This document shows positions 1 through 64,000 of a stretch of DNA of 64,000 nt, in pieces (within the stretch, counting starts at the first letter, position 1; each line of letters opens with the position of its first letter). Origin of the DNA: Bacteroidia bacterium. GTDB lineage: Bacteria > Bacteroidota > Bacteroidia > AKYH767-A > OLB10. The stretch covers positions 396,481-460,480 of the forward strand of contig JAXLTL010000001.1 of the NCBI GenBank assembly GCA_046330075.1, written 5' to 3'. Made by a program: the position numbers and the translations under genes. The notes under the pieces were generated by a model, which had not been told where the DNA came from, ran no database searches, and was given only the letters and a program-made list of their open reading frames with translations.

Positions 1-486
1 TGATTTACTTTCTTTCCTTCCAGGAATTTTTTTAGTGCTGCACTGCCCGCAAAATCACTGATGAAGTTACCGAGGCCTTCCAGATCTTGATTATATTCTT
101 TCTTAAGAATCTCAGCTTTCTTTAATCGGCTTTCAACAGCATTCAGCAATTCAATTTTATCAAAGGGCTTGGTGATATAATCATCAGCTCCCATCTCCAT
201 GCCTTTACGCATATCGCTGCGCTCGGCTTTCGCTGTGAGGAAGATAAATGGAATAGTGGCAAGACCAGGGTCTTTACCCAAAAGATGCAGTACACCATAT
301 CCGTCCAGTCCCGGCATCATAATGTCGCAGATTATCAGGTCCGGGAACTCCTGTTTCGCGGTCTCAACTCCTTCTTTTCCATCCGGAGCCGTTAGTACCT
401 TGAAACCTGCAAGTTCCAGTATCTCAGCTGTGTTCTCCCGCACATCTTCATTATCTTCAATGAGGAGTATTTTCTTTGTGTTCATG
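1..486 (-). CDS. Response regulator, receiver (CheY-like) domain; partial, C-terminus runs off the window start
   Basis: Minus-strand translation from the ATG at 486 gives MNTKKILLIEDNEDVRENTAEILELAGFKVLTAPDGKEG...DLIICDIMMPGLDGYGVL...LTAKAERSDMRKGMEMGADDYITKPF, the phospho-acceptor Asp and receiver motifs. Its start is 2 bp from the stop of the upstream kinase. Confidence 0.85.
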
Positions 487-488
487 TT

Positions 489-1733
489 TTATTGTTGGTT
501 TGGGAAAGTTATTTTAATGGTTGTTCCTTGTTCAAGTTCGCTGTGCAGGATGATATGACCTTTCATCAGATCTACGTAACTGCCAACGATGTGTAATCCA
601 AGGCCGGTGCCCTGAATATTGAATGCGTTTTTACCTCTGTAAAACCGCTCGAAGAGGTGCTTTTGATCATCTTCGCTGATGCCGATGCCCTGATCAGCAA
701 CTTCTATACCGATGGTGTAATCATCCACACGCGATCGGATTCTGATGGATTTATGTTCCTTGCTGAATTTAATCGCATTGGAGATAAGGTTGATCAGAAT
801 GTTCTTTAACAGTTTTGGATCAAGATGTATATACTGATCTCCTTTGTGTTCATATTCCAGCGCCTGCCCCGGTTTCAGATTCAGTTGTAAATCTCCAACT
901 ACTTCTTCTATGTTTTCCTTTAAATCAAAATGCCGGTAGTCTGCATGTACTTTGCCTTCTTCCAGCTTGCTGATACTGAGAAAATCACTGAGAATATCAT
1001 TGAGGTTGTTTACAGCAGATTTGATGCGGTTGATGTGTTTTTCACGTTTGTCAGATGCTTCTCCTGCATTGTATTCGTGAATTAAGCTGGCAGAGGATAA
1101 AATGGTGGTTAAGGGTGTTCTGAATTCATGGGAAGCCATCGAAATGAACCTTGATTTCAGGTCATTGAGGTCTTTCTCTTTTTCTAAGGCATTGCTGAGT
1201 TCGTTTCTCGATTTTTCGAGCTCACGTATGGCTTCCTGCAGGACTTTTGTACGGTCACCTACCTTTTTTTCCAATTCCTCGTTGGTAGCGATGAGTGCCG
1301 CGGCAACCCGTTCCAGTTCTTTTTGTTTTTCCTGAATTACATTTTCAATCTGCTTGCGTATCGTTATGTCAATGAGAAAGGCAATGAATAACCGTTCCTC
1401 GCCAACCTGCAGCGGACTTAAACTGATTTCTACGGGAACAAGCTCTCCGCTTTTCTTTCGTGCATATAAATCCAGCCCAACACCCATCGGACGCGCATGT
1501 GCATGTTTCGCGAATTGTTGCCGGTGTTCTGCATGACGCGATCTGACATAGTCTGGCACCAGCTGATCAATTGAGCCACCCAGTAACTCCGACTCTGTAT
1601 ATCCCAGCATCTTGCACCCCGATGGGTTGATTAATTGAATTTTACCACTGGAATTGGTCACAATAATCCCTTCATTCATATGATTGAAGAGAATATCAAT
1701 GATCTCGCGTTTTTCCAGATTGGCCATGTTCAA
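489..1733 (-). CDS. PAS-domain sensor histidine kinase (HisKA + HATPase_c)
   Basis: 414 aa. N-terminal PAS-like region, then a coiled coil, an H-box (SHEFRTPL) and N/G1/G2 boxes (NAIKFS, DQGIGI, GTGLGL). Confidence 0.9.
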   Translation of the reverse strand: MNMANLEKREIIDILFNHMNEGIIVTNSSGKIQLINPSGCKMLGYTESELLGGSIDQLVPDYVRSRHAEHRQQFAKHAHARPMGVGLDLYARKKSGELVPVEISLSPLQVGEERLFIAFLIDITIRKQIENVIQEKQKELERVAAALIATNEELEKKVGDRTKVLQEAIRELEKSRNELSNALEKEKDLNDLKSRFISMASHEFRTPLTTILSSASLIHEYNAGEASDKREKHINRIKSAVNNLNDILSDFLSISKLEEGKVHADYRHFDLKENIEEVVGDLQLNLKPGQALEYEHKGDQYIHLDPKLLKNILINLISNAIKFSKEHKSIRIRSRVDDYTIGIEVADQGIGISEDDQKHLFERFYRGKNAFNIQGTGLGLHIVGSYVDLMKGHIILHSELEQGTTIKITFPNQQ

Positions 1734-1802
1734 TTATTTACGGGGAATTGCTAAAAATAAAAAATCCCGGATATTCCGGGAAACTGGTTCATAATTAATC
1801 CT

Positions 1803-1997
1803 TTAGGCTTGGGTGTTGGATTTATTGGTGTTGATCCCCATCAGTGAATATAAGGGACAAACTCCAATTATGCCGGTTACAAATGGAATCAATCCAAGTA
1901 ACGCCCAGATCGAGTTTTGAAATACAAGCATCATGGCAATGCTAACACCTAAGAACATACGGACCACACGGTCACTCATTCCAATATTTGATTTCAT
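1803..1997 (-). CDS. Small inner-membrane protein, DUF2892/YgaP-like
   Basis: 64 aa with two hydrophobic helices and the ...GVCPLY... motif typical of DUF2892. Confidence 0.55.
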   Translation of the reverse strand: MKSNIGMSDRVVRMFLGVSIAMMLVFQNSIWALLGLIPFVTGIIGVCPLYSLMGINTNKSNTQA

Positions 1998-2079
1998 AGT
2001 CAGGAGGTTTAGTGAATCAAAAATAGATTCAACACCTCCAACTCTTAATAACGCTCGTCATTCACTAAACTGATAAAAG

Positions 2080-3483
2080 TCAGTCAAGGTAGAACGATTC
2101 TCCCTGCATGGGTATCAGAATGTCTTTGAAACCCATACCATGCAGGTGTTCTTTATAGGTCAATTGTGCTTCCGGTTCACCGTGAACGAGAAATAGTTTT
2201 CTGACCTTCTGCGGATCCTGACATTTTAAATAAGTCATCATCTCTTTGTAATCTCCATGTGCACTGTAGGAGTCAAGTACTGCAATCTTTGCTTTTACCG
2301 GATACATTTTACCAAAGATTTTGACCTCAGTAGCACCCTCTATGAGCTTACCGCCTAAAGAGCCGGGAGGAACATAGCCAACGATGAGTATAGTGTTGTT
2401 GGCGTTCGAAATATTGTTCTTGACATGGTGCTTTATTCTTCCTGCTTCCAGCATGCCGGAGGCTGATATGATAATACAAGGATCCTGTAGTTCATTCAAT
2501 GCTTTTGACGATTCTACATCACGGATGTAAATCAACCTTTCAAAACCAAATGGATCCGGATCCTTTTTCATGTATTCAATGATCTCCGGATTAAAACTCT
2601 CTGTATGTTTTTTCATGACTTCTGTGGCAGAGATGGCCAAAGGTGAGTCTACATACACATTAATGGGAGGGAGCAGTCCGGCATTGAACAACCGGTTGAG
2701 CGCATATACAATTTCCTGGGTTCTTCCGAGACTGAAGGCAGGTATGATCAATTTGCCACAGCGCTGAACACATGTTTCTGTAACGATACCAAGAAGGTGC
2801 TTTTCTGCATCTTCAGTGGTTTCATGTAACCGGTCACCATAGGTTGATTCGGTGATGATGTATTCTGCCTGTGGAAAGGACTGTGGTGAACGGAGAATAA
2901 CATCATGGTATCGCCCGATATCTCCCGAAAAAAATACTTTTTTATTTCCGTCAGGTTCTTCCAGCTGTAGGTTGACCGCAGCACTTCCCAGAATATGGCC
3001 TGAGTCGGTGAACAGTAGCTTTATATGCGGATCGATTTCAGTCCATTGATCAAGCGGTACAGGGACGAATTGTTTCAATGCTGTGTATACATCTTCTTCA
3101 GTGTATAGCGCTTTTAGTTTGCTTTGTCCCGCCTTTTCACGTTTCTTGTTGAGATAGGCGACATCGTTTTCCTGAATATGAGCACTGTCTACGAGCATGA
3201 TCCTGCATAAATCCAGCGTGGCCGGTGTACAGAATACCGGTCCGGCAAATCCCTGCTTCACCAGCTGTGGGATATTTCCGGAATGGTCAATGTGTGCATG
3301 CGACAAGATCATCAGGTCAACTTCGGCAGGATTGAATCCAAAGTGCCGGTTCATTTCAGCATTATCGCCACCTTTGTTCTGAAAAAGTCCGCAATCCAGT
3401 AATATTTTCTTATTTCGTTCCGTTGTAATCAGGTGTTTGCTACCCGTTACTGTTTGGGCAGCACCGTGAAATGTAATTCTCAT
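2080..3483 (-). CDS. MBL-fold metallo-hydrolase, beta-CASP RNA-metabolising ribonuclease family
   Basis: 467 aa with the HAHIDHSG metallo-beta-lactamase motif and a length and layout typical of RNase J/CPSF-like beta-CASP enzymes. Confidence 0.8.
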   Translation of the reverse strand: MRITFHGAAQTVTGSKHLITTERNKKILLDCGLFQNKGGDNAEMNRHFGFNPAEVDLMILSHAHIDHSGNIPQLVKQGFAGPVFCTPATLDLCRIMLVDSAHIQENDVAYLNKKREKAGQSKLKALYTEEDVYTALKQFVPVPLDQWTEIDPHIKLLFTDSGHILGSAAVNLQLEEPDGNKKVFFSGDIGRYHDVILRSPQSFPQAEYIITESTYGDRLHETTEDAEKHLLGIVTETCVQRCGKLIIPAFSLGRTQEIVYALNRLFNAGLLPPINVYVDSPLAISATEVMKKHTESFNPEIIEYMKKDPDPFGFERLIYIRDVESSKALNELQDPCIIISASGMLEAGRIKHHVKNNISNANNTILIVGYVPPGSLGGKLIEGATEVKIFGKMYPVKAKIAVLDSYSAHGDYKEMMTYLKCQDPQKVRKLFLVHGEPEAQLTYKEHLHGMGFKDILIPMQGESFYLD

Positions 3484-3530
3484 AGAGGTAAAAATAGGAA
3501 ATATTTATGTGGCCGATATCTGAAAGTAAG

Positions 3531-4127
3531 ATGAGAGGAAAATGGGTGAGAAGGGTAGTGGTTTTTTTCCTGACATCCTGGATGGTAATTGTGTCTTTTT
3601 CATTTTCACCGCCCCCTGCAAAGGAACAGTTGCGATGGACCCATCCAGCTCAGCTTACTGCAAATGATTTCCGTAAACCTTCTGCCGGTAGAAAAGTGAG
3701 AGTGAAAACCGGTCGCCGTTCCTGGCGGATTCTGGAAGGGTATATTTATTCAGGCATCGCTTTCAGTTATGAAGTAAAGGGCAAACAGGTGAAATATGAA
3801 GTGTATGCGTTTATGTTGCCGGATGATTCATGGCTTGCTGATCCGGAAAATCAGGCGACTCTGGAACATGAACAGGCGCATTTTAATATTACGGAGATTT
3901 ATGCACGTCGCTTGCGACAGCAACTGAAACAGGTGGCTCGTTCAGAAGATGCCCGAAAGAAATATCAGCAAACGATGAAAGATCTTGCGAAAGTTCAGGC
4001 AGATTTTGATCATGATCAGGAAGGAGAAACCGGCGTTACTGATCAGTGGAAAAAGAAAATTCAGTCGGAACTGAATGAACGCGCAGCGTTTTCTTCCGCT
4101 CCGGTCATCCCTGGCCGGACTGATTAA
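3531..4127 (+). CDS. DUF922 domain protein (putative Zn-metallopeptidase-like, HExxH)
   Basis: N-terminal hydrophobic segment and an HEQAH motif. The start is chosen at the MRGKWV ATG that precedes the signal-like segment; the ORF track starts it at 3507. Confidence 0.55.
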   Translation: MRGKWVRRVVVFFLTSWMVIVSFSFSPPPAKEQLRWTHPAQLTANDFRKPSAGRKVRVKTGRRSWRILEGYIYSGIAFSYEVKGKQVKYEVYAFMLPDDSWLADPENQATLEHEQAHFNITEIYARRLRQQLKQVARSEDARKKYQQTMKDLAKVQADFDHDQEGETGVTDQWKKKIQSELNERAAFSSAPVIPGRTD

Positions 4128-5179
4128 AACAGTACTTCGGTAGCACCCAACCCATATCGGGAAGGATCAGCATCACGGAATCTGATTCCTGAATCTTTCA
4201 GTTCTTTCCGTATTTCTGATTTCAATCGCCCGTTTCCAACTCCATGAATGAACACAATACTGCGTAATTTCTTCAGAAGTGCTTTGTCCAGTTCTTTTCT
4301 GAAATGCTGCAGCTGTATTGTAATAATCTCTGCATTACTGAGCCCGGAAATATCATTGGTCAGCTCTTCAATGTGCAGGTCAATGTCATGGCCGGTTAAA
4401 CCAAACTGGCGAAGATAACTTTGTTCGCTGACTGCTTTTTTCTCCGGCTTTCCTGTTTTGGCGGAATCGCTGATTCGCTTTTCTGCATTGAATTCACTTT
4501 TCAGTTTTTCGAGTAATGCCGACTGATCTTCGTTCAGAATGGCGGCTGAAGTGTAAAGCGGAATACGTTGCGTAAAGGCATATTCGGATAAGAGAAAGGG
4601 AAACCGTTGCTGGATGTCGGGAAGTGGTATCTGTACCGGCTGCCGAATGATGGGATAGGCTGTGTGTTCCTTGTCGGAATGGATGATTCCGGTGAAAAAA
4701 TAACCCTCAAAATCCAAAAGGTCTTCACGACGTATTTCCTGTAGAAAAGATAGCTCATTGGATTGGACAAGCCCGGCAGCTACTCCTTTGTATTTCTTTT
4801 TATGTATGGATGTGAATGAAAATGCTACAGCCACCTCCAGTGTGTTCAGCAAATATAGTTTTACCGGACCGGTCGTGACTTTTGAATGAGCCGGTATGAT
4901 CAGTAGGCTGATTTCATCCTTGATTCTGAATTGTTCCGGTTGAGGAAATGCAACCTGATTTTCAGATACTGTTGCTGTATTGACCGGCGTTGTCAATCGA
5001 CTTCGTTCCAATCCTGAATCCTGAACTTTTACAATTTCTGCAGGCGTGACTTCAATAGGGAAACCATCTTCTATATCTACCACGATATTTCCCGATGGTA
5101 AAATTTCACTGATTTTTCCTTCCTGTTTCTCGTTGATGAACCGTACGTAATCGCCAACTTTATAGATCTTTTGTTGCAT
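4124..5179 (-). CDS. Smr-domain protein (DUF2027 N-terminal + C-terminal Smr/MutS2-like nuclease domain)
   Basis: 351 aa. The C-terminus IVFIHGVGNGRLKSEIRKELK matches the Smr motif. Confidence 0.7.
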   Translation of the reverse strand: MQQKIYKVGDYVRFINEKQEGKISEILPSGNIVVDIEDGFPIEVTPAEIVKVQDSGLERSRLTTPVNTATVSENQVAFPQPEQFRIKDEISLLIIPAHSKVTTGPVKLYLLNTLEVAVAFSFTSIHKKKYKGVAAGLVQSNELSFLQEIRREDLLDFEGYFFTGIIHSDKEHTAYPIIRQPVQIPLPDIQQRFPFLLSEYAFTQRIPLYTSAAILNEDQSALLEKLKSEFNAEKRISDSAKTGKPEKKAVSEQSYLRQFGLTGHDIDLHIEELTNDISGLSNAEIITIQLQHFRKELDKALLKKLRSIVFIHGVGNGRLKSEIRKELKDSGIRFRDADPSRYGLGATEVLF

Positions 5180-5497
5180 GTATCTGCACGTATTTTTCGG
5201 GTGAAATAAAAACGGGTGAGTTTTATTTTCCCTTGTAAAACTAACGATTTGCGCTAAAGGCAGAGTGCCTCACGAATTATAAAAAGTGTTTTTCGCAAAG
5301 AGGGTAGAGTGTGCCGTTATAATCAGACATCAGGAGATAATCACCTGTCCTCTTATTGCTTTTTGTCGCCGCAGTACCCGTATGGATGGGATTTGCCCGA
5401 CCCGCTGAACAGGGAGGTTGCGTATTCGATTCCTTCCGAATACTGATTTACCAAAAGTGATGTGCAATTGATGGCGGATACAGCGTGTACCGGAGAA

Positions 5498-6388
5498 TTA
5501 CTTTCTGAAATTATCCGCCACCACAATATCTTTTGAACCCTTGGTGTATTTGTAAAATCCTTGTCCGGATTTTACACCAAGATTTCCGGAAGTCACCATG
5601 TTTACCAGCAATGGACATGGTGCATATTTGGAAGTGCCGAACCCATCGTGCAGGACACGAAGAATGCTGAGACAAGTATCGAGTCCGATGAAATCTGCCA
5701 GTTGCAGCGGTCCCATCGGATGTGCCATACCAAGTTTCATCACGGTGTCAATTTCTTCAACTCCTGCAACACCTTCAAACAATGAATAAATAGACTCATT
5801 GATCATAGGCATGAGTATCCGGTTGGCAATAAACCCCGGATAATCATTTACCTCTACCGGAACTTTGTTCAGCTTCCGTGAAATGTCGAAAATCAAGCCG
5901 GTGACTTCATCCGAAGTATTGTATCCTCGGATGACTTCTACCAGTTTCATCACAGGTACCGGATTCATGAAGTGCATACCAATGACTTTATCGCCACGTT
6001 TGGTTACAGCGGCGATTTTTGTGATGGAAATAGAGGAAGTATTTGTGGCAAGAATGCATCCCGGCTGCGTGAATTGATCCAGATCGCTGAAAATTTTCAG
6101 TTTCAGGTCAATGTTCTCTGTAGCTGCTTCTACAACAAGTTCAGCTGAAGCTACGCCGGAAGCCATATCCGTAGAGGTGGTAATTCTGGACAATGCAGCG
6201 TTTTTTTCCTCTTCGGTCAGCCCACCTTTGGAAATCTGTCGATCCATGTTCCTGGTAATCGTGTTTATCGCCTGATCAAGCGCTTCACGACGAATATCAA
6301 TCATGCAAACATCAAATCCGCTTTGAGCGAAAACGTGCGCAATTCCATTTCCCATTTGGCCGGAGCCGATTACAGCAATCTTCTGCAT
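5498..6388 (-). CDS. hbd: 3-hydroxybutyryl-CoA / 3-hydroxyacyl-CoA dehydrogenase
   Basis: N-terminal Rossmann motif IAVIGSGQMGNGIAHVFAQSGFDV and the C-terminal HCDH domain; 296 aa. Confidence 0.9.
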   Translation of the reverse strand: MQKIAVIGSGQMGNGIAHVFAQSGFDVCMIDIRREALDQAINTITRNMDRQISKGGLTEEEKNAALSRITTSTDMASGVASAELVVEAATENIDLKLKIFSDLDQFTQPGCILATNTSSISITKIAAVTKRGDKVIGMHFMNPVPVMKLVEVIRGYNTSDEVTGLIFDISRKLNKVPVEVNDYPGFIANRILMPMINESIYSLFEGVAGVEEIDTVMKLGMAHPMGPLQLADFIGLDTCLSILRVLHDGFGTSKYAPCPLLVNMVTSGNLGVKSGQGFYKYTKGSKDIVVADNFRK

Positions 6389-6489
6389 AGTATGAGTTGT
6401 CAGGAGTGCAAAAGTAAAATAAACAGCCTATCCGGCCGGTAAAATAAAGGATTACAATATTACGTAAACTACGTAATGTAGATTCCGTA

Positions 6490-8790
6490 TTATTGCTTCA
6501 CGAAGGTGGCCCGGCCCGTTAGTCGTTTGTCGGCCGTGAATTGTACCACATAAATGCCGGGAGCTAAATCCTGAATATCCAGCGTGGTACCTGCTGACTG
6601 AGCGGCCACCTTCCCGGTATACACTGTTTTTCCATCGGCAGAGAGAATATCAATTTCAGTCCCTGCCAGCATCGGCATCTTCACAGTGATCTGATCATGT
6701 GCTGGATTCGGAAGGATTTCGGCTTGCGGTACCTCCGGAGAATGAATGCCCGTAAATGCAGAGGCTACGAAGGTTTCCCATACACCTCGTCCATAGGTGG
6801 CTACACGTATAACGCTGCTGTCAGGACCGTCGTCAACGAACATAAATTCAGTGATATTGGCAATAGAAGGAAATCCCTGGTTGTAACCGGTCCAGCTGGT
6901 GGAGAATTTGTTTTTATACCATACTCCAAATGCATTACAGGCATACAATGACTCGTCAGTTGAGTAGGGATCAAGAAAAACTTTTAGCAGGTTGATAGAG
7001 GGAAGGTTATAGGTTTCGTTTACCCATGTTTGTCCCTGATCACTGCTGCGGTATACTTTCGAACCACTGTAGATGTACAGAATATTGGTGTCGGCGGCCA
7101 TCGATATGACTCCTGAATTTGTACCGAGACCGAAGGGCAGCGTGTATTGGGTAAGTGTAGGTGACCAGATCGATAAATCCTCTCCGATCCAAAACTTATT
7201 CGGTGCTTCGAGCACATAGATTTTCTGGTCCCAGTGGGAAGAGAATTCCATTGCTCTGATACCACCACTGAACGTATTCATCTGTCCCCAGATGGGTGTA
7301 GGGTCATTCAGATTGGTCGTCAGATATAGGTCTCCGTTCAAAGCTGCCATCGCATAATCTGTGTTGAGCGGAGTGAATGATAATTTCATGGAGTTCGAGG
7401 GGGAAAATGTGATCCCGAAATCAGTTTCTGCAGATGAAATGTTGAGCTGACGACGCATCCCGTTTTCATAATAGTAGACCCTGTTCTGATTGGAATAATC
7501 AAAGATGGCACGGGAAGTCCAGTCGCCACCACGATTTGTTTTCCAGATTCCTCCAAAGGAGTAGAGCTCGCCATTGTCCTGGGTTCCGATGCTGATGAGT
7601 TCCTTGCGCATCGGATCACTGGCAGCCTTGTATATTTCAGTTGCCTCGATGCCGTTGCTCCTGGGTAACCATGAATTGCCGCCGTTTATGCTTCTCCATA
7701 CTCCTCCGTCATTGATGTTGTAGATTTCAGTGGGATTGTAAGGGTTGATAACAAAGTCATGCATATCGGTATGTAAAACCGCCCACCATTGTGTTAACTG
7801 ATTCCATGTTTGTCCGCCATCAGTCGATTTCCAAACAACATGCGCTCCTGTATATACGATATTGGCATTCGTGGGATCCGCTACCATCGTGAAGTTGTAA
7901 TTCCCCTGACCATTTCCATTGGCATCGTAACCTACCAGACTTTGCGAGGGATTATGATATACCATGGTGAACGAGTTGCCACCATCATTCGATCTGAAGA
8001 TGGTACCTTCATCTTTAATCATTCCTACGTACACTACATTCGAGTCAGCCGCAGAAACTGCCAGCCGAAGCCCTTGCCCTGATCCGCCACCGGGTACCGA
8101 AATGCCATTGCTGATTAACGTCCACGTCTCACCGAAATCTTCTGATTTGTATAAAGAAGAGAAGTTTACTGCATATAACGTGCGTGTGTTGCCCGCTGGT
8201 TTCATGGCCATATCTGTGAATTGCCCTCCACTGAGTTTTACCACCCATGTTGCTCCTCCATCGTTGGTTTTATAGATACCATTGTTGGTGGCAGCCACAA
8301 TAGAAAGATGATCAAGCGGATCCATCAGCAATTCAACCGCCATTAAGGTTCCCATTCCGGTGTTGGATGGCGTCCAGGTTGTTCCTGCATCGGTTGATTT
8401 GTATAGTCCAAGGCCGGTAGAATAGTAATTCGGATCTCCGGTACCGAGATACAGAATGCTGTCATTGGTAAAATCTACACATACCGAGGCACAGGCGGTA
8501 AGGGCTAAACCGTCCGTACCACATTTCTGCCAGCTTTGCGTACCGTTCTGACTGATCCAGAGTCCTCCCGATGCGCTGACAGCATAGACCTTTTGCGGAT
8601 CGCTGGGATGAAATTTCATCTGACAAACACGACCGATTCCATTGATTTGTCCACTGACATTGGTCGGAAACTGAATAGGTCCTAAAGGATGCCAGGCTGC
8701 TGTGGGCTGACTGAATATATCGCCGGATGTCAAGACAATCATCAGTACAGCTATGATCGAATTGCGGAAGTTGATAGTTGTTTTTAGCAT
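6490..8790 (-). CDS. Secreted BNR/Asp-box repeat protein (sortilin/Ycf48/xyloglucanase-like beta-propeller) with T9SS C-terminal sorting domain
   Basis: Signal peptide; at least 6 S/TxDxGxTW Asp-box motifs (STDAGTTW, TNDGGATW, SEDFGETW, SNDGGNSF, STDGGQTW, SDQGQTW); C-terminal Por_Secre_tail (ILPNPAHDQITVKM...GIYVVQF). Confidence 0.8.
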   Translation of the reverse strand: MLKTTINFRNSIIAVLMIVLTSGDIFSQPTAAWHPLGPIQFPTNVSGQINGIGRVCQMKFHPSDPQKVYAVSASGGLWISQNGTQSWQKCGTDGLALTACASVCVDFTNDSILYLGTGDPNYYSTGLGLYKSTDAGTTWTPSNTGMGTLMAVELLMDPLDHLSIVAATNNGIYKTNDGGATWVVKLSGGQFTDMAMKPAGNTRTLYAVNFSSLYKSEDFGETWTLISNGISVPGGGSGQGLRLAVSAADSNVVYVGMIKDEGTIFRSNDGGNSFTMVYHNPSQSLVGYDANGNGQGNYNFTMVADPTNANIVYTGAHVVWKSTDGGQTWNQLTQWWAVLHTDMHDFVINPYNPTEIYNINDGGVWRSINGGNSWLPRSNGIEATEIYKAASDPMRKELISIGTQDNGELYSFGGIWKTNRGGDWTSRAIFDYSNQNRVYYYENGMRRQLNISSAETDFGITFSPSNSMKLSFTPLNTDYAMAALNGDLYLTTNLNDPTPIWGQMNTFSGGIRAMEFSSHWDQKIYVLEAPNKFWIGEDLSIWSPTLTQYTLPFGLGTNSGVISMAADTNILYIYSGSKVYRSSDQGQTWVNETYNLPSINLLKVFLDPYSTDESLYACNAFGVWYKNKFSTSWTGYNQGFPSIANITEFMFVDDGPDSSVIRVATYGRGVWETFVASAFTGIHSPEVPQAEILPNPAHDQITVKMPMLAGTEIDILSADGKTVYTGKVAAQSAGTTLDIQDLAPGIYVVQFTADKRLTGRATFVKQ

Positions 8791-8796
8791 GACCGG

Positions 8797-9222
8797 TTAG
8801 CGTTGAATGGATTCAAGAATCTGACGACGTTGATAGGGAGTGTAAATAGTGCCATCCTCCTGTACCCAGGGCTCTGTCATAAGTTTCCAGTGTCGATATC
8901 GCTTTACTGCAAACGCCAGCTCGGTTTCATCCTTGTTTCCGGAGGTTCCGAATAGGCGTTTCAACCACCGGGAAGGATCCCTTTTCTCGTGTTCTTCTGC
9001 GTTCTTCATGCCGAGTATTTCATCTTCTTCCTTGGGCATTTCATGTTCTTCCCAGTATAAATCGAATGCCCTCACAACATCGTTGTAGTTGGAGAGTGTA
9101 TCGTCCATCATCGATATCCAGTGTGGGTTTTTCCGGCACGACCTTTCACTGAAGGTTTGCTGGGCCGAAGAAGCAGTAGTGATTAAACAGACCATCGCAA
9201 TGGCCGGCAGTAACGGTTTCAT
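8797..9222 (-). CDS. Hypothetical secreted protein
   Basis: 141-aa ORF with an N-terminal signal peptide; no recognisable domain. Confidence 0.5.
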   Translation of the reverse strand: MKPLLPAIAMVCLITTASSAQQTFSERSCRKNPHWISMMDDTLSNYNDVVRAFDLYWEEHEMPKEEDEILGMKNAEEHEKRDPSRWLKRLFGTSGNKDETELAFAVKRYRHWKLMTEPWVQEDGTIYTPYQRRQILESIQR

Positions 9223-9257
9223 AGCTGCAAATTTCAGGAATACTTTTTAATCAGCGA

Positions 9258-9887
9258 TCAAAAAGTGAACAGGAAAGTAAGAAAAACAAATAACCAGAGG
9301 CCATTTACCACGTGCCAGTAGTTACTGAATAATTCAAGTCGGACGCCTTCATATTTATTGGAAAAATACAGAAGAGACCGGACTGGGTCATTCCAGATGT
9401 CAAAGGACTTGAGCCAGAGGTAAAACATATAGATCATTCCTCCTCCGGCATGCAGGAAATGAACGGCAGAAATACCAAAAATGAAGGTTATACTTATGTC
9501 TTTTTCAAGATCAAAACCTTGTTCAATCATCGCGTTCCAAGCAAGCAGCTGGAATATTGCAAAAAGTCCTGCCATAACCATAGAACCGGTAAGACTCATT
9601 AGCATTCCTCTGTCGTTATCTTCTGAATAGTACTTCCTGACAAGTGTCAGCAAATAGGAGCTGCCGAGTAAAATAAGCGTGCTGAGCGTAAATTCACGGG
9701 GGAAACGGAAGTTTTCTACAGGTGGGTTATGGCTAACCCATATGATGAGCATTATTGCCAGTGAGAGAAAGAGCAGACTGGAACCAACCAGTCCGAAAAA
9801 CAAAGTGGTGCGATAGGGGTTGGTCCGTTCTTTCTCGAGCAGATTTAACTCCTGTTCACTCCGGCGTCGTGTTTTGTCTTCTCTCAT
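9258..9887 (-). CDS. Heme-copper oxidase subunit III-like membrane protein (orphan)
   Basis: 209 aa with about 5 TM helices and conserved His patterns (HFLHAGGG, NYWHVVNGLWLFVFL) resembling cytochrome c oxidase subunit III. Confidence 0.5.
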   Translation of the reverse strand: MREDKTRRRSEQELNLLEKERTNPYRTTLFFGLVGSSLLFLSLAIMLIIWVSHNPPVENFRFPREFTLSTLILLGSSYLLTLVRKYYSEDNDRGMLMSLTGSMVMAGLFAIFQLLAWNAMIEQGFDLEKDISITFIFGISAVHFLHAGGGMIYMFYLWLKSFDIWNDPVRSLLYFSNKYEGVRLELFSNYWHVVNGLWLFVFLTFLFTF

Positions 9888-9986
9888 CCGTGCTTTGTAC
9901 TATTCCAAATTTACGGTTTCTGTGGTTCATTTACAAGTATTGTTTTAACGCGGTTATTTGGTTTTTGTTTTAACTAAATTAGCAGA

Positions 9987-11069
9987 GTGATGAAATCGTA
10001 CCATTTTCACTGGATGAAGTACCTGTTGGCTTATCTGGCTCCGGTCGGAACCTTGATGGGTATGATTTCCGGAGGGTGGATCGTGTGGATTCCCATTGTA
10101 TTTGCTTTTGTGATAGTGCCGGCTGTTGAGCTGATCATAAAACCTGATCCTTCCAATTTGGAAGCTGCTGAGGCAGCTATACTGGCCAGAGATCCGCTGT
10201 TTGATATACTGATCTGGCTCATGGTGCCTTTTCAATGGCTGGTCGTTGTTTTGTTCCTGCATCGGGTGAATGACCCTGGACTTCCACCACTTGAGCTTGC
10301 CGGATTGATGATGGGGATGGGATTGATGTGCGGGATTATTGGGATTAATGTGGGCCATGAGTTGGGACATCGAACACACCAGGCAGAACAGTTCATGGCA
10401 AAACTGTTATTGCTGAGTTCGCTCTATATGCACTTTTTTATTGAGCATAACCGGGGCCACCATAAACGGGTCGGTACGCCTGACGATCCAGCCAGTGCAC
10501 GCTATAATGAAAGCTTATTTTCGTTTTGGTACAGGTCAGTGACAGGCAGCTATTTTTCTGCCTGGAAAATTGAAAATAGGCGATTGGAGAAAAACGGTAA
10601 AAGCAGATTTTCTTTCCACAATGAGATGATTGTTTTTCACGTGATTCAACTGGGACTCCTGGTTGCAATTGGATGTACCCTGGGATGGAAGAGTCTGGTT
10701 TGTTTTCTGGCTTCGGCAGGCATCGGCATTTTGTTACTGGAGGCAGTGAATTATATCGAGCATTATGGTCTTGCCCGCCGGAAAAAAAACGATGGTTCAT
10801 ACGGCCGCACCATGCATTGTCATTCCTGGAATTCTGATCATGTTTTAGGTCGTGTTCTTCTGTTTGAGTTATCCCGACACAGCGACCATCATTACAAAGC
10901 CAGTAAAAAGTATCAGTTGCTGGAACATATTGATGCAAGTCCTCAAATGCCAACTGGATATCCGGGCATGATCATGCTGGCATTGATTCCGCCGTTGTGG
11001 TTTAGTATCATGAATCCGCTGATAAAGGCGGAGATGGAGAAGTTGCCGGATATTGAACTGGCGGTTTAA
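9987..11069 (+). CDS. alkB: Alkane 1-monooxygenase (AlkB family integral-membrane di-iron hydroxylase)
   Basis: His boxes HELGHR, EHNRGHH and HSDHH in the canonical AlkB order; 360 aa; multiple TM helices. Confidence 0.85.
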   Translation: MMKSYHFHWMKYLLAYLAPVGTLMGMISGGWIVWIPIVFAFVIVPAVELIIKPDPSNLEAAEAAILARDPLFDILIWLMVPFQWLVVVLFLHRVNDPGLPPLELAGLMMGMGLMCGIIGINVGHELGHRTHQAEQFMAKLLLLSSLYMHFFIEHNRGHHKRVGTPDDPASARYNESLFSFWYRSVTGSYFSAWKIENRRLEKNGKSRFSFHNEMIVFHVIQLGLLVAIGCTLGWKSLVCFLASAGIGILLLEAVNYIEHYGLARRKKNDGSYGRTMHCHSWNSDHVLGRVLLFELSRHSDHHYKASKKYQLLEHIDASPQMPTGYPGMIMLALIPPLWFSIMNPLIKAEMEKLPDIELAV

Positions 11070-11371
11070 CGCGGATCATAATTTCCTACGATTTCCTGCA
11101 TCGACCAGGCTACAGGAGCTGCTGCAAACATCGGTTTTACCTCACTCCAGGTGGTTTTAAAGAGGTCTGAATTTCGGTAGTTGTCGAGATGTGTTTCGCT
11201 TTCCCAATGACTGTAGGTAATATATACATTGCTCAGTGTTGCATCGCGAAAAAGACGGAGATGACTGCAACCCTGAAAACTCCGTATGGCCGGATAGGTG
11301 GCATGAAATCTTGTCAGAAAATCTTCAACTCTTTCAGGCAGTAGCGTAAGCCTAACAATACGGGTGATCAT
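11066..11371 (-). CDS. ABM-domain (antibiotic biosynthesis monooxygenase-like) protein
   Basis: 101 aa; the size and hydrophobic pattern of a ferredoxin-like ABM fold. Confidence 0.45.
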   Translation of the reverse strand: MITRIVRLTLLPERVEDFLTRFHATYPAIRSFQGCSHLRLFRDATLSNVYITYSHWESETHLDNYRNSDLFKTTWSEVKPMFAAAPVAWSMQEIVGNYDPR

Positions 11372-12162
11372 TTAAATTCTATACGGATGTTATCATTGAG
11401 CCGGATGTTCATCAGCTTGAAGGCACTGTCTTCGTTAATGGCAATTTCAAGATAACCGGCATCATTGAACAAGGCTAGAGCTGCTCCGGGCTCTACAGTG
11501 TTGTAGTAATGGGAGATGCGGGTAATAGAATGCTGCGATTTGCGCGCAACGATTTCGAAGGATCTGCCTTTTCGCTGTGCTTCGAAGAGAGTACGGGAGA
11601 TGTTGGTGACGATATTACCAAAGTCATCTATGTAGATCACTACTCCGTGTATCAATTCTTCGTCGATTGTCGGGAGAAACGCTGAGCGTTGTACAAAATG
11701 ATCCGGTCGCTCTCCGAGCTCATAGAGATTGCGGCCGCTCAGCAGTGCTGCTGCTGCATCTACCATGGCAGGCAAATCAAATAAATCTCCTTTTTCTGAA
11801 CGGTCTCCGATTACAACTACATCAATGGGCGGCTCATCAAAAACCAAAGAAAAGAATCCATCGTTGACGCCAATAAACATATGGCCGTCTTTCTTTATGG
11901 CTATGAGCTGCGGATCGTATTTACTTTGTCCCAGTACGCCGATGACATGCAGCGAACCCGGCGGGAAAAACCGGTAAGCGTTTCTGAAAATATAAGCTGC
12001 CTGCTGAATATTATGTCTCGCAACTTCATGCGAAATGTCAACCAGCCGCAGGTCCTGAAGACGGGCAAGCAACATTCCCTTTAAAGCGCCAACGTGATAG
12101 TCGCGGGTGCCCCAGTCGGTTGTAAACGTAACAATGGCCATTTGCGGTTCAAAAATATCCAA
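11368..12162 (-). CDS. SAM hydroxide adenosyltransferase family protein (DUF62; fluorinase/chlorinase superfamily)
   Basis: N-terminal IVTFTTDWGTRDY motif characteristic of DUF62 SAM-cleaving enzymes; 264 aa. The start could be the internal Met at 12141. Confidence 0.75.
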   Translation of the reverse strand: MDIFEPQMAIVTFTTDWGTRDYHVGALKGMLLARLQDLRLVDISHEVARHNIQQAAYIFRNAYRFFPPGSLHVIGVLGQSKYDPQLIAIKKDGHMFIGVNDGFFSLVFDEPPIDVVVIGDRSEKGDLFDLPAMVDAAAALLSGRNLYELGERPDHFVQRSAFLPTIDEELIHGVVIYIDDFGNIVTNISRTLFEAQRKGRSFEIVARKSQHSITRISHYYNTVEPGAALALFNDAGYLEIAINEDSAFKLMNIRLNDNIRIEFK

Positions 12163-12223
12163 TTTTAGAGTCGTTCGGGCAGAGAATAGTGCGCGGATAG
12201 AAGAAAATAATGATCTTTGTAGT

Positions 12224-12514
12224 ATGCGGCCTACGAACGAGAATTCATTGGGAGAGGTGATCCGGGAGATGATGAAAAAGTATCAGCTCGAGGATGGATT
12301 ATGGTCGGCACGAATCACGGAAGCCTGGGGCAGTTGTATGTTACCTGCTGTTGTGCAACGTACTAATTCGGTGTCCTATAAGAATGGTCAACTGGTGGTT
12401 CACCTCAATTCTGCAGTATTGAAACAGGAATTAACCCTGATTAAAAAAGATATTATCGCAGAGCTGAACCAGGAACTGCGGGAAGAAGTGATTTTAGAAA
12501 TGATTATTTATTGA
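12224..12514 (+). CDS. DUF721 domain protein
   Basis: About 96 aa from the ATG at 12224 (MRPTNENSLGEVIREM...). A small conserved Bacteroidetes protein with this N-terminus. The upstream part of the ORF-track ORF overlaps the convergent gene and is discounted. Confidence 0.5.
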   Translation: MRPTNENSLGEVIREMMKKYQLEDGLWSARITEAWGSCMLPAVVQRTNSVSYKNGQLVVHLNSAVLKQELTLIKKDIIAELNQELREEVILEMIIY

Positions 12515-12667
12515 TGCGCACAGGAAATAAAGGCCCGGGGTATTCATTGTACGAGAAAGTGATCATTAGTGCCTTGCTCGTCTTTTTTTTGGGGATGTTG
12601 GTTATGTTTTTTGTTGTTCCCCGGTTTCAGTAAAATCTTGTTGCTTGTAAATCAGCTGTTTATAAAA

Positions 12668-12705
12668 GAAAGAGCGGTAACCGAATTGGTTGCCGCTCTT
12701 TTTTG
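12668..12705. terminator. Bidirectional rho-independent terminator between DUF721 (+) and ndk (-)
   Basis: Hairpin agagcggtaacc-gaat-tggttgccgctct flanked by A-run and T-run. Confidence 0.7.
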
Positions 12706-12721
12706 ATTGTTGCAGGTGTAC

Positions 12722-13141
12722 TCAGGGACGTTCCTGCATAGAGAAGAAAAAGTTGCCTTCATTGGCAGCATTTTCATTGCTGTCAGAACCATGCACGGCA
12801 TTGGCTTCGATCGATTTAGCGTAGATCTTGCGAATAGTTCCTTCAGCAGCTTTAGCAGGGTCAGTGGCGCCGATCAGTGTACGGAAGTCTTCTACTGCAT
12901 TGTCCTTTTCAAGAATGGCAGCTACGATAGGACCTGAAGACATATAGTTTACAAGGTCTTTGTAAAATGGACGCTCCTTGTGAATTTCATAGAATTTACC
13001 AGCCATCTCCGGAGTGAGGCGGGTATATTTCATGGCCACAATCTTAAAGCCGGCTTTGATAATGTGATCAAGAATACCACCGATGTATCCATTGCCAACG
13101 GCATCCGGTTTGATCATGGTGAAGGTGCGATTTGTTGTCAT
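12722..13141 (-). CDS. ndk: Nucleoside diphosphate kinase
   Basis: Starts [15 protein letters not shown]; includes the NAVHGSDS active-site histidine region; 139 aa. Confidence 0.95.
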
Positions 13142-13208
13142 ATGTGTAGATTATTTATTCGTCTTTTTCGGGGTGCAAAGTTAATTGGATTACTTTTGAT
13201 GTTCAATC

Positions 13209-14237
13209 ATGAAAAAGGTTTTTAGTGAGGTGCAGATCAGCGAATTGCTGAATTTGCTCAGTGAACCGAAGCGGATTGTGATCACTACGCATCATAAACC
13301 CGATGGAGATGCACTGGGGTCTTCGTTGGGGCTTCGTCGGGTACTGGAAAAGGCCGGCCATCGGGCTGAAGTGGTGGTTCCCAGTGAGTTCCCTCAGTTT
13401 TTATCGTGGATGTCCGGCGCTTCCCAGGCTGTGGATTTTATCCGCGATGGACGTAAAGCCCGGGAACTGTTGTCGGCCGCCGATCTCGTTTTTTGCCTCG
13501 ATTTCAATGAGCCGTCGCGGGTTGAGCAAATGAAAAATGAGCTCGTTAAAATTACTGCGCCCATTGTCCTGATCGACCATCATCTTACACCTATGCCGGG
13601 GTTCGGGAAGCTGGTTTTCTCGTTTCCGGATCATGCTTCTACAGCAGAACTACTGGTGCATATTCTTCTCGAAGCCGGACTCGATCACTTGCTAGACCGT
13701 GAATCCGCAGAGTGTTTGTATACCGGCATCATGACCGATACCGGATCATTTCGTTTCAATTCTGTTTCTGCTGTAACACATCGGATGACTGCAAGGTTGA
13801 TGGAGGAGGGGGTTCGCAATGATTGGATTCATGAAGCAATTTATGATACCAATTCATTCTGGCGGATGCGCTTTCTTGGATTTACGCTTTATGAAAAGAT
13901 GGAAATTCTGGAAGATTTCAGAACAGTTGTTATTACTGCTACACAATCAGACATGGACCGTTTCAATCATCAGCCCGGCGATCTCGAGGGTATTGTAAAT
14001 TACGGGTTGAGTATCTCCGGTGTGAAAGTTTCCGTGCTGATGGCTGAAAGAGACGGTCTCATCAAAATTTCGTTCCGTTCAAAAGGAACATTCTCCGTAA
14101 AAGATATTGCTGAAAAATATTTTGAAGGCGGTGGACACCGTAATGCAGCCGGAGGCCGTTCACGTTTATCATTGCAACAGGCTGTACAACGATTTAAAGA
14201 GGTGTTACCTGAATATTATGATGAACTCAATAAATAG
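13209..14237 (+). CDS. nrnA: DHH/DHHA1 phosphoesterase (bifunctional oligoribonuclease / pAp phosphatase NrnA-like)
   Basis: ITTHHKPDGDALGS and DHH motifs; C-terminal GGGH (DHHA1); 342 aa. Confidence 0.85.
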   Translation: MKKVFSEVQISELLNLLSEPKRIVITTHHKPDGDALGSSLGLRRVLEKAGHRAEVVVPSEFPQFLSWMSGASQAVDFIRDGRKARELLSAADLVFCLDFNEPSRVEQMKNELVKITAPIVLIDHHLTPMPGFGKLVFSFPDHASTAELLVHILLEAGLDHLLDRESAECLYTGIMTDTGSFRFNSVSAVTHRMTARLMEEGVRNDWIHEAIYDTNSFWRMRFLGFTLYEKMEILEDFRTVVITATQSDMDRFNHQPGDLEGIVNYGLSISGVKVSVLMAERDGLIKISFRSKGTFSVKDIAEKYFEGGGHRNAAGGRSRLSLQQAVQRFKEVLPEYYDELNK

Positions 14238-14241
14238 ATGG

Positions 14242-14778
14242 ATGCGGTTTTTCGCTGCAGGATGTATGGTACTCTTGGTTGCCTGTCATCAGAACAGCAA
14301 CCGTGAGAAATATCCTGCAACCACTCCTTCAGCTGCCGAAAAAGAAGAGCTGAAAGAAGCACTGATTCATCAGAACCGTCAACTGATCCGCGAGGAAATT
14401 GAGCACATCGATGCCTACGCCGACAGGCATGGCTTGTCACTGGATACAACTTCTACCGGACTCCGTTATATGATGATTGAACGGACCAATGGAAAGCCGG
14501 TTAAACTGATGAATGAAGTAACGATCTCCTATAAAGCGGAATTGCTGGATGGGAAATTCTGCTATTCAAGCGACAGCACCGGCAGTTTAAGCTTCGTGGT
14601 AGGGCAGTCCAATCAGCCTTCTGGTCTACAGGAAGGATTATTACTGATGAAAGAAGGTGAGAAAGCATTTATGATTGTACCTTCCTATTTGGCATATGGT
14701 GTAACCGGTGATGGTGTATGTGTGCCCGGTAGTTCAAGTGTGGTGTATACGGTTAAACTGGATAAAGTAAGAGATTAA
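14242..14778 (+). CDS. FKBP-type peptidyl-prolyl cis-trans isomerase, lipoprotein
   Basis: Lipoprotein signal MRFFAAGCMVLLVAC followed by an FKBP domain (FVVGQSNQPSGLQEGLLLMKEGEKAFMIVPSYLAYG). Start set at the ATG just after the nrnA stop. Confidence 0.8.
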   Translation: MRFFAAGCMVLLVACHQNSNREKYPATTPSAAEKEELKEALIHQNRQLIREEIEHIDAYADRHGLSLDTTSTGLRYMMIERTNGKPVKLMNEVTISYKAELLDGKFCYSSDSTGSLSFVVGQSNQPSGLQEGLLLMKEGEKAFMIVPSYLAYGVTGDGVCVPGSSSVVYTVKLDKVRD

Positions 14779-14784
14779 TAAAAA

Positions 14785-15645
14785 ATGAGATCATACCGGG
14801 TTTGGTGGATTTTACTGTTTGCAGTAGGGCTCGGAGCAGCCTGTAACAGTAACAAATTTGAAAAGACCGGAGATGGACTTCTATACAGGTTCATCGAGCG
14901 GAAAAACGGCCGGCGCGCAGCCATGGGTGAATTATTACAACTTCACCTTTGTTATCGCGATGCAAAAGGGAAAGTGTTGTTTGATTCAAAAAAGCTGGGC
15001 ACTGAATTTATCGTGCAGGTGGTTCCGCCAACTTTCATCGGTGGACTGGAAGGTGGATTCGCCATGATGGGAGAAGGTGATTCAGCTGTTTTCAGTATTC
15101 CTGCTGATTCTGTTTTTGAAAAAACGTTTCACGAAACATTACCGCCATCGGTGAATAAAGGTGATTATTTATCCTTTGAGGTCCGGCTTGAAAAAATCAT
15201 GAATCCGGAAGAATACAGAAACCGCCTGGATAGTGTACCGAAAAAAGTAAGCGAAATTGAACTCCATAGCATAGAGGCATATCTCGCCGAGAATTCCATG
15301 AACGTGCAACCATCTCGTCCGGGAGTTTATGCTGTCGAATTGAGAAAAGGAAACGGCGCGATTCCGGTTCCCGGCGATTCCGTGGAAATTAAATACCGGG
15401 GTTCTTTTCTGAGCGGTGAGGTGTTTGATTCCAGTAAGGATAAAAATCTGAAATATGTTTTAGGAGATGGATTACGATTACCGGCCTGGGAAGAAACCAT
15501 TGCAGCAATGAAAGAAGGAGGGATGGTGCGACTTGTCTTGTCCAGTGATAATGCCTTCGGTAAAGACGGATTTGGCCCTGTTCCTCCTGCCACAACTGTG
15601 ATTTATGACATTGAACTCATCAAAGTAAAGAAGACTGCAAGCTGA
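14785..15645 (+). CDS. FKBP-type peptidyl-prolyl cis-trans isomerase (two FKBP domains), lipoprotein
   Basis: Signal with Cys (GLGAAC); two FKBP-like segments; 286 aa. Confidence 0.8.
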   Translation: MRSYRVWWILLFAVGLGAACNSNKFEKTGDGLLYRFIERKNGRRAAMGELLQLHLCYRDAKGKVLFDSKKLGTEFIVQVVPPTFIGGLEGGFAMMGEGDSAVFSIPADSVFEKTFHETLPPSVNKGDYLSFEVRLEKIMNPEEYRNRLDSVPKKVSEIELHSIEAYLAENSMNVQPSRPGVYAVELRKGNGAIPVPGDSVEIKYRGSFLSGEVFDSSKDKNLKYVLGDGLRLPAWEETIAAMKEGGMVRLVLSSDNAFGKDGFGPVPPATTVIYDIELIKVKKTAS

Positions 15646-15680
15646 TAGGCTCCTGAAGAACCAACAACCGCTGAAAAGTA

Positions 15681-15711
15681 AAAAGCCCCTGCAATGCAGA
15701 GGCTTTTTTTG
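15681..15711. terminator. Bidirectional terminator shared by the FKBP gene (+) and the histone-like gene (-)
   Basis: aaaagcccctgcaatgcagaggcttttttt: a GC stem with A-run and T-run on either side. Confidence 0.7.
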
Positions 15712-15728
15712 TTAACCCAAGAAGATGA

Positions 15729-16040
15729 TTATTTCTTCTTGGCAGCTTTTTTAGTAGCTTTTTTTGCCCCTTTTTTAGCAGCTTTCTTCGGAGCAGCTTT
15801 TTTAGTAGCTTTCTTCGGAGCAGCTTTTTTGGTTGCTTTCTTAGCAGCTTTTTTAGCGCCTTTTTTCGCAGCTTTCTTAGTCGCTTTCTTAGCAGACTTT
15901 TTAGTTGCTTTTTTAGCAGCTTTTTTAGCTTTCTTAGGAGCAGCCATAGCTTCAACGTTAGTCATTTTGAAGCCGATTACTCGTGTTGCACCAGCAGCAG
16001 TAGCAGTAGTGCCTTTCTTCATTTCCATGTTCTGTTTCAT
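15729..16040 (-). CDS. Histone H1-like DNA-binding protein (Lys/Ala-rich, KKAAKKATKK repeats)
   Basis: 103 aa. After a short N-terminal region the sequence is almost entirely AKK/PKK repeats, typical of Bacteroidetes/Chlamydia Hc1-like nucleoid proteins. The + strand ORFs 15694-16056 and 15620-15955 are antisense artefacts of the repeat. Confidence 0.7.
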   Translation of the reverse strand: MKQNMEMKKGTTATAAGATRVIGFKMTNVEAMAAPKKAKKAAKKATKKSAKKATKKAAKKGAKKAAKKATKKAAPKKATKKAAPKKAAKKGAKKATKKAAKKK

Positions 16041-16203
16041 GTTAGTTGTGTTTTGAATTGGGTTAACGATTATTTGTTGTGGTTTATACTGTCATTTATT
16101 TTTTTTTGTTACATTTTCTGTAACCTTTTTTCAATGGACACTTTTCACGCAACAACTTCTCATTAATTCCGGCAACACGGTGAACAGGTTTTTTTCATTG
16201 AGT

Positions 16204-17454
16204 TCAGGTTAGTGATGTAACGATTTTATCAAGGTTATACTTTCCTGCTTTCAGGTTTTCATGAATCTGTTTGAAAGCATTAATAGTATAATTAACATCT
16301 TCCAGTGTATGCACTGCGGTTGGAATCAGTCGCAGCATAATTACACCTTTAGGAACTACAGGATACACAACCATTGAACAGAAGATATCGAAGTTCTCAC
16401 GAAGATCAAGAATCAGATTAGTTGCTTCAGGAATTGTTCCGTTCAGGTAAACAGGAGTCACCGGTGAATTGGTGTTTCCGATTTCGAAGCCTGCATCTTT
16501 CAATCCGGTTTGAAGCGCATTGGTAATTTTCCAGAGATTATCTTTTAACTCAGGACGTGTACGCAGTAACTCCAGACGCTTTAAGGCGCCTACCACCAAT
16601 GGCATTGGCAGCGACTTGGCGAAAATCTGCGAACGCATATTATAGCGGAGAAACTCCACTACCTGTTCTTCACTGCTGATAAATGCACCAATCAGCGCCA
16701 TCGATTTGGCAAAGGTGCCAAAATAAATGTCAATTCCATCCTGACAGCCCTGATGTTCTCCGGTTCCGGCTCCGGTTTTACCCATCGTGCCGAATCCGTG
16801 TGCATCATCAACAAACAAACGGAAGTTGAATTTCTTTTTGAGTTCGGTAATCTCTTTCAGTTTTCCCTGATCACCCGACATGCCAAATACACCTTCTGTA
16901 ATAACGAGTATTCCGCCATTGGTTTGTTCTACCAGTTTTGTAGCACGCTCCAGCTGCTTTTGAAGGTTGTCAATGTCGTTGTGCGGATAAACAAAACGCT
17001 TACCCATATGTAAACGCAAGCCATCTATAATACAGGCATGCGCTTCCGAATCATATACTATTACATCATGGCGGTCTACCAGGCTGTCAATGGCACTGAC
17101 CATGCCCTGATATCCGAAATTCAAAAGAATGGTGTCTTCTTTTGACATGAATTTGGATAGCTCAGCTTCCAGTTGCTCATGTTGATTGGAGTTTCCCGAC
17201 ATCATGCGGGCTCCCATCGGCAAGGCCAGACCAAACTGTGCGCAGGCATCAGCATCGGCTTTGCGGACTTCAGGATGGTTTGCAAGTCCTAAGTAATTGT
17301 TAAGGCTCCAAACCAGCTTTTCCTTTCCGCGGAAAATCATCTTGTTTGAAATGTCGCCTTCTAATTTTGGGAAGGTAAAGTAACCATGTGCATCCTTCGC
17401 GTGCATCCCCAACGGACCTCGGTTCTTTCGGATCTTTTCGAAGATATCTGTCAT
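16204..17454 (-). CDS. PLP-dependent alpha-oxoamine synthase family enzyme (Kbl/BioF/serine-palmitoyltransferase-like)
   Basis: 416 aa with an aminotransferase class I/II fold and a PLP-lysine motif GTFAKS. It matches the 2-amino-3-ketobutyrate CoA ligase / 8-amino-7-oxononanoate synthase / SPT family; the exact member cannot be assigned by eye. Confidence 0.75.
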   Translation of the reverse strand: MTDIFEKIRKNRGPLGMHAKDAHGYFTFPKLEGDISNKMIFRGKEKLVWSLNNYLGLANHPEVRKADADACAQFGLALPMGARMMSGNSNQHEQLEAELSKFMSKEDTILLNFGYQGMVSAIDSLVDRHDVIVYDSEAHACIIDGLRLHMGKRFVYPHNDIDNLQKQLERATKLVEQTNGGILVITEGVFGMSGDQGKLKEITELKKKFNFRLFVDDAHGFGTMGKTGAGTGEHQGCQDGIDIYFGTFAKSMALIGAFISSEEQVVEFLRYNMRSQIFAKSLPMPLVVGALKRLELLRTRPELKDNLWKITNALQTGLKDAGFEIGNTNSPVTPVYLNGTIPEATNLILDLRENFDIFCSMVVYPVVPKGVIMLRLIPTAVHTLEDVNYTINAFKQIHENLKAGKYNLDKIVTSLT

Positions 17455-17637
17455 TTTCTTATTTATACTTTTTTTCTTTGGCTAACGTTGTAGTATTTCC
17501 GCCACAGAATGCGACCGAAATATCAACACAAAAATAAAACTAAAATCATTAGCAATCACAATGTTTTCAACATGCATTTGTTAATCATGTAGTTTCGCAG
17601 ACTACAAATCAGTACATTTGCATTCACAAAATCAACA

Positions 17638-18441
17638 ATGAAAAAATTATTATTCGTTATTCTTCCGCTCCTGATATTTTCTTCCTGCAGCAAATTTCAG
17701 CGTATTTCCAAAAGTTCCGACATGGAAGCGAAGTACAATGCAGCAGTAAAATATTATGAGAAGAAAGATTATTTTCATGCCTATCAGTTGTTCGAAGAAC
17801 TGATCAGCGTGTACCGCGGAACCTCGAAAGCGGAGATGTCATACTATTATTATACGTATTGTACATATTATATAGATGACTTCACGCTGGCGGCATATCA
17901 CTTCAATAATTTTGTGCAGAGTTATCCCAACAGCCCGCATGCGGAAGAAATGCAGTATATGTTTGCTTACTGCTTTTACCTGGACTCACCTGTTTCCAGC
18001 CTTGACCAAACCAGTACCATCGATGCGATCGAGAAGTTCCAGTTGTTCGTAAACAAGTATCCGAATAGTCCCAAAGTGGCAGAAGCCAATGAAAAGATGG
18101 ATGGCCTCCGGAAAAAACTTGAACAAAAGGCTTTTGATAACGCACGCCTATATTATAAGATGGAAAATTATAAAGCAGCTACCGTTGCTTTTGCCAATCT
18201 GCTGAAAGATTATCCCAGTACTATATATAAAGAGGAGTCGATGTATATGAGCCTGCGGGCCTCTTATTTATATGCAAAAAACTCGGTGGAGATGAAAAAA
18301 GCGGAACGTTTCCGCCAAACTGTCGAAGAGTATCTGAAATTTGTAGATAATTTCCCGCAAAGTCGGTATCTTCGCGACGCTGAAAGGATCTATGATGCTG
18401 CTCAGCAGGAATTGAAACCCGGTGTTGCTGCCGGAAGCTGA
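17638..18441 (+). CDS. bamD: Outer membrane protein assembly factor BamD (TPR lipoprotein)
   Basis: Lipoprotein signal LIFSSCSK; TPR-like repeats; and the conserved bamD-rpoZ arrangement of Bacteroidetes. Confidence 0.8.
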   Translation: MKKLLFVILPLLIFSSCSKFQRISKSSDMEAKYNAAVKYYEKKDYFHAYQLFEELISVYRGTSKAEMSYYYYTYCTYYIDDFTLAAYHFNNFVQSYPNSPHAEEMQYMFAYCFYLDSPVSSLDQTSTIDAIEKFQLFVNKYPNSPKVAEANEKMDGLRKKLEQKAFDNARLYYKMENYKAATVAFANLLKDYPSTIYKEESMYMSLRASYLYAKNSVEMKKAERFRQTVEEYLKFVDNFPQSRYLRDAERIYDAAQQELKPGVAAGS

Positions 18442-18481
18442 TTCCTTCATTCGGCGATAAATTCATATTAAATTAGTGTAA

Positions 18482-18802
18482 ATGGCTAATTATAAGTCTT
18501 CTACAAACACAACTGTTACCCGCGACCTCATTAATTTTGAGGAGAAAACCAGCAATATCTACGAAAGTATTGTGGTGCTGGCGAAGCGCGCTAATCATAT
18601 CTCAGCGGATATGAAGGAGGAACTCAATGAGAAATTGTCGGAGTTTGCCAGTATGACAGATAACCTGGAAGAAGTATTTGAAAACAGGGAGCAAATCGAA
18701 ATTTCCAAACATTACGAAAAACTCCCGAAACCTACCCTTATCGCTGTTCAGGAGTTCCTCGATGGTAAAATTTATTACCGGAACCCCGCTAACGATAAAT
18801 AA
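18482..18802 (+). CDS. rpoZ: DNA-directed RNA polymerase subunit omega
   Basis: 106 aa with the NIYESIVVLAKRANHIS core typical of RpoZ; sits immediately downstream of bamD. Confidence 0.7.
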   Translation: MANYKSSTNTTVTRDLINFEEKTSNIYESIVVLAKRANHISADMKEELNEKLSEFASMTDNLEEVFENREQIEISKHYEKLPKPTLIAVQEFLDGKIYYRNPANDK

Positions 18803-18813
18803 TTCCGGTCCTC

Positions 18814-20013
18814 ATGCGACTGTCCGGAAAGAAAATCCTCCTCGGAATTACCGGAAGTATTGCTGCCTATAAATCGGCCCCGCTTTGTCGTTTACTGAAA
18901 GCCGAAGGTGCTGAAATTCAGGTTGTTATGACCAATTCAGCCACAGGTTTTATTACCCCTTTAACCCTTTCTGTTCTTTCCGGAAATCCCGTTTATACGG
19001 AGATGATTTCCGAAGAAAAGACCTGGAACAATCATGTCGCCCTTGGACTTTGGGCTGACCTTTTTCTGGTCGCTCCGGCTTCCGCGAACACCATCTCTGC
19101 TTTCTCCAACGGGACCTGCGATAACCTGCTGCAGGCTGTGTTCCTGTCGGCCAGATGTCCTGTTTTAATAGCCCCGGCAATGGACCATGATATGTTTCTC
19201 CACCACGCGACACAGGAAAATTTGGCCTTGCTGAAGGAACGCGGAATCCGTATTGCCGGACCCGCCTCCGGTTCGCTGGCTTCGGGTTTGGTAGGTGAGG
19301 GACGTATGCTCGAACCGGATGAGTTGCTGGAGGAAGTTTTATCTTTCTTCTATCCGGATCAACCTCTAAAGGGGAAGAAGGTGTTGGTCAATGCCGGACC
19401 TACCCGCGAAGCGATTGATCCCGTACGTTATATAACGAATCATTCTACCGGGAAAATGGGTGTCGCTGTGGCCACAGCATTGCTGCAAGCCGGGGCTGAA
19501 GTTCACCTCGTACTGGGTCCTGTTTCAGTGCCCGTCCCACCGGGAATTGCAGTAACGAGTGTTGTGACAGCAGAAGATATGATGCGGGAATGCGCACGTT
19601 TGTTTCCATCGATGGATGGCGCTATTCTTTCCGCTGCAGTCGCTGATTATAAACCAGCAATTGCTGCGGATCAGAAAATAAAAAAGAACGATCAGCAATG
19701 GTCCCTGCCCATGGAAAAAACAGGAGATGTTTTGCAGGCTTTGGGAAAAATGAAAAAGCCCGGACAGCTATTGGTGGGTTTTGCACTGGAAACGAATAAC
19801 GAAATGGCCAATGCCCAAATTAAGCTGGAAAAGAAAAACCTCGATTTTATCGTCCTTAATTCCCTGCAGGATGCCGGTGCAGGATTTGGTACCGACACCA
19901 ATAAAATTACCCTTCTTTTCAGAAATAATACTTCAGTGGAAATCCCGTTAATGTCGAAACAAAAAGCTGCCGAAGAAATCGTGAAATCATTTATACATTT
20001 GACACATGCGTAA
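18814..20013 (+). CDS. coaBC: Bifunctional phosphopantothenoylcysteine decarboxylase / phosphopantothenate-cysteine ligase
   Basis: N-terminal flavoprotein domain (KKILLGITGSIAAYK); C-terminal DFP/CoaB domain; 399 aa. Confidence 0.9.
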   Translation: MRLSGKKILLGITGSIAAYKSAPLCRLLKAEGAEIQVVMTNSATGFITPLTLSVLSGNPVYTEMISEEKTWNNHVALGLWADLFLVAPASANTISAFSNGTCDNLLQAVFLSARCPVLIAPAMDHDMFLHHATQENLALLKERGIRIAGPASGSLASGLVGEGRMLEPDELLEEVLSFFYPDQPLKGKKVLVNAGPTREAIDPVRYITNHSTGKMGVAVATALLQAGAEVHLVLGPVSVPVPPGIAVTSVVTAEDMMRECARLFPSMDGAILSAAVADYKPAIAADQKIKKNDQQWSLPMEKTGDVLQALGKMKKPGQLLVGFALETNNEMANAQIKLEKKNLDFIVLNSLQDAGAGFGTDTNKITLLFRNNTSVEIPLMSKQKAAEEIVKSFIHLTHA

Positions 20014-20905
20014 ACTCTCTCTATTATCCGTTTTTATGTTGGCCCTGATCTTTCAGGCAGGCGCACAGGAACTGAACTGTACGGTTAGTGTCATCTCCCC
20101 CCGTATCCAATCGTCGGATAAACGCATCTTTACGACACTGCAGACGTCTATCATGGAGTTTATAAACAACACCAAATGGACGCAGGATAAATTCAAAAAT
20201 GAAGAAAAAATAGAGTGTAGTATACAGATCGAAATTGTGGAGCGCGTAAGTACGGATGAGTTTAAAGGAACGATCCAGGTTAGTGCACGTCGCCCCGTTT
20301 ATGGTACTTCTTATAATTCACCCTTGCTGAATTACAAGGATGATGATTTTAACTTCCGTTACGTAGAGTATCAGCCGCTGGAATATAACGATGGTCAGGT
20401 GAATCCAAATCTTGTTATGGTACTTGCGTATTATGCATATACGATTATCGGTTTTGATTACGATTCCTATTCTCCACTCGGAGGCTCACAATTTTTCGCG
20501 AAAGCACAGGCAATTGTAGCTAACAGTGCCAATGCCCCAGAACCCGGCTGGAAAGCGTTTGAAGGCCTTCGAAACCGTTACTGGCTGATGGAAAATATCA
20601 ATAATCCGATCTATAAACCCATCCGTCAGTTCTATTATGATATGCACCGAAAAGGTCTGGATATGATGAGCAAGAAACAGGATGAGTCGGTTCGGGCAAT
20701 AGCATCCAGCCTCGAAAAACTGCGCAGAGTACACAATGATAAACCTTTGTCGGTGTTCATGAAAACGCTGTTCGACGCAAAATCCGATGAAATGGTGAAC
20801 CTTTTTTCGGGTGCTCCGGCCGATGTGAAATCGACCGCTAAACAAACGCTCAGCGATATCGATCCGATCAATACGACCAAGTATCAGAAGATTACCGGCG
20901 GTTGA
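20006..20905 (+). CDS. DUF4835 family secreted protein
   Basis: Signal peptide and the conserved Bacteroidetes coaBC-DUF4835-recN neighbourhood. Overlaps the coaBC stop by 8 bp. Confidence 0.55.
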   Translation: MRKLSLLSVFMLALIFQAGAQELNCTVSVISPRIQSSDKRIFTTLQTSIMEFINNTKWTQDKFKNEEKIECSIQIEIVERVSTDEFKGTIQVSARRPVYGTSYNSPLLNYKDDDFNFRYVEYQPLEYNDGQVNPNLVMVLAYYAYTIIGFDYDSYSPLGGSQFFAKAQAIVANSANAPEPGWKAFEGLRNRYWLMENINNPIYKPIRQFYYDMHRKGLDMMSKKQDESVRAIASSLEKLRRVHNDKPLSVFMKTLFDAKSDEMVNLFSGAPADVKSTAKQTLSDIDPINTTKYQKITGG

Positions 20906-20960
20906 TTTCTTTTTTTTGACGAAGAAGCTTTATTCACGATTTTCGTAGAGTGAAAATGTT

Positions 20961-22622
20961 ATGCTGAAGCGATTACAGGTTAAAAATTATATCCTCATCG
21001 ATGAACTCGATATCAGCCTTGATAAAGGGTTGAGCATTATTACCGGTGAAACCGGTGCCGGAAAGTCCATTATCCTCGGCGCACTGGGCATGATGCTCGG
21101 TCAGCGGGCTGATGCCGGACTCCTCCTCAATAAGGAAAGGAAATGCATCATCGAAGGTACTTTTGATGTCTCTTCTTACGACCTCGAACCTTTTTTTCTC
21201 GAAAATGAACTCGATTTTGAAAGAGAATCTATCATCCGCCGGGAGATCAACAGCGACGGTAAATCGCGGGCGTTTATCAATGATACACCAGTAAATATCT
21301 CAACGCTCAAAGACCTTGCTTCCCGGTTGGTGGACATCCATAGCCAGCACGAAACTTTGTTGTTGTCGAACAGCCGCTTTCAGTTGAATGTTGTAGATGC
21401 CTACGCCGGAAATGTGAAACAGCTGCAGGCGTTCAAGGAGTTGTATAAGTCTTATAAATCGCTGAAGCTGGAACTCGACGAACTCATCGAAGCCGAGAGT
21501 AAAAGCCGCAGCGATCTCGATTATTTCCGCTTTCAGTTCAATGAACTCTCTTCACTCAGTCTGAAAGAAGGCGAACAGGAGGCGATGGAGCAGGAGCAGG
21601 AACGCCTCGAACATGCGGAGGAAATCCTCTCTCAGCTGGGAAAAGCAACCGGTGCCATCTATGGTGCTGATGATAATCTCGTTGCACAGATGCAGACCTT
21701 GCAGCAGGTGATTGCCGGACTCAAAAAATACGATGAGCTGTACGCGACCCAGGCCAACCGGATTCAGTCGCTGATCATCGAATTGAAGGATGTACACGAA
21801 GAACTGAGCGCTGCTGCCGATCATCTGCAGGTGGATCCCAACCGCCTTGAACAAATCAACGACCGGCTGAGTGCCATCTATAACCTGCAGAAAAAGCATC
21901 GTCTTTCATCCGTGGCCGAATTGATTTTGCTGCAGGATGAACTCGACGCGAAAATTCAGAATATCGGTTCACTGGAAGACCGGATTGCAGAAAAAACAAA
22001 GCACCTGGAACAGTGCAGAAAAGAACTGCTGAAAGCCGGTGAAACACTCTCTGCAACTCGTCGCGATGCTATTCCTGGGATCGAGAAAACCATCACCAAA
22101 CAACTCGCTTCCCTGGCTATGCCGCATGCGGTATTGCGCATTGCGATGCTGGAGGAGAAGGATGAGCAATGGTCGGCAGATGGAATGGAGAAAGTGCAGT
22201 TCCTCTTCTCCGCCAACAAGGGAATGGATTATAAAGAACTCTCGAAGGTTGCTTCCGGTGGAGAGATGTCAAGGTTGATGTTGTGCATCAAATCACTGAT
22301 GGCCGGACTTACCGCGATGCCAACCATTATTTTTGATGAGATCGATACAGGTATCTCCGGCGAAACAGCTGCCAAAGTTGGAGCCATCATGAAAGAGATG
22401 GCCCGTAAACATCAGGTGATCGCGATTACCCATCTACCGCAGATGGCGTCGAAGGGCGATGCACATTTCCTCGTGTACAAGGAAACGAAGAAAGGAACTA
22501 CACGCTCCTTCCTGCGTCCCCTCAACGATGATGAACGCATTCAGGAAATCGCACGGATGCTGTCCGGAGAAGAACTGACTGCTGCAGCCCTTGAAAATGC
22601 CCGTGAACTTCTTGGGCAATAA
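20961..22622 (+). CDS. recN: DNA repair protein RecN
   Basis: N-terminal Walker A (GETGAGKS); long coiled coil; C-terminal SMC signature and Walker B (IIFDEIDTGISG); 553 aa. Confidence 0.9.
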   Translation: MLKRLQVKNYILIDELDISLDKGLSIITGETGAGKSIILGALGMMLGQRADAGLLLNKERKCIIEGTFDVSSYDLEPFFLENELDFERESIIRREINSDGKSRAFINDTPVNISTLKDLASRLVDIHSQHETLLLSNSRFQLNVVDAYAGNVKQLQAFKELYKSYKSLKLELDELIEAESKSRSDLDYFRFQFNELSSLSLKEGEQEAMEQEQERLEHAEEILSQLGKATGAIYGADDNLVAQMQTLQQVIAGLKKYDELYATQANRIQSLIIELKDVHEELSAAADHLQVDPNRLEQINDRLSAIYNLQKKHRLSSVAELILLQDELDAKIQNIGSLEDRIAEKTKHLEQCRKELLKAGETLSATRRDAIPGIEKTITKQLASLAMPHAVLRIAMLEEKDEQWSADGMEKVQFLFSANKGMDYKELSKVASGGEMSRLMLCIKSLMAGLTAMPTIIFDEIDTGISGETAAKVGAIMKEMARKHQVIAITHLPQMASKGDAHFLVYKETKKGTTRSFLRPLNDDERIQEIARMLSGEELTAAALENARELLGQ

Positions 22623-22699
22623 GCAGAAAATCAGAAGTTTATATCTGTTGTGCCTATACTTGACAGAAAGCATTATTTTTGAACCCTAAATCAACCTAT

Positions 22700-23512
22700 A
22701 TGTCCAATTCACTGCTGAAAGGAAAAAGAGGAATCATCTTCGGTGCTCTTGATCCGAATTCAATCGCCTGGAAAGTTGCTGCTCGTGCGCATGAAGAAGG
22801 AGCTACCTTCACATTGACCAATGCTCCCGTGGCATTAAGAATGGGTGCCATCAACCAACTGGCCGAACAATGCAATGCAAAGGTGATTGGCGCAGATGCA
22901 ACGTCTAACGCAGATCTCGAAAATCTTTTTACTGAGTCGATGAATGTGCTCGGCGGTAAGGTCGATTTTGTGCTGCATTCGATCGGTATGTCGCCGAATG
23001 TCCGTAAAGGAAGAGCGTATACCGATCTCGACTATGAATTTTATCACAAGACGCTCGATATTTCTGCAATGTCCCTGCATCGTGTCTTGCAATCGGCAAT
23101 GAAGCTCGATGCGATCAGTGAGTGGGGGAGTGTGGTAGCGCTTACATATATCGCTGCTCAGCGTGTATTCCCGGATTATAACGATATGGCCGATGCGAAG
23201 TCAACACTCGAGTCGATTGCCCGCTCTTTCGGATATCATTACGGTAAGGCCCGCAAAGTGCGTATCAATACCATTTCTCAGTCGCCTACCAAAACGACAG
23301 CAGGACAGGGTGTGAAAGGATTCGATTCCTTCTACAACTACGCTGATGCGATCTCTCCGCTGGGCAATGCTTCCGCAGAAGCCTGTGCAGATTATTGCCT
23401 GACTCTTTTCTCCGATTTCACCCGTCACGTCACCATGCAGAACCTCTTCCACGATGGCGGTTTCTCTTATACCGGCGTTTCAAGAGAGGTGATGGATAAA
23501 TTCAGTTCCTGA
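22700..23512 (+). CDS. fabI: Enoyl-[acyl-carrier-protein] reductase (NADH), SDR family
   Basis: LKGKRGIIFGALDPNSIAWKVA glycine-rich NAD motif plus the Tyr/Lys catalytic region. Start set at the ATG at 22700; the ORF track uses an upstream TTG. Confidence 0.85.
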   Translation: MSNSLLKGKRGIIFGALDPNSIAWKVAARAHEEGATFTLTNAPVALRMGAINQLAEQCNAKVIGADATSNADLENLFTESMNVLGGKVDFVLHSIGMSPNVRKGRAYTDLDYEFYHKTLDISAMSLHRVLQSAMKLDAISEWGSVVALTYIAAQRVFPDYNDMADAKSTLESIARSFGYHYGKARKVRINTISQSPTKTTAGQGVKGFDSFYNYADAISPLGNASAEACADYCLTLFSDFTRHVTMQNLFHDGGFSYTGVSREVMDKFSS

Positions 23513-23532
23513 AAATCGAATAACGATAAATG

Positions 23533-23571
23533 AAACGAGGCTGCCCGATTGAGCAGCCTCGTTTGTTTTTT
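23533..23571 (+). terminator. Rho-independent terminator of fabI
   Basis: aaacgaggctgc-ccgattga-gcagcctcgttt followed by gtttttt. Confidence 0.75.
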
Positions 23572-23787
23572 AAAGCTATTACGTCACGCCTGTATAAAAA
23601 CAGGAGCGATTAATGCTTTAGAAATCTGGAGCTGGTAATAAAATACGAAATCTGATTGGTACACTGGTAATTCGTTTCTGCTTCTTTGCGTTTTCGCGCC
23701 TCTGCGAGAACCTTTGTATTCAATTAAGGAACGCGGATGAAGCGGATTATGCAGATCCGCCGTACGGTGTATCGCAGATTGATTATC

Positions 23788-23928
23788 GGTCCATGCAGGT
23801 CGCGACCTGCCACTACCATTTTTGTTCCTCTCGCTCCACAAACATCCTGAACGGGAAACCCCTCTTCAGCTGGAAATATAGATCCATGCAGGTCGCGACC
23901 TGCCACTACCATTTTGTTCCTCTCGCTC
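23788..23928. repeat. Two copies of a 48-bp direct repeat, each centred on the perfect 16-bp palindrome GCAGGTCGCGACCTGC; palindromes 93 bp apart
   Basis: 23790-23836 and 23883-23928 are near-identical (ccatgcaggtcgcgacctgccactaccatttttgttcctctcgctc). Confidence 0.8.
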
Positions 23929-23992
23929 AAAGAGCGATAGACTCCACTTCAACACTATAACTCCCGTCGGCTTTGCTGCGGGATTAACAGTT

Positions 23993-24048
23993 TAACTCTG
24001 TAGCTCTGCAACTCTGCAACTCTGCAACTCTGCAACTCTGCAACTCTC
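23993..24048. repeat. 8-bp tandem repeat (caactctg) x about 7, directly abutting the AIM24 stop codon
   Basis: aactctg tagctctg caactctg x4 caactctc; read directly from the sequence. Confidence 0.85.
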
Positions 24049-24049
24049 C

Positions 24050-24808
24050 TTACTCGTCTCCCGAAATAAATCCGCCAAGCAATCCGCCCAATCCGCGCGA
24101 TTCTTCACGTCCTCCGCCTACACGGGAAGCGGCAACAATACGGTCTGCGAGACGTGAGAACGGTACACTCTGCAGATATACGAGTCCCGGACCGGTCAGA
24201 TGAGCATAGAAGAGCCCTTCACCACCAAAGAGGGAGTTTTTAAATCCGCCGATGAATTTGATATCGTAATTCACACTGGGCTCAAATGCCACCAGACATC
24301 CGGTATCTACCCGCAGGGTTTCTCCTGCCGCCAGTTGTTTCTTCAGGATCGTTCCACCGGCATGTATGAAACAGTTGCCATCACCACTGAGTTCCTGCAA
24401 TATAAATCCTTCACCTCCGAACAAGCCCGCACCAATACGCTTGGTGAACGCCAGATTGATTTCAATACCCTGCGCTGCGCAGAGGAAACCATCTTTCTGG
24501 CAGAGGAAACGTCCGCCGAACTGAGCCGGATTGATCGGAATGATTTTACCCGGGTACGGAGCCGCAAACGCCATTTTACGTTTTTGAGAGCCGTTATTGG
24601 TAAAGGTGGTGATGAAGAAACTCTCACCCGTAATCATCCGCTTCAGGCCTTTCAACAGACCGCCACCGGTGCCGGTTTGCATTTCAATATCATTCTCCAT
24701 GTATAGCATGGCGCCGGCTTCCGCACGTACTGCTTCCTGCGGATCCATTTCAACTTCCACTACCTGGATGTCGTCGCCAATGATCTGATAATCGATTTCG
24801 TGTGCCAT
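24050..24808 (-). CDS. TIGR00266 / AIM24-family protein (DUF124)
   Basis: 252 aa with the conserved N-terminus MAHEIDYQIIGDDIQVVEVEMDPQEAVRAEAGAM and a Gly-rich C-terminal tail, typical of the AIM24 family. Confidence 0.75.
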   Translation of the reverse strand: MAHEIDYQIIGDDIQVVEVEMDPQEAVRAEAGAMLYMENDIEMQTGTGGGLLKGLKRMITGESFFITTFTNNGSQKRKMAFAAPYPGKIIPINPAQFGGRFLCQKDGFLCAAQGIEINLAFTKRIGAGLFGGEGFILQELSGDGNCFIHAGGTILKKQLAAGETLRVDTGCLVAFEPSVNYDIKFIGGFKNSLFGGEGLFYAHLTGPGLVYLQSVPFSRLADRIVAASRVGGGREESRGLGGLLGGFISGDE

Positions 24809-24997
24809 AGTTGTTTTTTAATGGTTGCAAATGTACTATTTCAGCAGCCTGAAACAGGGGGCAAAGATGCACCGAAATCTTGTTTCGGTATATAAAATTC
24901 TGCCGAAGTGTGGGAGGGAAGCGACGGATTGTCGGTTTTATGGAATGTAAACCCGGCAATACTTGCCAACCGCTTGCGTTCTTTGTACATTAGCAAC

Positions 24998-25342
24998 ATG
25001 GGGATGAAAAAAATCTGTTTATTGGCAGGACTGCTGCTCGGCATGGCAACTTTGGAAAACGTGCAGGCGCAATCGCTCAAACAGGATACTTTGTTTGTTC
25101 CCGATCAGTTGCGTCAGTATCAGTTCCAGCTCGAGCAGGAAGTGGATAAAATCGATGACCTGCGGTACGATAAAACCGGTGAACCCATCAAGGGAACGCT
25201 TTCTCCCGATAAAAAACGGGTGGTGATGGACAATTATAAAAAAGGCCAGCGCGTAAAATTTACCGTCACCTATCCCGACGGCCGCAGCGAAGAACTCACT
25301 AAAAGTCCCTGCTATATCGATCCCGTGACCTGGGAACTTTGA
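24998..25342 (+). CDS. Hypothetical small secreted protein
   Basis: Signal peptide MGMKKICLLAGLLLGMATLENVQAQ; about 114 aa; no recognisable domain. Confidence 0.5.
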   Translation: MGMKKICLLAGLLLGMATLENVQAQSLKQDTLFVPDQLRQYQFQLEQEVDKIDDLRYDKTGEPIKGTLSPDKKRVVMDNYKKGQRVKFTVTYPDGRSEELTKSPCYIDPVTWEL

Positions 25343-25474
25343 GGTTTTATCTGAATTTAGGTTCACACGAAGTAAGATTCAGTACAACATGATTTAAATA
25401 TATTTTCTTCTAACTCCCCCAGCCGAATCCATGAAAAACTCATTTTGAATCCTGTATTTCTCTACCTTTGATTC

Positions 25475-26998
25475 ATGACCTTCTTTCGTTACTTGTTTTT
25501 ATTGATGGTGATTGCGCCGGGAGGATTGATGGCGCAATACAACGGTAATTACTGGTGTTTTGGGGATAGTGTTATGATAAATTGGAGTAACCCTAACAAC
25601 CCTGTAATTGGGGCTTCTTCTTTTGATTTCCGAAACGGATCATCAAGTATTGCTGATTCTAACGGCATACTTTTATATACAGGTTATAATTACAATGTTC
25701 AACCAGTCAGACCCTCGGTTTGGAACAAATATAATAATGATATAAATGATTCAATACGGATCAAAGGTGGCCTTTGGTATCATGCCAGTTTATTTGTACC
25801 TGATCCTGGAAATGATTCAATTATTTATTTATTTACAATTGGTGTTACTCAAGCTGAACAGTACGGTCTATACTACTCCAAAATCAACTATAAAGCGAAC
25901 AATGATTCAGGAATAGTCATTCAGAAAAATGTGCAGCTCAATAATTTTCCGGCATTTGACGCCCTCATGGCTGTACGGCATGGGAACGGACGGGATTGGT
26001 GGTTGATTTTTCAGAGATGGTATACCAATAATACGGCAACATCAGCTTTTTACCTTTATTATATTTCTGACACAGGAATCAGTGGCCCAAGTATTCAAAA
26101 CACAGGATCTCTTAGAAGGTGTAATGGCGGACAATTAGTATTCTCGTCCAATGCCGATAAATTCGCTCAGGTAAGTATTCGTGGTATGATCGAACTATAC
26201 ACCTTCGATCGTTGTACAGGCACGATTACTTCAACAATATCTATTGAACAAGAACCTGCTGTTGCTCCTTACCCGCATTGGTATGCCAGTTGTGCTTTTT
26301 CACCGGATGATTCAAAGTTATATGTAGCAGAATACTCGCAAACCAGTTCACCATCTTATTTATGGCAGTTTGATTTAATGTCTGCGAATATACCCGCGAG
26401 CAAAACTGTGATTGACTCATTCGTTGATCCTGATATGGGAATAGCGCAACTTCGCTTGGCTCCCGATAATAAAATATATTTATCCGCCTCAGATGAAGGT
26501 TTTCCATGGCCTTACCCAGATACCATCACTGCATTCACCACCATCAACAACAACCTCAGTGTCATCAACTACCCGGATAGCCTGGGAGCTGCCTGCGACT
26601 TTCAACCGTTCAGTTTTAATTTAGGAGCGGGTAGAACCTACTACGGCCTCCCCAATAACCCCGATTATGAGCTGGGCGCCTGGGTGGGGAGTCCCTGTGA
26701 TACGTTATCTGTGGGCCTCACCCTCGGCCCCGCAGAGGAGAAGGGAGCCTGGATGCAGGCATGGTATAACCACGAATGGAACATGATTCACGTGAATGCG
26801 GCGCAGTTGAAAGGAAAGAAAGGGATGCTGCGGTTACTTGATATCGAAGGCAGAATCGTTTTCGAAAAACCGGCGGAGGTGTTAGCGGGAGGGTATTATA
26901 CGACGGAGATTTATATGAATGAAATTTCGGATGGGGTTTATGTTGTCAATCTCATTACTGACAAGGAAACATTATCGTTCAAGACTGGGAAATTTTAG
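25475..26998 (+). CDS. Secreted protein of unknown function with T9SS type-A C-terminal sorting domain; the expressed copy at the head of a CTD cassette array
   Basis: Signal peptide, an approximately 430-aa body, and a C-terminal Por_Secre_tail (NMIHVNAAQLKGKKGMLRLLDIEGRIVFEKPAEVLAGGYYTTEIYMNEISDGVYVVNLITDKETLSFKTGKF). Confidence 0.85.
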   Translation: MTFFRYLFLLMVIAPGGLMAQYNGNYWCFGDSVMINWSNPNNPVIGASSFDFRNGSSSIADSNGILLYTGYNYNVQPVRPSVWNKYNNDINDSIRIKGGLWYHASLFVPDPGNDSIIYLFTIGVTQAEQYGLYYSKINYKANNDSGIVIQKNVQLNNFPAFDALMAVRHGNGRDWWLIFQRWYTNNTATSAFYLYYISDTGISGPSIQNTGSLRRCNGGQLVFSSNADKFAQVSIRGMIELYTFDRCTGTITSTISIEQEPAVAPYPHWYASCAFSPDDSKLYVAEYSQTSSPSYLWQFDLMSANIPASKTVIDSFVDPDMGIAQLRLAPDNKIYLSASDEGFPWPYPDTITAFTTINNNLSVINYPDSLGAACDFQPFSFNLGAGRTYYGLPNNPDYELGAWVGSPCDTLSVGLTLGPAEEKGAWMQAWYNHEWNMIHVNAAQLKGKKGMLRLLDIEGRIVFEKPAEVLAGGYYTTEIYMNEISDGVYVVNLITDKETLSFKTGKF

Positions 26999-27313
26999 TT
27001 ACTGGATCATCTTTCGTTTTAAACGCGGTGAGCGCGGCGGTTACGCGGTGAGCGCAACGAAATGAAATCCCGGCCCTCAGCATATCCGGTTTTTTGAGTG
27101 AAGGTAGTGGCGGAAAAGTTCGAGGGTAGCTCCGAATGAAATGAGGAGATCCCCCGAGAACCCGCCACGGACAAGCTCAAAAAATTCCGCGAAAGCGGAA
27201 AGGATATGGTGCAGGCCTTGATCTTTTTGGTTACCCTGAAGCAGAACGAAGTACGCTTCAGGGTAACTGGGGGTTTGGGGGCAAAGCCCCCTTGGTATGC
27301 CCAAGAATGAAGA

Positions 27314-27529
27314 ATGATTCACATGAATGCGGCGCAGTTGATAGGAAAGAAAGGGGTGTTGCGGTTGCTGGATATCGAAGGCAGAATCGTTTTCGAAAAA
27401 CCGGCGGAGGTGTTGGCAGGCGGTTATTATACGACGGAGATTTATATGAATGAAATTTTGGATGGGGTTTATGTTGTCAATCTCATTACTGACAAGGAAA
27501 CATTATCGTTCAAGACTGGGAAATTTTAG
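27314..27529 (+). other. Orphan T9SS-CTD cassette 2 (intact 71-aa ORF with its own ATG; in-frame TGA immediately upstream)
   Basis: MIHMNAAQLIGKKGVLRLLDIEGRIVFEKPAEVLAGGYYTTEIYMNEILDGVYVVNLITDKETLSFKTGKF, 7 aa different from the gene-borne CTD. Confidence 0.5.
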
Positions 27530-27836
27530 TTACTGGATCATCTTTCGTTTTAAACGCGGTGAGCGCGGCGGTTACGCGGTGAGCGCAACGAAATGAAATC
27601 CCGGCCCTCAGCATATCCGGTTTTTTGAGTGAAGGTAGTGGCGGAAAAGTTCGAGGGTAGCTCCGAATGAAATGAGGAGATCCCCCGAGAACCCGCCACG
27701 GACAAGCTCAAAAAATTCCGCGAAAGCGGAAAGGATATGATGCAGGCCTTGATCTTTTTGGTTACTTTTTCTATCAAGAGAAAAAGTGACTGGGGGTTTG
27801 GGGGCAAAGCCCCCTTGGTATGCCCAAGAATGAAGA

Positions 27837-28052
27837 ATGATTCACATGAATGCGGCGCAGTTGAAGGGAAGGAAAGGAATGTTGAGGTTATTTGATATCG
27901 AAGGCAGAATAGTTTTCGAAAAACCAGCGGAGGTGGTGGCAGGCGGTTATTATACGACGGAGATTTATATGAATGAGATGGCTACTGGTGTGTACATTGT
28001 GCAGCTTGTTACGGAGAAAGAGACGTTGTCGTTTAAGACTAGTAAATTCTAG
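27837..28052 (+). other. Orphan T9SS-CTD cassette 3 (intact 71-aa ORF, more divergent)
   Basis: MIHMNAAQLKGRKGMLRLFDIEGRIVFEKPAEVVAGGYYTTEIYMNEMATGVYIVQLVTEKETLSFKTSKF. Confidence 0.5.
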
Positions 28053-28640
28053 TTACAGGATCATCTTTCGTTTTAAACGCGGTGAGCGCGGCGGTTACGC
28101 GGTGAGCGCAACGAAATGAAATCCCGGCCCTCAGCATATCCGGTTTTTTGAGTGAAGGTAGTGGCGGAAAAGTTCGAGGGTAGCTCCGAATGAAATGAGG
28201 AGATCCCCCGAGAACCCGCCACGGACAAGCTCAAAAAATTCCGCGAAAGCGGAAAGGATATGGTGCAGGCCTTGATCTTTTTGGTTACTTTTTCTATCAA
28301 GAGAAAAAGTAACCAGGGGTTAAAGGGGACAGCGTCCCCTTGGAGTGTTTACAAATGGAGAATGCTGAACGCAGTGAAAAGATTTGCAGAATTTTGAAAG
28401 CGGGGTTTATATGGTCAACCTGGTCACGGATCGGGAGACGTTGTCGTTTAAGACGATGAAATTCTAGTTACAGGAGCATTTGTCGGTTTAAACGCAGCGA
28501 AAACGGCGACTCGCAACGGACGCAGGGAAATCTTCATAACATTAAAAACATTTTAACCATTTAACATTTTAACTCCCGCCTTGCGGGATATAACACTTAT
28601 AACACTTATAACATTTAAAACATTTATAACATTTATAACA

Positions 28641-28682
28641 AAAAAAAACGTCCATCCGCAAAGGCGGATGGACGTTTTTTTT
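28641..28682. terminator. Perfect-hairpin bidirectional terminator downstream of the DUF4139 gene
   Basis: aaaaaaaaacgtccatccgc-aaa-ggcggatggacgtttttttt: a 12-bp perfect stem with an A-run and a T-run. Confidence 0.8.
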
Positions 28683-28700
28683 AACAGTTATACTTGATTT

Positions 28701-30323
28701 TTACAACCCCATTATCTGTTTATCCTTCGGATATTTCACCTTGAAGGTTAAACGTTTTTTGGTGGTTTCTCCGGCAGGTATTTGCATCTTCCATTTTACT
28801 TCGCCTGTTTCGCTATTGTATTCGGCACCGCTGAGTTCGTCGATTTTTACTTCGATGTCTTTCTGCATGCTTACCGGTACCTGATCAAGAAGGATGAGCG
28901 AGATGGCTTCTTTCTTGCCGTTTTTAACAGTGATGTCGTAACTCAGATTCCGTTCTTTGTTTCCGCCGAAGAGTTTGTTTCCGCTGAGGTCTTTGAGTTT
29001 TTCGCGTTTTACAACAATGCGTTTGTCGCGGCCCAGGGATATTTCAAGCGTGTCATTGGATTCAGCAGGGTTGATATACGATTCTCCAACATAGGCACCG
29101 TCGAAGTAAATGTTGGCACCGCCGGGCGATAAACTGAGGTCTTCCCAGCCGGTGATTTTCGCAGTGAGGAAGGCATCTGCATCGAGTTTGGGTATAGCCA
29201 CATAGTTATATTCGGCCTGCAGGTTGTATTTCTGTATTTCTACCTGGTATTCCTGTCCATCGGATGGAATGGTGTAGGGCGTCATGATGTCGAAGGAGGA
29301 GTTGAGCGCATTCTGGCTTACGTTGACTTCGATGGCTTTCATGGCCACCTTTGCATCTTCTTCCCGGTCCCTTGCTCCGGCGGCAAGAGTTTGTTCTTGC
29401 ATGACAGGAGCGGCCATCGGAACGGCACCTTGTTTACCGTATAAGGCCACAGGCATGTAGTAGTTGAGCATCCAGGGGTATAAAACCGGGCGATCATTGC
29501 CAATGGAGGGATTGCCGGTGCTCAGACTGAGTTTTACCTGGTTCCAGTCTTCGCCGCTGCTTTGATTGACCTTGGCTTTGTAAACAAGCTCAAAGGGGCT
29601 GTTAACGTCTTTCGCTTTGAGATCATAAAACGCATACCAGCTTACATTGGATTGGATTACATAACTGAAATCAAATCCTGCCATGCCACGCGCTCCCGCA
29701 TTTACTTTTACAATGATATTACCGGTGGGCTGATCGTTTTTGGCTCGCAGTGTATTGAGTTGTTGCTGCAGCTTACCAACCTGCTCGTTGAGCTTTTTCT
29801 CTTTTTGTTGTTCTTCGAGCTGGTCTTGCTTGAGTTCTCCCATCTTCTTGATAAAATAGTCCACCATGGGCTCCAGTTCATCGGCCAGCACACCGTTGTT
29901 GGCACCACCGATGCTTTTGTTGGCGGTCAGCAGACTTTGTGTTTCAGTGAGCACCGCGATTTTATTTCTGACCTGTTGTAAACGGAGGGTGAGGGAGTCG
30001 AGGTCTCCTTCAAGACGCTGTACTTCTTTGGATTTCTTTTTTTCTTTGAGATAGTTGGTCTGGAAAGTGACGGATAAAATGGTGGCATCGCCGGTGCCTT
30101 TGAGCATGATGCTTTGTGGATTGATGTAGGGGGAAAGTCCGTCGAAAACGACTTCCTGAATGCCCGGATTAAGGGTGGCTTTGGCGGTCCTGCTGACCAT
30201 CGCCCCGTTTTGATAAATGCGTACGTCTTTGATGTCGGCATTGCTGACCCATACCGGGTCCTGGGCAAGGAGGGGGAGCTGCAACAGGCAAAATGCTGCG
30301 AGCATCCGGGCGAATTTTTTCAT
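28701..30323 (-). CDS. DUF4139/DUF4140 protein (mucoidy-inhibitor MuiA-like, TIGR02231 family)
   Basis: 540 aa with a signal peptide, an N-terminal DUF4140-like region, a central coiled coil (LEGDLDSLTLRLQQVRNKIAVL...) and a C-terminal beta-rich domain. Confidence 0.55.
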   Translation of the reverse strand: MKKFARMLAAFCLLQLPLLAQDPVWVSNADIKDVRIYQNGAMVSRTAKATLNPGIQEVVFDGLSPYINPQSIMLKGTGDATILSVTFQTNYLKEKKKSKEVQRLEGDLDSLTLRLQQVRNKIAVLTETQSLLTANKSIGGANNGVLADELEPMVDYFIKKMGELKQDQLEEQQKEKKLNEQVGKLQQQLNTLRAKNDQPTGNIIVKVNAGARGMAGFDFSYVIQSNVSWYAFYDLKAKDVNSPFELVYKAKVNQSSGEDWNQVKLSLSTGNPSIGNDRPVLYPWMLNYYMPVALYGKQGAVPMAAPVMQEQTLAAGARDREEDAKVAMKAIEVNVSQNALNSSFDIMTPYTIPSDGQEYQVEIQKYNLQAEYNYVAIPKLDADAFLTAKITGWEDLSLSPGGANIYFDGAYVGESYINPAESNDTLEISLGRDKRIVVKREKLKDLSGNKLFGGNKERNLSYDITVKNGKKEAISLILLDQVPVSMQKDIEVKIDELSGAEYNSETGEVKWKMQIPAGETTKKRLTFKVKYPKDKQIMGL

Positions 30324-30461
30324 AGAATTTTCTGATTATGCATGCACAGGATGCATCAACGAAGATATTCCATAATTCAGTATCACCCGTTCAGATTATT
30401 TTCATCTGGCGACTTTTTCACAATTGGATGACCTTGGTGCCGAATCCGGTATTTTTGCCCC

Positions 30462-31547
30462 ATGTACCTGAGTCGCCTCACCTTGTTTAACTTTAAGAAC
30501 TACGCAGAAGCAGAGTATAACTTCGGCGCCGGGGCGAATGCGTTTACGGGGAATAACGGTTCGGGGAAGACCAATATCCTGGATGCCATCCATTATCTCT
30601 GCCTGTGTAAAAGCTATTTCAACGCGACGGATACCCATTCGGTGAAACACGGGGAGTCGTTTTTTTCAATCAGCGGTTCTTTCGATATGGAGGATACCAC
30701 GGAGGAGATTGTGGTACTGGTGAAAACCGGACAGAAAAAGAGCGTGAAACGGAACCAGAAGGAGTATCAGCGCCTCGGCGACCATGTGGGACTCCTGCCA
30801 GTGGTGATGGAAGCTCCGGTAGATCAGGAACTGATCATCGGAGGCAGCGAGGAACGCCGGAAATTAATGGACGCCATCATTTGTCAATACGATCATGCAT
30901 ATCTCGACGATCTGGTGGCCTATAACCGGGTGCTGCAGCAACGGAATGCCTTGGTAAAGCAGTCGGCAAAGGGAGGATTTGCGGATCCCGGACTCTGGCA
31001 GGTATGGGATGAACAACTGGCTTTATACGGTCACAGGGTGTTTGATGCACGGACCCGTTTCATGGAGCAGTTTTTACCGTTATTCAGCTCTTCATATCAG
31101 TATCTCACGGGCGAAAACGAAGTTGCAGCTATCAGCTACAACAGCCAACTGGCGGAGGAGCGGCTGGAAAATATTCTGACCCGGAATCTGCAAAAGGACT
31201 TGGCTTTACAGTACACGTCGTCCGGTATTCACCGCGATGATCTGGTGCTGACCCTGAATGGTCATCCGGTAAAACGTATTGGCTCGCAGGGACAACAGAA
31301 ATCGGTCATTCTCGCGCTCAAACTGGCGCAGTTTCACATCATCCGCGAAGCGAAGGGCATCAAGCCGATCCTGATGCTGGATGATATTTTCGATAAACTG
31401 GATCTGCAACGGATCACCCGCCTGATGGAACTGGTGAGCAAGGAAACATTTGGTCAGTTGTTTTTAACGGATACGTCAGAAGAGCATGTGCAGAAAGTGT
31501 TCGCCACCATCGGTGTTCCGCTGAATACAATTCCCTGTTCAGGCTGA
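30462..31547 (+). CDS. recF: DNA replication and repair protein RecF
   Basis: Begins MYLSRLTLFNFKNY with Walker A GNNGSGKTNILDAI; C-terminal signature and Walker B (ILMLDDIFDKLD). Confidence 0.9.
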   Translation: MYLSRLTLFNFKNYAEAEYNFGAGANAFTGNNGSGKTNILDAIHYLCLCKSYFNATDTHSVKHGESFFSISGSFDMEDTTEEIVVLVKTGQKKSVKRNQKEYQRLGDHVGLLPVVMEAPVDQELIIGGSEERRKLMDAIICQYDHAYLDDLVAYNRVLQQRNALVKQSAKGGFADPGLWQVWDEQLALYGHRVFDARTRFMEQFLPLFSSSYQYLTGENEVAAISYNSQLAEERLENILTRNLQKDLALQYTSSGIHRDDLVLTLNGHPVKRIGSQGQQKSVILALKLAQFHIIREAKGIKPILMLDDIFDKLDLQRITRLMELVSKETFGQLFLTDTSEEHVQKVFATIGVPLNTIPCSG

Positions 31548-32009
31548 TTATTTCAATCGTACGCCATCGGCCACGAACGGAGTCGCATTGCCGCCATTAC
31601 GGATGATGTCACGTACGATCGTGGAAGAGACCGGAGCATACTGCGGTGAGGACAAAATGAACACGGTTTCAATGCCGCGTTCCATGTAATGATTCATCTG
31701 GGCGATAGCCTTCTCAAATTCGAAGTCGGCAGAGGTCCTTAAGCCGCGAAGGATAAAACGGGCGTGTACTTTTTTGCAGAATTCTACCGTAAGGCCGTTG
31801 TACGAGTGTACTTCAACCTGCGGAAAATCGGAGAAACTATCCTTGATCCATTGTACACGGTCCTGCAAAGGAAACATGTAATTCTTAGACGTATTGTTGC
31901 CAACCCCGATGATGATTTTATCAAAAAGATCAAGTGATCGGGTGATCACATCTACGTGTCCGATGGTAATGGGATCGAAACTGCCGGGGAAGAGAGCTAT
32001 CCTTGACAT
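31548..32009 (-). CDS. coaD: Pantetheine-phosphate adenylyltransferase
   Basis: Begins MSRIALFPGSFDPITIGHVDVI, the H/TxGH motif; 153 aa. Confidence 0.9.
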   Translation of the reverse strand: MSRIALFPGSFDPITIGHVDVITRSLDLFDKIIIGVGNNTSKNYMFPLQDRVQWIKDSFSDFPQVEVHSYNGLTVEFCKKVHARFILRGLRTSADFEFEKAIAQMNHYMERGIETVFILSSPQYAPVSSTIVRDIIRNGGNATPFVADGVRLK

Positions 32010-32035
32010 AGGCCAGATATTTTAACGAAGATACT

Positions 32036-32596
32036 TTATTCGGCCGATTCTTCCGCCAAGCTCTCTTTGAAGAAGGAAAAACTCACGTTCCCGTATTTCC
32101 GGGTTTCCTGCAGATTCGGGGTGCCGGTCAATGGGTTTTTCGTTTCGTGTTCGATGATCAGCACTCCTTTGGGCGTGAGTAAACGCTGACCGAAAACGAT
32201 CTCGACCAGCTCCGTTGCCGGTGTTTCTGCAAAGGGCGCGTCGGCAACAATGATGTCGTACGGCCCCCGGCTGTTTTTCAGAAAGCGCAACGCATCTGCA
32301 TTGATGGCCTGAATGCCCGGAGCGGCTTGCAGCAGTTGCAGGGTTTCCTTGATAAAACGGATACAGCCGGGATGTTTATCTACCGCAGTAACGGTGTGAC
32401 AACCGCGGGAGGCGAATTCATACGTAAGCGCTCCTGTGCCTGCGTACAGATCCAGCACCTTACAGTTCCTGAAATTGTACCGGGAGCTGAGGATGTTGAA
32501 GAGTCCGGTTTTGGCGAAGTCCGTGGTGGGACGCACCGGCAGATTTTTGGGCGGGTGTATTTGTCGGCTCCGGTATGTTCCGCTTATAATACGCAC
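32036..32596 (-). CDS. rsmD: 16S rRNA (guanine966-N2)-methyltransferase
   Basis: MRIISGTYRSRQIHPP N-terminus, SAM-binding VLDLYAGTGALTYE, and the DAPF motif (IIVADAPF). Confidence 0.85.
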   Translation of the reverse strand: MRIISGTYRSRQIHPPKNLPVRPTTDFAKTGLFNILSSRYNFRNCKVLDLYAGTGALTYEFASRGCHTVTAVDKHPGCIRFIKETLQLLQAAPGIQAINADALRFLKNSRGPYDIIVADAPFAETPATELVEIVFGQRLLTPKGVLIIEHETKNPLTGTPNLQETRKYGNVSFSFFKESLAEESAE

Positions 32597-33471
32597 AGGT
32601 ATTGTGTGAACAATCCAAAAAGGGAGTGCGGTGAGAGTTTATCGAATCCGTAACTGTAGTGGAGATGGTCTGCAGCTTCTCCCAGTACCACATTCCGTAC
32701 ATATTTACGGGCCAGCATCCAGTGGGCGCCGGTTTTTTCTATCTCTCCATAACAACGGACCGTGGCGACATCCGGATTGAGTTGCTGCTGTTCCATTGAA
32801 AAGAGCAGATAATAAATAAAATCTTCAGAGGTCTGGTAGGGGAAGATATTGAAGAAGCGCAGTTCTCCACCTTGTGTAATGACAATATCAAGCTCTTGCT
32901 GACGCAGCAAAACTGACACCACCGGTTCTGATTCGTGTTTGTTGATGCGGAGCTGGCTTTCGATAAATGCAGAGGAGGCATGGAAAAGAGAGGCTTCTTT
33001 GAAGCGTTCACCGGTTTCGCTGAGGAATCCTTCTTCTGCAGCATAAATCATATGCGCATTGGCAGAGCGGATCGGATCGGCATAAAACCGGTCGAGGGTA
33101 TTCAAACGGCAGGTGAGGGCGAGTGTGTCCTCAATATGGTCCTTGCTGAACAATGGATCCGGCACCAGACTATGTTTCAAACTATGGATGCCGATGATGG
33201 TCTGCGAAGGCTGAATGTCGCGCAGGATTTCGTCGTCTTCCAGAATCCGGGAAAAGAATCCTTCGGTATAAGGAGATGCCTCCGGCTGCTCGTTAACAAT
33301 GCGGTAATCGCGAAGCACTACGGCCTTCTGACGGGGACGGTCGATAACGCCGTAAGCGATACGTTGCTGTTCAGCCAGCAGGAGTAAAATCGGTTCTTCC
33401 ACCATGCCCTGGGTGTAGGACTCGTCGGTGATTTTATGCTTAAGACTGAAACGCAGGTCGCTTTGTACCAT
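32584..33471 (-). CDS. DUF3822 family protein
   Basis: Position upstream of rsmD-coaD matches the conserved Bacteroidetes DUF3822-rsmD-coaD block. Start set at the internal Met (33471) to avoid overlap with the divergent helicase gene. Confidence 0.5.
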   Translation of the reverse strand: MVQSDLRFSLKHKITDESYTQGMVEEPILLLLAEQQRIAYGVIDRPRQKAVVLRDYRIVNEQPEASPYTEGFFSRILEDDEILRDIQPSQTIIGIHSLKHSLVPDPLFSKDHIEDTLALTCRLNTLDRFYADPIRSANAHMIYAAEEGFLSETGERFKEASLFHASSAFIESQLRINKHESEPVVSVLLRQQELDIVITQGGELRFFNIFPYQTSEDFIYYLLFSMEQQQLNPDVATVRCYGEIEKTGAHWMLARKYVRNVVLGEAADHLHYSYGFDKLSPHSLFGLFTQYLCVL

Positions 33472-33522
33472 CTCTGCAAAAATAATTATTCCCGACGAAT
33501 ACCGGTAAAGGGGTCTAAGTGT

Positions 33523-34986
33523 ATGCTTTTCACGATATTTGACCTTTATTTTGAGACAGTGACCACACAGGAGAAGGCAGCATACGTTTTTGAGAGGATT
33601 CATGGTTTTTTAAAGTTTCCTCCCACACAGGGACAAGAGCGGTTCATCCGGAAATTCAGCGATTTCGCGGCTTCCGGAGCAGAAGGTATCTTTCTATTGA
33701 AAGGATATGCGGGTACCGGAAAAACAACGATGATGTCGGCGTTGACGGAGTCGTTTAACAATATCGTATTGCTGGCACCCACAGGACGGGCTGCGAAAGT
33801 CCTCTCCGGTTATACGGGAAAGCCGGCGTTTACCATTCACAAACATCTTTACCGGCCGGCCATGACCAGCGACGGACGTATGATGTTGCGGCTGGCGGAT
33901 AACCATTACCGGAAAACACTCTTCATTGTTGACGAAGCCTCTATGATTCCCGATGCAGCCATTGATGATGCCTCGAGTCCGTTTCCGGGGGTGAATCTCC
34001 TGAGCGATCTGGTGCGGTATGTCTATAGTGGTATTTCCTGCCGGCTGATGCTGGTGGGAGATACTGCCCAGTTGCCTCCGGTACATTTTTCCGAGAGTCC
34101 CGCCCTCGACCCCGACCATCTGCGGGCACGTTTTCGGAGAGAAGTCTATTCGGTGGAACTTACCGAAGTAGTGCGTCAGCAGGAGCAGAGTGAGATCCTG
34201 CTAAACGCCACGCATATCCGTCAATTGTTAAAGACAGAAGATGAACCACAGGAACTGAAGATTCAGACCATCGGTGATGTGGCCATCATGCCACCCCGCG
34301 ATCTGCCGGAACAATTACATTCCCTCTATAAAGAGCATGGCAAGGATAATGTAATGGTCATCACCCGGTCGAACAAAGCAGCCATTCAGTATAACCGCCT
34401 TATTCGCTACCAGACACTCTGGCTGGAGGACGAGATAGGAGGGGGCGATAACCTGATGGTGGTGAAGAACAACTACCACTGGCTGCCGGATGATCATTCG
34501 GCCGGTTTTATCGCGAATGGCGATGTGCTGGAAGTGCTCAAAACTTATCATTTTGAAGAGCGGTTTGGCTTTCGCTTTGCCATGGCGATTCTGCAATCAT
34601 CCGACTATCCCGATCAGCCTCCGTTCGAAGCCATGATTCTGCTGAACACCCTCAGCAGCGAGTCGCCATCTCTTTCCACACCTGAACAGCGTAAATTATT
34701 CGATGCGCTGCATGAATATTATGCAGAGGAGGAGCCCGATAAAAAACGCCGCAATGCACTGATTAAAAAAGACCCGTACTACAATGCCTTGCAGGTGAAG
34801 TTTGCCTATGCTATCACCTGTCACAAAGCACAAGGCGGACAATGGCCTGTTGTTTTTGTGGATCAGGGATACCTGACGGAGGAGATGCTGAATGAGGAGT
34901 ATTACCGCTGGTTGTATACGGCTTTTACCCGTGCGTCGGAAAAACTCTTTCTGCTGAATTTTGATCCCAGGTTCCTGGAAGAGTAA
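33523..34986 (+). CDS. ATP-dependent RecD-like DNA helicase (SF1, RecD/TraA family)
   Basis: Walker A GYAGTGKTT; LFIVDEASM (motif II); C-terminal VKFAYAITCHKAQGGQWPVVFV (helicase motifs V/VI). Confidence 0.8.
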   Translation: MLFTIFDLYFETVTTQEKAAYVFERIHGFLKFPPTQGQERFIRKFSDFAASGAEGIFLLKGYAGTGKTTMMSALTESFNNIVLLAPTGRAAKVLSGYTGKPAFTIHKHLYRPAMTSDGRMMLRLADNHYRKTLFIVDEASMIPDAAIDDASSPFPGVNLLSDLVRYVYSGISCRLMLVGDTAQLPPVHFSESPALDPDHLRARFRREVYSVELTEVVRQQEQSEILLNATHIRQLLKTEDEPQELKIQTIGDVAIMPPRDLPEQLHSLYKEHGKDNVMVITRSNKAAIQYNRLIRYQTLWLEDEIGGGDNLMVVKNNYHWLPDDHSAGFIANGDVLEVLKTYHFEERFGFRFAMAILQSSDYPDQPPFEAMILLNTLSSESPSLSTPEQRKLFDALHEYYAEEEPDKKRRNALIKKDPYYNALQVKFAYAITCHKAQGGQWPVVFVDQGYLTEEMLNEEYYRWLYTAFTRASEKLFLLNFDPRFLEE

Positions 34987-35649
34987 TTATCCTTCCATTT
35001 TTCCATCCTTCATCACCAGTTTCCGGTCGGCCATATCAGCCAGTTCCTGATTATGGGTAACGATAATGAAAGTCTGATTTAGCTTTTCACGAAGTTCAAA
35101 GAAAAGAGCGTGTAGTGAACGGGCGTTTTCGGAGTCCAGGTTTCCGGAAGGTTCATCTGCCAGAATCAGATCAGGATTATTCACCAATGCTCTGGCAATG
35201 GCTACACGTTGTTGTTCTCCACCCGAAAGTTCCGATGGCTTGTGAAGTGCCCGATGTTCAAGACCGAGGAGATTGAGGAGGGTACGGGCTTTTTCACGGG
35301 CTTCATCGAAAGAATTTCCGGCGATTAGTGCCGGCATAGACACATTTTCAAGTGCATTGAATTCAGCCAGCAACTGGTGAAACTGAAAGATAAAGCCAAT
35401 GTGTTTATTCCTGAAAGTAGCCAGCTGGCGGCCGTTTAATTTGCTGATTTCGGCTTCGTTGATACGAATTGTACCCTGGTCCTGCCGGTCAAGTGTCCCC
35501 AGAATATGCAGCAAAGTGCTTTTGCCGGCTCCGGAAGCACCTACGATCGACACCACCTCACGCTTTGCAATATCAAGGTCGATACCTTTCAGAACTTGCA
35601 ATGTTCCGTATGATTTGGTGACCCCCCGGGCAGTTATCAACATAGGCAC
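34987..35649 (-). CDS. ABC transporter ATP-binding protein (LolD/MacB-type ATPase)
   Basis: Walker [10 protein letters not shown]; ABC signature [15 protein letters not shown]; Walker B ILADEP; 220 aa. Confidence 0.9.
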
Positions 35650-35743
35650 AAATATAGGGAACCCGGAATTGTAAAAGCTTGTTGGTAAATACCGCTTCCG
35701 GACAATCTTAGTAGCATGAATCCGTTATTTTTGCCAATCCCAT

Positions 35744-37828
35744 ATGTCACTGATAACTGCATATCCTACCTGGTATATCATCTTTTGTGTCGCAGCCGGC
35801 ATTTTACTGACCTGGCTGCTCTACAGAAAAGAGGCCTTGGTGAAGGAAGCCGGTACTTGGCCTGGCAGATTATTGATCTTCTCACGGTTTCTGGTAATCA
35901 GCCTGCTCGCTTTTTTATTGTTGAGCCCGATGATCCGAACCTTTTCAAGAGAAGTGGAAAAGCCCATTGTAGTACTGGCCATCGATGATTCCCGTTCTGT
36001 ACTCAATGCCCGGGATTCGGTGCAACGCAGAGACCAGTTGCTAAAAGATGTAGAAGTGCTGAGAGATGAGCTGGGCAATGACTATGATTTAAGGGTATGG
36101 TCATTTAGTGATCGGGTGAAGGAAGGCTTCGACGGACAGTTCCCGGGCAAATCGACGGATTTCAGCAAATTGTATAATCAGCTGGATGTACAGTTTGCCA
36201 ACAGAAATAATGGCGCATTGATTCTGGCTACAGACGGACTGTATAACGAAGGTGCCAGTCCTGTTTATGGACCATCACAAGTGAAGGTGCCGGTATTTTG
36301 CCTCGCACTGGGTGACACAACGGTGCGAAAAGATGTTTTGATCTCTGCGGTGAATCATAACCGGATTGCATTTCTTGGAAATGCTTTTCCATTGGAAATA
36401 GCTGTTGATGCCCGCCAGGCTTCGGGGGCACGCACGATGTTAAAGGTACTGGAAGATTCAGTTCAGATTTTTTCCAGAGATGTGCAGATCTCCGGAGCGA
36501 ATTATCACCTTGTAGTGCCGGTGCTGATTGATGCGAAGTCAAAAGGTATTCATCATTATCATATCGAAGTACAAACCATTGAAGGCGAAGTGACCGCCGT
36601 CAATAATGTACGTGATGTGTTTGTGGAAGTGGTTGAGCAGAAGGAAAAGATTCTGATCCTGTCTGCTGCTCCCAATCCGGATGTTTCTGCGATTCGCCAA
36701 ACACTGGAAAAGAGCCCGAATTATGAAGTGAAAGTTTCAAAGCCTGGAGATGTGACAGGTTCGGTTGGCGATTATAATCTGGTCATCCTGCATGGTATAC
36801 CTACGGCGGGTATAGATGTAAAACCTTTGTTGGAGCGTATGGAGTCGGCGGGCGTCCCGGTATGGTATATCCTTAGTGCGAACACTTCGGTTGAAGGATT
36901 TAATGCCATGTCGCCTGGATTGAAGCTTACTCAGGCAAATGGACAGCTTAACGATGTGCAGGGCATCGTTGGGGATGGTTTCAGTTTATTCACACTATCG
37001 GGAGATTTAAAATCACTTCTTCCGTCCTGGCCACCTCTGAAATCTCCATTCGGGGTTTATCAGCCGGCTTCGGATGTTTATCCATTGTTGTATCAGAAGA
37101 TCGGCGCAGTGATCACTTCGCAACCCCTGTTTTGTTTTTCAGAGAAGAACGGAAGGAAACAAGCTGTACTTGCCGGTGAAGGTTTGTGGAGATGGAAGCT
37201 GGCCGAGTTCAGTGAGAGCGGTCAACATACCTTTACAGATGAACTGATCAATGGCGCTGTTCAGTTTCTGAGTGTGAAAGAAAACAGAAGCCCGTTTCGG
37301 ATTTCTGTGAAAAATAATTTCCGTGAGAATGAATCTTTGATCTTTGATGCCCAACTTTACAATCAGTCCGACCAGTTGGTGAATGATCCTGAAGTACGGT
37401 TAACCATCACTGATGCCAGAGGTAAAGAGTTCCCCTTCACCATGTCGAGGGCCGACAAAGGTTATCATCTCGAAGCGGGGATATTCCCTCCCGGGAATTA
37501 CAAGTACAAAGGAGAGGTGTCTCTGGGAGATAAAGTACTCAGTGCTAAAGGGGAATTCAGCATCAGTGCGTTACAGGTTGAAACAGCCGTTACCATAGCC
37601 GATCATAAGCTGCTCAAGGCACTTTCTGCCCGTACCGGTGGTGAAGTAGCCTATCCGGGTCAGGCCGGAGAAATTGTGAAGTTGATACGCTCCGGCGAAA
37701 ACATGAAGAGCGTATCGTACTTGCATAAAAAACTGGAAGACCTGTTGAATGAGCCCTGGTTCTTTGTGTTGATCATCGTCTTTCTTTCGCTCGAGTGGTT
37801 TATCCGAAAGAGAGCAGGGTCGTATTAA
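35744..37828 (+). CDS. Large membrane protein with BatA-like N-terminal two-TM region and a C-terminal TM anchor (function unknown)
   Basis: 694 aa; N-terminal two-TM segment like the aerotolerance-regulator N-terminal domain; a VWA-like segment ...VLAIDDSRSV...; terminal TM helix FFVLIIVFLSLEWFI. Confidence 0.5.
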   Translation: MSLITAYPTWYIIFCVAAGILLTWLLYRKEALVKEAGTWPGRLLIFSRFLVISLLAFLLLSPMIRTFSREVEKPIVVLAIDDSRSVLNARDSVQRRDQLLKDVEVLRDELGNDYDLRVWSFSDRVKEGFDGQFPGKSTDFSKLYNQLDVQFANRNNGALILATDGLYNEGASPVYGPSQVKVPVFCLALGDTTVRKDVLISAVNHNRIAFLGNAFPLEIAVDARQASGARTMLKVLEDSVQIFSRDVQISGANYHLVVPVLIDAKSKGIHHYHIEVQTIEGEVTAVNNVRDVFVEVVEQKEKILILSAAPNPDVSAIRQTLEKSPNYEVKVSKPGDVTGSVGDYNLVILHGIPTAGIDVKPLLERMESAGVPVWYILSANTSVEGFNAMSPGLKLTQANGQLNDVQGIVGDGFSLFTLSGDLKSLLPSWPPLKSPFGVYQPASDVYPLLYQKIGAVITSQPLFCFSEKNGRKQAVLAGEGLWRWKLAEFSESGQHTFTDELINGAVQFLSVKENRSPFRISVKNNFRENESLIFDAQLYNQSDQLVNDPEVRLTITDARGKEFPFTMSRADKGYHLEAGIFPPGNYKYKGEVSLGDKVLSAKGEFSISALQVETAVTIADHKLLKALSARTGGEVAYPGQAGEIVKLIRSGENMKSVSYLHKKLEDLLNEPWFFVLIIVFLSLEWFIRKRAGSY

Positions 37829-37831
37829 GTT

Positions 37832-38530
37832 TTATTTATAGGCCCCGGCAGGAAGATTTTCATTTCCTAAAAAATAAGGTTCCTGGTGAAATACAAACAA
37901 ATCCAACATCGTCTTTGCCCTGGCAAAGTATTCACGCATTCTTACTTTTAATGTGAAATCTTCCGGAGGATCCTGTGCATTGAAAGCAATGGCTTCGATG
38001 CCGTATTTACGTGCAATGTATACTGCCCGTTCATTGTGAAACTGCTGGGAAACGACGGTAAACTTTTTCAGCTTAAACACTTTCTTTCCACGGATAACAG
38101 AGTCGAAGGTGCGGAATCCGGCGAAATCAAGAATGATGACAGAATCAGGAATCCCCATCCTGATGAGTTCTTTGCGCATCTCCCGCGGTTCATTGTAAGA
38201 GAAGAACCGGTTATCACCGCTAAGTAATAGATATTGGATTTTTCCTGCGAAAAAAAGTGATTTAGCTGCATGTATACGATATTGAAAATAGGGATTTGGT
38301 TTCCCGGAGCTTAATAATCGACTGGTTCCCAGTACCAGCGCTACTTTGTTGGGTGGGACTTTGTTTAAATCATTGTACAAATATGGATGCGCACCATTTT
38401 CAACTGTTGCATTGCTTTGCCAGATAAAAAGAGATACAGTCCCGAATAAGGTCAGCATGGTAATACCGATTACCAGACGAAATCGTTGGAAAAAACTTAA
38501 GATGGGCCGGTAAAATTGCTGAACCGTCAT
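37832..38530 (-). CDS. SanA/ElyC/YdcF family protein (DUF218)
   Basis: N-terminal TM anchor, then a DUF218 core (LVLGTSRLLSSGKPNPYF...LLLSGDNRF...). Confidence 0.7.
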   Translation of the reverse strand: MTVQQFYRPILSFFQRFRLVIGITMLTLFGTVSLFIWQSNATVENGAHPYLYNDLNKVPPNKVALVLGTSRLLSSGKPNPYFQYRIHAAKSLFFAGKIQYLLLSGDNRFFSYNEPREMRKELIRMGIPDSVIILDFAGFRTFDSVIRGKKVFKLKKFTVVSQQFHNERAVYIARKYGIEAIAFNAQDPPEDFTLKVRMREYFARAKTMLDLFVFHQEPYFLGNENLPAGAYK

Positions 38531-38764
38531 TGGTAATACAACGAGGTAATGAATTGAATATGTGTGCTGGTTATTAACTTCCGGAGTTTAAACGGAACCC
38601 GGATCCGTTTGATTCCACAATATTAGTGTTTAAGGTGGGCTGATTTCAAATGAAAACGATGATTTATTCATCAATTGAAGGTTGTAAAAGTCAATTTTTA
38701 CTTTGTATGGAGAATTCGGTGATTCGCGGACAACGGTTTAATACAGGATTGATATTTTAGTTGA

Positions 38765-40642
38765 ATGAAAAAGATCATTGGCCTGACAACCTTGATATTG
38801 TTCTCAGTTTGCTGCCGGGCTCAGCAGCCATACGTAACTTCAATTCCTTATATCAATTCCGGTTTGGTAAAGCCCGTGGTTATTACGCATTGTAATGACA
38901 GCCGTTTGTTTATTGTTGAGCAGGACGGACGCATCCGAATCATCATCAACGACACGCTCATGAGTACTCCCTTTCTGGATATTAATCCGCAGGTTCAAAG
39001 TCTGGGCACTGAGCAGGGATTGTTGGGACTTGCTTTCGATCCGGATTTTCCATCCAACGGGTATTTTTATGTGAATTACATCAATAATCAGGGCAACACT
39101 ACGCTTTCACGTTACTCAGTGGATCCGGCTGATTCCAACCAGGCGCTGGCGAACAGTGAAGTGATATTGAAAGTTATTTATCAGCCATACACAAATCACA
39201 ATGGAGGTGACATTGAGTTCGGTCCGGATGGTTATCTCTATGTTCCGCTTGGAGACGGAGGTAGCGCATATGACCCTCAAAACAGAGCACAGAATCAAAA
39301 GGAATTACTTGGTAAGATTCTTAGATTGGATGTATCGCATGGTGATCAAATCCTGATTCCGCCGGATAACCCTCATGTGAATGATACCGCCTGGCTACCC
39401 GAAATCTGGTCGCTGGGGCTGCGGAATCCCTGGAAAACTTCGTTCGACCGTTTTACGAATGACTACTGGATTGGTGATGTAGGACAGGATGTTTGGGAAG
39501 AAATTGACTATGTGAAAGACATGCCGGCGAGCGGAGCGAATTTTGGCTGGCGTTGTTACGAAGCGACGCATCCGCATATAACCACTGGTTGCCAGCCTGC
39601 AGGCTACTATACTGCTCCTGTATATGAATATCAGCATGCCCTGGGAAACTGCAGCGTAACGGGTGGCTTGGTTTACCGGGGTGCAGCGTATGGAAACCTG
39701 TTCAGACACTATCTCTTTGCGGATTTTTGTATTCCTCAATTCCGCACTTTGAAAAAGCAAAATGATACCACTTTTGCGTATCTCGCTCATAGCTCGTGGA
39801 CCGGCGCTGGGATATCAACATTTGGTGAAGATGCCGCCGGAAATGTATATGTTGGTAATTTGTATAACGGACAAATTCGTAAGATAACGGATACAACTTC
39901 CTGCGCACCCGCTGCTTTTCTGGCTGAATCAGATACTCTGATTATCTGTGCACCTTCAGGTTTGCTGCGCACTCCTGCAGGAAATAATTTCAATTATTCG
40001 TGGATGTTGAACGGGAATATCTTGCCGGATACCGGACATGTAATTCAGGTAATTCAAAATGGACTTTATGCAGTGCAGGTAACAAATCCGGTTACCGGAT
40101 GCCAGGCAGAAGATTCGGTATTCGTGATGTTGACACCCATAATTCCGGTAGTTACTGTATCAGGACTTGATACTTCGTATTGTTCATTTGATGCGCCGGT
40201 GAGTCTCACCGGTTCTCCTGCCGGAGGAGTGTTCTATGGCCAGGGTATATCTGCTAACCAGTTTTCACCGGCAATGGCAGGGGCCGGCCCTCATCTGATT
40301 CAGTATAACTATACCGGAACCAACGGATGTGTTTTTAAAGAGATTTTATCCACCGTAGTTTCTGCTTGTTCGGCGATTAACGAAAACAGCACGGTCGTTC
40401 ACCTCGAAATTTTTCCTAATCCGACGGAAGGTATCGTTTCGTTAAAGTTAAAGGGTTCGGCTGCAGTTCAGAGTTCTGTAACGTTAATGGATATCTCCGG
40501 AAGGGTCTTCGACCTGGGAACTATTGCTCTTGATCGGGGAGAAGTGACCACGATCGATATCAGTAATTTTCAGGCAGGCTTATATATCCTTACAATTAAA
40601 AATCAGCAAGGTGTTTCAACAATGAAACTATTACGGCTTTGA
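38765..40642 (+). CDS. PQQ-dependent sugar dehydrogenase (soluble glucose/sorbosone dehydrogenase family) fused to a T9SS C-terminal sorting domain
   Basis: GLLGLAFDPDF and HNGGDIEFGPDGYLYVPLGDGG motifs of the GSDH beta-propeller; an Ig-like middle region; and a Por_Secre_tail at the C-terminus (LEIFPNPTEGIVSLKL...GLYILTI). Confidence 0.8.
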   Translation: MKKIIGLTTLILFSVCCRAQQPYVTSIPYINSGLVKPVVITHCNDSRLFIVEQDGRIRIIINDTLMSTPFLDINPQVQSLGTEQGLLGLAFDPDFPSNGYFYVNYINNQGNTTLSRYSVDPADSNQALANSEVILKVIYQPYTNHNGGDIEFGPDGYLYVPLGDGGSAYDPQNRAQNQKELLGKILRLDVSHGDQILIPPDNPHVNDTAWLPEIWSLGLRNPWKTSFDRFTNDYWIGDVGQDVWEEIDYVKDMPASGANFGWRCYEATHPHITTGCQPAGYYTAPVYEYQHALGNCSVTGGLVYRGAAYGNLFRHYLFADFCIPQFRTLKKQNDTTFAYLAHSSWTGAGISTFGEDAAGNVYVGNLYNGQIRKITDTTSCAPAAFLAESDTLIICAPSGLLRTPAGNNFNYSWMLNGNILPDTGHVIQVIQNGLYAVQVTNPVTGCQAEDSVFVMLTPIIPVVTVSGLDTSYCSFDAPVSLTGSPAGGVFYGQGISANQFSPAMAGAGPHLIQYNYTGTNGCVFKEILSTVVSACSAINENSTVVHLEIFPNPTEGIVSLKLKGSAAVQSSVTLMDISGRVFDLGTIALDRGEVTTIDISNFQAGLYILTIKNQQGVSTMKLLRL

Positions 40643-41167
40643 TTTGCTCTTAGTCAGAAAGTAGAACGCAAGTGCTCCACTGACCATGCAACCTAACCAG
40701 GGGAATAGCCGAAATTCGAAATGATGCCAGACAGAATATTCCCGTACAATGTCCATCACCAGAAATATCGGCCCACTGAACACTAATTCAGGTACAGGTG
40801 GCAATCTTTTTCCTTGCTCACCGTTTTCGCTGTGGTGTTGGAGGACTGGTTTTAACTTTTTAGAAAATAAAACCGAGGTCAACAGTGTTCCGGCTATAAA
40901 CCATCTGTTGAGTGAATAGAGCGAAATCAACGTTAACCATATCCTGCTGTCAGGACCTTTCCTGAACCGGGGCCTAATTCCTGTAATGCACCAGCCGATG
41001 ACTCCGAAAACCGATATTAAACTAACAACCGAAGCGGTGATGCGAAAGATCATAGCATAATTTGCAGAATAGGTAAATACACCACAAAGCAATGTAAATA
41101 TACTGTATATCAGTATTTTGTCGCTATTGGATACGCGGACTGCCCAAGGGTTGGATGGATCAGGCAT
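40631..41167 (-). CDS. Hypothetical polytopic membrane protein
   Basis: 178 aa with about 4 predicted TM helices; no recognisable motif. Confidence 0.5.
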   Translation of the reverse strand: MPDPSNPWAVRVSNSDKILIYSIFTLLCGVFTYSANYAMIFRITASVVSLISVFGVIGWCITGIRPRFRKGPDSRIWLTLISLYSLNRWFIAGTLLTSVLFSKKLKPVLQHHSENGEQGKRLPPVPELVFSGPIFLVMDIVREYSVWHHFEFRLFPWLGCMVSGALAFYFLTKSKSKP

Positions 41168-41252
41168 TATTAACAGTTACGGTATTTCGTATTAAATTTT
41201 AACTATATTTCCGCCCGATCTACGACTAATTTCTTACTCAATCAGAGTTGAT

Positions 41253-42329
41253 ATGGCGACTGCAAAGAACAAAAAAGCAGCGGCGAATAAAAAATCTCCC
41301 GCAAAACCGGCAGCTAAAAAAGCAAAGGCCGTGAAGGCGGTAGCAAAAAAGGCAGCGAAAACTCCAGCGAAGAAGGCGGTAAAAGTATCTTCAAAAAAAT
41401 CAGCACCAGCAGCGAAAAAGTCTGCGGTAAAAAAATCGCCTGCTAAAACTGTTGCTGCCAAACCAACCAGGCCAAAGTCGTCAGGCAAGACTGTTGTTTC
41501 CAAAGCATCCAAAGCTTCACCGGTGGCTGCGAAGGCTAAGCCTGCATCAAAACAAACCGATCTTAAAACAGCGAAAAAACCGGATGTAACTTCTAAGAAG
41601 CCAGAAGTAAAAGCGAAACCGGTTGCAGAGAAGTCGTCAAAACCAGAGAAGAAAAGTGGATTTACAGCTCCTGTTACGCAGGCACCAAAGAAAGGGAAAG
41701 ATGTAAAAACGGTTGCTCCGAAACCTGAAAAACCCGGGAAACCTTCAAAATCGAAGAAAAAGGAGGATGAGGAAGATGGAGAAGAAGGTCCTGATCCATT
41801 ACATCTGAAAGCAGATAAAGTAATTAAGGAACTGGAAGAAATCATGGATCTGACCAAGATGCGTCCGCGAATTCAGGCTGGAACATCTCCTAAACAGACC
41901 ATTGTGAAACCTGCGCATCCTCCACTCAAATTAATAGAGCCTTCAAACACGCTGAAAGAGAAGTTTCAGTTAGAGTTTGAATTCCGCTCATCTCCCAAAA
42001 TTCTTTTTACCTCGCTTAGTGATTCGAGCGGATTGGCCGGGTGGTTTGCCGATGAGGTGAAAACAAAGGATGATCTGTATACTTTTATCTGGGAAGGAGG
42101 GGAGTCGTATGCCCGGTTAGTAGCAATACGCGAATTACAGCTTGTCCGTTTTCAGTGGCTCGATGATACAGATGGAACGTATTTTCAGTTTGAAATCAAA
42201 GAAGACGATATCACCTCTGACATTGCACTGGTCATTACCGATTTCGCAAATCCGGGAGAAAAGGATTCCAGCATCAAATTGTGGGAATCACAGGTTCAGA
42301 ATCTCAGAATGTTATTGGGAAGTCTCTGA
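41253..42329 (+). CDS. Two-part protein: N-terminal Lys/Ala/Pro-rich histone-H1-like low-complexity region (about 190 aa) plus a C-terminal globular domain (SRPBCC/START-like?)
   Basis: The N-terminus is KKAAANKKSPAKPAAKKAKAVKAVAKKAAK... repeats. The C-terminal roughly 150 aa is ordered (FEFRSSPKILFTSLSDSSGLAGWFADEV...). The antisense ORF 41234-41857 is an artefact. Confidence 0.65.
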   Translation: MATAKNKKAAANKKSPAKPAAKKAKAVKAVAKKAAKTPAKKAVKVSSKKSAPAAKKSAVKKSPAKTVAAKPTRPKSSGKTVVSKASKASPVAAKAKPASKQTDLKTAKKPDVTSKKPEVKAKPVAEKSSKPEKKSGFTAPVTQAPKKGKDVKTVAPKPEKPGKPSKSKKKEDEEDGEEGPDPLHLKADKVIKELEEIMDLTKMRPRIQAGTSPKQTIVKPAHPPLKLIEPSNTLKEKFQLEFEFRSSPKILFTSLSDSSGLAGWFADEVKTKDDLYTFIWEGGESYARLVAIRELQLVRFQWLDDTDGTYFQFEIKEDDITSDIALVITDFANPGEKDSSIKLWESQVQNLRMLLGSL

Positions 42330-42941
42330 TTTACCATCTCGACTGCTGCAAAGGAGTTGCGTCAGTTCAAAGAATCGTATTACATGGTCTGATAAACCGT
42401 TTAAATCTTCCAGCGGAATTCTTTTCATCAGCTTTAAAAAACCGCGTTGTCTGATTTCCCCCAGCAGTTGATGGATCTCTTGAACCGATTCGGGTTGTAC
42501 ATAATTCTCGCGCTCGAAGTGATGTACCCAGGGGTCGGTATGTATTCCGAAATAAAAACTTTCAGTAATCAGCAATTCCGCTTTGGATGCGATAGCCGGC
42601 AGGTATTGCTCCAGGTACTTCCCCGAAAGCTGTAAGGTGATGCTGATGCCTTGTGTCCACCAGCAAAATGTCCGTATGGCGAATACATCGCTTTTAGTGA
42701 AATAGCGCGGATAGTCGAGTACCAACCATGGATAACCCAGATAGTTTTCACCACGACTTACCTTGGGTACAATTGAAACCACTTCTTCCGGAAAAACGCC
42801 TGACTGTCGCTGATTTCCTGATTCCAGGGTTTGGCCGGTATTTTCCAGCAGTTGAAATAATTTTTTTTCAAGCGACCTTTTCGCCTTGAATATCTGCGGT
42901 GAATGCAGCAATTCCTTCTCTTCTTCCGACAATATATCCAT
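42312..42941 (-). CDS. Hypothetical protein
   Basis: 209-aa ORF; no motif recognised. Confidence 0.5.
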   Translation of the reverse strand: MDILSEEEKELLHSPQIFKAKRSLEKKLFQLLENTGQTLESGNQRQSGVFPEEVVSIVPKVSRGENYLGYPWLVLDYPRYFTKSDVFAIRTFCWWTQGISITLQLSGKYLEQYLPAIASKAELLITESFYFGIHTDPWVHHFERENYVQPESVQEIHQLLGEIRQRGFLKLMKRIPLEDLNGLSDHVIRFFELTQLLCSSRDGKSETSQ

Positions 42942-42996
42942 ACTACTTTACGCTATTCTCCAAACTTAGGGTATTTTTGCATTTCATATTGAAGAA

Positions 42997-44424
42997 GTGA
43001 AAAAACTGCATGCACTGGTATTGAAGTCGTTCATTGGTCCGTTTTTACTGACCTTCTTCATCGCATTGTTCGTTTTGCTGATGCAGTTTTTGTGGAAATA
43101 TATCGATGACCTGGTCGGTAAAGGGTTAGATGGGTCGGTGATCGCCGAATTACTCTTTTATACCTCTGCTACCTTGGTCCCGATGGCACTTCCGCTCGCC
43201 ATCCTGGTATCTTCCATCATGACCTTTGGCAATCTGGCAGAACATTTTGAACTGACAGCGGCCAAAGCATCCGGAATTTCATTGCAGAGGATTATGTTAC
43301 CCTTATTGGTCACTGCGGTGCTGATCTCATCGCTGGCCTTTTTCTTTTCTAATAACGTACTTCCCTATACCAATCTGAAGATGGGCTCGCTGCTGTATGA
43401 TATCCGGCAGCAGAAGCCGGCATTGTCTATCCGCGAAGGCGTCTTTTACAATGGAATAGATGGGTATAGCATCAAAGTCGGAGATAAAGACAAAGACGGT
43501 AAAACCATTTATAAAGTCATGATCTATGACCATACCGGTGGCATGGGTAACCGGAAAGTGGTGATGGCCGATAAGGGGACGATGGAGTCAACACCTGATC
43601 AGAAATACCTCGTGCTGACTCTTTACAATGGTAACAGTTATGAAGAGCAAAGCAAGAACCGCAATGGTGGTGATTCACATCCCCTGATGCGTAATTCTTT
43701 TAAGGAATATGTGATCCGTTTTGATTTGTCGCAGTTTAAACTCACCCGTACCAATGAAGACCTTTTCAAAGGAAATCACCAGATGTTAAACCTGACACAG
43801 CTTAACCTTATGGTGGATAGTATGAATATTGAAACGATCCGAAAGCAGAATATGATGGTTGCCAATATGCGACCTTATTTTCTGTTCTTGCGATCGTCGC
43901 TGGATTTTGACCGTCAGCTGAAATCATCTTCCTCCATCAGTATACATGACAGTATTCTCCCGGCTTCCTATCCGGTTCAATATGATAATGCTTTGAATCA
44001 GGCAAGAGGAATGCAATCTTATTTGACAAATCAGGCCGATGAAAGAGAAACGCGCCAATATCACCTGGCCAAGTTTAAGGTGGAGTGGCATCGTAAACTG
44101 ACCCTTTCAGCAGCCTGTTTTATTCTTTTTCTCATCGGGGCCCCATTGGGAGCGATTATCCGCAAAGGCGGACTGGGCATGCCGTTAGTGGTGTCTATTT
44201 TGTTTTTCCTCGCCTACCATGTTACCAGTATTACCGGCGAAAAATTCGCCAAGGAAAGTATTATCCCGGCCTGGAGGGGAATGTGGTTATCTTCTGCGAT
44301 TTTGCTGCCCATTGGAGTTTTTCTTATTTATAAAGCAACGCATGATTCCGTTATTTTTGACAGGGAAGCCTACATAGCTTTCTTTAAAAAATTAGTTAAA
44401 CCATTCAATAAATCAGACAGGTGA
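42997..44424 (+). CDS. LPS export ABC transporter permease, LptF/LptG (YjgP/YjgQ) family
   Basis: N-terminal 3 TM helices, a periplasmic beta-jellyroll region, and C-terminal 3 TM helices; 475 aa. Confidence 0.8.
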   Translation: MKKLHALVLKSFIGPFLLTFFIALFVLLMQFLWKYIDDLVGKGLDGSVIAELLFYTSATLVPMALPLAILVSSIMTFGNLAEHFELTAAKASGISLQRIMLPLLVTAVLISSLAFFFSNNVLPYTNLKMGSLLYDIRQQKPALSIREGVFYNGIDGYSIKVGDKDKDGKTIYKVMIYDHTGGMGNRKVVMADKGTMESTPDQKYLVLTLYNGNSYEEQSKNRNGGDSHPLMRNSFKEYVIRFDLSQFKLTRTNEDLFKGNHQMLNLTQLNLMVDSMNIETIRKQNMMVANMRPYFLFLRSSLDFDRQLKSSSSISIHDSILPASYPVQYDNALNQARGMQSYLTNQADERETRQYHLAKFKVEWHRKLTLSAACFILFLIGAPLGAIIRKGGLGMPLVVSILFFLAYHVTSITGEKFAKESIIPAWRGMWLSSAILLPIGVFLIYKATHDSVIFDREAYIAFFKKLVKPFNKSDR

Positions 44425-45626
44425 GGATTCTTCAATTATGCATCCGGGTTCCATACCCTCCCGTAGATGGGGGAAGTATCGCCATGTACAATCTTCAGAA
44501 ATCCCTGCATCACAATGGTGCCGTTCTGAAGGTGCTTTCATTCAATACCATCAAGCAGCTGGCTGACATCAATAGTCTGGATCAGGACTACCGCGAAATG
44601 ACGCGAATTGAAGGGATTTATCTTGATAACCGGATCAAGCCGTTTGCAGCACTGTTCAACATTTTTACTGGGGAATCTTATCACATTATCCGTTTTATAA
44701 GGCGCGATTTTGAGGAAGCACTTGTCCGTATTCTGAAGGAAGAATCCTTCGATATCATTCAACTGGAAAGCCTCTATATGATTCCCTACATGGAGGCAAT
44801 ACGTAAGCATTCCAAGGCCAAAGTTGTGCTGCGCACACACAATATTGAACACCTGATCTGGCAGCGCCTTGCGGATGCCTGCCGGAATCCTGTGCGTCGC
44901 TGGTATCTGAACCTACTTTCAGAGCGCCTGCGGCATTATGAACAATGGTCATTGAACCGCGTAGATGCCATCGCCGCCATGACTCCGGAAGATGATAAGA
45001 CGTTGAAGGAGCTGGGTGCCGAAGTTCCTACCTGCATTGCACCGGTGGGGGTGAATATGGATGATTACATTGTGCATAGCCAACCCGACACCAAAGTGGT
45101 TTTTCACATTGGAGCGATGGACTGGATGCCCAATCAGGAAGGGATACATTGGTTCCTGAATGAGGTTTGGCCAAAAGTGCTGACCAAAGTGCCGGATGGA
45201 CGACTCAGACTTGCCGGTAAGAAAATGCCCGATTACATCAAAGCTTACGCCTCTTCTTCAGTAGAGGTAAATGATTTTGTGGAAGATGGTAAAGGTTTCA
45301 TTGGTCAAGGTGGAATCATGATTGTTCCGTTGTTCAGCGGAAGCGGCATGCGCGTAAAGATTGTAGAAGGAATGGCAATGGGTAAGGCCATTCTCAGTAC
45401 TTCCATCGGCGCAGAAGGAATCGGAGGGAAGGAAGGTCAGGAATACCTGATCGCCAACGATGCGAATACCTTTACCGAAAAAGTCATCTACCTCCTGACG
45501 CATCCGGAAGTTCAACATGAACTGGGCCGTAATGCCAGAAAGTATGCGGAGAACACTTTCGGTAACAATGCGATTGGTGCCCGTTTGATTGCATTTTATG
45601 AATATCTTCAAACTGTTGAAGATTAA
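44421..45626 (+). CDS. Glycosyltransferase family 4 (GT-B fold)
   Basis: C-terminal GT1/GT4 nucleotide-sugar binding region with an E-x7-E-like motif (VEGMAMGKAILSTSIGAEGI); overlaps the lptF/G stop by 4 bp. Confidence 0.75.
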   Translation: MRILQLCIRVPYPPVDGGSIAMYNLQKSLHHNGAVLKVLSFNTIKQLADINSLDQDYREMTRIEGIYLDNRIKPFAALFNIFTGESYHIIRFIRRDFEEALVRILKEESFDIIQLESLYMIPYMEAIRKHSKAKVVLRTHNIEHLIWQRLADACRNPVRRWYLNLLSERLRHYEQWSLNRVDAIAAMTPEDDKTLKELGAEVPTCIAPVGVNMDDYIVHSQPDTKVVFHIGAMDWMPNQEGIHWFLNEVWPKVLTKVPDGRLRLAGKKMPDYIKAYASSSVEVNDFVEDGKGFIGQGGIMIVPLFSGSGMRVKIVEGMAMGKAILSTSIGAEGIGGKEGQEYLIANDANTFTEKVIYLLTHPEVQHELGRNARKYAENTFGNNAIGARLIAFYEYLQTVED

Positions 45627-45827
45627 TTATTTAGTTTGATTTTCAGGGAAGGAATGCCTTGTCGCATTAAACGTCTCAATTGACTTTGTATTTAGCTGAT
45701 TAACAAGTTAATATATAATACGCCGGAGATTTGAACAGCTGGTTGTTACATTTTTGAAGTTTTACGTGTTTTCGATTGATTTTTTACGTAATATTGCAGC
45801 CCCAATTTCCGGGTAATACGAACAATC

Positions 45828-46190
45828 ATGGACTTACTTAAAGTAGCTCAAGAGCAGCTCATCGAAAAGAAACAGTGGCCTGAATTCAAGTCTGGCGATA
45901 CCATTACTGTTTACTATAAAATTATTGAAGGTAACAAGGAGCGTGAACAGCAGTTCCAGGGTGTAGTATTACAACGCCGAGGTGCTGGTCTTACCGAGAC
46001 GTTTACCATTCGCAAAATTTCCGGTGGTGTAGGCGTTGAGCGTATCTTCCCGATCAACAGCCCTAAGCTGACCCGTATCGATGTAAATAAGCGCGGTAAA
46101 GTACGTCGTGCACGTATTTTCTACCTCCGCGATATGATAGGCAAAAATGCCCGCATCGAAGAGAAAAAAGTGAATACTGCGAAAGCCTGA
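45828..46190 (+). CDS. rplS: 50S ribosomal protein L19
   Basis: Begins [15 protein letters not shown]...[44 protein letters not shown]. Confidence 0.95.
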
Positions 46191-46210
46191 TTTCGCTTGA
46201 ATATCCCAAG

Positions 46211-46243
46211 AGGCCATCGGATTCCGGTGGCCTTTTTATTTTA
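46211..46243 (+). terminator. Rho-independent terminator of rplS
   Basis: aggccatcgg-attc-cggtggcct followed by ttttatttt. Confidence 0.7.
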
Positions 46244-46333
46244 TCCGCCGGTAAATAGTTTTTAAAACCGGAATGGTGAATAAAGCCCCGTTTGTTCATG
46301 TGAACCTAACCGTGAAAAGCCTAACTTAGAATC

Positions 46334-46864
46334 GTGGAATTGGAAAAGCGTGTTTTTCGTATTTTTCTTTGCTGTTGTCTGTTCATTGCCGTGAACGGGA
46401 ATGCTCAGCATATTATCATCACACAGGTGTACAGGGCGAATGCAGATAGTGATGCAGTGTATTCGGTATCTATCCGCAATTCAAGCAACGACAGTATCAT
46501 GGTGTTACATACACAGGAAGCAAATCTTCCTCCTTTTTTGAATAACTATAAATATGTTCAGGGTGGTGAAAACGGCGCTATCATCACCTTGCATTTCGGA
46601 AAAAGTAATAACCCACTGTTACCGGAGAAATACCGTGCTACAAAGACATTGCCTCCTAAAGGTCAACTGGAATTGTATTTCACTTTACCTGCAACATTTA
46701 ATGATAAGCCCAAGCAGCTTGTTCTGACTTATTCCATGCTTACAGAAAAGTTTTATCCCGATTTTCTTAAACTCGAGAAAACCGGCACCAACGCCGCCAC
46801 CAAAAAGTGCAAGGCACTGAAGGAAAAACATGGAAGAGTGTTTTATAAGAAGGTGATGTTTTAA
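46334..46864 (+). CDS. Hypothetical secreted protein
   Basis: Signal peptide (CCCLFIAVNGNAQ); 176 aa; no recognisable domain. Confidence 0.5.
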   Translation: MELEKRVFRIFLCCCLFIAVNGNAQHIIITQVYRANADSDAVYSVSIRNSSNDSIMVLHTQEANLPPFLNNYKYVQGGENGAIITLHFGKSNNPLLPEKYRATKTLPPKGQLELYFTLPATFNDKPKQLVLTYSMLTEKFYPDFLKLEKTGTNAATKKCKALKEKHGRVFYKKVMF

Positions 46865-46868
46865 CCGA

Positions 46869-46990
46869 GGGCCTTTTAACATAAACCCTAAACTCAGGCT
46901 TCAGGCCTCAGGCTTCAAGCCTCAAAACTCTAAACTGTCAACTGAAAACTGTCAACCTATAACCTATAACCTATAACCTATAACCTATAA
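46869..46990. repeat. Microsatellite block: ctcaggcttcaggcctcaggcttcaagcctca, (aaactgtcaac)x2, (cctataa)x5
   Basis: Tandem short repeats read directly from the sequence. Confidence 0.85.
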
Positions 46991-47022
46991 CTTTATACTT
47001 CATCATTGTAATAGTGGGAGTA

Positions 47023-47360
47023 AATTTCCCTCGGTTCCCAGAGTTGCAAATCCAATGAAAAAACGCTTCGCGTTTCATTTCTTTTTTCTGGCTTGTGCTC
47101 TCATACAAGTTTGGATCACTTGTCAGAAAAAAGAAAAGGCTTCCGTTGGAAGCCTTTTTCATTGGATTTACCCGTGGTCCCAGAGGGATTGAATTTCCCT
47201 CGGTTCCCAGAGTTGCAAATCCAATGAAAAAACGCTTCGCGTTTCAATTCTTTTTTCTGGCTTGTGCTCTCAAACAAGTTTGGATCACTTGCCAGAAAAA
47301 AGAAAAGGCTTCCGTTGGAAGCCTTTTTCATTGGATTTACCCGTGGTCCCAGAGGGATTC
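47023..47360. repeat. Two tandem 169-bp units (47023-47191, 47192-47360); each contains two terminator-like hairpins and ends with a copy of the last 16 nt of tRNA-Arg plus its 3' flank
   Basis: The units are more than 95% identical. The motif tggtcccagagggatt (reverse complement of the tRNA 3' end) occurs at 47175 and 47344. Hairpins: aaaaggcttccgttggaagcctttt and aacgcttcgcgtt. The + and - ORFs across this region are repeat artefacts. Confidence 0.85.
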
Positions 47361-47417
47361 AAACCCCCAACCTTCTGATCCGTAGTCAGATGCTCTATTC
47401 AGTTAAGCTATGGAACC
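47344..47417 (-). tRNA. tRNA-Arg (anticodon ACG), 74 nt, no encoded CCA
   Basis: Manually folded. Acceptor GGTTCCA/TGGGACC; D-stem GCTT/GAGC; anticodon stem TCTGA/TCAGA with loop CTACGGA (U33, anticodon ACG, G37); T-stem GGGGG/CCCTC with loop TTTGAAT; discriminator A. Confidence 0.85.
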
Positions 47418-47727
47418 ATTCCCGTTTTCGGGACGGCAAAAATAGTGGAATTATCTCATAGAGCAAAAAAAATGATTTTACTTTTTCAGGTAATTCAAAA
47501 AGTGATTGTATCTTATTGATAATAAATATATTGAAAAGTTGGTGAAAGACTTGCGAGATGCGTTTAAATGCGATTTTTCTTTATTGACCACCTGAGTCAT
47601 AACCATGGAAACATTGGGTTGAAAAGAATTCCTATGGGTTCATCGTTGATAGCATTTCAGGATGTTGGAGTTACCTGGTTGTAACGTAGTATTTCAACCC
47701 TTATCTTTACTTTCCCAAAACAATGTA

Positions 47728-49275
47728 ATGCGCTTCTTCCTGGCCTTCCTGTTGCTCTCAGCCTATAGCCTGAAAGCACAAAACGTGCAGATCAGTTCTG
47801 CGAACCTGCCCAATGAACCATCTATCATGATGGATCCTAAACATCCGCAGTACCTGATCGCAGCATCCAACATCGACAACTATTATCTCAGCAGCGATAC
47901 CGGACATACCTGGACAGCGCATAATTTATCATCTTCCTATGGTGTTTGGGGTGATCCGATGATCGCAGTAGATACCGCAGGTGACTTCTACTTTTTTCAT
48001 CTCAGTAATCCGGCTTCCGGAAACTGGATCGATCGTATCGTTTGCCAGAAAACAACGGATCATGGTCAATCCTGGAATAATGGATCTTTTACAGGGTTGA
48101 ACGGAACAAAAGCACAGGATAAACATTGGGTGGCGATCGACCGGAACAATAACAACATGTATGTTACCTGGACGCAGTTCGATTCTTATGGCAGTTCGGA
48201 CCCTCTGGATTCATCGATCATTCTTTTTTCTCGCTCACTGGACGCCGGACAAACCTGGTCGACTCCGGTAAGGATCAACAAAGTGGCTGGCGACTGCATC
48301 GACAGTGATAACACCGTGGAAGGTGCTGTACCTGCTGTTGGCCCGAATGGTGAGGTTTTCGTGGCCTGGGCCGGACCCAATGGATTAGTGTTTAATCGCT
48401 CCCTCGATCAGGGACTTACCTGGCTGCCAAATGAAATCGCGATTGACCCAATGCCTACCGGTTGGGATTATGCTGTTTCAGGTATTTACCGAGCCAATGG
48501 GTTGCCGGTTACTGTTTGTGATGTCAGTGGCGGACCGAATAACGGAACAATTTATGTCAATTGGTCTGATCAACGAAATGGCGCCAGCAATACAGATATC
48601 TTCCTGGCAAAGTCGACAGACGGGGGCAACACCTGGTCGGCACCGGTGAAAGTGAACAATGATAATTCCAACCGTCAGCAGTTTTTTACCTATATGGCGA
48701 TTGATCAAACCAACGGAAATCTATACTTTGTTTTTTATGACCGCAGGCGATTTACCTCTGATTCAACGGATGTATATCTTGCACTTTCCACAGATGGCGG
48801 AAGCACGTTCATCAATCAACGAATCAGTGCAACACCTTTTTATCCGAATGATCAGGTGTTTTTCGGTGACTATACGAATATAACTGTGCACGATGGCATT
48901 GTGCGCCCGATCTGGACACGCCTTCACAATGGACAGCTTAGTGTGTGGACAGATCTGGCATCTTATGCTTCAATGACCACCGGCACAAACGAGGCCGAGG
49001 TCAGCAACGATAATAACGTCACCGTATATCCGAATCCTGCGAGTGATGTCAGTTATCTCTCTTTCAAATTACATGAGAAATCATCGGTACGTATCTCGGT
49101 TTTGAATTCGAAGGGGCAGGAGGTAAAGGAAGTCCTTAAAACAGAATCACGTCCCTTCGGTAAATACCTGGAGAAAATCGATCTCCGTGCATTAGGCCTT
49201 TCTTCCGGTAATTATCTGCTCCGGCTGGAAATAAACGGGAAAGTGCATACGTCCCGCCAGATTATTGTTGACTGA
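47728..49275 (+). CDS. Secreted BNR/Asp-box repeat (sialidase/glycoside-hydrolase-like) protein with T9SS C-terminal sorting domain
   Basis: Signal peptide MRFFLAFLLLSAYSLKAQ; Asp-boxes SSDTGHTW, TTDHGQSW, SLDAGQTW, SLDQGLTW, STDGGNTW, STDGGSTF; C-terminal Por_Secre_tail (VTVYPNPASDVSYLSF...GNYLLRLE). Confidence 0.8.
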   Translation: MRFFLAFLLLSAYSLKAQNVQISSANLPNEPSIMMDPKHPQYLIAASNIDNYYLSSDTGHTWTAHNLSSSYGVWGDPMIAVDTAGDFYFFHLSNPASGNWIDRIVCQKTTDHGQSWNNGSFTGLNGTKAQDKHWVAIDRNNNNMYVTWTQFDSYGSSDPLDSSIILFSRSLDAGQTWSTPVRINKVAGDCIDSDNTVEGAVPAVGPNGEVFVAWAGPNGLVFNRSLDQGLTWLPNEIAIDPMPTGWDYAVSGIYRANGLPVTVCDVSGGPNNGTIYVNWSDQRNGASNTDIFLAKSTDGGNTWSAPVKVNNDNSNRQQFFTYMAIDQTNGNLYFVFYDRRRFTSDSTDVYLALSTDGGSTFINQRISATPFYPNDQVFFGDYTNITVHDGIVRPIWTRLHNGQLSVWTDLASYASMTTGTNEAEVSNDNNVTVYPNPASDVSYLSFKLHEKSSVRISVLNSKGQEVKEVLKTESRPFGKYLEKIDLRALGLSSGNYLLRLEINGKVHTSRQIIVD

Positions 49276-49327
49276 AAAATAAACGGCTGCCCACATTGAG
49301 TTGTGGAAGCAAATGAAAAGCCGGATT

Positions 49328-50704
49328 TCAAAACCGGTTTTTCAGGGCATAGGCCAGCAGCCCGGAAGCGATGACAAGTAATCCTGAAATCATAAAGGTG
49401 GTTCCTGTAGAAAAGAACACCCAGCTCCAGATCAGAATCGCAAGCACAACCGGCAGAGGATAAAGAGGCATTTTCCAGGTTTTCATTTCGATGTTAGCCG
49501 CTTTCTTTCTCTTCCGGAGCAGTACTACACCAACCGCCTGGCCAATGAACTGCACAAGGATCCGCATGGCCAGAATAGCGGTAATGACATCTGCCAGTTT
49601 GAATAATAAACTGAAGAAAAACGCAGTGATCCCCAGACCAAGCACAGCAATGTGCGGAAAGTGCCGGGTAGGGTGGAGCCTGCCGAATGCCGGAAAGAAC
49701 TCTCCCTCCAGAGCAGCTGCATAAGGTACTCGCGAATAACCCAGCATCACAGCAAAAAGACTGGCAAAGGCAATCCATAAAATCATCACTGTTGCGCCGG
49801 CAGCTGCAGTGGTACCATAAATCTTTTCAACGAAGGTACTTACGATAAATTCCGAATGCATGGCTTCCTTCCACGGGATCACACTTGTAACGCTGATGTT
49901 CAGAAGCAGATAGAGCAGGGCAATGCCGGCTACGGATAAAAACATGCTGCGCGGAATATTACGCCGGGGATTTTTGATTTCACTTCCCAGGTGACAGACA
50001 TTATAATAACCGAGATAGGAGTAAATCGTTTTGACCATGGCGGATCCGAATCCTGCAGAAAGGAGATAAGTGAAAGGCTGTAGTGATGCAAATTCCTGCA
50101 CCGGACGTTGCATATCACCATGTGTAATGCCGCCCCAGATCAGCCAGCCAATGGTAAGTATAACGCCTGCCCAAAGTAATGTACCGATCCTGCCAATCGT
50201 GTCAATTTTCCTGTATAGAATTATTGTGAGCAGAATGACCACGGATCCGCTCACAATTCTCCTTGTGATTTCATCCAGAGGAACCAGATATCCTGCATAT
50301 TGTGCAAATCCGATCGACCCGCTCGCAATCACCAGCGGTGCCTGAATCAGCGTTTGCCATACATAGAGAAATGACATCAGCTTTCCCCACTTTTCTTTTC
50401 CGTACGCTTCTCTCAGAAAATTAAAACTTCCGCCGGCTTTCGGATAGGCAGATCCGAGCTCTGACCAGATCATGGCATCAATAAATGAAAGTACCGCACC
50501 GGCTATCCAGGCAGCCAGAAAACCCGGTCCGCCAACATATGAAATGACCAATGGTAAAACCACAAATGGACCGATTCCAACCATGTCGATCATATTGATG
50601 ACCGTACTTTGAAAGAGCCCCAGTCGCCGTTCCAGCTTGTCGTCAGATGTGTTCTCCATCGTGCCGAAGATAACAATCCCTGTTGAGAGATTTACCGGTT
50701 TCAT
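49328..50704 (-). CDS. APC-family amino acid permease
   Basis: 458 aa with about 12 TM helices and an amino-acid permease N-terminal pattern (...LGLFQSTVINMIDMVGIGPFV...). Confidence 0.8.
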   Translation of the reverse strand: MKPVNLSTGIVIFGTMENTSDDKLERRLGLFQSTVINMIDMVGIGPFVVLPLVISYVGGPGFLAAWIAGAVLSFIDAMIWSELGSAYPKAGGSFNFLREAYGKEKWGKLMSFLYVWQTLIQAPLVIASGSIGFAQYAGYLVPLDEITRRIVSGSVVILLTIILYRKIDTIGRIGTLLWAGVILTIGWLIWGGITHGDMQRPVQEFASLQPFTYLLSAGFGSAMVKTIYSYLGYYNVCHLGSEIKNPRRNIPRSMFLSVAGIALLYLLLNISVTSVIPWKEAMHSEFIVSTFVEKIYGTTAAAGATVMILWIAFASLFAVMLGYSRVPYAAALEGEFFPAFGRLHPTRHFPHIAVLGLGITAFFFSLLFKLADVITAILAMRILVQFIGQAVGVVLLRKRKKAANIEMKTWKMPLYPLPVVLAILIWSWVFFSTGTTFMISGLLVIASGLLAYALKNRF

Positions 50705-50766
50705 GGCTGTCTTCGCTTTGAAAACCGGTTCAATTCAGTTATCCTTGCCCTAAATACATTGCTGTT

Positions 50767-51615
50767 ATGCTCCTTGTTGCCGACTCAGGTTCAACCAAAG
50801 CCGATTGGTTATTATACGATGGACAAAAAGTGACCGGTCCGTTGCATACGATGGGATTCAATCCGTTCTTTCATTCTGCTGAACTGGTTTATGATACCAT
50901 GATGAATTCGCCGGAGATGCTTGAAATCCGTGAAAAAGTGAAGGATGTGAAATTCTTCGGTGCCGGATGTTCAAGCGCAGAGCGGAATGAAATTATTGCT
51001 GCCGGACTCCGACGTTTCTTTTCCAAAGCTGAAGTCCTGGTGGAGCATGACTTGCTGGCATGCGCGCTGGCGACCTGTGGCGATGAACCCGGAATCTCCT
51101 GCATTATCGGTACAGGAAGTAATTCATGCTGGTTTGACGGTCATGAAGTGCATGAGCGTAATTATGGATTGGGGTATGTTCTCGGCGATGAAGGCAGCGG
51201 CGCCTGGCTGGGCAAAAAATTATTGACCTTTTATCTGTATGGAAGGCTGCCTGAAGATCTTTCCATCGCTTTCAAATCCGCCTATGGATTAGGAAAAAAC
51301 GATATCATTGACAGAGTATATAAAGAGCCCAATGCCAATGTCTGGCTCGCTTCCTTTACCCGTTTCCTGACAGCTCATTATGATCATCCTTATGTGCGTG
51401 AGATGGTGCGGCAAAGCATGCGTGATTTTTGCGGATTGTATGTCTGCGATTACCCGAATTTCAAGGACACTGTTGTGCACTTTGTTGGATCAGTAGCGTT
51501 TATTTTCAAGCGCGAACTTGAAGAAGTCGCTGCCGAAAAAGGATTCCGTCTGGGGAAAATCATCAAACAGCCTGTTGATGATCTGATGGATTACTTTGTC
51601 AGGAAATCGTCCTGA
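50767..51615 (+). CDS. BadF/BadG/BcrA/BcrD-type ATPase (N-acetylglucosamine kinase-like)
   Basis: Begins MLLVADSGSTKADW (ASKHA phosphate-1 motif), with ...IIGTGSNSCW... (phosphate-2). Confidence 0.75.
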   Translation: MLLVADSGSTKADWLLYDGQKVTGPLHTMGFNPFFHSAELVYDTMMNSPEMLEIREKVKDVKFFGAGCSSAERNEIIAAGLRRFFSKAEVLVEHDLLACALATCGDEPGISCIIGTGSNSCWFDGHEVHERNYGLGYVLGDEGSGAWLGKKLLTFYLYGRLPEDLSIAFKSAYGLGKNDIIDRVYKEPNANVWLASFTRFLTAHYDHPYVREMVRQSMRDFCGLYVCDYPNFKDTVVHFVGSVAFIFKRELEEVAAEKGFRLGKIIKQPVDDLMDYFVRKSS

Positions 51616-51628
51616 TAGCAGCGGAACC

Positions 51629-53044
51629 TTATTTGCCGCTACGTTGTAAAACGGTTTTGACCGTATAAAAGAGGATTTTGAAATCCAGTGAAAGCGACAT
51701 GTTTTCAATGTAGATAATGTCATATTTAAGTCGCTGGATCATCTGTTCTACGTTTTCTGCATAACCATACTTAACCTGCCCCCAGCTCGTAATTCCCGGA
51801 CGTACTTTGTGTAAGTGACGGTAGTGAGGGGCTTTCTGCATGATCTGATCGATGAAATACTGTCGCTCCGGCCGCGGACCTACAAGCGACATATCACCAA
51901 TCAGTACATTGTAGAATTGAGGAATTTCATCCAGTCGGATACCACGCATGAATTTTCCGAATGGAGTGATACGGCTATCGTTATCACTGGACAGCATCGG
52001 TGTGCCTTTTTCGGCTCCGACATACATGGAACGAAATTTAAAAATAGTAAAAGGGTTTCCATGCAGTCCGATGCGTTCCTGCTGGAAAAAAACGGGCCCT
52101 TTTGAAGTGATTTTTATAATGAGCGATGTGAGAATGAAAACTGGGCTCAGCAATAACAAAAAGAAAAGAGATACAATGATGTCGATGATCCGCTTGAGCG
52201 ATTGCTGCCATACCGGCATCAGCGAAGGGTTTATGATGATCAGCGGTGAGCCGAAAATAGAGGTCATCTTTACGGTTCCTGCCAGGATATCGTACATATC
52301 AGGAATAATCTTGATGATGACATCTTTATCTTCCAGCTCGTTGATGATTCTTCCGATAAAATCGTGTTCCGAAGATTCAATAGCAATGATTACTTCCTCT
52401 ATGGCATATTCATCAATAAGCCGGTTCAGGTCTTCCAGTCCGCCAAGATGAGGTATTTTATCTCCAAAGTATTTCCCGTTATTGTGATCTACATGGATGA
52501 ATCCGGTGAATTTATAGCCTTGACTCAGGGGCTCATTTTCATATTCAGTAAACAGGTTTACAGCCCGCTGACTCGAACCTACAATAAGGGTTGGAAATCC
52601 GATTTTCCGCCCCTTGATTTTTCTGGCTGTACGGGTGGTAATGATGAATCTGAATATCGATGTTATTCCAAAGTGTAAGAAGAATAACATCATAAAGATG
52701 CTGTAGTAGCTCTTATAGCTGACGATTACATCATCCAGCAGCAAGGAGAAGAAAATAATCAGCACACCAATCAGGGAGAGATATAGTGTTTGCCCGAATT
52801 CCTTTAACCTCGATTTGCGGTAGATATCATTGTAAGTTCCGGCCAGTGCATAAATGGCCACCCAGGCAATAGGAAGCACAGTGATGCCGAGATAAAAATT
52901 CTTGTCAGGAATCAACGGGACACTTATACCGTAAAGCGCGGATTCAATCTGCAGTTTACGGTACAGGTAAAATCCTGCCCACGCCAGCATAGCCGATAGC
53001 AAATCGGCCACCACATACTTGATGATCTGGCGGGGTTTATTCAT
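51629..53044 (-). CDS. Undecaprenyl-phosphate sugar phosphotransferase (WbaP/WcaJ exopolysaccharide-priming family)
   Basis: N-terminal 4-5 TM helices and a C-terminal bacterial sugar transferase domain (...MSLVGPRPER...); 471 aa. Confidence 0.85.
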   Translation of the reverse strand: MNKPRQIIKYVVADLLSAMLAWAGFYLYRKLQIESALYGISVPLIPDKNFYLGITVLPIAWVAIYALAGTYNDIYRKSRLKEFGQTLYLSLIGVLIIFFSLLLDDVIVSYKSYYSIFMMLFFLHFGITSIFRFIITTRTARKIKGRKIGFPTLIVGSSQRAVNLFTEYENEPLSQGYKFTGFIHVDHNNGKYFGDKIPHLGGLEDLNRLIDEYAIEEVIIAIESSEHDFIGRIINELEDKDVIIKIIPDMYDILAGTVKMTSIFGSPLIIINPSLMPVWQQSLKRIIDIIVSLFFLLLLSPVFILTSLIIKITSKGPVFFQQERIGLHGNPFTIFKFRSMYVGAEKGTPMLSSDNDSRITPFGKFMRGIRLDEIPQFYNVLIGDMSLVGPRPERQYFIDQIMQKAPHYRHLHKVRPGITSWGQVKYGYAENVEQMIQRLKYDIIYIENMSLSLDFKILFYTVKTVLQRSGK

Positions 53045-53051
53045 GGATTGA

Positions 53052-53933
53052 TCAGTTCGTGATCAGCTTTAAATTATCGAGATACACGGTTCCTTCGGTA
53101 GCACCGGACGCGAGCTGCATTCCGAAAATAATTTTGAACTTAAGTGCATTGCCACTGGCATTGATGTATGGTCCCAGACGGATATAAATCTTATTCCACT
53201 CTGATTTTGGGTTTAAGGAGATCACCGGATTCGTTGATTGACCGAACGAACTGATCGCCACAATCCCCATATTAAAGGATTGATTGCATTTGTAGTTCAT
53301 CTCCAGATAGATATCCCTGCCCTTGGTTAAAGCATAGCCATCACCAACCGTCACACATTCTATATAATCATTGGTGGAGTTCACCGTCATCTTCAGACTC
53401 CTTTTTCCTTCAAAAACAACCAGCGAATCCGGCTGAATATTCACTTTACTGTTTCCGGTAGTATCCAGGCTGATGCCACCTCCGCTGGTGTCTGATTCAA
53501 AATCTTCATACCATACATATTGTACTCCTGAGAAATAAGAAACGTTAATGGTATCAATGGTTGTAACCTGTCCTGGAGTTAAACTAACGGTCTTCTTCGT
53601 AAACTGGTACAGCGGATAGGCTTCATTGGTTGAGGCTATTCCATTGGCTTCAATTCCTGCCCCAAATGACAACTCATGTACACCATCCAATAATACCGGG
53701 AAACGGGCCGGAAGTTCAAAGGTGCCGAGGTATTTATTGTCTGCATACACCCAGACGTCAGTTATGTTTGCAGAATTGGTGCCCTGCGTTGCATAATTCG
53801 AAGAAACGTTGAAGTTTTTCACTTCGATATAGGAGGGAACCGGTTCCGCGGGATTAATCATCTCACAGCCTCCTGTCAACAGGATTGCGAATAAAAATGG
53901 CAGAAAGGAAAGTAAGCGTGGGGTGATTTTCAT
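53052..53933 (-). CDS. Hypothetical lipoprotein
   Basis: Lipoprotein signal LLTGGCEM; 293 aa; no recognisable domain. Sits downstream of the priming glycosyltransferase. Confidence 0.55.
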   Translation of the reverse strand: MKITPRLLSFLPFLFAILLTGGCEMINPAEPVPSYIEVKNFNVSSNYATQGTNSANITDVWVYADNKYLGTFELPARFPVLLDGVHELSFGAGIEANGIASTNEAYPLYQFTKKTVSLTPGQVTTIDTINVSYFSGVQYVWYEDFESDTSGGGISLDTTGNSKVNIQPDSLVVFEGKRSLKMTVNSTNDYIECVTVGDGYALTKGRDIYLEMNYKCNQSFNMGIVAISSFGQSTNPVISLNPKSEWNKIYIRLGPYINASGNALKFKIIFGMQLASGATEGTVYLDNLKLITN

Positions 53934-53943
53934 TTAGCGTGAA

Positions 53944-54948
53944 TTAGGCAATGGATGGGAGAAGTTTAAGTTTGTCTGCAATCTGATGCGCGATGCTCAA
54001 TGCTTCATAACCATCTTCGATGGTTACTTCAGGTTCTTTGTCCTGATGGATGGCTTGCGCGAACGTGTGAAGTTCTTCCCTTATTGCATTGCTTTCATCC
54101 ACTTTCGGATTTTCAAAATAGATCTGCTTGGTGCCTTTGTTCTCTCCAAGTTCGATGAGTACGGCCAGCGGATCTGGCGTTCCTTCCACTTCTTTGAGAC
54201 GAACTACTTCGGTTGATTTTTTTAAAAAGTCAACAGAGATATAGGCATCTTTTTGAAAGAAACGGCTCTTGCGCATGTTCTTCAGCGATATCCTGCTGGC
54301 CGTGAGATTGGCGACACATCCGTTGTCAAATTCAATACGTGCATTGGCAATATCAGGCGTATCACTCACAACTGCTACTCCGCTTGTGCTGATCTTTTTT
54401 ACTGATGATTTCACTACACTGAGTACGATGTCGATGTCATGAATCATGAGATCCAATACTACTGACACATCCGTTCCGCGCGGATTGAATTGAGCAAGAC
54501 GATGTGTCTCGATAAACATGGGAGTACCGAGATAGGGTTGCGCAGCAATAAATGCTGGATTAAAGCGCTCAACATGACCTACCTGTACTTTAACATCCGC
54601 TTCTTTGGCCAGACGCATCAGATCTTTTGCTTCCTGAACGGTGTTTGATAGCGGCTTCTCAATGAAAACGTGCTTGGATAAACGAAGTGCTTTGTTGGCA
54701 CAGTCGTAATGGTTGATCGTGGGAGTAACAACATCAACGACATCAACAGCGGCAATAAGTGCTTCCATTGTCTGGAATGCAGTAATACCAAATTCGGATG
54801 CAACCGCAGCACTGGTGCCAGCATCCGGATCATAGAACCCGATTAACTCATAAACATCCGCTAATTCTTTTATCTGTCGGATATGTATTTTTCCAAGGTG
54901 GCCTGCGCCTAACACCCCAATCTTCAGCATACTGGAAATTTTCTGCAA
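53944..54948 (-). CDS. Gfo/Idh/MocA family NAD(P)-dependent oxidoreductase
   Basis: KIGVLGAGHLGKIH Rossmann motif plus the EKP motif (VFIEKPL). Confidence 0.85.
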   Translation of the reverse strand: MQKISSMLKIGVLGAGHLGKIHIRQIKELADVYELIGFYDPDAGTSAAVASEFGITAFQTMEALIAAVDVVDVVTPTINHYDCANKALRLSKHVFIEKPLSNTVQEAKDLMRLAKEADVKVQVGHVERFNPAFIAAQPYLGTPMFIETHRLAQFNPRGTDVSVVLDLMIHDIDIVLSVVKSSVKKISTSGVAVVSDTPDIANARIEFDNGCVANLTASRISLKNMRKSRFFQKDAYISVDFLKKSTEVVRLKEVEGTPDPLAVLIELGENKGTKQIYFENPKVDESNAIREELHTFAQAIHQDKEPEVTIEDGYEALSIAHQIADKLKLLPSIA

Positions 54949-55036
54949 AATTACTCGTTTTTACCTAGTGCTTTGTTGAAAAACCGTAACGATTTTCCCT
55001 CTGGTAGCTGTTATTTGGCCTCTTTGCCGATTAATT

Positions 55037-55696
55037 TTGCAGTGTATGATTCAGGATTCGTTCAGGCATCAGGGGCTGCGCCGGCAGTTGGTAGAACAAC
55101 TTCGTGAGAAAGGTATTCAAAACGAATTGGTTCTGGAAGCAATAGGAAAGGTGCCGCGGCATATTTTCATGGATAACGCGTTTCTTGAATTCGCTTATCA
55201 GGATAAAGCTTTTCCCATCGCTTGTGGTCAGACAATTTCTCAACCATATACCGTGGCTTATCAATCGGCTTTGCTTGATCCGAAAAAAGGGGAGAAGGTG
55301 CTCGAAATCGGTACAGGTAGTGGTTACCAATCTGCAGTCCTGGCCGAATTGGGGGCCAAAGTGTTTACCATCGAACGTCATAAACCTCTCCATGAACATA
55401 CTCGTAAGCGTCTTGATGAACTGAATTACTTTACTGTGAAAACGTTTTACGGCGATGGTTTTAAGGGTTTGCCGGCATATGCTCCTTTTGATAAGATTCT
55501 GGTGACTTGCGGTGCTCCTGAAATCCCATTGCCCTTGGTTGATCAACTTAAGCCGGGTGGGGTGTTGGTGATTCCGGTTGGTCCAACCGATGTGCAGGTG
55601 ATGACCATTGTGCTTAAAAAACCCGATGGGTCTACCGAAGTGATTGCATTGGATAAGTTCCGGTTTGTTCCTATGCTTGAAGATAAAGCAAGATAG
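55037..55696 (+). CDS. pcm: Protein-L-isoaspartate O-methyltransferase
   Basis: VPRHIFM...ISQPYTVA...VLEIGTGSGYQSAVLAEL SAM motif; 219 aa. Confidence 0.9.
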   Translation: MQCMIQDSFRHQGLRRQLVEQLREKGIQNELVLEAIGKVPRHIFMDNAFLEFAYQDKAFPIACGQTISQPYTVAYQSALLDPKKGEKVLEIGTGSGYQSAVLAELGAKVFTIERHKPLHEHTRKRLDELNYFTVKTFYGDGFKGLPAYAPFDKILVTCGAPEIPLPLVDQLKPGGVLVIPVGPTDVQVMTIVLKKPDGSTEVIALDKFRFVPMLEDKAR

Positions 55697-55855
55697 GACT
55701 AATTGTCAGTAAATCAGGATTTTATAAATCCAATTCCTGCCAATTTGACGGAATTATTGCACGACGCACGACAAGTTGGCATGTTTTTATTCCTGTTTCT
55801 TGTTTGGTATATTGATTGAAAAGGGGGTGTCAGAAACCTTAAAAAACTAAAAAAT

Positions 55856-56293
55856 ATGACACTCATTAAATGGCAAAAAGAAAGTCCGGCTCGTACTATT
55901 CTTAACTCTGTTGACTTGTTCAATGATTTCTTCAACGACTTCGCAAGTCCCGAATTCCGTAAATGGAGTTCTCCTGCAGTGAATATCTCTGAAACTGATC
56001 AGGCGTATAAGCTCCAGCTGGCAGTGCCGGGATTGAAGAAAGAAGATTTCAAAATTGCTATTGAAGAAAATACGCTGGTAGTAAGTGCGGAACAGAAGAA
56101 AGAGGCTGCTGAGACGACAGAGAAATACACTCGTAAAGAGTTCTCATTCTCTTCCTTTACCCGGCGTTTCAACTTGCCTGAAAACGTTGATCAGTCAGGA
56201 ATTGCAGCCGGCTACGAGCAGGGTGTAATGATGATTACACTTCCGAAGAAATCGGAAGAGAAGCCGAAAATGCGGGAGATTAATATCGGATAA
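55856..56293 (+). CDS. Hsp20/alpha-crystallin family small heat-shock protein
   Basis: ACD core (VNISETDQAYKLQLAVPGLKKEDFKI...) and a C-terminal I-x-I motif (EINI). Confidence 0.9.
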   Translation: MTLIKWQKESPARTILNSVDLFNDFFNDFASPEFRKWSSPAVNISETDQAYKLQLAVPGLKKEDFKIAIEENTLVVSAEQKKEAAETTEKYTRKEFSFSSFTRRFNLPENVDQSGIAAGYEQGVMMITLPKKSEEKPKMREINIG

Positions 56294-56426
56294 TTAATAC
56301 GGAAAAACCGTAACGTAAATCAGGTAACCGGACTTCACGTGGTGGAGCCCGGTTTTTTTATGTTGGCTGGAATTCATGAAGCCTAATTAGCACTGGTGAA
56401 TTGGCTAATTTCGCAGGAACATACCT

Positions 56427-57230
56427 ATGACAACAAAGAAATCCAATTCAGCGAAAGGGAAGAATAAACCTGTAATTCTGGTCACGAACGATGATGGAAT
56501 CACCGCACCGGGTATCCGGAATCTGGTGGAAGCGATGAAACCCTTTGGACAGGTGATTGTGGTGGCACCTGATAGCCCTCAATCAGCAATGGGGCACGCC
56601 ATCACGATTAATCGTCCATTACGGTTGGATAAAGTGCAGGTTTTTGAAGGTGTTGATTCCTGGCAATGTTCTGGTACACCGGTGGATTGTGTCAAACTTG
56701 CCGTGAATCAGATTCTGCACAGAAAACCCGATTTATGTGTTTCAGGGATTAATCACGGTTCCAATTCATCCATTAACGTTATCTACTCCGGAACGATGTC
56801 GGCTGCTATGGAAGGTGCAATTGAAGGGATTCCGAGTATTGGATTTTCGCTCTTGAATTATAGTCTTCAGGCCGATTTTGGTCCGGCGAGAAAAATGGTC
56901 GGTAAGGTGGTGAAGAATGTTCTTCGTGTCGGACTTCCGGAAAACACATTGCTCAATGTAAATATTCCCAGTTTACCACTTTCAAAGATTAAAGGCATTA
57001 AAATCTGTCGTCAGGCTAATGCTAAATGGAAGGAGGAATTCGACCATCGTAAAGATCCCAATGGCCGTGACTATTATTGGTTAACAGGTAAGTTTATCAA
57101 TTTTGATACAGGTAATGATACCGATGAGTATGCACTGAGCAAAGGATATGTATCGGTTGTCCCGGTACAGTTTGATTTTACGGCACATCATGCGATTCCA
57201 CATCTGAATGCTGTGAATTGGAATGAGTAA
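56427..57230 (+). CDS. surE: 5'/3'-nucleotidase SurE
   Basis: ILVTNDDGITAPGIRNL N-terminal motif; 267 aa. Confidence 0.9.
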   Translation: MTTKKSNSAKGKNKPVILVTNDDGITAPGIRNLVEAMKPFGQVIVVAPDSPQSAMGHAITINRPLRLDKVQVFEGVDSWQCSGTPVDCVKLAVNQILHRKPDLCVSGINHGSNSSINVIYSGTMSAAMEGAIEGIPSIGFSLLNYSLQADFGPARKMVGKVVKNVLRVGLPENTLLNVNIPSLPLSKIKGIKICRQANAKWKEEFDHRKDPNGRDYYWLTGKFINFDTGNDTDEYALSKGYVSVVPVQFDFTAHHAIPHLNAVNWNE

Positions 57231-57534
57231 CCTCTTTATGAAGGATACAATGGCTGCCGGAATCTATCTCGGTTTACTGGTGATGGCAGCTTCATTTATC
57301 ATCCTTAAAAGCATCGATTATCTGTTCCTGGTAGCATTCGATTTTCCATTATTCCGTAAACCTGATACACTGCAACTTCTGGTACTCACTACATTGGCCT
57401 TCTTATTCCGTTATCAGTTCAAGACGGAGCGAACAGAAAATGGAAAAGGAGTATTCCTTGTTACTTTTATTTCAACCATTGGTTATCTCGTGATCAAGAA
57501 GTTTAATTTTGCACCATGGCCCGACTTAAGTTAA
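57223..57534 (+). CDS. Hypothetical small membrane protein
   Basis: 103 aa with 3 hydrophobic helices; sits between surE and lpxB. Confidence 0.45.
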   Translation: MSNLFMKDTMAAGIYLGLLVMAASFIILKSIDYLFLVAFDFPLFRKPDTLQLLVLTTLAFLFRYQFKTERTENGKGVFLVTFISTIGYLVIKKFNFAPWPDLS

Positions 57535-57815
57535 AAGATCAGTTTATGACCGGATTCGTTCCTGCTTTGTTGCTGCCCTTACTGGGTTTTTACATCTATT
57601 ATCTTCTGTTTTTTGGGTACATGACATTTGATGGATTTGTAGACCACGTGGTACGTTCGAATCTGGCCGTATCTGTGCTGAGTCTTGGAGTGATTCTGAA
57701 CCTGGGACTTTTCTTCTTATATTACGTGAAGGAAATTGATAAAGCTGCAAGAGGGGTCATTGGAGCTACATTCCTGTATGCATTTGTGGTTTTATACTTT
57801 AAAATTCTGGCATGA
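57516..57815 (+). CDS. Hypothetical small membrane protein
   Basis: 99 aa with 3 hydrophobic helices; stop overlaps the lpxB start. Confidence 0.45.
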   Translation: MARLKLKDQFMTGFVPALLLPLLGFYIYYLLFFGYMTFDGFVDHVVRSNLAVSVLSLGVILNLGLFFLYYVKEIDKAARGVIGATFLYAFVVLYFKILA

Positions 57816-58927
57816 AGTATTATATCATTGCCGGAGAGGCCTCGGGTGATTTGCATGGCAGTAACCTGATAAGGGCCATCAGGAAAAAGGATCCTGATGC
57901 TGATTTTCGTTGTTGGGGTGGTGATCTCATGCAGGATGCCGGTGCAGTGATCGTAAAGCATTATCGTGATCTGGCATTCATGGGTTTTCTGGAAGTGGTT
58001 GCAAATCTTCGAACGATCCTTAAAAATCTTGATTTGTGTAAAAAGGACATTCTTGATTATGCCCCGGATACCGTGATCTTTATTGATTACCCCGGTTTCA
58101 ACCTGCGCATGGCCGAATTCGTTAAGCTCGCAGGAATCAAAACGATTTATTACATCTCCCCGCAAATATGGGCTTGGAAGGAGTCCAGGATTCATAAGAT
58201 CAAAAAAAATATTGACCATATGCTCGTTATTCTCCCTTTTGAAAAGGAGTTTTACAGGAAATGGCAAATGGAGGTGGATTTTGTCGGACATCCGTTATTG
58301 GATGCAATCGGACATCAGGCTTGGTCAGCATCTGATTGGCGCTCGAATAACAGGATTCCTGAAAACAGTAAAATACTGGCAATTTTACCGGGTAGCCGTA
58401 AACAGGAAATAACAACCATGCTGCCAATTATGCTGGAAACAGCAGAACGGATGAAGGATTTCCATTGCATTATCGCAATGGCTCCGTCTCAACCCGAGCG
58501 ATTTTATCGTGAAATTATTGGCGACCGCACGGATGTTACCTTGATGCAGGGAGAAACTTATGCGATTCTTTCGCAGGCAAGATTGGCCATGGTAACCAGC
58601 GGAACTGCAACGCTTGAAACAGCATTGTTCAATGTTCCTGAAGTGGTATGTTATAAAGGAAATGTAGTATCATACTGGATTGCAAGGCAGCTTGTAAAAG
58701 TTAAGTATATCTCATTGGTTAACCTCGTAATGGATCATGAAGTGGTGAAGGAACTGATACAGGATGAATTTTCAGCAGATCGATTATTTATGGAATTAAA
58801 GAAGCTTGCGGCAGATGGACCGGAACGCTCCGCCATGATGAACCAATATGCAGAGCTGAAGAAAAAGCTTGGAGGACAAGGCGCATCTGAAAACGCAGCA
58901 GCACTAATTATCAAATATTTATCGTAG
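57812..58927 (+). CDS. lpxB: Lipid-A-disaccharide synthase
   Basis: Begins MKYYIIAGEASGDLHGSNLIRAI, the canonical LpxB N-terminus; 371 aa. Confidence 0.9.
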   Translation: MKYYIIAGEASGDLHGSNLIRAIRKKDPDADFRCWGGDLMQDAGAVIVKHYRDLAFMGFLEVVANLRTILKNLDLCKKDILDYAPDTVIFIDYPGFNLRMAEFVKLAGIKTIYYISPQIWAWKESRIHKIKKNIDHMLVILPFEKEFYRKWQMEVDFVGHPLLDAIGHQAWSASDWRSNNRIPENSKILAILPGSRKQEITTMLPIMLETAERMKDFHCIIAMAPSQPERFYREIIGDRTDVTLMQGETYAILSQARLAMVTSGTATLETALFNVPEVVCYKGNVVSYWIARQLVKVKYISLVNLVMDHEVVKELIQDEFSADRLFMELKKLAADGPERSAMMNQYAELKKKLGGQGASENAAALIIKYLS

Positions 58928-58951
58928 TAAATTTAAAGTTTAAATTTAAAT

Positions 58952-58980
58952 AAAAAGGCTGCCCAATCGATGGGCAGCCC
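58952..58980. terminator. Hairpin terminator shared by lpxB (+) and ssb (-); the U-run is better on the minus strand
   Basis: ggctgccca-atcga-tgggcagcc with AT-rich flanks. Confidence 0.65.
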
Positions 58981-59005
58981 GTTCAATTTGCTTTGAAGTG
59001 TTTTG

Positions 59006-59362
59006 TTATTCTTCCACTTCAACATGTTTAGTGGCCTTCACGGCATAAACTTCATTGACCACCACTTCTGTGTAGGTTCGCTTTTGCCCCTGTTTGTCCA
59101 GGTAGGAGCGATTCACGAGTTTCCCTTCAATGGAAACCTGTGTGCCGGTCTGCGTGTTTTTTGCGAAGTACTCGGCTGGTTTTCCCCAGGCAATAAGATT
59201 ATGCCATTGGGTTTCGGTGTGACGTTCACCTTTGTTGTCTTTGTAAGTATCGTTCGTAGCGAGTGATACTTTGGCGAGTTTTTTACCACCGTCGAACTCT
59301 TTGATTTCGGGATTATGCCCGAGGTGTCCCATCAGAAGGACTCTGTTTTTTGTTGGATACAT
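59006..59362 (-). CDS. ssb: Single-stranded DNA-binding protein
   Basis: OB fold: NRVLLMGHLGHNPEIK...TQWHNLIAWGKPAEY...EGKLVNRSY. Start set at the Met preceding this (59362). The C-terminus ends ...HVEVEE without a classic DDDIPF tail. Confidence 0.8.
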   Translation of the reverse strand: MYPTKNRVLLMGHLGHNPEIKEFDGGKKLAKVSLATNDTYKDNKGERHTETQWHNLIAWGKPAEYFAKNTQTGTQVSIEGKLVNRSYLDKQGQKRTYTEVVVNEVYAVKATKHVEVEE

Positions 59363-59806
59363 TGCTTTTGTTTTTAGAGTTTGTTTGAAGAACGATGCCT
59401 GCATCTGTTGTCGACGGTGCAAATATGTGATGGGGTACCGGGGATAGTCGTATGATAAATACTTACATCCGGATACAAATGATTAAACGGCGTCATGTAA
59501 CTGATAATCAAATATATGTGTCAAATGGCAGGAACGATGCTTCGGAATTCTGTAGGATCAACTATAAACCAAACTGCATTCCCCGGATGGGAGGATATAA
59601 AATGTTTGTATCCGTTTATTTTTATGGCGTTATTTAATTAATAATCAGCTAATTAATACAACGCTGTTCAAAATCGGAATTCCATTAACCTTGTAAACGC
59701 ACATTGTGCATATAATTTAGCTGCACGTTCTTAATGACTCACGGAAATTTTTCATTTGGCCGGAGCAATGTTAGCTTGACTATAACCACTTTAAAATAAG
59801 CAATTT

Positions 59807-60292
59807 ATGAAAAAAAACTGTAAAGAATGCGGTGAACCGTTCCTGGGACGGACCGATAAAAAATTCTGCGGAGATCTCTGCAGGAACGCGTATCACAATA
59901 AGTCAAATGGCTACCGAAATGCCTTGATTCGTCATGTAAACCATAAACTCAGGCGCAACCGGAGTATTCTGGCTGAATTGTTCAACCGGGATGTCTTTGA
60001 AATTACGCTGGAGGAACTGAGTTTTCTGGGTTTTGATCTGCGCTTTTACACGCAGGAAAATAAGTTATCGGATCAATGGTTCCGGTTTTGTTATGATTTT
60101 GGGTATCATCTGGATGAAGAAAGCTTATATGTAAGCATTATTGATAAGCCATATAAAAATAGGCGGGAGGCAAGAGAAATTTCAAATGCAGCGGAATCAC
60201 CCGTTAAATACCTTGATGCTGGTGCTGGTAAAGATGTAGCAGTTAGAACCGGAAACGTTGATCCAACCTCAAAGCAAATAGGAAACTCCTGA
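59807..60292 (+). CDS. Hypothetical protein with N-terminal Cys4 zinc-ribbon-like motif
   Basis: CKECGEPF...CGDLC in the first 30 aa; 161 aa; no family recognised. Confidence 0.5.
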   Translation: MKKNCKECGEPFLGRTDKKFCGDLCRNAYHNKSNGYRNALIRHVNHKLRRNRSILAELFNRDVFEITLEELSFLGFDLRFYTQENKLSDQWFRFCYDFGYHLDEESLYVSIIDKPYKNRREAREISNAAESPVKYLDAGAGKDVAVRTGNVDPTSKQIGNS

Positions 60293-60447
60293 TGGATTGG
60301 AGGTTTTCAGTGACGGGTTAATCCAGGTCCGATGATTATCGCTATTTAACATAACTGGTGATATCAATGGATTTACCGGCCATAATTCCGCCAATCCTTC
60401 ATTATAATGTTATGACGTTATGTTAACATAGCTTCGGTAGTGCGTTG

Positions 60448-60609
60448 CCGTTATCATTAAAGGTTGCGACCTCTGCGCAAAAACCGAAGCGGATTAAGTA
60501 GCTTTGAAAAAGCGAAAGACGCTGTTTTTGCGCAGAGGTCGCAACCGTTCGCAAGGGAGGCGTGTCAGCGAATGCTGACCGAGAGCATCCCGAAGCGATT
60601 AATGATAAC
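60448..60609. other. Multi-hairpin inverted-repeat element at the left boundary of the AT-rich island (candidate structured ncRNA or element terminus)
   Basis: Nested IRs: outer cgttatcattaa / ttaatgataac; inner perfect 23-bp ggttgcgacctctgcgcaaaaac / gtttttgcgcagaggtcgcaacc with a 39-nt loop; third hairpin gtcagc-gaat-gctgac. Confidence 0.6.
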
Positions 60610-60670
60610 AGGGATGGATGCTTATTTCGGTTTCGGAAGTGGTGGAGGGATACTTTCGGGTGGTTGTATC

Positions 60671-61087
60671 TTAATGACAATGGCACTTGTGGTAAAACTC
60701 CCATATCTGAATCAAAGTGTACCAAAGGGCAAAGACACCAATTACCGCTAATGCCAATTGCAAGCGGTTCGCATCTTTTTGTATCCGTATTTGGAGCAAT
60801 TGTAATTCTTGATTTTTACGATCACGAAAATCACGATCAAGTTTCTGCCGATGATACCCACCGCTTTCTATAAAGTAGGTTCCTAAAAATGTAATTGATA
60901 TGGTGGTATGATGAGGATCGTGATGTTCATTTATAATTTTCGCATATTTATCCTCAGTTAACTTATCTATAACTAACATCAAATCATCAGCAGTTAAGCT
61001 GTGTCCGAATCTATTGATACACGCCAATAACGAATCCTCTTGTTTTATGTCTGTGATAAAAGTCTTCTTGTAAATATTTAGCCTCAT
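60671..61087 (-). CDS. Hypothetical protein with C-terminal TM anchor (island-encoded)
   Basis: 138 aa with a soluble N-terminal roughly 100 aa and a C-terminal hydrophobic helix LALAVIGVFALWYTLIQIW. Lies in the low-GC segment. Confidence 0.45.
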   Translation of the reverse strand: MRLNIYKKTFITDIKQEDSLLACINRFGHSLTADDLMLVIDKLTEDKYAKIINEHHDPHHTTISITFLGTYFIESGGYHRQKLDRDFRDRKNQELQLLQIRIQKDANRLQLALAVIGVFALWYTLIQIWEFYHKCHCH

Positions 61088-61358
61088 GAATCATATAATA
61101 ACTACTGCAAAAATTATCGGATTAACCTTATCTGCAATCGGGTTTATCCTATCTTGTTATTTGTACTATAAATACATCTGGAAGATGACACCAGAGGAAT
61201 TTTGGTCAACATATACGGTATATGGAAGCGACAAACTGAGCGAAAAAGCCAAGAACAATAAGCGTAATCCCTACCTTAGATCGTTGGTATATTTTTTTAT
61301 TATACTCGCTATTCTTGTCTGTTATCTGCTCGTAATACGTTTCAATTTTAACTTTTGA
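61086..61358 (+). CDS. Alternative small two-TM membrane ORF (overlaps 61206-61433 on the opposite strand; only one is likely real)
   Basis: 90 aa MNHIITTAKIIGLTLSAIGFILSCYLYYKY...FFIILAILVCYLLVI. Its ATG overlaps the start codon of the divergent 60671-61087 gene. Confidence 0.25.
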   Translation: MNHIITTAKIIGLTLSAIGFILSCYLYYKYIWKMTPEEFWSTYTVYGSDKLSEKAKNNKRNPYLRSLVYFFIILAILVCYLLVIRFNFNF

Positions 61359-61433
61359 TGGTAGTCCGTAGATATACAATAAAATTGATCCGATAAGACC
61401 TAATACTTGTCCTGCAATGTTTAGTATTTCCAT
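61206..61433 (-). CDS. Hypothetical small two-TM membrane protein (island-encoded); mutually exclusive with the + strand ORF 61086-61358
   Basis: 76 aa from the internal Met (MEILNIAGQVLGLIGSILLYIYGLP...LIVLGFFAQFVASIYRIC); same strand as 60671-61087. Confidence 0.35.
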   Translation of the reverse strand: MEILNIAGQVLGLIGSILLYIYGLPSKVKIETYYEQITDKNSEYNKKIYQRSKVGITLIVLGFFAQFVASIYRIC

Positions 61434-61633
61434 ATCCCAAAAATAGCAAATCCGCTTTAGCGGATGCCGCTTATCATCCCGCACACGCATGAACGTTGCC
61501 GTAACGCTGACAACGCACACGGCAATGTTAGGGAGAGTGCGGGATCAGAAACGATGATCCATCCCGTGTGTGCGGCTATTTAGCATAGCGTGAATTATAT
61601 GGCGAAGACATATAATTAACATTATGTTAAATA

Positions 61634-61681
61634 GCAATTAATTAAAAATGAGGCAGTTATGCCCCATTTTTAATTAATTGC
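61634..61681. terminator. AT-rich near-perfect 21-bp inverted repeat immediately downstream of the TPR gene stop (terminator and/or island boundary)
   Basis: gcaattaattaaaaatgaggc-agttat-gccccatttttaattaattgc. Confidence 0.55.
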
Positions 61682-62824
61682 TTATTTACCTTCCATTGCC
61701 TTTTTCACTTCATCAGCTTTTTTCATATCCCCTAACCGAAGATAAATCTGCTTTAAACTTTGAAGTGTGCTCATGTCTTTTGGACTCAGCTCTCTTGCCT
61801 TTTCCAGGTATGGCAATGCTTCCTTGAACTTAGCTTCAAACTTCTTCTTGGCAGCATCATATTCAGCAATCTTATTAGCCGGTATGCTGTTGGCTTTATT
61901 GCTAAGATCTGCTCCTTCATTGAAGAACATCGCTCCTAAGTTGTATGCCGCATCGAAATAATCAGGTTTCAATTCCAGGGCGCGCTTGTATGCCGCTACC
62001 GCTTCTTCTTTTTTCCCTAATTTATCAGCAAGATTGCCTTTAATGTATTGTAATACAGCATTGTTTGGGTCCGACTTGATAGCGTCTTCATTTTGTGCAT
62101 AGGCTTCTTTGTCCTTACCTGATGAAAGATAGATATTAAGCCCCTGTGTAATCAAAGTACCGTCTTCCGGATATTTTTGACGACCCTGGTTAATTGTCAT
62201 TAAGGCATTAGCGGTATCCTTTTGCTCCAGATACATGTTCGCCATCAGACTGTACAATTTTGATCCACCATAGTTGGCATCTGCCAGTAGTTTGAAGTTA
62301 TTCAGTGCTGTTGAGGCATTGCCTGATTTATCTGCTGCTAATCCGGCATTGTAAATGGCAAGGGTGTCGAGACGGTTGAAGTACTTTTTGTTGATATCGG
62401 CACTGGTCTGGAATAACTTGAATGCTTCAGCGAATTTACCGTCTTTATAGAAGTCTACTCCACCGTTAAGTGACTGAGATGCAAGAATTTCAAGACGTTT
62501 CATCAAATCGTCCTTGTATTCACTTTTCGTATCCAGTTCGAGCGTTTTTTCATAGGACTTTCTGGCTTCTTCCAATGCTCCCGGTTTCAAGGCTGCGAAT
62601 TTTGGATTAGTGGTTTCATGTAATGCATGATAGATCAATCCCCGGTAATACCATGCTTTTGACATGCCCATAGAAGATTCATTGGTACATGCCCCATCTA
62701 TAGCTTCCTTAGCTTTGTCGAGGTCTTCGTAACGTAAATAGTTGATGGCTGTTTGAACAGCCGCTTTTTGGGCACTTGCATGAATTGAAATGAATACTGC
62801 AAGTAAAACCAATAAACGTTTCAT
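61682..62824 (-). CDS. Tetratricopeptide-repeat (TPR) secreted protein
   Basis: Signal peptide MKRLLVLLAVFISIHASAQ, then multiple TPR-like helices (AWYYRGLIYHAL..., AIYNAGLAADKSG..., AAYNLGAMFFNEG...). Confidence 0.75.
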   Translation of the reverse strand: MKRLLVLLAVFISIHASAQKAAVQTAINYLRYEDLDKAKEAIDGACTNESSMGMSKAWYYRGLIYHALHETTNPKFAALKPGALEEARKSYEKTLELDTKSEYKDDLMKRLEILASQSLNGGVDFYKDGKFAEAFKLFQTSADINKKYFNRLDTLAIYNAGLAADKSGNASTALNNFKLLADANYGGSKLYSLMANMYLEQKDTANALMTINQGRQKYPEDGTLITQGLNIYLSSGKDKEAYAQNEDAIKSDPNNAVLQYIKGNLADKLGKKEEAVAAYKRALELKPDYFDAAYNLGAMFFNEGADLSNKANSIPANKIAEYDAAKKKFEAKFKEALPYLEKARELSPKDMSTLQSLKQIYLRLGDMKKADEVKKAMEGK

Positions 62825-62849
62825 AATGTGTGTTTTATGGTTAATTTAA

Positions 62850-64000
62850 TTATGGTTGATCTGCTGTTTCTCCTGCAGATGGCTCATCGCTTTCAGGAGT
62901 GTTGTCAGCTGAGTTTTCCGGAAGGTTTTGTGTGTCGGTTTCTACCGTGTTTTCTGTTTCACCCGTGATCGCTTCTTCAGAAATCTCGGTCTTGAGCAGG
63001 TGCTCTTCTACTTTTGCAACGCTGGCGATTTCGTCTTCTTCGTCTAAACGAATCAGTTTAACACCCTGCGTCGCTCGGCCCATAACCCGAAGCTCGTCAA
63101 CCGGAATCCGGATGGTGGTACCTTTCTTAGTGATGATCATAAGGTCGTCGCCGTCGATTACAGATTTAATGCCAACCAGCTGTCCGGTTTTGTCAGTTAC
63201 CTGTAATGTTTTTACGCCCTTACCTCCACGGTTTGTCACCCGGTAATCTTCCAGATCGGATCGCTTGCCATATCCCTTTTCTGAAACTACCAGGATGGTT
63301 TCCTTGGCAGCATCTTCAATACAAACCATACCAATGACTTCATCGTTGGCATCTTCAAGTGTTACACCCCGAACCCCGGATGCGTTGCGTCCCATTGGGC
63401 GAACAGTTGACTCGTTGAATCGAATCGCCCTGCCGGACTTCACGGCCAACAGTATTTCATTTGTACCGTTGGTCAGCCTTGCTTCTATCAACTCATCACC
63501 ATCATTAATTGTGATCGCATTGATACCTGTTTGACGGGGTCGTGAATAAGCCTCGAGCAGCGTTTTCTTGATTGTACCCTGACGGGTGCAAAGGATGATA
63601 TGGTTATTGTTCAGGTAATCGTCGTCGTCGAGATTTTTAACATTGACGAAGGCTTTTACTTTGTCATCCGGTGTAATGCTGATCAGATTCTGAAGTGCCC
63701 GGCCTTTTGAATTCTTGGTGCCTTCCGGAATTTCGAAAATGCGCAACCAGAAACATTTACCCTTTTCGGTGAACAGCAACAGATAGTTGTGGTTAGTGGC
63801 AATAAACAGATGTTCTACGAAATCTTCGTCGCGCGTTGCAGCACCGGCGGATCCGCGGCCTCCTCTGCCCTGACTCCGGTATTCATTCAGACTGGTACGC
63901 TTGATATATCCCATATGTGAGATGGTTATCACCACCGCTTCATCGGCAATCATGTCTTCCAGCGAAATGTCATCGGCCATGTAAACAATCTCTGTACGAC
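62850..64000 (-). CDS. gyrA: DNA gyrase subunit A, C-terminal beta-pinwheel domain plus acidic tail (partial; N-terminus beyond the window)
   Basis: Repeated GyrA-CTD blades (...ISHMGYIKRTSLNEYRSQGRGGRG..., ...AKVEEHLL...). The reading frame stays open to the window edge. Acidic C-terminal tail ETENTVETDTQNLPENSADNTPESDEPSAGE. Confidence 0.85.
   Translation of the reverse strand, partial: RTEIVYMADDISLEDMIADEAVVITISHMGYIKRTSLNEYRSQGRGGRGSAGAATRDEDFVEHLFIATNHNYLLLFTEKGKCFWLRIFEIPEGTKNSKGRALQNLISITPDDKVKAFVNVKNLDDDDYLNNNHIILCTRQGTIKKTLLEAYSRPRQTGINAITINDGDELIEARLTNGTNEILLAVKSGRAIRFNESTVRPMGRNASGVRGVTLEDANDEVIGMVCIEDAAKETILVVSEKGYGKRSDLEDYRVTNRGGKGVKTLQVTDKTGQLVGIKSVIDGDDLMIITKKGTTIRIPVDELRVMGRATQGVKLIRLDEEDEIASVAKVEEHLLKTEISEEAITGETENTVETDTQNLPENSADNTPESDEPSAGETADQP

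Follow-up and report, generated by a model that had tools for sequence, protein, structure and literature searches.

Some integrative elements, such as islands at tRNA 3' ends, carry a duplicate of the target gene's 3' end, and the substrates of the T9SS come from the periplasm. Within T9SS multigene families, the KLIKK protease gene clusters of Tannerella forsythia have nearly identical sorting domains (CTDs) and neighbouring pseudogenes (PMC4404884), and the surface proteins of Porphyromonas gingivalis undergo domain rearrangement and allelic exchange (PMC5266723). Once the cargo has been exported, PorU cuts off the type A CTD itself (PMC4560394, PMC4804311, PMC8545088). Here we describe a tandem array of body-less CTD-coding copies behind a T9SS cargo gene, within a stretch of 64,000 nucleotides (the window) drawn from a 1.44-Mb contig of a Bacteroidia MAG. 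The array is probably a recombination relic, the product of gene conversion and unequal crossing-over among the genes of a multicopy cargo family, and no device.

The cargo gene, U0Y08_01740 (25475..26998, plus strand), encodes a 507-aa protein that starts with a Sec signal peptide (MTFFRYLFLLMVIAPGGLMAQ) and whose body has neither a Pfam match nor a PDB sequence match. The protein is a member of a large, lineage-specific T9SS cargo family, with 2744 family homologues in uncultured Bacteroidia. Single contigs carry several paralogues of the family, often in tandem, whose CTD-coding 3' ends and 3' flanks are very similar, and the 1.44-Mb contig holds a second stand-alone CTD ORF, U0Y08_04620. 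The CTD-coding part of the gene runs from about 26783, and its assignment as a type A T9SS sorting domain rests on sequence evidence that is weak but consistent. Against the TIGR04183 profile, which has a cut-off of 23 bits, the third CTD copy (cassette 3) scores 25.3 bits, and the gene and the second copy (cassette 2) fall below threshold at 16.7 and 18.5 bits, respectively; PF18962 is precomputed on the majority of the cargo-family homologues listed.

Downstream of the gene the CTD is re-encoded by two complete ORFs and a truncated remnant, as the initial annotation had described. Homology between gene and cassettes does begin upstream of the CTD, opening at a Trp codon that lies at 26762 in the gene (the start of repeat unit 1), at 27293 in cassette 2 and at 27816 in cassette 3. 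Cassette 2 (27293..27529; U0Y08_01745) and cassette 3 (27816..28052; MFN8152996.1) are 5'-truncated CTD copies on the plus strand, each with the in-frame TGA reported earlier (27308-27310 and 27831-27833) ahead of an intact 71-aa ORF (27314-27529 and 27837-28052). The TGA is a local tgg to tga change, other assemblies reading through the junction (PWDAKEWNMIH), and the cassette ATG is an internal Met of the full-length CTD (EWNMIH). PGAP calls both cassettes as genes, one as a hypothetical protein and cassette 3 as a 'T9SS type A sorting domain-containing protein'; the signal peptide of the cargo gene is absent from them. The remnant, CTD 4 (~28330..28466, plus strand), has lost about 110 nt internally and stops at a TAG at 28464-28466. 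Start-to-start distances between units are 531, 523 and 415 nt, the first two bearing out a period that had been given as ~523-530 bp.

The spacers measure 294, 286 and 288 nt, and each is made up of about 70 nt of the usual family 3' flank followed by a discrete element of ~220 nt. The flank (26999..27070, 27530-27601 and 28053-28124, plus strand) is present in every unit and holds the duplicated acgcggtgagcgc motif which, with the hairpins gggggcaaagccccc and ccgcgaaagcgg, had been noted in a spacer of ~300 bp; all three features were found. The flank at 26999..27070 has homologous counterparts after the remnant (28467-28530) and in single-CTD relatives. Behind the remnant, the family-type downstream flank (28467..28640, plus strand) has no element and carries (TATAACATT)n 9-nt repeats (28589-28640) and a aactcccgccttgcggga hairpin, both of which are found also behind single-CTD relatives.

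The three element cores (27071..27223, 27602..27754 and 28125..28277, plus strand) score 170.8, 170.3 and 170.8 bits with covariance model R1, and copy 1 has a fold z-score of -6.9. The core folds as a three-way junction with a GGCC/GGCC closure, a long arm and a short hairpin, CCGCGAAAGCGG. Its 3' modules, also on the plus strand, vary between units. In copy 1 (27214..27292) they consist of GGCCTTGATCTTTTTGGTTAC and a variant hairpin, CCCTGAAGC..GCTTCAGGG, that recurs in L020, L023 and L027, then TGGGGGTTT and, directly against the Trp codon of cassette 2, the hairpin GGGGGCAAAGCCCCC. Copy 2 (27745..27815) has a 45-nt module and hairpin GGGGGCAAAGCCCCC, and a 21-mer of this region is common to the unrelated loci L019, L021 and L026. 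The 45-nt module is present again in copy 3 (28268..28340), together with a variant last hairpin, AGGGGACAGCGTCCCCT, which is also in L008. This module, which occurs in unrelated bacteria too, forms a TTTTTCT/AGAAAAA hairpin with a loop, ATCAAG, that is complementary to an upstream CTTGAT. Where units differ in the two small 3'-terminal hairpins of the spacer, an entire stem has been replaced.

Covariation, which the initial annotation had suggested as a way to look for a structured RNA in the spacer, supports the fold. Across 6-7 distinct sequences, 20 of 73 pairs in the element are compensatory; in the core 94.9% of cells pair and 17 pairs are compensatory, where slid controls give 41-46% and 2-4, and none of 500 shuffles attains the value observed. 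The plus strand of the element contains G-U pairs and no A-C pairs. The element is a strand-specific structured RNA or ssDNA, two states that cannot be told apart. The spacer had also been taken to be non-coding, and we agree: its frames are not kept across copies, and its changes compensate one another in pairing. Searches of Rfam 15 gave nothing above gathering in the window or in nine loci with the element or the 45-nt module, and relaxed searches of the element regions returned only sub-gathering matches at chance level, for example to microRNA models. Our best guess is a REP-like 3'-UTR element, and this structured repeat is the sole new item at the locus.

The units have not diverged evenly. 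Over their first 232 nt the three spacers show only 1-2 differing positions, whereas the adjoining CTD copies differ at 17-45 of 237, a divergence of up to 19%. Whichever two copies are compared, substitutions hit A, C, G and T. Between cassettes 2 and 3 dS is 0.68, and dN/dS is 0.16 between cassettes, 0.13 between genes and 0.15 for genes against cassettes. The CTD copies are block mosaics, with blocks common to cassettes and full-length genes: cassette 2 has practically the same 3' half as the CTD of the gene itself, the 3' block of cassette 3 (MATGVYIVQLVTEKE) shows the substitution pattern that a full-length gene in L009 has in this block, and the 3' half of the remnant belongs to the common 'VNLVTDRETLSFKT' allele class, as in L001 and L002. 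At L001, on a contig from a short-read metagenome that is possibly chimeric, 1.2 kb of gene body agree with the window at 100% identity and the CTD is 8-10% different, the breakpoint being the CTD start. Hybrid cassettes occur in metagenomes (P0122, P0124 and L032), again on short-read contigs that may be assembly chimeras, and much of the evidence for mosaicism comes from contigs of this kind, possibly chimeric across repeats. Judged from these alignments, the CTD-coding repeats plainly seem to recombine, in keeping with the earlier view of the copies as recombination-competent.

The unit is not confined to this locus. An 'element + 5'-truncated CTD' with one invariant element/TGG junction, often set between tandem paralogues, precedes five or more distinct gene neighbourhoods among related assemblies: by MuiA/RecF (the window and L005), between rplU and a 717-aa T9SS gene (L004), with a thioredoxin-like gene and ApbE (L008), with a 202-aa gene plus a cargo-family paralogue (L009), and between tandem cargo-family paralogues (L022, L025 and L028). 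Each element copy found in this lineage is followed by a cassette, and another MAG has CTD-free copies of the element (L014, L015 and L017). The window and L033 share a 100% identical core and cassette 2 on two different left flanks, the sequences parting precisely where the element begins on its 5' side. Stand-alone CTD ORFs form 37 clusters in a protein-based census that is biased towards intact ORFs. In some assemblies the cassette reading frame extends upstream into the hairpins; in L016, L025 and L028 the cassettes are frameshifted, in L009 and L027 the elements are truncated, and the L004 cassette has no cargo-family gene upstream. At a second locus the cassette is present in L008 and absent from L002/L003, with an orthologous downstream gene in all of them. 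The initial annotation had proposed a look at related genomes for cassettes behind other cargo genes; the unit is at several other loci, the copies there can be frameshifted or truncated, and L002/L003 have none. Element copies number a handful per assembly, with none elsewhere in the 64-kb window; those found adjoin only family-type sequences or repeat-rich contig ends, and IS elements insert near them.

Pfam-scanned ORFs flanking the array, from ~13.2 to 35 kb of the window, are housekeeping genes, and the ~12 kb on either side of it hold no gene for a reverse transcriptase, an integrase or a transposase; the syntenic locus L005 likewise has no reverse transcriptase. A consensus scan of the spacers gave no promoter-like site. 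A perfect 19-bp hairpin with A8/T8 flanks follows the array at 28641..28682, and terminator parts of unrelated Rfam models align to it. It looks like a bidirectional terminator, shared by the transcript of the cargo array and by the convergent gene of the MuiA family on the minus strand (28701-30323); no other terminator-like site was found on the plus strand of the array. The 3' end of a tRNA-Arg in the window is duplicated once more by a tandem 169-nt repeat.

We propose that these observations are explained as follows. In an ancestor of the clade, a structured repeat of ~220 nt would have been joined on its 3' side to the opening Trp codon of a CTD, giving rise to the 'element + 5'-truncated CTD' unit. 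With a CTD on both sides of flank and element, ordinary homologous recombination could act on the unit: unequal crossing-over between CTDs would make the array grow and shrink, and gene conversion, or reintegration of a looped-out unit, would copy it behind other family genes. Diverged paralogues may then patch the CTD copies by conversion, in tracts that end where CTD homology ends, and tracts limited to the CTD would leave near-identical spacers beside much more divergent CTD copies. The first CTD is complete, with a stop codon at its end, so that the cargo gene should still work. The downstream copies have neither a signal peptide nor an upstream gene body and are probably part of a 3' UTR of ~1.6 kb ending at hairpin 28641-28682. 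The apparent selection on the cassettes would reflect only the functional genes in which they diverged or from which they are renewed. A relic of this kind comes close to the 'duplication-driven evolutionary intermediate' that the initial annotation listed among possible roles. Its contrary case, a simple duplication without function, is largely what we find, except that this is a composite repeat at many loci and not one local duplication.

Several points run counter to the relic reading. Mostly intact 71-aa ORFs across assemblies and a dN/dS of ~0.16 would also fit direct selection; the junction of element and CTD, invariant in all lineages sampled, is a linkage tighter than neutrality requires; and the window/L033 breakpoint hints at a discrete insertion unit in preference to homologous recombination within the CTD. 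The last two bear on a rather unlikely alternative, in which the unit is a non-autonomous, self-propagating module of structured element and replacement CTD that invades the 3' ends of T9SS cargo genes. Using the CTD as integration site, by Campbell-type recombination of a looped-out circular unit or with an enzyme supplied in trans, it would bring in a new intact CTD and push the old one downstream, like integrative elements that copy the 3' end of an interrupted tRNA. The geometry fits (behind the gene body come three units and then a damaged CTD, displaced, whose family flank lacks the element), as do one junction at many loci, the discrete 5' and 3' ends of the element, its identical core on two different left flanks, the presence or absence of the unit at the L002/L008 locus, the 100%-identical gene body joined to a different CTD from the CTD boundary on, and a strand-specific structure such as ssDNA-active elements have. 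However, no transposase or integrase is nearby, terminal inverted repeats and target-site duplications are not seen at the copies, plasmid and phage collections and viral contigs give no match, and several copies have decayed. The copies are, moreover, found only by family-type sequences or at repeat-rich contig ends, and the L001 flank is cut by an IS, hence L001 is not a proven empty site. We consider it unlikely that such a module is an undescribed one, aimed at a single family of T9SS cargo genes, whose ~220-nt element with its 45-nt hairpin/pseudoknot module belongs to a new functional class of RNA or ssDNA that mediates or exploits insertion.

The initial annotation had put forward silent cassettes of the pilE/pilS type, maintained to swap the expressed CTD for phase or antigenic variation or subtype switching, which we judge very unlikely. 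Its geometric part stands, there being one expressed copy and promoterless (by consensus scan), 5'-truncated copies in the same orientation; blocks common to cassettes and expressed CTDs, mostly intact ORFs with low dN/dS and the metagenome hybrids P0122 and P0124 are also in its favour, although the hybrid contigs may be assembly chimeras. The machinery does not: no recombinase is nearby and no four-tract G4 motif lies in or beside the array, which has two G-tracts only (TGGGGGTTTGGGGGC), both within hairpins. PorU cleaves CTDs, which are absent from the mature surface protein, so that, if the same holds here, CTD variation would not alter the exposed surface, and all copies are of the same type A at 75-95% identity, leaving no subtype to switch to. 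The frameshifted cassettes and truncated elements at some other loci, the lack of a cassette in L002/L003, the CTD-free element of another MAG and the L004 cassette without a family gene upstream count against it as well. That the cassettes are real small genes, with the element as a 5' leader or promoter-bearing RNA and 71-aa CTD-only products that might, for example, titrate T9SS components, is highly improbable. The conserved ATG-initiated ORFs in 37 clusters, the low dN/dS, the PGAP gene calls and the element always directly upstream speak for it, but a CTD-only product without a signal peptide could not get to the T9SS, which draws on the periplasm, the spacers have no promoter-like site, the ATG is an internal CTD Met, some copies are frameshifted and elsewhere the frame runs upstream into the hairpins. 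Finally, short-read assemblies break or become mosaic at such repeats, and the array might be a mis-expanded assembly artefact. This is scarcely credible: the units differ in CTD blocks and hairpin modules, independent ENA assemblies recover element, cassette 2 and flank at 98-100% identity, cassette 3 is on five ENA contigs, the window itself lies on a contig of 1.44 Mb, and the orthologous locus of another MAG, by MuiA/RecF, also has element and cassette.

If the relic reading is true, the locus is a natural example of homologous recombination making orphan domain fragments in a secreted-protein family, fragments that mimic 'cassettes' and are annotated as genes. Stand-alone CTD ORFs in Bacteroidota MAGs are then best treated as relics unless shown otherwise, and composite repeats should be borne in mind as places where short-read assemblies break and can give chimeric contigs. 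We offer the element, supported by covariation and without an Rfam family, for follow-up. There would be a new mechanism here only if the unit were actively mobile or the element drove CTD exchange.

Several known systems resemble the locus in part. An integron cassette array was rejected: no integrase was found, and the GGTTAC...GTAAC hairpin has a core arrangement opposite to the RYYYAAC ... GTTRRRY of attC. The likeness to orphan modules of polymorphic toxins, also raised initially, was dropped, as those pair a toxin domain with a cognate immunity gene and the modules here encode a sorting signal with non-coding spacers. Like a DGR, the array sets repeated, variable C-terminal coding copies of a surface or secreted protein beside a structured, RNA-like segment; unlike a DGR, it has no reverse transcriptase nearby and shows no adenine specificity, its substitutions affecting all four bases in recombination blocks, and the earlier exclusion of a DGR is upheld. 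With Neisseria pilE/pilS it shares an expressed gene, promoterless, 5'-truncated copies in the same orientation and mosaic exchange. Programmed directional conversion, by contrast, is a feature of pilE/pilS; here there is no G4/sRNA initiator, some cassettes are decayed, and the varied segment would be a cleaved signal rather than an exposed epitope. As at islands in tRNA 3' ends, inserted DNA would supply a replacement 3' end and the original would be displaced downstream with the gene intact, but no integrase was found here, the units are only ~525 bp and homologous recombination alone could account for their spread. The element is like REP/BIME, ERIC, BOX and MITE sequences in being multicopy, highly structured and non-coding, in lying in 3' flanks with swapped hairpin modules, in keeping its stems by compensatory changes, and in its nearby IS and assembly breaks. 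It departs from them in its larger three-way-junction fold, the low copy number seen and its tight linkage, in this lineage, to a CTD fragment, and in that terminal inverted repeats and target-site duplications are not seen here and no RAYT was identified. The array as a whole resembles the concerted evolution of T9SS multigene families, with their clustered paralogues, near-identical CTD-coding ends, C-terminal shuffling and pseudogene fragments alongside. What sets it apart from those families is that here body-less CTDs stand in tandem, each welded to a structured non-coding element, at several loci.

The T9SS cargo gene U0Y08_01740 (25475-26998) encodes a 507-aa product that begins with a signal peptide and ends in a C-terminal sorting domain (CTD). 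It is followed by a tandem array whose repeat, counted from the Trp codon at 26762, starts anew after 531 nt and again after a further 523 nt. Two 5′-truncated copies of the CTD, cassettes 2 and 3 (27293-27529 and 27816-28052), each contain an intact 71-aa ORF (27314-27529 and 27837-28052) preceded by an in-frame TGA (27308-27310 and 27831-27833), and a fourth copy, which carries an internal deletion of about 110 nt, ends at 28466. The sequence thus bears out the array of cargo gene, two intact ORFs, stop codons and truncated copy described in the initial annotation. By profile the repeated domain is assigned to the type A T9SS CTDs, with weak scores: cassette 3 reaches 25.3 bits against a cut-off of 23, the other copies fall under the threshold, and PF18962 is recorded for most of the listed homologues in the family of the 507-aa protein. 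The window is part of a 1,439,706-bp contig from an NCBI MAG named 'Bacteroidia bacterium', the annotation of which calls both cassettes as proteins and RecF as MFN8152998.1; proteins MFN8152994-MFN8152998 delimit the locus in that MAG. Independent ENA assemblies hold cassette 2 with its flank and the structured spacer element considered below at 98-100% identity, demonstrating that the array is real. The second T9SS cargo gene in the window (47662-49275), with BNR/sialidase-like repeats and a Por_Secre_tail domain scoring 42.7 bits, has neither cassettes nor element behind it, so the array is specific to the 507-aa family.

The spacers (294, 286 and 288 nt) are near-identical over their first 232 nt, with one or two differences, compared with 17, 38 and 45 differing positions out of 237 among the CTD copies. 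Each spacer is composite. Its first ∼70 nt have homologues both behind the remnant (28467-28530) and in the flanks of three single-CTD loci from other assemblies (L001, L002 and L003), which identifies them, on homology, as the family's usual 3′ flank. The remaining ∼220 nt form a discrete element with a fold z-score of −6.9 relative to shuffled sequence; its core, described by our covariance model R1, occupies 27071-27223, 27602-27754 and 28125-28277, and neither repeat search nor covariance model found further copies in the window. A three-way-junction fold is kept in six or seven distinct versions of the element from other assemblies through many double substitutions, with compensatory pairs at 20 of 73 predicted pairs. 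Within the core, 94.9% of cells are paired as against 41-46% when the partners are slid, compensatory changes occur in 17 pairs as against 2-4 in the slid controls, and none of 500 shuffles reached the observed pairing values. At the 3′ end of the element, two small hairpins undergo whole-stem replacement between units, and the variants recur in other assemblies. The plus strand contains G-U pairs and no A-C combinations, indicating that it is the cargo-gene strand that folds. This disfavours a minus-strand RNA ending in a terminator, a possibility raised by the T-runs that follow hairpins on that strand. The spacer had been proposed to be non-coding, and this holds: the long minus-strand frames are not conserved as protein between element types, whereas the base pairs are. 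Rfam searches of the window and related loci, at gathering and relaxed thresholds, returned nothing relevant, excluding a known RNA family. We regard the element as a candidate new structured RNA, confined to a narrow uncultured clade.

The element is independent of the CTD, since one MAG carries three complete copies (L014, L015 and L017) with no CTD behind them. This MAG, a GTDB representative (CAZHSC01 contigs), bears the title 'uncultured Bifidobacterium sp.'. Both its copies of the element and the modular intergenic repeats near them are similar to what the Bacteroidia loci carry, which suggests that the bin may be mislabelled or contaminated. Behind the element, L015 and L017 carry a short REP-like motif that a 1-nt indel keeps from matching the window, and a relationship of the element to REP is a suggestion only. 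The 45-nt module at the 3′ end of the element (GGCCTTGATCTTTTTGGTTAC, a hairpin and GTAAC; window 27745-27790 and 28268-28313) is all that is shared with three unrelated metagenome loci, L019 (∼690-760, minus strand), L021/L024 and L026 (9351-9416, minus strand), where it follows different structured domains that have no R1 match. Between these loci and this Bacteroidia lineage, 21 of 21 nt are exactly conserved. The loop of the module's hairpin, ATCAAG, is complementary to an upstream CTTGAT, and by sequence complementarity the loop can pair with the upstream CTTGATC to give a putative pseudoknot or alternative hairpins. The module matches no Rfam family. A DinJ-like antitoxin and a PIN toxin are encoded downstream of it in L026.

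The initial annotation had proposed looking for the cassettes and spacer in related genomes, and the unit of element plus truncated CTD is indeed present in at least five different gene neighbourhoods. Both the window and the syntenic L005 have it ahead of a MuiA-family gene and RecF. In L004 its neighbours are rplU/rpmA on one side and a 717-aa T9SS gene on the other; L008 carries it before a thioredoxin-like gene and ApbE, and L009-L013 carry it before a family paralogue and a T9SS gene of 202 aa. In L022, L025 and L028 it separates family paralogues that stand in tandem. A protein search with cassette 2 recovered 37 clusters of stand-alone CTD ORFs, most of them on short contigs, and a further such ORF, U0Y08_04620, lies in the window's own 1.44-Mb contig. 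At all loci read the junction is the same, the last hairpin of the element abutting the TGG that opens the CTD; in several assemblies the frame continues upstream (PWDAKEWNMIH) because TGG replaces the window's TGA codon. Some units are decaying, with frameshifted cassettes in L016, L025 and L028, a 5′-truncated element in L009 and L027, and the deletion in the window's fourth copy. Neither L002 nor L003 carries the element, and each has just one CTD; in L008 the unit stands ahead of an orthologous downstream gene. When the most conserved 21-24-mer was scanned over GTDB species-representative genomes and JGI metagenomes, the element was found in few assemblies only.

Insertion sequences and small repeats also occur around the family genes. 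L001 is not an established empty site, since an IS interrupts its flank and the other end of this IS abuts element and cassette in L005. An IS with a DDE_Tnp_1 transposase lies at, or is bounded by, the palindrome tcccgatagctatcggga (L001 2140-3595, L005 1-130, L027 1-100, L004 9730-9750), which is also present alone, free of any IS, in other flank copies (L004, L009) and may represent either a hairpin targeted by the IS or a footprint of excision. In L006 an IS110-family transposase gene (789-1805) lies directly after the cassette, within a GC-rich 3′ flank (cttaaccgcgggga) that is uninterrupted in L005. Family-gene flanks also carry AT-rich 9-nt repeats, (TATAACATT)n, at window 28536-28647, L002 3800-4000 and L004 10290-10420; small hairpins among them, such as aactcccgccttgcgggatt and ccctgcctgccggcaggcaggc, are gained or lost between otherwise homologous flanks and look like REP-like micro-elements.

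The CTD copies are mosaics. Cassettes 2 and 3 differ with a dS of 0.68, yet their spacers are near-identical, and dN/dS is ∼0.13 when CTDs of full-length genes are compared with one another, 0.16 for pairs of cassettes and 0.15 across the two classes. Variable sites are clustered in blocks: all differences between the cargo gene's CTD and cassette 2 lie in the 5′-most 135 nt; cassette 3 has a divergent 3′ block, ending at the stop codon, whose substitution pattern is that of a full-length gene in L009; and the L004 cassette has the same 3′ block as the CTD expressed in the window. Between 25541 and 26740 the window and L001 share 100% identity, and from ∼26794 the CTD of L001 differs by 8-10%. 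These patterns are those that gene conversion and unequal crossing-over produce in a multicopy family, the sharp edges of the mosaic arising because conversion tracts stop where CTD homology stops. Family gene bodies are likewise block mosaics between contigs. Over 25541-26540, the ENA contigs L002 and L003 combine stretches of 400-500 nt that are 100% identical to the window with stretches of 50-80% identity, in patterns complementary to each other. The contigs used for comparison are mostly short-read metagenome assemblies, and the gene-body mosaics reflect either frequent recombination among paralogues or strains, or MEGAHIT chimeras; L032 is similarly ambiguous between a true second locus and a chimera.

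Two further repeats were observed in the window. Directly downstream of tRNA-Arg(ACG) (47343-47417, minus strand), a 169-nt sequence occurs as two tandem copies at 96% identity (47013-47417), each copy ending in the terminal ∼25 nt of the tRNA (cccgtggtcccagagggatt) and containing a hairpin terminator (aaaaggcttccgttggaagccttttt). This second case of a tandemly re-duplicated gene 3′ end could be an integration scar or slippage. At 15694-16056, where a 12-nt-periodic repeat occupies 15736-15955, a 120-aa plus-strand ORF without a Pfam match is called; the repeat is T/C/G-rich as printed and would give a Lys/Ala-rich reading only on the opposite strand; the product may be a putative histone-H1-like DNA-binding protein.

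Several origins for the array could be discounted. Diversity-generating retroelement activity, already dismissed in the initial annotation, is excluded since the substitutions are not adenine-specific and there is no reverse transcriptase; indeed, no reverse transcriptase, integrase or transposase was detected among the Pfam-scanned ORFs flanking the array (∼13.2-35 kb of the window). Kinship with IS110 bridge RNA or IS200/605 ωRNA, an idea raised by the IS110-family gene beside the L006 cassette and by TTGAT and TTAC in the 45-nt module, has no support, as such a gene is absent from the window and from most other loci. Integron attC sites have core motifs arranged differently from those seen here, and phage and plasmid collections gave no match, the viral-contig matches being chance 18-mers.

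We consider a recombination relic to be the likeliest explanation of the array. A single ancestral fusion would have joined the element to the CTD start, after which the array would have expanded through unequal crossing-over, and units may have been carried to other members of the family, either through conversion or when looped-out units reintegrated. The array would be co-transcribed within a long 3′ UTR that stops at the perfect hairpin at 28641-28682, given that this is the only plus-strand terminator-like site detected. Active self-propagation of the unit is possible, with a low probability. The switching system suggested in the initial annotation, in which silent cassettes replace the expressed CTD, we regard as very unlikely: every copy is of one CTD type, and the cassettes have no signal peptides, so that a CTD-only product could not reach the T9SS. 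Moreover, in studied systems PorU cleaves CTDs off after export (PMC4560394, PMC4804311, PMC8545088), hence varying the CTD cannot vary the exposed protein.

Among documented systems, the closest are the KLIKK proteases, a T9SS cargo family with near-identical CTDs and neighbouring pseudogenes (PMC4404884), and P. gingivalis surface proteins that undergo recombinational domain exchange (PMC5266723). The likeness to pilE/pilS is one of geometry only. The element behaves like structured repeats of the REP/BIME, ERIC and BOX type, but does not have their defining ends. The novelty is modest, and lies in the recurrence, at several loci, of orphan copies of a sorting domain fused to a structured repeat.

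What the first reader, a model, noticed from the sequence alone, without database searches (positions are those of the whole stretch)
46869..47420. tRNA-Arg(ACG) followed by two tandem 169-bp units that each reduplicate the tRNA 3' end plus terminator hairpins, next to microsatellites
The 16-nt 3' terminus of the tRNA (AATCCCTCTGGGACCA) and its downstream flank (CGGGTAAATCCAATG...) occur twice in tandem, 169 bp apart, with a third more degenerate trace (agtgggagta) at the proximal end. Each unit carries two factor-independent terminator-like hairpins oriented for minus-strand transcription (AAAAAGGCTTCCAACGGAAGCC+U-run and AACGCGAAGCGTT+U-run). Reduplicated tRNA 3' ends are the classic scar of site-specific integration and excision at tRNA genes (attL/attR), yet no integrase or cargo is present. 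This could be a relic of serial integrations, a tRNA-linked repeat family, or a small-RNA-encoding unit co-transcribed with the tRNA. Immediately upstream lie three different microsatellites, including (cctataa)x5, which suggest slippage-prone DNA.
Basis: seen in the sequence. Interest (0 to 1): 0.55.

Follow-up and report, generated by a model that had tools for sequence, protein, structure and literature searches.

The report
Tandemly duplicated tRNA-Arg trailer module
Just downstream of a tRNA-Arg gene in an uncultured Bacteroidia genome, a 169-bp block made of the tRNA's last 16 bases plus a conserved, hairpin-rich terminator region has been copied in tandem, much like the classic tyrT repeats of E. 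coli; it looks like a local duplication rather than a scar of virus or island integration, and the four-hairpin fold it carries is a new candidate structured element of unknown function.

Summary
tRNA-Arg(ACG) lies on the minus strand (47344-47417). It is followed by two 169-bp tandem units (97% identical), each starting with the tRNA's last 16 nt. There is also a degenerate third start (10/16, P~0.001) and three heptamer microsatellites.

Comparative data change the interpretation. Each unit copies a module that relatives carry once, directly 3' of the same tRNA. The module is the native trailer plus terminator hairpin (P2), embedded in a ~130-nt four-way junction (P1-P4). A hairpin (J) holding a copy of the tRNA 3' end follows it. 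Five sequence types of the junction fold alike (z -7 to -14), and 40 of 53 pairs covary. It matches no Rfam family, is not dispersed, and has no viral counterpart.

A full-unit duplication arose independently in another lineage (188 bp x2.1). Copies match the local tRNA variant where tRNAs differ most, distal copies decay, and copy number differs between near-identical assemblies.

Best reading: slippage or unequal exchange between direct repeats flanking a palindrome duplicated a conserved tRNA-trailer terminator module. It is an analogue, not a homologue, of the E. coli tyrT 178-bp repeats. An integration scar is unlikely. Whether the junction acts as RNA or DNA is unresolved.

The parts
47344..47417 (-). 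tRNA-Arg(ACG) gene; CCA not encoded (…TGGGACC-A|CGGG)
   Evidence: ARAGORN; Rfam tRNA 62.1 bits
47437..47444 (-). Bacteroidetes-type -7 promoter box TATTTTTG about 20 nt upstream of the tRNA (inferred promoter of the transcription unit)
   Evidence: Read from the sequence. A TAnnTTTGC box sits at the same place in all relatives. The consensus itself is from general knowledge.
47191..47359 (-). Proximal 169-bp unit in tRNA register: last 16 nt of the tRNA, trailer, four-way junction, 5' half of the J hairpin
   Evidence: TRF and the repeat finder; register
47212..47343 (-). Proximal four-way-junction module (P1 closing stem, P2 terminator hairpin, long P3, P4 GCGAAGC hairpin)
   Evidence: MFE -61.2 kcal/mol, z=-9.3; covariance model R1 158 bits; covariation in relatives
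47303..47327 (-). P2 hairpin plus U-run: predicted intrinsic terminator of the tRNA transcript (bidirectional pattern)
   Evidence: Terminator scan on both strands; homologous hairpin plus U-run in relatives without the module
47175..47216 (-). Junction (J) region: 27-mer mini-duplicate of [tRNA last 12 nt + 15 nt trailer], forming a T-arm-like hairpin GAGGGA-AATTCAA-TCCCTC with the second copy of the tRNA 3' end (47175-47190)
   Evidence: TRF 27-bp period at 47161-47212; alignment P<0.001; fold
47022..47190 (-). Distal 169-bp unit (decaying copy; 4 differences from the proximal unit, 2 of the 3 inside the junction break base pairs)
   Evidence: 3 of the 12 window-vs-L001 differences fall here
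47043..47174 (-). Distal four-way-junction module
   Evidence: R1 152 bits; MFE z=-7.4
47134..47158 (-). P2 hairpin plus U-run of the distal unit
47006..47021 (-). Third, degenerate copy of the tRNA 3' end (ACTCCCACTATTACAA), preceded by a second J 5' half (47022-47047)
   Evidence: 10/16 in fixed register, P=0.0013; homologous trace in L012 and L018; clear truncated second unit in L031
46893..46991 (.). Three heptamer microsatellites, (CTCAGGC)n, (AACTGTC)n and (AACCTAT)n, between the array and the stop codon of the convergent 176-aa gene
   Evidence: TRF; length and type vary among relatives, and many short-read contigs end here

Best explanation
The feature is a recent, probably polymorphic, tandem duplication of a conserved 3'-flank module of the tRNA-Arg(ACG) gene.

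The ancestral, single-copy state is seen in relatives. It reads: tRNA, then a 4-5 nt linker, then a ~130-nt nested palindrome, then a short hairpin (J). The palindrome folds as a four-way junction. Its closing stem P1 pairs the trailer with a distal arm. P2 plus a U-run is the tRNA's intrinsic terminator. P3 is a long hairpin whose base pairs that U-run with an A-run. P4 is a small GAA-loop hairpin. The 3' arm of J is a copy of the tRNA's 3' end.

Because the real tRNA 3' end and its copy are direct repeats sitting at the two feet of a palindrome, slipped-strand mispairing or unequal sister-chromatid exchange between them adds or removes whole units (inferred mechanism). In this genome that produced two 169-bp units. 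Only the tRNA-proximal copy, which supplies the real tRNA end and its terminator, stays under constraint. Distal copies decay and are eroded by microsatellites.

What is shown: the anatomy, homology across lineages, covariation, independent duplication in a second lineage, decay of distal copies, and the absence of dispersed or viral copies. What is inferred: the slippage or unequal-exchange mechanism, and that the junction acts in the tRNA transcription unit as a compound or fail-safe terminator-insulator that also compacts read-through trailer RNA.
For: Anatomy.

Same locus in other assemblies: L001 has 2 units, while L007, L005 and L012 have 1. The gene-to-gene spacing is 864 vs 695 bp, a difference of exactly 169.

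Homologous module directly 3' of the same tRNA: found in L018, L031, L013, L032, L036/L038 and L023. It stays with the tRNA whatever the neighbouring gene or its orientation.

Folding: each lineage's module folds on its own into the same four-way junction, z -7.4 to -13.9.

Covariation: on a structural alignment of 7 divergent modules, 91.9% of cells are paired vs 68.0% shuffled (0/500) and 34-44% when partners are slid. 40 of 53 pairs change on both sides, and all helices covary.

Substitutions: changes between close relatives' proximal modules are mostly compensated, WC<->G.U in tRNA sense, or unpaired, with a few mismatches at the inner end of P3 where the model's alignment is unreliable. 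In the window's distal copy, 2 of 3 changes break pairs.

Independent duplication: L038 has 188 bp x2.1 (98%) starting 14 nt inside its tRNA, followed by decaying partial units. L013 and L032 carry decayed arrays.

Local tRNA variant: copies carry CCGCGACC in L032/L038 and CCGGGA in L031, matching the local tRNA.

Origin of J: its 5' half is a direct duplicate of [tRNA last 12 nt + 15 nt trailer], P<0.001 in four lineages. This indicates local duplication.

Native flank: the trailer plus P2 plus U-run also occur in relatives without the module (L016, L020, L033).

Not dispersed: model R1 finds no other copy in the 64-kb window or ~180 kb of loci. A metagenome scan with the closing inverted repeat found only the orthologous locus.

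Known analogue verified: E. coli tyrV is followed by 178 bp x3.1, each unit starting with the tRNA's last 19 nt.
Against: No expression, 3'-end or termination data exist for this organism. If P2 plus the U-run terminates efficiently, the rest of the junction would be transcribed only by read-through. A plain terminator role therefore does not explain why P1, P3 and P4 covary. The strand test is weak: about 7 G.U events vs 2-3 A.C events, and the tRNA-sense fold is more stable in 6 of 7 cases. Copy numbers come from short-read metagenome assemblies that can collapse tandem copies; L001's two units are identical to each other. Slippage or unequal exchange is inferred from geometry, not observed. 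The origin of the first direct repeat is unknown. The module has been lost or truncated in some relatives (L016, L020), so it is dispensable there. Tracking of the local tRNA variant is imperfect: L018's degenerate copy has CTCC where its own tRNA has CTCT.
Confidence: 0.6

Rival explanations
1. Functional trailer small-RNA array (rtT-like). Each unit is transcribed with the tRNA by read-through. The four-way junction plus J accumulates as a stable RNA. The tRNA 3'-end copy acts as a processing mimic that defines unit ends, so copy number tunes dosage.
For: There is strong covariation in all helices. Substitutions in proximal copies are structure-neutral, including WC<->G.U switches that only work in tRNA sense. 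The tRNA-sense fold is more stable in 6 of 7 cases. Loops are RNA-typical in sense: CUUG/CUCG at the P3 apex and GAAA in L032's P2. A nearly invariant unpaired stretch, ATTTGCAAYTC.GGG, follows P1. The module always follows the tRNA in tRNA orientation, even where no convergent gene could transcribe the other strand (L032/L038). For the E. coli precedent, rttR is encoded by one tyrT repeat unit (PMC3318445).
Against: P2 plus the U-run is a textbook terminator placed before most of the unit. Distal units decay rather than being maintained. J does not form a good acceptor/T minihelix; by my reading of the sequence only 3-4 of 7 acceptor-like pairs form (fold). The module is lost in some lineages. 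The strand asymmetry is not significant.
Confidence: 0.15
2. DNA-level palindrome. The junction is maintained as a cruciform or single-stranded-DNA structure, or simply by quasi-palindrome (template-switch) correction. It has no RNA function beyond the P2 terminator. The duplications are by-products of palindrome instability.
For: Terminators on both strands would stop either transcript before the full P1 can be made (reasoning). A decayed J hairpin in L038 has had its tRNA-derived arm rewritten into a perfect complement of the other arm, CCCTCCTTACCC vs GGGTAAGGAGGG, with dG -53.6. That is what template-switch correction produces. P4 contains GCGAAGC, which I recall as an unusually stable DNA mini-hairpin (from memory). 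Direct repeats flanking palindromes are known slippage hot spots (general knowledge). The whole intergenic region is rich in tandem repeats in every lineage.
Against: Proximal modules are far better conserved than neutral intergenic DNA. L018 vs L031 modules are 94.7% identical, while the adjacent gene is 75.7% identical and the DNA beyond the promoter is unalignable. One-sided changes are G.U-compatible in tRNA sense. The sequence-invariant unpaired motif is not explained by this model.
Confidence: 0.15
3. Scars of site-specific integration (attL/attR). One or several integrative elements entered the T-loop/3' end of the tRNA and were later deleted down to their ends, or left a minimal cis-mobilizable remnant. 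The repeats would be att cores.
For: The repeated tRNA segment starts in the T-loop (AAT of UUUGAAU). The copy is preceded by a T-stem-like arm (GAGGGA…TCCCTC), as expected for T-loop att sites (T-loop sublocations in 10.1101/2020.11.02.365908, PMC1762012 and PMC3146451). Arrays of 3'-end direct repeats from serial integration are known at Dehalococcoides ssrA (PMC3146451). Copies are progressively more degenerate away from the tRNA.
Against: There is no integrase or cargo within ~6 kb, nor between the repeats in about 15 related loci. The 'element' would be about 150 bp. The DNA after the tRNA-proximal repeat is the native trailer and terminator shared with module-less relatives. The T-stem-like arm is a duplicate of the trailer, and the 'AAT' can derive from the trailer's CCAAT. 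Viral-contig scans for the tRNA 3' 20-mer and the conserved 21-mer gave 0 hits, and phage blastn hit only generic tRNAs. New full units arise by exchange within the shared core; the L038 junction has the J left flank and the tRNA right flank.
Confidence: 0.07
4. Plus-strand Phe-type leader-peptide attenuator (sub-threshold Rfam Phe_leader hit with ORF MKKRFAFHFFF…).
For: Phe_leader scores 39.4 and 38.6 bits, E~2e-4, one hit per unit. There is a 45-aa ORF with a Phe-rich start.
Against: The score is below the gathering threshold of 55. The ATG is part of the conserved P1 arm CCAATG, and the ORF is not conserved: in L018 and L013 the frame reads MRSLRSGFYFSF* and MRVLRTDLLFRSP* (my translation of the sequences). 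No antiterminator alternative exists. Downstream on the plus strand lie an antisense tRNA and a BNR/T9SS protein gene, not a phe gene.
Confidence: 0.01

Closest known systems
E. coli tyrT/tyrV 3'-flank repeats (178 bp x3.1; rtT/RttR RNA, Rfam RF00391; tpr ORF)
   Same: In both cases a tandem repeat of similar size (178 vs 169 bp) directly abuts a tRNA gene. Each unit begins with the tRNA's terminal bases, starting at the same tRNA position: AAT of the T-loop. That gives 19 nt with an encoded CCA in E. coli and 16 nt without CCA here. Both are lineage-restricted and of unknown function (10.1101/2024.07.17.603846; PMC3318445).
   Different: There is no sequence or structure homology: RtT gives no hit at E<=10. 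The E. coli unit is not unusually structured (z=-0.7 sense, +0.1 antisense), whereas this unit is a four-way junction with z about -9. The E. coli units are about equally similar to each other (95%) and all four tRNA-end copies are perfect; here the distal copies decay. No tpr-like conserved ORF is present. From memory only: tyrT transcripts end at a rho-dependent site inside the repeats, whereas here an intrinsic terminator sits at the start of each unit.
att-site direct repeats and tandem island arrays at tRNA/tmRNA genes (e.g. Dehalococcoides ssrA islands; cis-mobilizable elements and accretion)
   Same: There are direct repeats of the 3' end of the RNA gene that start in the T-loop, with several copies in a row downstream (PMC3146451).
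   Different: Those repeats bound kilobase-scale islands with integrase modules or cargo. Here the repeats are 27-190 bp apart and have no genes between them. The intervening DNA is the native trailer and terminator, and no mobile counterpart was found.
Bidirectional intrinsic terminators between convergent genes
   Same: P2 plus a U-run in tRNA sense, and P4' and P2' plus U-runs in antisense, match the terminator pattern. The position corresponds to the plain terminator of relatives.
   Different: A 13-17-bp closing stem joins arms about 100 nt apart, and a long central hairpin is added, giving a conserved four-way junction with covariation in every helix. Simple terminators have nothing like this.
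MITE / REP / ERIC-type palindromic intergenic repeats
   Same: The size is about 130 bp. It has terminal inverted repeats, a strongly folded palindrome, and flanking direct repeats.
   Different: It is single-locus, always directly 3' of the orthologous tRNA, and not dispersed. The arms covary between lineages instead of being family-conserved.
tRNA 3' external transcribed spacer RNAs (e.g. 3'ETS-leuZ sponge of E. coli; from memory, not checked in papers here)
   Same: It would be a functional RNA derived from the trailer of a tRNA transcript.
   Different: No target, expression or processing evidence exists here. The known examples are short and are not tandemly repeated with the tRNA end.

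Membership tests
tyrT-type tRNA 3'-flank tandem repeat / RtT RNA (RF00391) | Tandem repeat abutting the tRNA gene, each unit containing the tRNA's terminal nucleotides | tested here: met
   169 bp x2 with 16 nt of the tRNA. E. coli reference re-measured as 178 bp x3.1 with 19 nt.
tyrT-type tRNA 3'-flank tandem repeat / RtT RNA (RF00391) | Sequence/structure match to the RtT covariance model | tested here: not met
   cmscan with permissive filters at E<=10 over 46000-48500 lists no RtT hit. Nothing was found in relatives at E<=0.01.
tyrT-type tRNA 3'-flank tandem repeat / RtT RNA (RF00391) | Discrete RNA released from the repeat during tRNA processing | not testable with these tools
   No transcript data are available for this uncultured organism.
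tyrT-type tRNA 3'-flank tandem repeat / RtT RNA (RF00391) | Small basic ORF (tpr) inside the unit | tested here: not met
   ORFs in the unit are not conserved. Helices change by paired substitutions, which is not a coding pattern.
Integrase att scars at a tRNA gene (T-loop sublocation; CIME/accretion arrays) | Direct repeat of the tRNA 3' segment beginning in the T-loop | tested here: met
   The repeat starts at AAT of UUUGAAU. Caveat: the AAT can equally derive from the trailer's CCAAT in the 27-mer duplicate.
Integrase att scars at a tRNA gene (T-loop sublocation; CIME/accretion arrays) | Integrase gene or foreign cargo between or next to the repeats, in this genome or in relatives | tested here: not met
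   Neighbours within ~6 kb are LptFG, a glycosyltransferase, L19, the 176-aa protein, a BNR/T9SS protein and a permease. The same holds in about 15 related loci. The rest of the 64-kb window was not scanned for integrases.
Integrase att scars at a tRNA gene (T-loop sublocation; CIME/accretion arrays) | DNA adjoining the tRNA-proximal repeat is element-derived, with the native flank displaced beyond the distal repeat | tested here: not met
   The trailer TAAAT..CAATG.. plus P2 plus U-run next to the tRNA is shared with module-less relatives L016, L020 and L033.
Integrase att scars at a tRNA gene (T-loop sublocation; CIME/accretion arrays) | Matching attP or element ends in phages, viral contigs or other loci | tested here: not met
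   There were 0 hits in two viral-contig scans, and phage blastn found only generic tRNA hits. Plasmids were not searched.
MITE / REP-like dispersed palindromic element | Many dispersed copies in one genome | tested here: not met
   R1 finds copies only directly 3' of tRNA-Arg in 181 kb searched, including the whole window. The metagenome scan found only the orthologous locus plus one chance hit. Whole genomes could not be searched.
MITE / REP-like dispersed palindromic element | Terminal inverted repeats with an abutting target-site duplication | tested here: inconclusive
   Inverted arms are present. The flanking direct repeats are offset (5 nt before P1-5', 4 nt after P1-3') and extend 27 nt into the left arm itself, which does not fit a simple target-site duplication.
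Intrinsic (rho-independent) terminator | GC-rich hairpin followed by a U tract just after the gene | tested here: met
   P2 on the minus strand at 47327-47303 and 47158-47134, with 11 pairs, 5 of them GC, then CTTTTTTCTG.
Intrinsic (rho-independent) terminator | Termination activity | not testable with these tools
   Needs Term-seq or in vitro transcription.
Phe leader attenuator (RF01859) | Score at or above the gathering threshold, a conserved Phe-rich leader ORF, and a phe operon downstream | tested here: not met
   39.4 bits vs 55. The ORF is not conserved in L018 or L013 (sequences). Downstream lie an antisense tRNA and a BNR-protein gene.
Conserved structured non-coding RNA (new motif) | Secondary structure conserved with compensatory changes across lineages | tested here: met
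   40 of 53 pairs change on both sides; 91.9% paired vs 68% shuffled and ~40% slid. Independent MFE folds agree. Caveat: the alignment was fitted by the model.
Conserved structured non-coding RNA (new motif) | Evidence that the constraint acts on RNA of one strand | tested here: inconclusive
   The sense fold is more stable in 6 of 7 cases. There are about 7 G.U vs 2-3 A.C events. One-sided changes are G.U-compatible in sense. This is not significant, and DNA-level correction was observed.
Invertible DNA segment (inverton) | Inverted repeats flanking a segment found in both orientations | tested here: not met
   The module has the same orientation relative to the tRNA in all loci that carry it. 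No recombinase gene is nearby.

The most novel reading that the evidence does not exclude
The four-way junction plus J hairpin is a previously undescribed structured RNA, co-transcribed with tRNA-Arg(ACG) in a clade of uncultured Bacteroidia. Its built-in copy of the tRNA 3' end acts as a mimic for tRNA end-processing or as a decoy. Unit-length RNAs would then be released from the trailer, with tandem duplication tuning their dose. That would make it an independent, structurally defined counterpart of the still-unexplained E. coli rtT RNA.
Probability: 0.15. Interest if true: 0.7.

Novelty: new variant of a known kind. Interest (0 to 1): 0.5.

Why it matters
Tandem repeats that re-use the end of a tRNA gene have been known from the E. 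coli tyrT locus for decades without a settled explanation. This is an independent case in a distant phylum, and it comes with a comparative series: single copy, fresh duplications in two lineages, decaying arrays and losses. The series shows how such arrays are born and die. It also shows that reduplicated tRNA 3' ends need not be integration scars, which is a useful caution for island-finding methods that rely on that signature. Separately, the roughly 130-nt four-way junction with covariation in every helix matches no Rfam family. It is a candidate new structured element tied to a tRNA trailer, and testing whether it acts as RNA or as DNA is straightforward.

Tried and rejected
(1) Phe-leader attenuator on the plus strand. 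The Rfam hit is sub-threshold, the ORF is not conserved and no antiterminator exists. Rejected.

(2) Each unit is an internally deleted copy of the whole tRNA gene, including promoter and leader. The similarity of the J region to the tRNA upstream region is not significant in any lineage, p=0.09-0.63. Rejected.

(3) Dispersed MITE/REP family. There is no other copy in the window or loci, and the metagenome scan gave only the orthologous locus plus a chance AT-rich hit, L011.

(4) attP in viruses or phages. Nothing found.

(5) Inverton. Orientation is invariant.

(6) Two separate flanking direct-repeat systems. These resolved into one: the J 5' half is a 27-mer duplicate of [tRNA end + trailer].

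(7) Extension of the third trace into the trailer. Not significant in the window, L012 or L018, p=0.35-0.5. It is clear only in L031.

(8) G.U vs A.C strand test. My first count (7 vs 0) shrank to about 7 vs 2-3 on the structural alignment, so it is only suggestive.

(9) Near-match of the tRNA 3' end at 53169-53184. It lies inside an ORF and is chance.

(10) Horizontal exchange of the module. L012 has an L018-like backbone with a window-like intergenic tract, and L005 has different DNA beyond the tRNA. Both switches happen at segments conserved across species, so chimeric metagenome assembly cannot be excluded. I did not use this as evidence.

(11) Plain MAFFT alignment of the modules mis-registers P2 and P3, so a covariance-model alignment was used instead.

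(12) The rtT paper PMC329039 is not held. The look-up of P0001's 1.44-Mb contig returned nothing.
Full report
**1. What is in the window**

ARAGORN finds a single tRNA in the 64 kb: tRNA-Arg(ACG) on the minus strand at 47343-47417. Rfam's tRNA model scores 62.1 bits at 47344-47417. CCA is not encoded; the gene ends …TGGGACC-A and continues CGGG.

TRF reports a 169-bp period, 2.0 copies, 97% matches at 47016-47359. The repeat finder gives 47013-47181 / 47182-47350. In tRNA register the proximal unit is 47359→47191 and the distal unit is 47190→47022. They differ at 4 of 169 positions.

Each unit begins with the last 16 nt of the tRNA. This 16-mer occurs exactly twice, against 0.04 matches expected even with two mismatches allowed. 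A third start at 47021→47006 matches 10/16 in the register fixed by the period, P=0.0013. Three heptamer microsatellites fill 46893-46991.

**2. Anatomy of a unit, read in tRNA sense**

- After the tRNA's discriminator base comes a 4-5 nt linker.
- P1-5' follows (TAAATCCAATGAAAAA).
- P2 follows (GGCTTCC-AAC-GGAAGCC) with a U-run. The scan calls this a terminator on both strands.
- P3 is a long hairpin whose base pairs that U-run with an A-run. Its apex is a CUUG loop.
- P4 is AAACGC-GAA-GCGTTT.
- P1-3' is TTTTTCATTGGATTTG.
- The conserved stretch GCAACTCTGGGAACC follows.
- Last comes a T-arm-like hairpin, GAGGGA-AATTCAA-TCCCTC. Its 3' arm is the next copy of the tRNA 3' end. I call this region J.

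P1-P4 form a four-way junction with dG -61 kcal/mol and z=-9.3 against dinucleotide shuffles.

**3. The same locus elsewhere**

An exact look-up of the neighbouring L19 protein returned contigs from near-identical strains.

- L001 (GCA_964431855.1) has two units. It is 99.9% identical to the window over 12.4 kb, yet 3 of the 12 differences fall in the 169-bp distal unit.
- L007 and L005 have one unit. In L007 the gene-to-gene spacing is 695 vs 864 bp, a difference of exactly 169.
- Many short-read contigs stop inside the microsatellites.

Copy number therefore probably varies between strains. However, short-read assemblies can collapse identical tandem copies, so this needs long reads.

**4. 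More distant relatives**

I used three routes: one genome-collection scan with the tRNA's T-arm/acceptor 25-mer, one metagenome scan with the closing inverted repeat, and look-ups of homologs of the adjacent 176-aa protein. Together they gave about 25 related loci, and the picture is consistent.

Loci with a homologous module directly 3' of the orthologous tRNA-Arg(ACG):

- L012: window type, single copy.
- L018: a second sequence type, single copy.
- L031: second type, one unit plus a truncated second unit.
- L013: a third type, followed by a decayed array.
- L032, L036, L038: a fourth type. Here the tRNA is inverted relative to the 176-aa gene and has a different acceptor stem.
- L023: a fifth type, whose 136-bp x2.4 repeat duplicates the distal half of the module.

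These are shown.

Other loci differ. L016 has lost most of the module to an 8-bp x23 microsatellite. L014, L015, L020, L033 and L034 have only a hairpin plus U-run. The trailer motif TAAAT..CAA..A-rich and the terminator hairpin are still recognisable in L016, L020 and L033. So P1-5' and P2 are the native trailer and terminator.

**5. Conserved structure**

Folded independently, every lineage's module gives the same four-way junction (z -7.4 to -13.9), although the helices have different sequences. For example, P1 is:

- AAATCCAATGAAAAA/TTTTTCATTGGATTT in the window;
- AAATGCCCTGCAC/GTGCAGGGCATTT in L032;
- AAGCATCAAACAAAT/ATTTGTTTGATATTT in L023.

I built covariance model R1 from the window type only. 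It finds the others at 47-78 bits, always abutting the tRNA. It finds nothing else in the 64-kb window or ~180 kb of loci.

I then made a structural alignment of the seven divergent modules, with the window type excluded. On it, 91.9% of cells pair, against 68.0±1.8% in shuffles (0/500) and 34-44% when partners are slid. 40 of 53 pairs change on both sides, and all helices covary. The alignment was fitted by the model, which biases the counts towards the structure, but the independent folds agree with it.

Rfam has no matching family, either in the window at E<=10 or in relatives at E<=0.01.

**6. Which copies are constrained**

Between closely related proximal modules, most changes are compensated pairs, WC<->G.U switches that pair only in tRNA sense, or changes at unpaired positions. 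A few mismatches appear at the inner end of P3, where the model's alignment is unreliable. In the window's distal copy, 2 of 3 changes break pairs.

L018 and L031 modules are 94.7% identical, while the adjacent gene is 75.7% identical and the DNA beyond the tRNA promoter no longer aligns. Distal copies in L013, L032 and L038 are progressively truncated. So only the tRNA-proximal module appears to be maintained.

**7. How the repeats arise**

- L038 carries an independent full-unit duplication: 188 bp x2.1 at 98%, starting 14 nt inside its tRNA. Its junction copy has J's left flank (…CCACT) and the tRNA's right flank (ACTAATAAATG…). That is the product expected from exchange within the shared core CCCTCCGCGACC.
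- The copies carry the local tRNA variant: CCGCGACC in L032/L038 and CCGGGA in L031. This tracking is not perfect; L018's degenerate copy has CTCC where its own tRNA has CTCT.
- In the window, L018, L031 and L013 lineages, the 27 nt before the copy (AACTCTGGGAACCGAGGGAAATTCAAT) are a significant direct duplicate of [last 12 nt of the tRNA + first 15 nt of trailer], P<0.001. TRF had flagged this 27-bp period. The T-stem-like arm of J is therefore a trailer copy, and the 'AAT' that extends the tRNA identity to 16 nt can come from the trailer's CCAAT.
- The real tRNA end lies 5 nt before P1-5', and the duplicate lies 4 nt after P1-3'. They are direct repeats at the two feet of a palindrome. From general knowledge, this geometry favours slipped mispairing and unequal exchange. 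I infer that mechanism; it is not demonstrated.
- One decayed J hairpin in L038 has had its tRNA-derived arm rewritten into a perfect complement of the other arm. That shows template-switch 'quasi-palindrome correction' operating at this locus.

**8. Integration-scar reading**

Features that resemble T-loop att sites are present (for the literature). The discriminating tests fail:

- There is no integrase or cargo within ~6 kb or in any related locus.
- The tRNA-proximal flank is native.
- The att-like arm is a local duplicate.
- Viral and phage searches are empty.

An ancient integration as the very first seed cannot be excluded.

**9. RNA or DNA?**

Evidence for constraint on a tRNA-sense RNA:

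- The sense fold is more stable in 6 of 7 cases.
- One-sided changes are G.U-compatible in sense.
- Loops are CUUG/CUCG and GAAA in sense.
- The module follows the tRNA even where nothing would transcribe the other strand (L032/L038).
- A nearly invariant unpaired motif, ATTTGCAAYTC.GGG, follows P1.

Evidence against:

- The G.U: A.C count is only about 7: 2-3.
- P2 plus the U-run should stop most transcripts before P3-P4-P1-3' are made. The antisense transcript would likewise stop at P2'. The full junction can therefore form only in read-through RNA or in single-stranded DNA.

I therefore commit to a compound, fail-safe terminator/insulator of the tRNA unit whose read-through RNA folds into the junction, as the most likely role. 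The sRNA-array and DNA-level rivals stay open.

**10. Comparison with what is known**

I re-measured the E. coli K-12 tyrT-tyrV locus. It has 178 bp x3.1 at 95%, overlapping the tyrV 3' end. The last 19 nt of the tRNA recur four times at 178-nt spacing. rttR and tpr are annotated inside the array.

The repeat starts at the same tRNA position as here, AAT of the T-loop. The 19 nt equal 16 nt plus the encoded CCA.

The differences are clear. The E. coli unit is not unusually structured (z=-0.7). The units do not decay distally. RtT's model does not match this window. So the two work alike as tRNA-end-containing tandem repeats, but this is not a member of the RtT family. The function of rtT is itself still described as unknown.

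**11. Verdict**

It is best read as a local tandem duplication of a conserved tRNA-Arg trailer/terminator module, not as an integration scar. The new elements are:

- a covarying four-way junction tied to a tRNA trailer, with no Rfam counterpart;
- a comparative series showing birth, concerted evolution and decay of tRNA-end-containing repeats.

I rate it a new variant of a known kind, with interest of about 0.5.

Noticed in passing
window 47344-47417 (-); also the tRNA in L013-L038: The tRNA-Arg(ACG) has D-loop AACUGAAUA (A where G19 is expected) and T-loop UUUGAAU (U56 instead of C56). The tertiary G19-C56 pair seems to be replaced by A19-U56. This is conserved in every relative fetched.
   Followed up: partly
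window 46893-46991; L016 3618-3804; L018 3600-3850; L033 4640-4840: The intergenic space between the 176-aa gene and the tRNA is a hot spot for tandem repeats of every scale, in every lineage. The window has three 7-mers. L016 has an 8-mer x23. L018 has a ~30-bp minisatellite with the hairpin TCCCGCAGCGAGCTGCGGGA x3. L033 has a 19-mer x4 and a ~70-bp x2 repeat. Many short-read contigs end inside them.
   Followed up: partly
L012 5270-5546 vs window 46850-47343 and L018: L012 has an L018-like backbone (93-97% identical), but its whole intergenic tract, including the module, is 95-100% window-like. The tract is bounded by the conserved 3' end of the 176-aa gene and by the tRNA. This is either a homologous-recombination import between species or a chimeric metagenome assembly.
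   Followed up: partly
L005 4161-4268: The left flank is 100% identical to the window, but the tRNA has A7G and the DNA 5' of the tRNA is unrelated to the window (with its own TATCTTTGCG promoter box). This is either a rearrangement at the tRNA or an assembly chimera through the conserved tRNA and module.
   Followed up: no
L033 3655-4002; L025 ~3640-3850: A small ORF with a weak GIY-YIG nuclease-domain hit (115 aa) is inserted right after the 176-aa gene in some lineages. It may be a mobile nuclease gene in the same variable spot.
   Followed up: no
L038 1385-1450: In a decayed J hairpin, the tRNA-derived 3' arm CCCTCCGCGACCC has become CCCTCCTTACCC, a perfect complement of the 5' arm GGGTAAGGAGGG (dG -53.6). 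This is an apparent case of quasi-palindrome (template-switch) correction.
   Followed up: partly
window 47055-47192 and 47234-47331 (+): There is a sub-threshold Rfam Phe_leader hit (39 bits vs 55) and a Phe-rich ORF, MKKRFAFHFFF…, on the strand opposite the tRNA. It is an artefact of U/A tracts plus hairpins and is not conserved in relatives.
   Followed up: yes
window 47212-47216 and 47043-47047 with the adjoining P1-3' arm; all module-bearing loci: The stretch ATTTGCAAYTC.GGG right after P1 is almost invariant across four of the five module types, while the helices change completely. It superficially resembles the TTTG core of Bacteroidetes promoters, but it lacks the TA and shows no significant similarity to the tRNA's own promoter.
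   Followed up: partly
L040 (E. coli NC_000913.3 1286000-1288200) 705-1263: The tyrV repeat and the repeat studied here begin at the same tRNA position, A58 of the T-loop. In E. coli all four copies of the 19-mer are perfect.
   Followed up: partly

Follow-up and report, generated by a model that had tools for sequence, protein, structure and literature searches.

To our knowledge, most elements described as exploiting the Xer recombinases are either phages and genomic islands from Proteobacteria or dif modules on Acinetobacter plasmids. Integron cassettes, which contain one or two genes each and occur in arrays, are moved by an integron integrase that is encoded outside the cassette. Their site attC consists of the R''/L''/L'/R' boxes with the core GTTRRRY, and it is the bottom strand of attC, antisense to the cassette gene, that folds. 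CTXphi and RS1 of Vibrio cholerae reside at the chromosomal dif without an integrase. CTXphi has a size of about 7 kb, carries genes for replication, regulation and morphogenesis and possesses two dif-like sites that are 90 nt apart. The central region of attP1 measures 12 bp and that of attP2 5-7 bp, and both sites are inversely oriented (PMC4246890). The dif modules of the Acinetobacter Rep_3 plasmids are small units containing accessory genes, often for toxin-antitoxin systems, which are shuffled between replicons and occur in series (PMC13141974, PMC6449649). On these plasmids, C and D modules alternate, each delimited by two pdif sites of opposite orientation whose spacers have the canonical 6 bp. 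Moreover, the proviruses of Bacteroidetes microviruses (BMV, Alpavirinae), which measure 4.7-6.3 kb and encode a capsid and a rolling-circle initiator, are flanked by dif-like direct repeats and lack an integrase (PMC3091885).

Here, we have analysed 64,000 nt of DNA from an uncultured member of the Bacteroidia (the window, to which all positions refer) together with related loci, which are designated by L numbers. An initial annotation had described a foreign, non-autonomous mobile insertion with structured bounds and genes for small membrane proteins. This description holds, and the insertion is best explained as a miniature non-autonomous Xer-exploiting element (IMEX) at dif, i.e. a cassette relying on the Xer tyrosine recombinases of the host, a reading to which we assign a probability of roughly 0.75 (Table 1). 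As in an IMEX, the unit is located at dif, it has dif-like bounds with joints at the arm border, it lacks an integrase of its own and an empty site exists. With CTXphi and RS1, the cassette shares the position at the chromosomal dif without an integrase. It also resembles CTXphi in having two inverted dif-like sites, of which one has an overlong centre, in the computationally predicted one-strand forked hairpin that is reminiscent of attP(+), and in the joint at the border between XerC arm and central region with just 1-2 nt of central homology to dif. Tandem arrays are likewise common to both (PMC4246890). In contrast to CTXphi, the cassettes measure only 0.7-1.2 kb, carry swappable cargo instead of genes for replication, regulation and morphogenesis, and have sites that are 0-30 nt apart in the circular or tandem junction; moreover, the host belongs to the uncultured Bacteroidia, and for the cassettes both the single-stranded form and the dependence on Xer are inferred. 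The Acinetobacter dif modules are also small units without a recombinase that are bounded by XerC/XerD sites (PMC13141974, PMC6449649), and the cassettes similarly carry accessory genes that are exchanged and serially arranged. However, the sites flanking a cassette are in direct orientation, one of them has a spacer of 9-11 nt (10 nt in the left site of the window), the insertion is at a chromosomal dif and about 360 nt of structured non-coding DNA are included. The BMV proviruses, which are found in the same phylum, resemble the cassettes in their dif-like direct repeats, the missing integrase and a further dif-like site, inverted and close to one end, that some proviruses carry (PMC3091885), but genes for a capsid or a rolling-circle initiator are absent from the cassettes. 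Like integron cassettes, the units form arrays, contain one or two genes each and have a folded site, a folded strand that is antisense to the genes and a recombinase encoded outside; unlike in integrons, the site resembles dif and not attC, no intI, attI or Pc was found, the insertion is at dif and a promoter-like box is apparently brought along by the cassette itself.

Table 1 Features of the cassette and of the adjacent chromosomal DNA
Feature	Position	Strand	Remarks
Relic inverted XerD-arm-like motif	60344-60354	-	reads TTATGTTAAAT on the minus strand
Left junction attL	60397-60428	+	hybrid of chromosomal XerC arm CTTCATTATAA, 10-nt central region TGTTATGACG of the cassette and XerD-like arm TTATGTTAACA of the cassette
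Mobile cassette	60408-61615	.	1208 bp; limits from L001, L092 and L105/L099
Left module	60429-60621	+	three-way junction
Cargo ORF, 138 aa	60671-61087	-	C-terminal membrane helix
Allele-specific segment, 365 nt	61066-61430	.	substitutes for 88 nt coding for the N-terminus of the 161-aa protein in other strains
Alternative reading, 90-aa ORF	61086-61358	+	
Cargo ORF, 75 aa	61206-61433	-	two hydrophobic helices
Conserved TATTTTTG box	61438-61445	-	ends 4 nt upstream of the cargo ATG
Right module	61450-61577	+	two hairpins and ATCCATCCC
Inverted dif-like site	61578-61605	-	TCGCCATATAA-TTCACG-CTATGCTAAAT on the minus strand; meets dif at the XerC arms
Site assigned as chromosomal dif	61605-61632	+	AAGACATATAA-TTAACA-TTATGTTAAAT; 28 bp, canonical
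Terminator-like hairpin of the TPR gene	61626-61689	-	overlaps the last XerD-arm bases; outside the cassette

The chromosomal dif is identified from its sequence, its gene context and the GC skew. It matches published predictions of Bacteroidetes dif sites; for example, it agrees at 23 of the 28 positions with the dif that has been predicted for Cytophaga hutchinsonii, TTGTTATATAATTTACATTATGTTAAAT (Kono 2011, PMC3025954 supplement), and the core TATAA-N6-TTATGTTAA occurs a single time in the window. The site is placed between the convergent Zn-ribbon and TPR-gyrA genes and adjoins the TPR gene in all relatives containing the region, with TPR identities down to 43%. The terminator-like hairpin of the TPR gene is also kept 3' of dif in relatives. 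The GC skew to the right of dif is negative in 13 of 13 loci (only 0.5-6 kb per locus), that to the left is positive in 10 of 13, and the cumulative skew of the window peaks at about 60.7 kb with a switch of sign at dif. The position of dif is likely the replication terminus. Neither a tRNA nor a tmRNA gene was found near the site, and a search of Rfam with 58.5-64 kb (E <= 1) returned only noise (plant microRNA, U8, histone stem-loop), all far under the thresholds. The XerC arm of this dif is derived from the cassette, while the central region and the XerD arm are resident.

The cassette ends are both joined exactly at the border between XerC arm and central region, and the crossover points 60407|60408 and 61615|61616 directly follow TATAA. 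In the junction contig L001, the right end continues straight into the left end (CATATAA followed by TGTTATGACG) with one SNP relative to the window copy, an arrangement that could equally represent a circle or a tandem duplication. The empty site that the initial annotation had proposed to look for in relatives exists: L105 (empty) and L099 (occupied) represent both states of one lineage, and their comparison revealed an identical left flank and divergence right after CATATAA. The identical joint was found in L001, L092, L099, L027, L031 and L032, and the joint nucleotide in the XerC arm is the same in five independent sequence types. Since the locus is dif and the joints lie at the border between XerC arm and central region, the arrangement points to site-specific recombination by host Xer. 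The ttatgttaa direct repeats noted by the initial annotation exist as the sequences of the XerD arms in the attachment sites; however, TTATGTTAA is located at 60418-60426 and 61622-61630 and not at 60414 and 61627. They do not represent a target-site duplication, as the crossovers lie 11 and 7 nt to the left of the repeats. A third, inverted copy at 60346-60354 falls into the relic motif, which belongs to GCTATTTAACATAA at 60341-60354. The sites L120-L123, which are shorter and have no cassette, contain a version with one mismatch, TTATGTTAAAC, about equally far from dif, and L105 and L106 contain complete right modules at the place of the relic. The relic motif probably marks what is left of the right end of an earlier cassette.

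Within a cassette, a central region of 9-11 nt and an XerD-like arm are followed by the left module of about 190 nt, variable cargo on the minus strand and the right module of about 170 nt, at the end of which lie the inverted dif-like site and then an XerC arm. The attL site and dif are in direct orientation. In agreement with the initial annotation, matches to families of recombinases or transposases were obtained for none of the ORFs in the segment, and the sister cassettes likewise lack such matches. Moreover, a scan of ten mid-size ORFs of the window yielded no Xer or recombinase domain (housekeeping proteins or no such domain), and an integrase gene is absent from the window ±5 kb and from the checked flanks of the relatives' loci. 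Integration presumably depends on the Xer recombinases of the host; alternatively, a dedicated tyrosine recombinase that is encoded elsewhere may be involved.

The initial annotation had also reported a sharp drop of the GC content at 60300-61690 and inverted repeats at both boundaries. A low GC content of 0.33 is indeed found at about 60700-61300, but the value for 60300-60800 is 0.46 and lies above that of the flanks (about 0.42). The nested inverted repeats on the left side form a strongly structured module, with a predicted fold of 60430-60630 of -94.6 kcal/mol (z = -8.7; 0 of 200 shuffles as good). The fold comprises an outer stem (60450-60460/60599-60609), a long hairpin (60459-60484/60524-60549) and a second hairpin, and the perfect 23-bp inverted repeat could be located at 60462-60484/60524-60546. 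In all five copies, the plus-strand fold of the left module is better than the minus-strand fold by 7-12 kcal/mol. Inverted repeats also abound at the right boundary (z = -3.5 for the fold), which contains the invariant hairpin ATCCGCTTTAGCGGAT at 61450-61465 as well as a long imperfect hairpin at 61468-61553, the arms of which (61468-61502/61519-61553) are 74% complementary. This long hairpin is retained across three types despite an entirely different sequence. In just 5-6 sequences of about three types, 13 pairs of the left module have changed on both sides (4.2 in shuffles, none of 500 reaching 13; 0-6 with slid partners), as have 10 pairs of the right module (2.8 in shuffles, 0 of 500; 1-4 with slid partners). 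The left module also includes GGGATGGAT at 60611-60619, relative to which ATCCATCCC at 61557-61565 is inverted. The idea that the boundary segments are two copies of one repeat was rejected: the left and right modules are different and become neighbours, with the attachment site between them, once the cassette is circular or in tandem. A core CGTTGCCGTWA is shared by both boundaries as annotated, but probably by chance, because these 1.6 kb contain three further direct repeats of 9 nt and the relatives' homologous modules lack the core. No part of 60300-61700, including the 23-bp arm, has a second copy elsewhere in the window, and the further copies of the inverted-repeat elements that had been considered were thus not found there.

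The inverted dif-like site was found in every cassette and also in resident right modules. In L112, the XerC arm of the inverted site differs from that of the window, and the XerC arm of the neighbouring dif has changed to match, by which the pairing is preserved. Since many cassette-free relatives keep the right module, whole or in part, beside dif, this module may partly be a resident chromosomal feature. The central regions measure 9-11 nt in the left-end site and 6 nt in the inverted site, and forked hairpins are predicted at the right-to-left junctions of all sequence types. The plus-strand fold is favoured by about 5-14 kcal/mol at 5 of 5 junctions (9-14 kcal/mol at four of them), and with DNA parameters the hairpin of the window-type junction barely beats shuffles (z = -1.95). 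In the paired arms, all eight transition differences, which were read from the sequences by eye, give G-T rather than A-C on the plus strand, a bias that could be due to strand-specific C-to-T mutation rather than to selection for pairing.

According to the mechanism that we propose, the circular or tandem form would bring the two dif-like sites side by side in inverted orientation. Only the plus strand would fold into the forked hairpin, in which a XerC-arm duplex and a XerD-arm duplex surround a partly unpaired centre. At the border between arm and central region, XerC would carry out a single-strand exchange of this hairpin with dif, and replication would then complete the integration. Repeated rounds of integration would yield arrays, and recombination between flanking right modules would delete a cassette. 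This single-stranded route is the one that we infer for the cassettes.

Among related uncultured Bacteroidota, the Zn-ribbon and TPR genes are separated by 112 to 1389 nt. Short gaps without a cassette are present in L030, L033 and L035, whereas two cassettes lie in tandem in L092 and at least four form an array in L032. All related copies that were found lie at dif. The left module shares 99.5% identity with its copies in L099 and L092, where the flanking genes lpxB, ssb, Zn-ribbon, TPR and gyrA are only 74-83% identical, which at the sequence level shows horizontal transfer.

The cargo varies from cassette to cassette, and one sister cassette carries a gene for a HEPN-domain protein. This gene is the sole hint in favour of the putative toxin or abortive-infection role that the initial annotation had considered for the cargo. 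The ORFs of the window are as initially annotated, i.e. 138 aa with a C-terminal hydrophobic helix and a two-helix protein of either 90 aa (plus strand) or 75 aa (minus strand). Compared with its 161-aa allele (P0001, carried by L004, L007 and L008), the product of the 138-aa ORF is truncated at the N-terminus. The 161-aa protein combines a winged-helix domain with a long helix and a membrane helix at the C-terminus. The top PDB matches of the structure model (pLDDT 86.7) are MarR/PadR winged helices with E values of about 0.007, and the LDxVL motif that is nearly invariant in the family alignment is absent from the 138-aa form. Relative to the conserved TATTTTTGG box that precedes it, the ATG of the 75-aa ORF has the same position as that of the 161-aa allele. 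The longest cargo ORFs of the sister cassettes, whose sequences are of short-read quality, are also encoded by the minus strand, whereas automatic gene callers picked the 90-aa ORF of the plus strand. The TATTTTTG box is kept in the window, L004 and L092B, with close variants in the L032 cassettes. The -7 promoter motif of the Bacteroidetes is TAnnTTTG, and the box fits this motif and is a putative promoter element. A scan for sigma-70 consensus promoters gave fewer sites than in shuffles; this consensus is not applicable to Bacteroidetes promoters. An indexed search with the 138-aa protein retrieved its own 161-aa allele as the sole match, while an exhaustive search uncovered 28 weak relatives with E values of 1e-8 to 1e-3. 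Two of these were checked in their context and neither is near dif-like sites; there is therefore no fixed link between the cargo family and the cassette. PADLOC and PHROGs gave nothing significant for the cargo.

It seems rather unlikely that the cassettes are satellites or defective remnants of a temperate ssDNA phage (microvirus or inovirus) integrating at dif, for which the modules would be origin or packaging signals and a helper would supply initiator and capsid. This scenario would fall under the main explanation as a special case and would not contradict it. The plus strand outfolding the minus strand and the CTX-like layout of the attachment site are compatible with this proposal, as are the BMV proviruses with their dif-like flanks, no integrase and sometimes an extra inverted dif-like site (PMC3091885), and the tandem arrays, which are similar to the CTX/RS1 arrays where rolling-circle replication starts (PMC4246890). 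However, genes for a replication initiator, capsid or morphogenesis are absent from every cassette, including the RstA-like initiator, coat and assembly genes of CTXphi-type filamentous phages and their satellites, and no cargo protein has a Pfam or PHROG match to phage proteins or replication initiators. Moreover, a search of 2.9 million IMG/VR contigs with four patterns uncovered nothing related, only chance 15-mer matches and L091, which lies inside a high-GC methyltransferase gene. The folded strand is also antisense to the cargo genes, while the packaged strand of the ssDNA phages known to us is not antisense to genes.

We consider it very improbable that Xer moves nothing and that the locus is a hypervariable terminus region owned by the host, with the modules as resident regulatory or ncRNA elements and variation by homologous recombination and decay. 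The right modules that remain beside dif in cassette-free relatives, the mosaic cargo with its 365-nt replacement and L106, which resembles the product of homologous recombination between two right modules, would fit this scenario. It is, however, difficult to reconcile with the common joint nucleotide of the five sequence types, with the 99.5% identity of the left module where flanking genes are about 78% identical and with the pair of dif-like sites that each unit owns, and the modules match no Rfam family. A MITE-like non-autonomous transposon, as envisaged by the initial annotation, or a cassette mobilised by the integrase of an integron can practically be dismissed: the small unit with structured ends and no recombinase, the arrays and the folded strand that is antisense to the genes, as in attC bottom strands, are in line with these elements, but the ends are different modules and there are no terminal inverted repeats with a target-site duplication, the window holds no second copy and every copy found is at dif, the arms match dif and not the attC core, and neither an intI-attI platform nor an integrase gene is present in the window ±5 kb or the checked flanks of relatives.

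Within the preferred reading of an IMEX that relies on host Xer, a more far-reaching proposal is tentative and, in our view, doubtful. The dif site might act as an integron-like platform, at which the housekeeping Xer recombinases capture short promoter-bearing gene cassettes, stack them and release them again without a phage, a replication initiator or a dedicated integrase. Each cassette would bring a folded single-stranded site of two inverted dif mimics and about 360 nt of conserved structured DNA, and the recombinases would work on the lagging-strand template at the terminus.

The locus apparently extends the same Xer trick to uncultured Bacteroidia in a much reduced form, with units of under 1.2 kb that lack replication and phage genes, move between organisms and accumulate as arrays at dif. 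It also locates dif and the likely terminus of this lineage and explains why short-read assemblies break at the locus. The horizontally moving small genes, such as those for the membrane-anchored winged-helix proteins and the HEPN gene, are candidates for conflict or addiction functions. If the single-strand model is true, the folded site of the CTX type would be a general solution and not a peculiarity of Vibrio phages, and the cassettes would be a natural intermediate between Xer and integron recombination. If dif indeed serves as a platform, the cassettes would constitute a system distinct from integrons, from the Acinetobacter dif modules and from phage-type IMEXs.

Several alleles of the locus between the Zn-ribbon and TPR genes were found among contigs carrying identical Zn-ribbon or TPR proteins. 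In the contig L001, window positions 61340-61615 are fused directly to 60408-61282 (...GACATATAA followed by TGTTATGACG...), which joins the right end to the left end of a 1208-bp unit. The comparison with relatives that had been proposed in the initial annotation yielded the empty site: in a lineage with 81% identity in the Zn-ribbon protein, the dimer-resolution site dif is unoccupied in L105 (...GGCGAAGACATATAA followed by TTAACATTATGTTAAAT) and occupied in L099, which has the same flank and in which CATATAA is followed by TGTATGACGTTATGTTAACATAGC and then by the left module of a cassette. Furthermore, L092 carries a tandem pair of different cassettes terminating at dif, the long-read MAG contig L032 contains an array of four or more units, each 725-930 bp in length, that reaches the contig end, and a diverged cassette type in L027 and L031 has its joint at the same position. 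Therefore, these joints delimit the mobile unit of the window. At its right end, dif is re-formed at 61605-61632, and the joints lie at the border of the XerC arm. The ttatgttaa repeats that had been suggested as direct repeats around the segment belong to dif; the motif TTATGTTAA indeed recurs, but its positions had to be corrected to 60418 and 61622, and a third copy, in inverted orientation, is present at 60346. Moreover, many short-read contigs (L003, L010, L014, L015, L018, L020 and L021) break off no more than a few bases from a cassette end (at 60429-60432 and 61587-61632), which suggests that those samples contain multiple junction variants side by side. The window's lone cassette copy could represent a tandem repeat in collapsed form.

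Cassettes 1 and 2 of L032 (approximately 120-660 and 1050-1590 in window orientation) are almost alike in cargo, most of the differences being small indels; a tandem duplication of one cassette or homopolymer errors of the long reads could account for this. The ORFs in this noisy sequence are not trustworthy. The occupied-site contig L099 ends with an ORF starting with MEKKKFDYEAFKKEAAERLKKGG (approximately 5475-5544), which resembles the N-terminal part of transposases of the IS256 family. This assembly break may be explained by an insertion sequence within the array.

The gene order gyrA-TPR-gap-Zn-ribbon-ssb-lpxB is common to eleven related MAG loci (TPR identity 63-83%), among which the gap varies from 112 to 1302 nt; in the window it comprises 1389 nt. 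Directly past the TPR terminator, TATAA-N6-TTATGTTAA is present in 11 of the 11 loci. The window site agrees with the dif predictions for cultured Bacteroidetes, for example Cytophaga hutchinsonii (TTGTTATATAATTTACATTATGTTAAAT), Chitinophaga pinensis (AATACTTATAATTTATATTATGTTAAAT) and Pedobacter heparinus (TAGTCACATAATTAATATTATGTTAAGT) (Kono et al. 2011; PMC3025954 supplement). The dif core occurs once within the 64-kb window and adjoins the TPR gene in every relative whose sequence covers this region, even where TPR identity is as low as 43-45%. The GC skew is mainly positive over the 60 kb left of dif, with the maximum of the cumulative curve at about 60.7 kb; among 13 loci, the skew is negative in all right flanks, which are short, and positive in 10 left flanks. 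Because of this skew pattern, the dif region is supported as the probable location of the terminus.

Features of the dif locus and of the cassette (window coordinates where available)
Feature	Position (nt)	Strand	Description
Zn-ribbon gene	59807-60292	plus	left neighbour of the gap
XerD-arm relic	60344-60354		inverted
Left junction	60397-60428		from joints in contigs of relatives
Mobile unit	60408-61615		from joints in contigs of relatives
138-aa ORF	60671-61087	minus	cargo
90-aa ORF	61086-61358	plus	cargo, small ORF, alternative reading
75-aa ORF	61206-61433	minus	cargo, small ORF, alternative reading
dif	61605-61632		AAGACATATAA-TTAACA-TTATGTTAAAT; match to published Bacteroidetes dif predictions
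TPR gene	61682-62824	minus	right neighbour of the gap
Central region			9-11 nt, then XerD-like arm; every unit
Left module			~190 nt, three-way-junction fold; every unit
Right module			TATTTTTG box, small invariant hairpin, long imperfect hairpin, ATCCATCCC, inverted dif-like site, XerC arm

Some further features were observed around dif. The Zn-ribbon protein (161 aa, treble-clef; homologues P0031-P0040) matches no Pfam family above threshold, and its gene always adjoins dif on the side opposite TPR in this clade. A unit of about 50 nt (GAACGTTGCGATCGTTGCGTTTAAAGAATCCTCGATCGAACTGCCT) is present in the stretch separating the Zn-ribbon gene from the cassette or from dif, with about six tandem copies in L031 (gap positions ~260-590) and at least one copy in L024 and L025; short AT-rich microrepeats (TTCAGAATTAAGAATT and similar) come after the stop codon of the Zn-ribbon gene. 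The distant loci L037, L038 and L039 (TPR 45% identical) have, in window orientation, another perfect XerD arm (TTATGTTAAAT) at a distance of 579 nt to the left of dif, with an arm in the XerC position that bears no relation to the usual one. The two sites lie on either side of the 3' end of an ORF whose product has the motif AHELTH (HExxH). This stretch may be a different kind of dif-associated insert. The records L029 (CALQEU020000009.1) and L030 (CAZHSC010000049.1) are titled Bifidobacterium, yet they carry a Bacteroidota gyrA-TPR-dif(-Zn-ribbon-ssb-lpxB) block with 72-86% protein identity to the window; both contigs are probably mis-binned or mislabelled.

The order of parts is the same in every unit: the central region with the XerD-like arm, the left module, the variable cargo and the right module. 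In both modules, the fold is kept while the sequence changes. Among only five to six sequences of about three types, including the noisy long-read sequence L032, 13 pairs of the left module are changed on both sides compared with 4.2 in shuffles (none of 500 reaching 13) and 0-6 when the partners were slid, and 10 pairs of the right module compared with 2.8 (none of 500 reaching 10) and 1-4, respectively. The abundance of inverted repeats at both boundaries, as described in the initial annotation, was borne out on the left by a fold of -94.6 kcal/mol (z = -8.7) including the perfect 23-bp inverted repeat and on the right by repeat analysis. By contrast, the proposed common core cgttgccgt occurs at chance level, and the homologous modules do not retain it. 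The claimed AT-richness of 60300-61690 holds solely for about 60700-61300, where the GC content falls to 0.33, whereas the left boundary (0.46) exceeds the local background of about 0.42. An Rfam scan of 58.5-64 kb gave no significant match.

The attachment sites attP2 and attP1 of the Vibrio cholerae phage CTXphi have centres of 5-7 bp and 12 bp in inverted orientation, and they function only once the phage plus strand has folded into a forked hairpin, upon which XerC swaps one strand with dif (PMC4246890). Similarly, the centres in the cassette measure 6 nt in the inverted site and 9-11 nt in the left-end site, and, like in CTXphi, these centres share with dif only the first 1-2 bases past the XerC arm. 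For every sequence type, structure prediction gives the same CTX-like forked hairpin at the joined ends, with plus versus minus strand energies of -26.2 and -12.7 kcal/mol (window type), -34.0 and -23.4 (L027 type), -31.8 and -22.8 (L032 junction 3), -27.3 and -22.5 (L032 junction 2) and -24.9 and -15.9 (L092). The plus-strand fold of the left module is also better, by 7-12 kcal/mol, in five of five copies. Moreover, reading of the sequences by eye revealed that 8 of 8 transition differences in the paired arms are G-T on the plus strand. Both the inverted site and dif of L112 have XerC arms unlike those of the window, and the pairing between these arms is kept. As anticipated in the initial annotation, none of the ORFs of the segment matches any recombinase family. 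It is possible that the cassette takes a double-stranded route or relies on a dedicated recombinase encoded elsewhere. The CTX-type layout, the plus-strand fold bias, the G-T pairs and the arm pairing together favour a model in which the cassette would integrate into dif as a folded single strand through XerC. Judging from the skew, the plus strand would be the lagging-strand template left of the terminus. In this model, the reliance on Xer, the existence of a single-stranded form and the origin of that form are inferred.

At the sequence level, the element is an apparent integrative mobile element exploiting Xer recombinases (IMEX) with a putative CTX-type attachment site; the cassette contains no phage or replication gene. 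A Bacteroidetes microvirus provirus (PMC3091885), an Acinetobacter dif module (PMC13141974) and an integron cassette were rejected, as the defining features of each are missing, and the earlier MITE reading fails for the same reason. In a full-text literature search, which was not exhaustive, no account of units of this kind turned up for Bacteroidota.

The ORFs of the segment exist as initially described. The 161-aa protein P0001 from other strains has the 138-aa ORF as its truncated allele: a 365-nt segment bearing the small ORF stands in place of the first 88 nt of the 161-aa gene. One metagenome set contains two cargo alleles (window 61066-61430 compared with L004, L007, L008, L016 and L017): the intact 161-aa gene and the 365-nt replacement, which truncates the gene at a breakpoint coinciding with the start codon and adds a small two-helix ORF. 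For the latter, the position after the conserved box favours the 75-aa minus-strand reading, whereas gene callers picked the 90-aa plus-strand ORF. P0001 belongs to a loose family of proteins of about 150 aa (28 relatives at E-values of 1e-8 to 1e-3). Its members have in common the motif LDxVL, a winged-helix core, a long helix and a membrane helix at the C-terminus; a Cys/His tail is frequent as well. The structure model of the cargo winged-helix protein (pLDDT 86.7) shows weak likeness to MarR/PadR winged helices (best E-value 0.007). There were no dif-like sites near the remote family members whose context was looked up. In other cassettes, the longest cargo ORFs encode proteins of 84, 89 and 124 aa, which match no known family, and one of 166 aa that forms a pair with a HEPN-domain protein (PF05168, 24.7 bits, cut-off 22). 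PADLOC and PHROGs searches of the cargo gave no significant match. A role of the cargo in conflict or addiction would be a guess.

The left module of the window is 99.5% identical to those of L099 and L092 over 211 nt, while lpxB, ssb, the Zn-ribbon gene, TPR and gyrA of these organisms are only 74-83% identical to the window. As the units do not share their cargo or the hairpin in the centre of the right module, they are mosaics. The left flank of the window retains merely the inverted XerD-arm relic; in L120-L123, the relic has one mismatch and a similar distance from dif, and 55-180 nt of the right module are retained in other relatives. Furthermore, L106 has a hybrid right module, as would be expected if a cassette had been lost via recombination between flanking right modules. 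Judging by the loci compared, the element behaves like a swappable, array-forming cassette.
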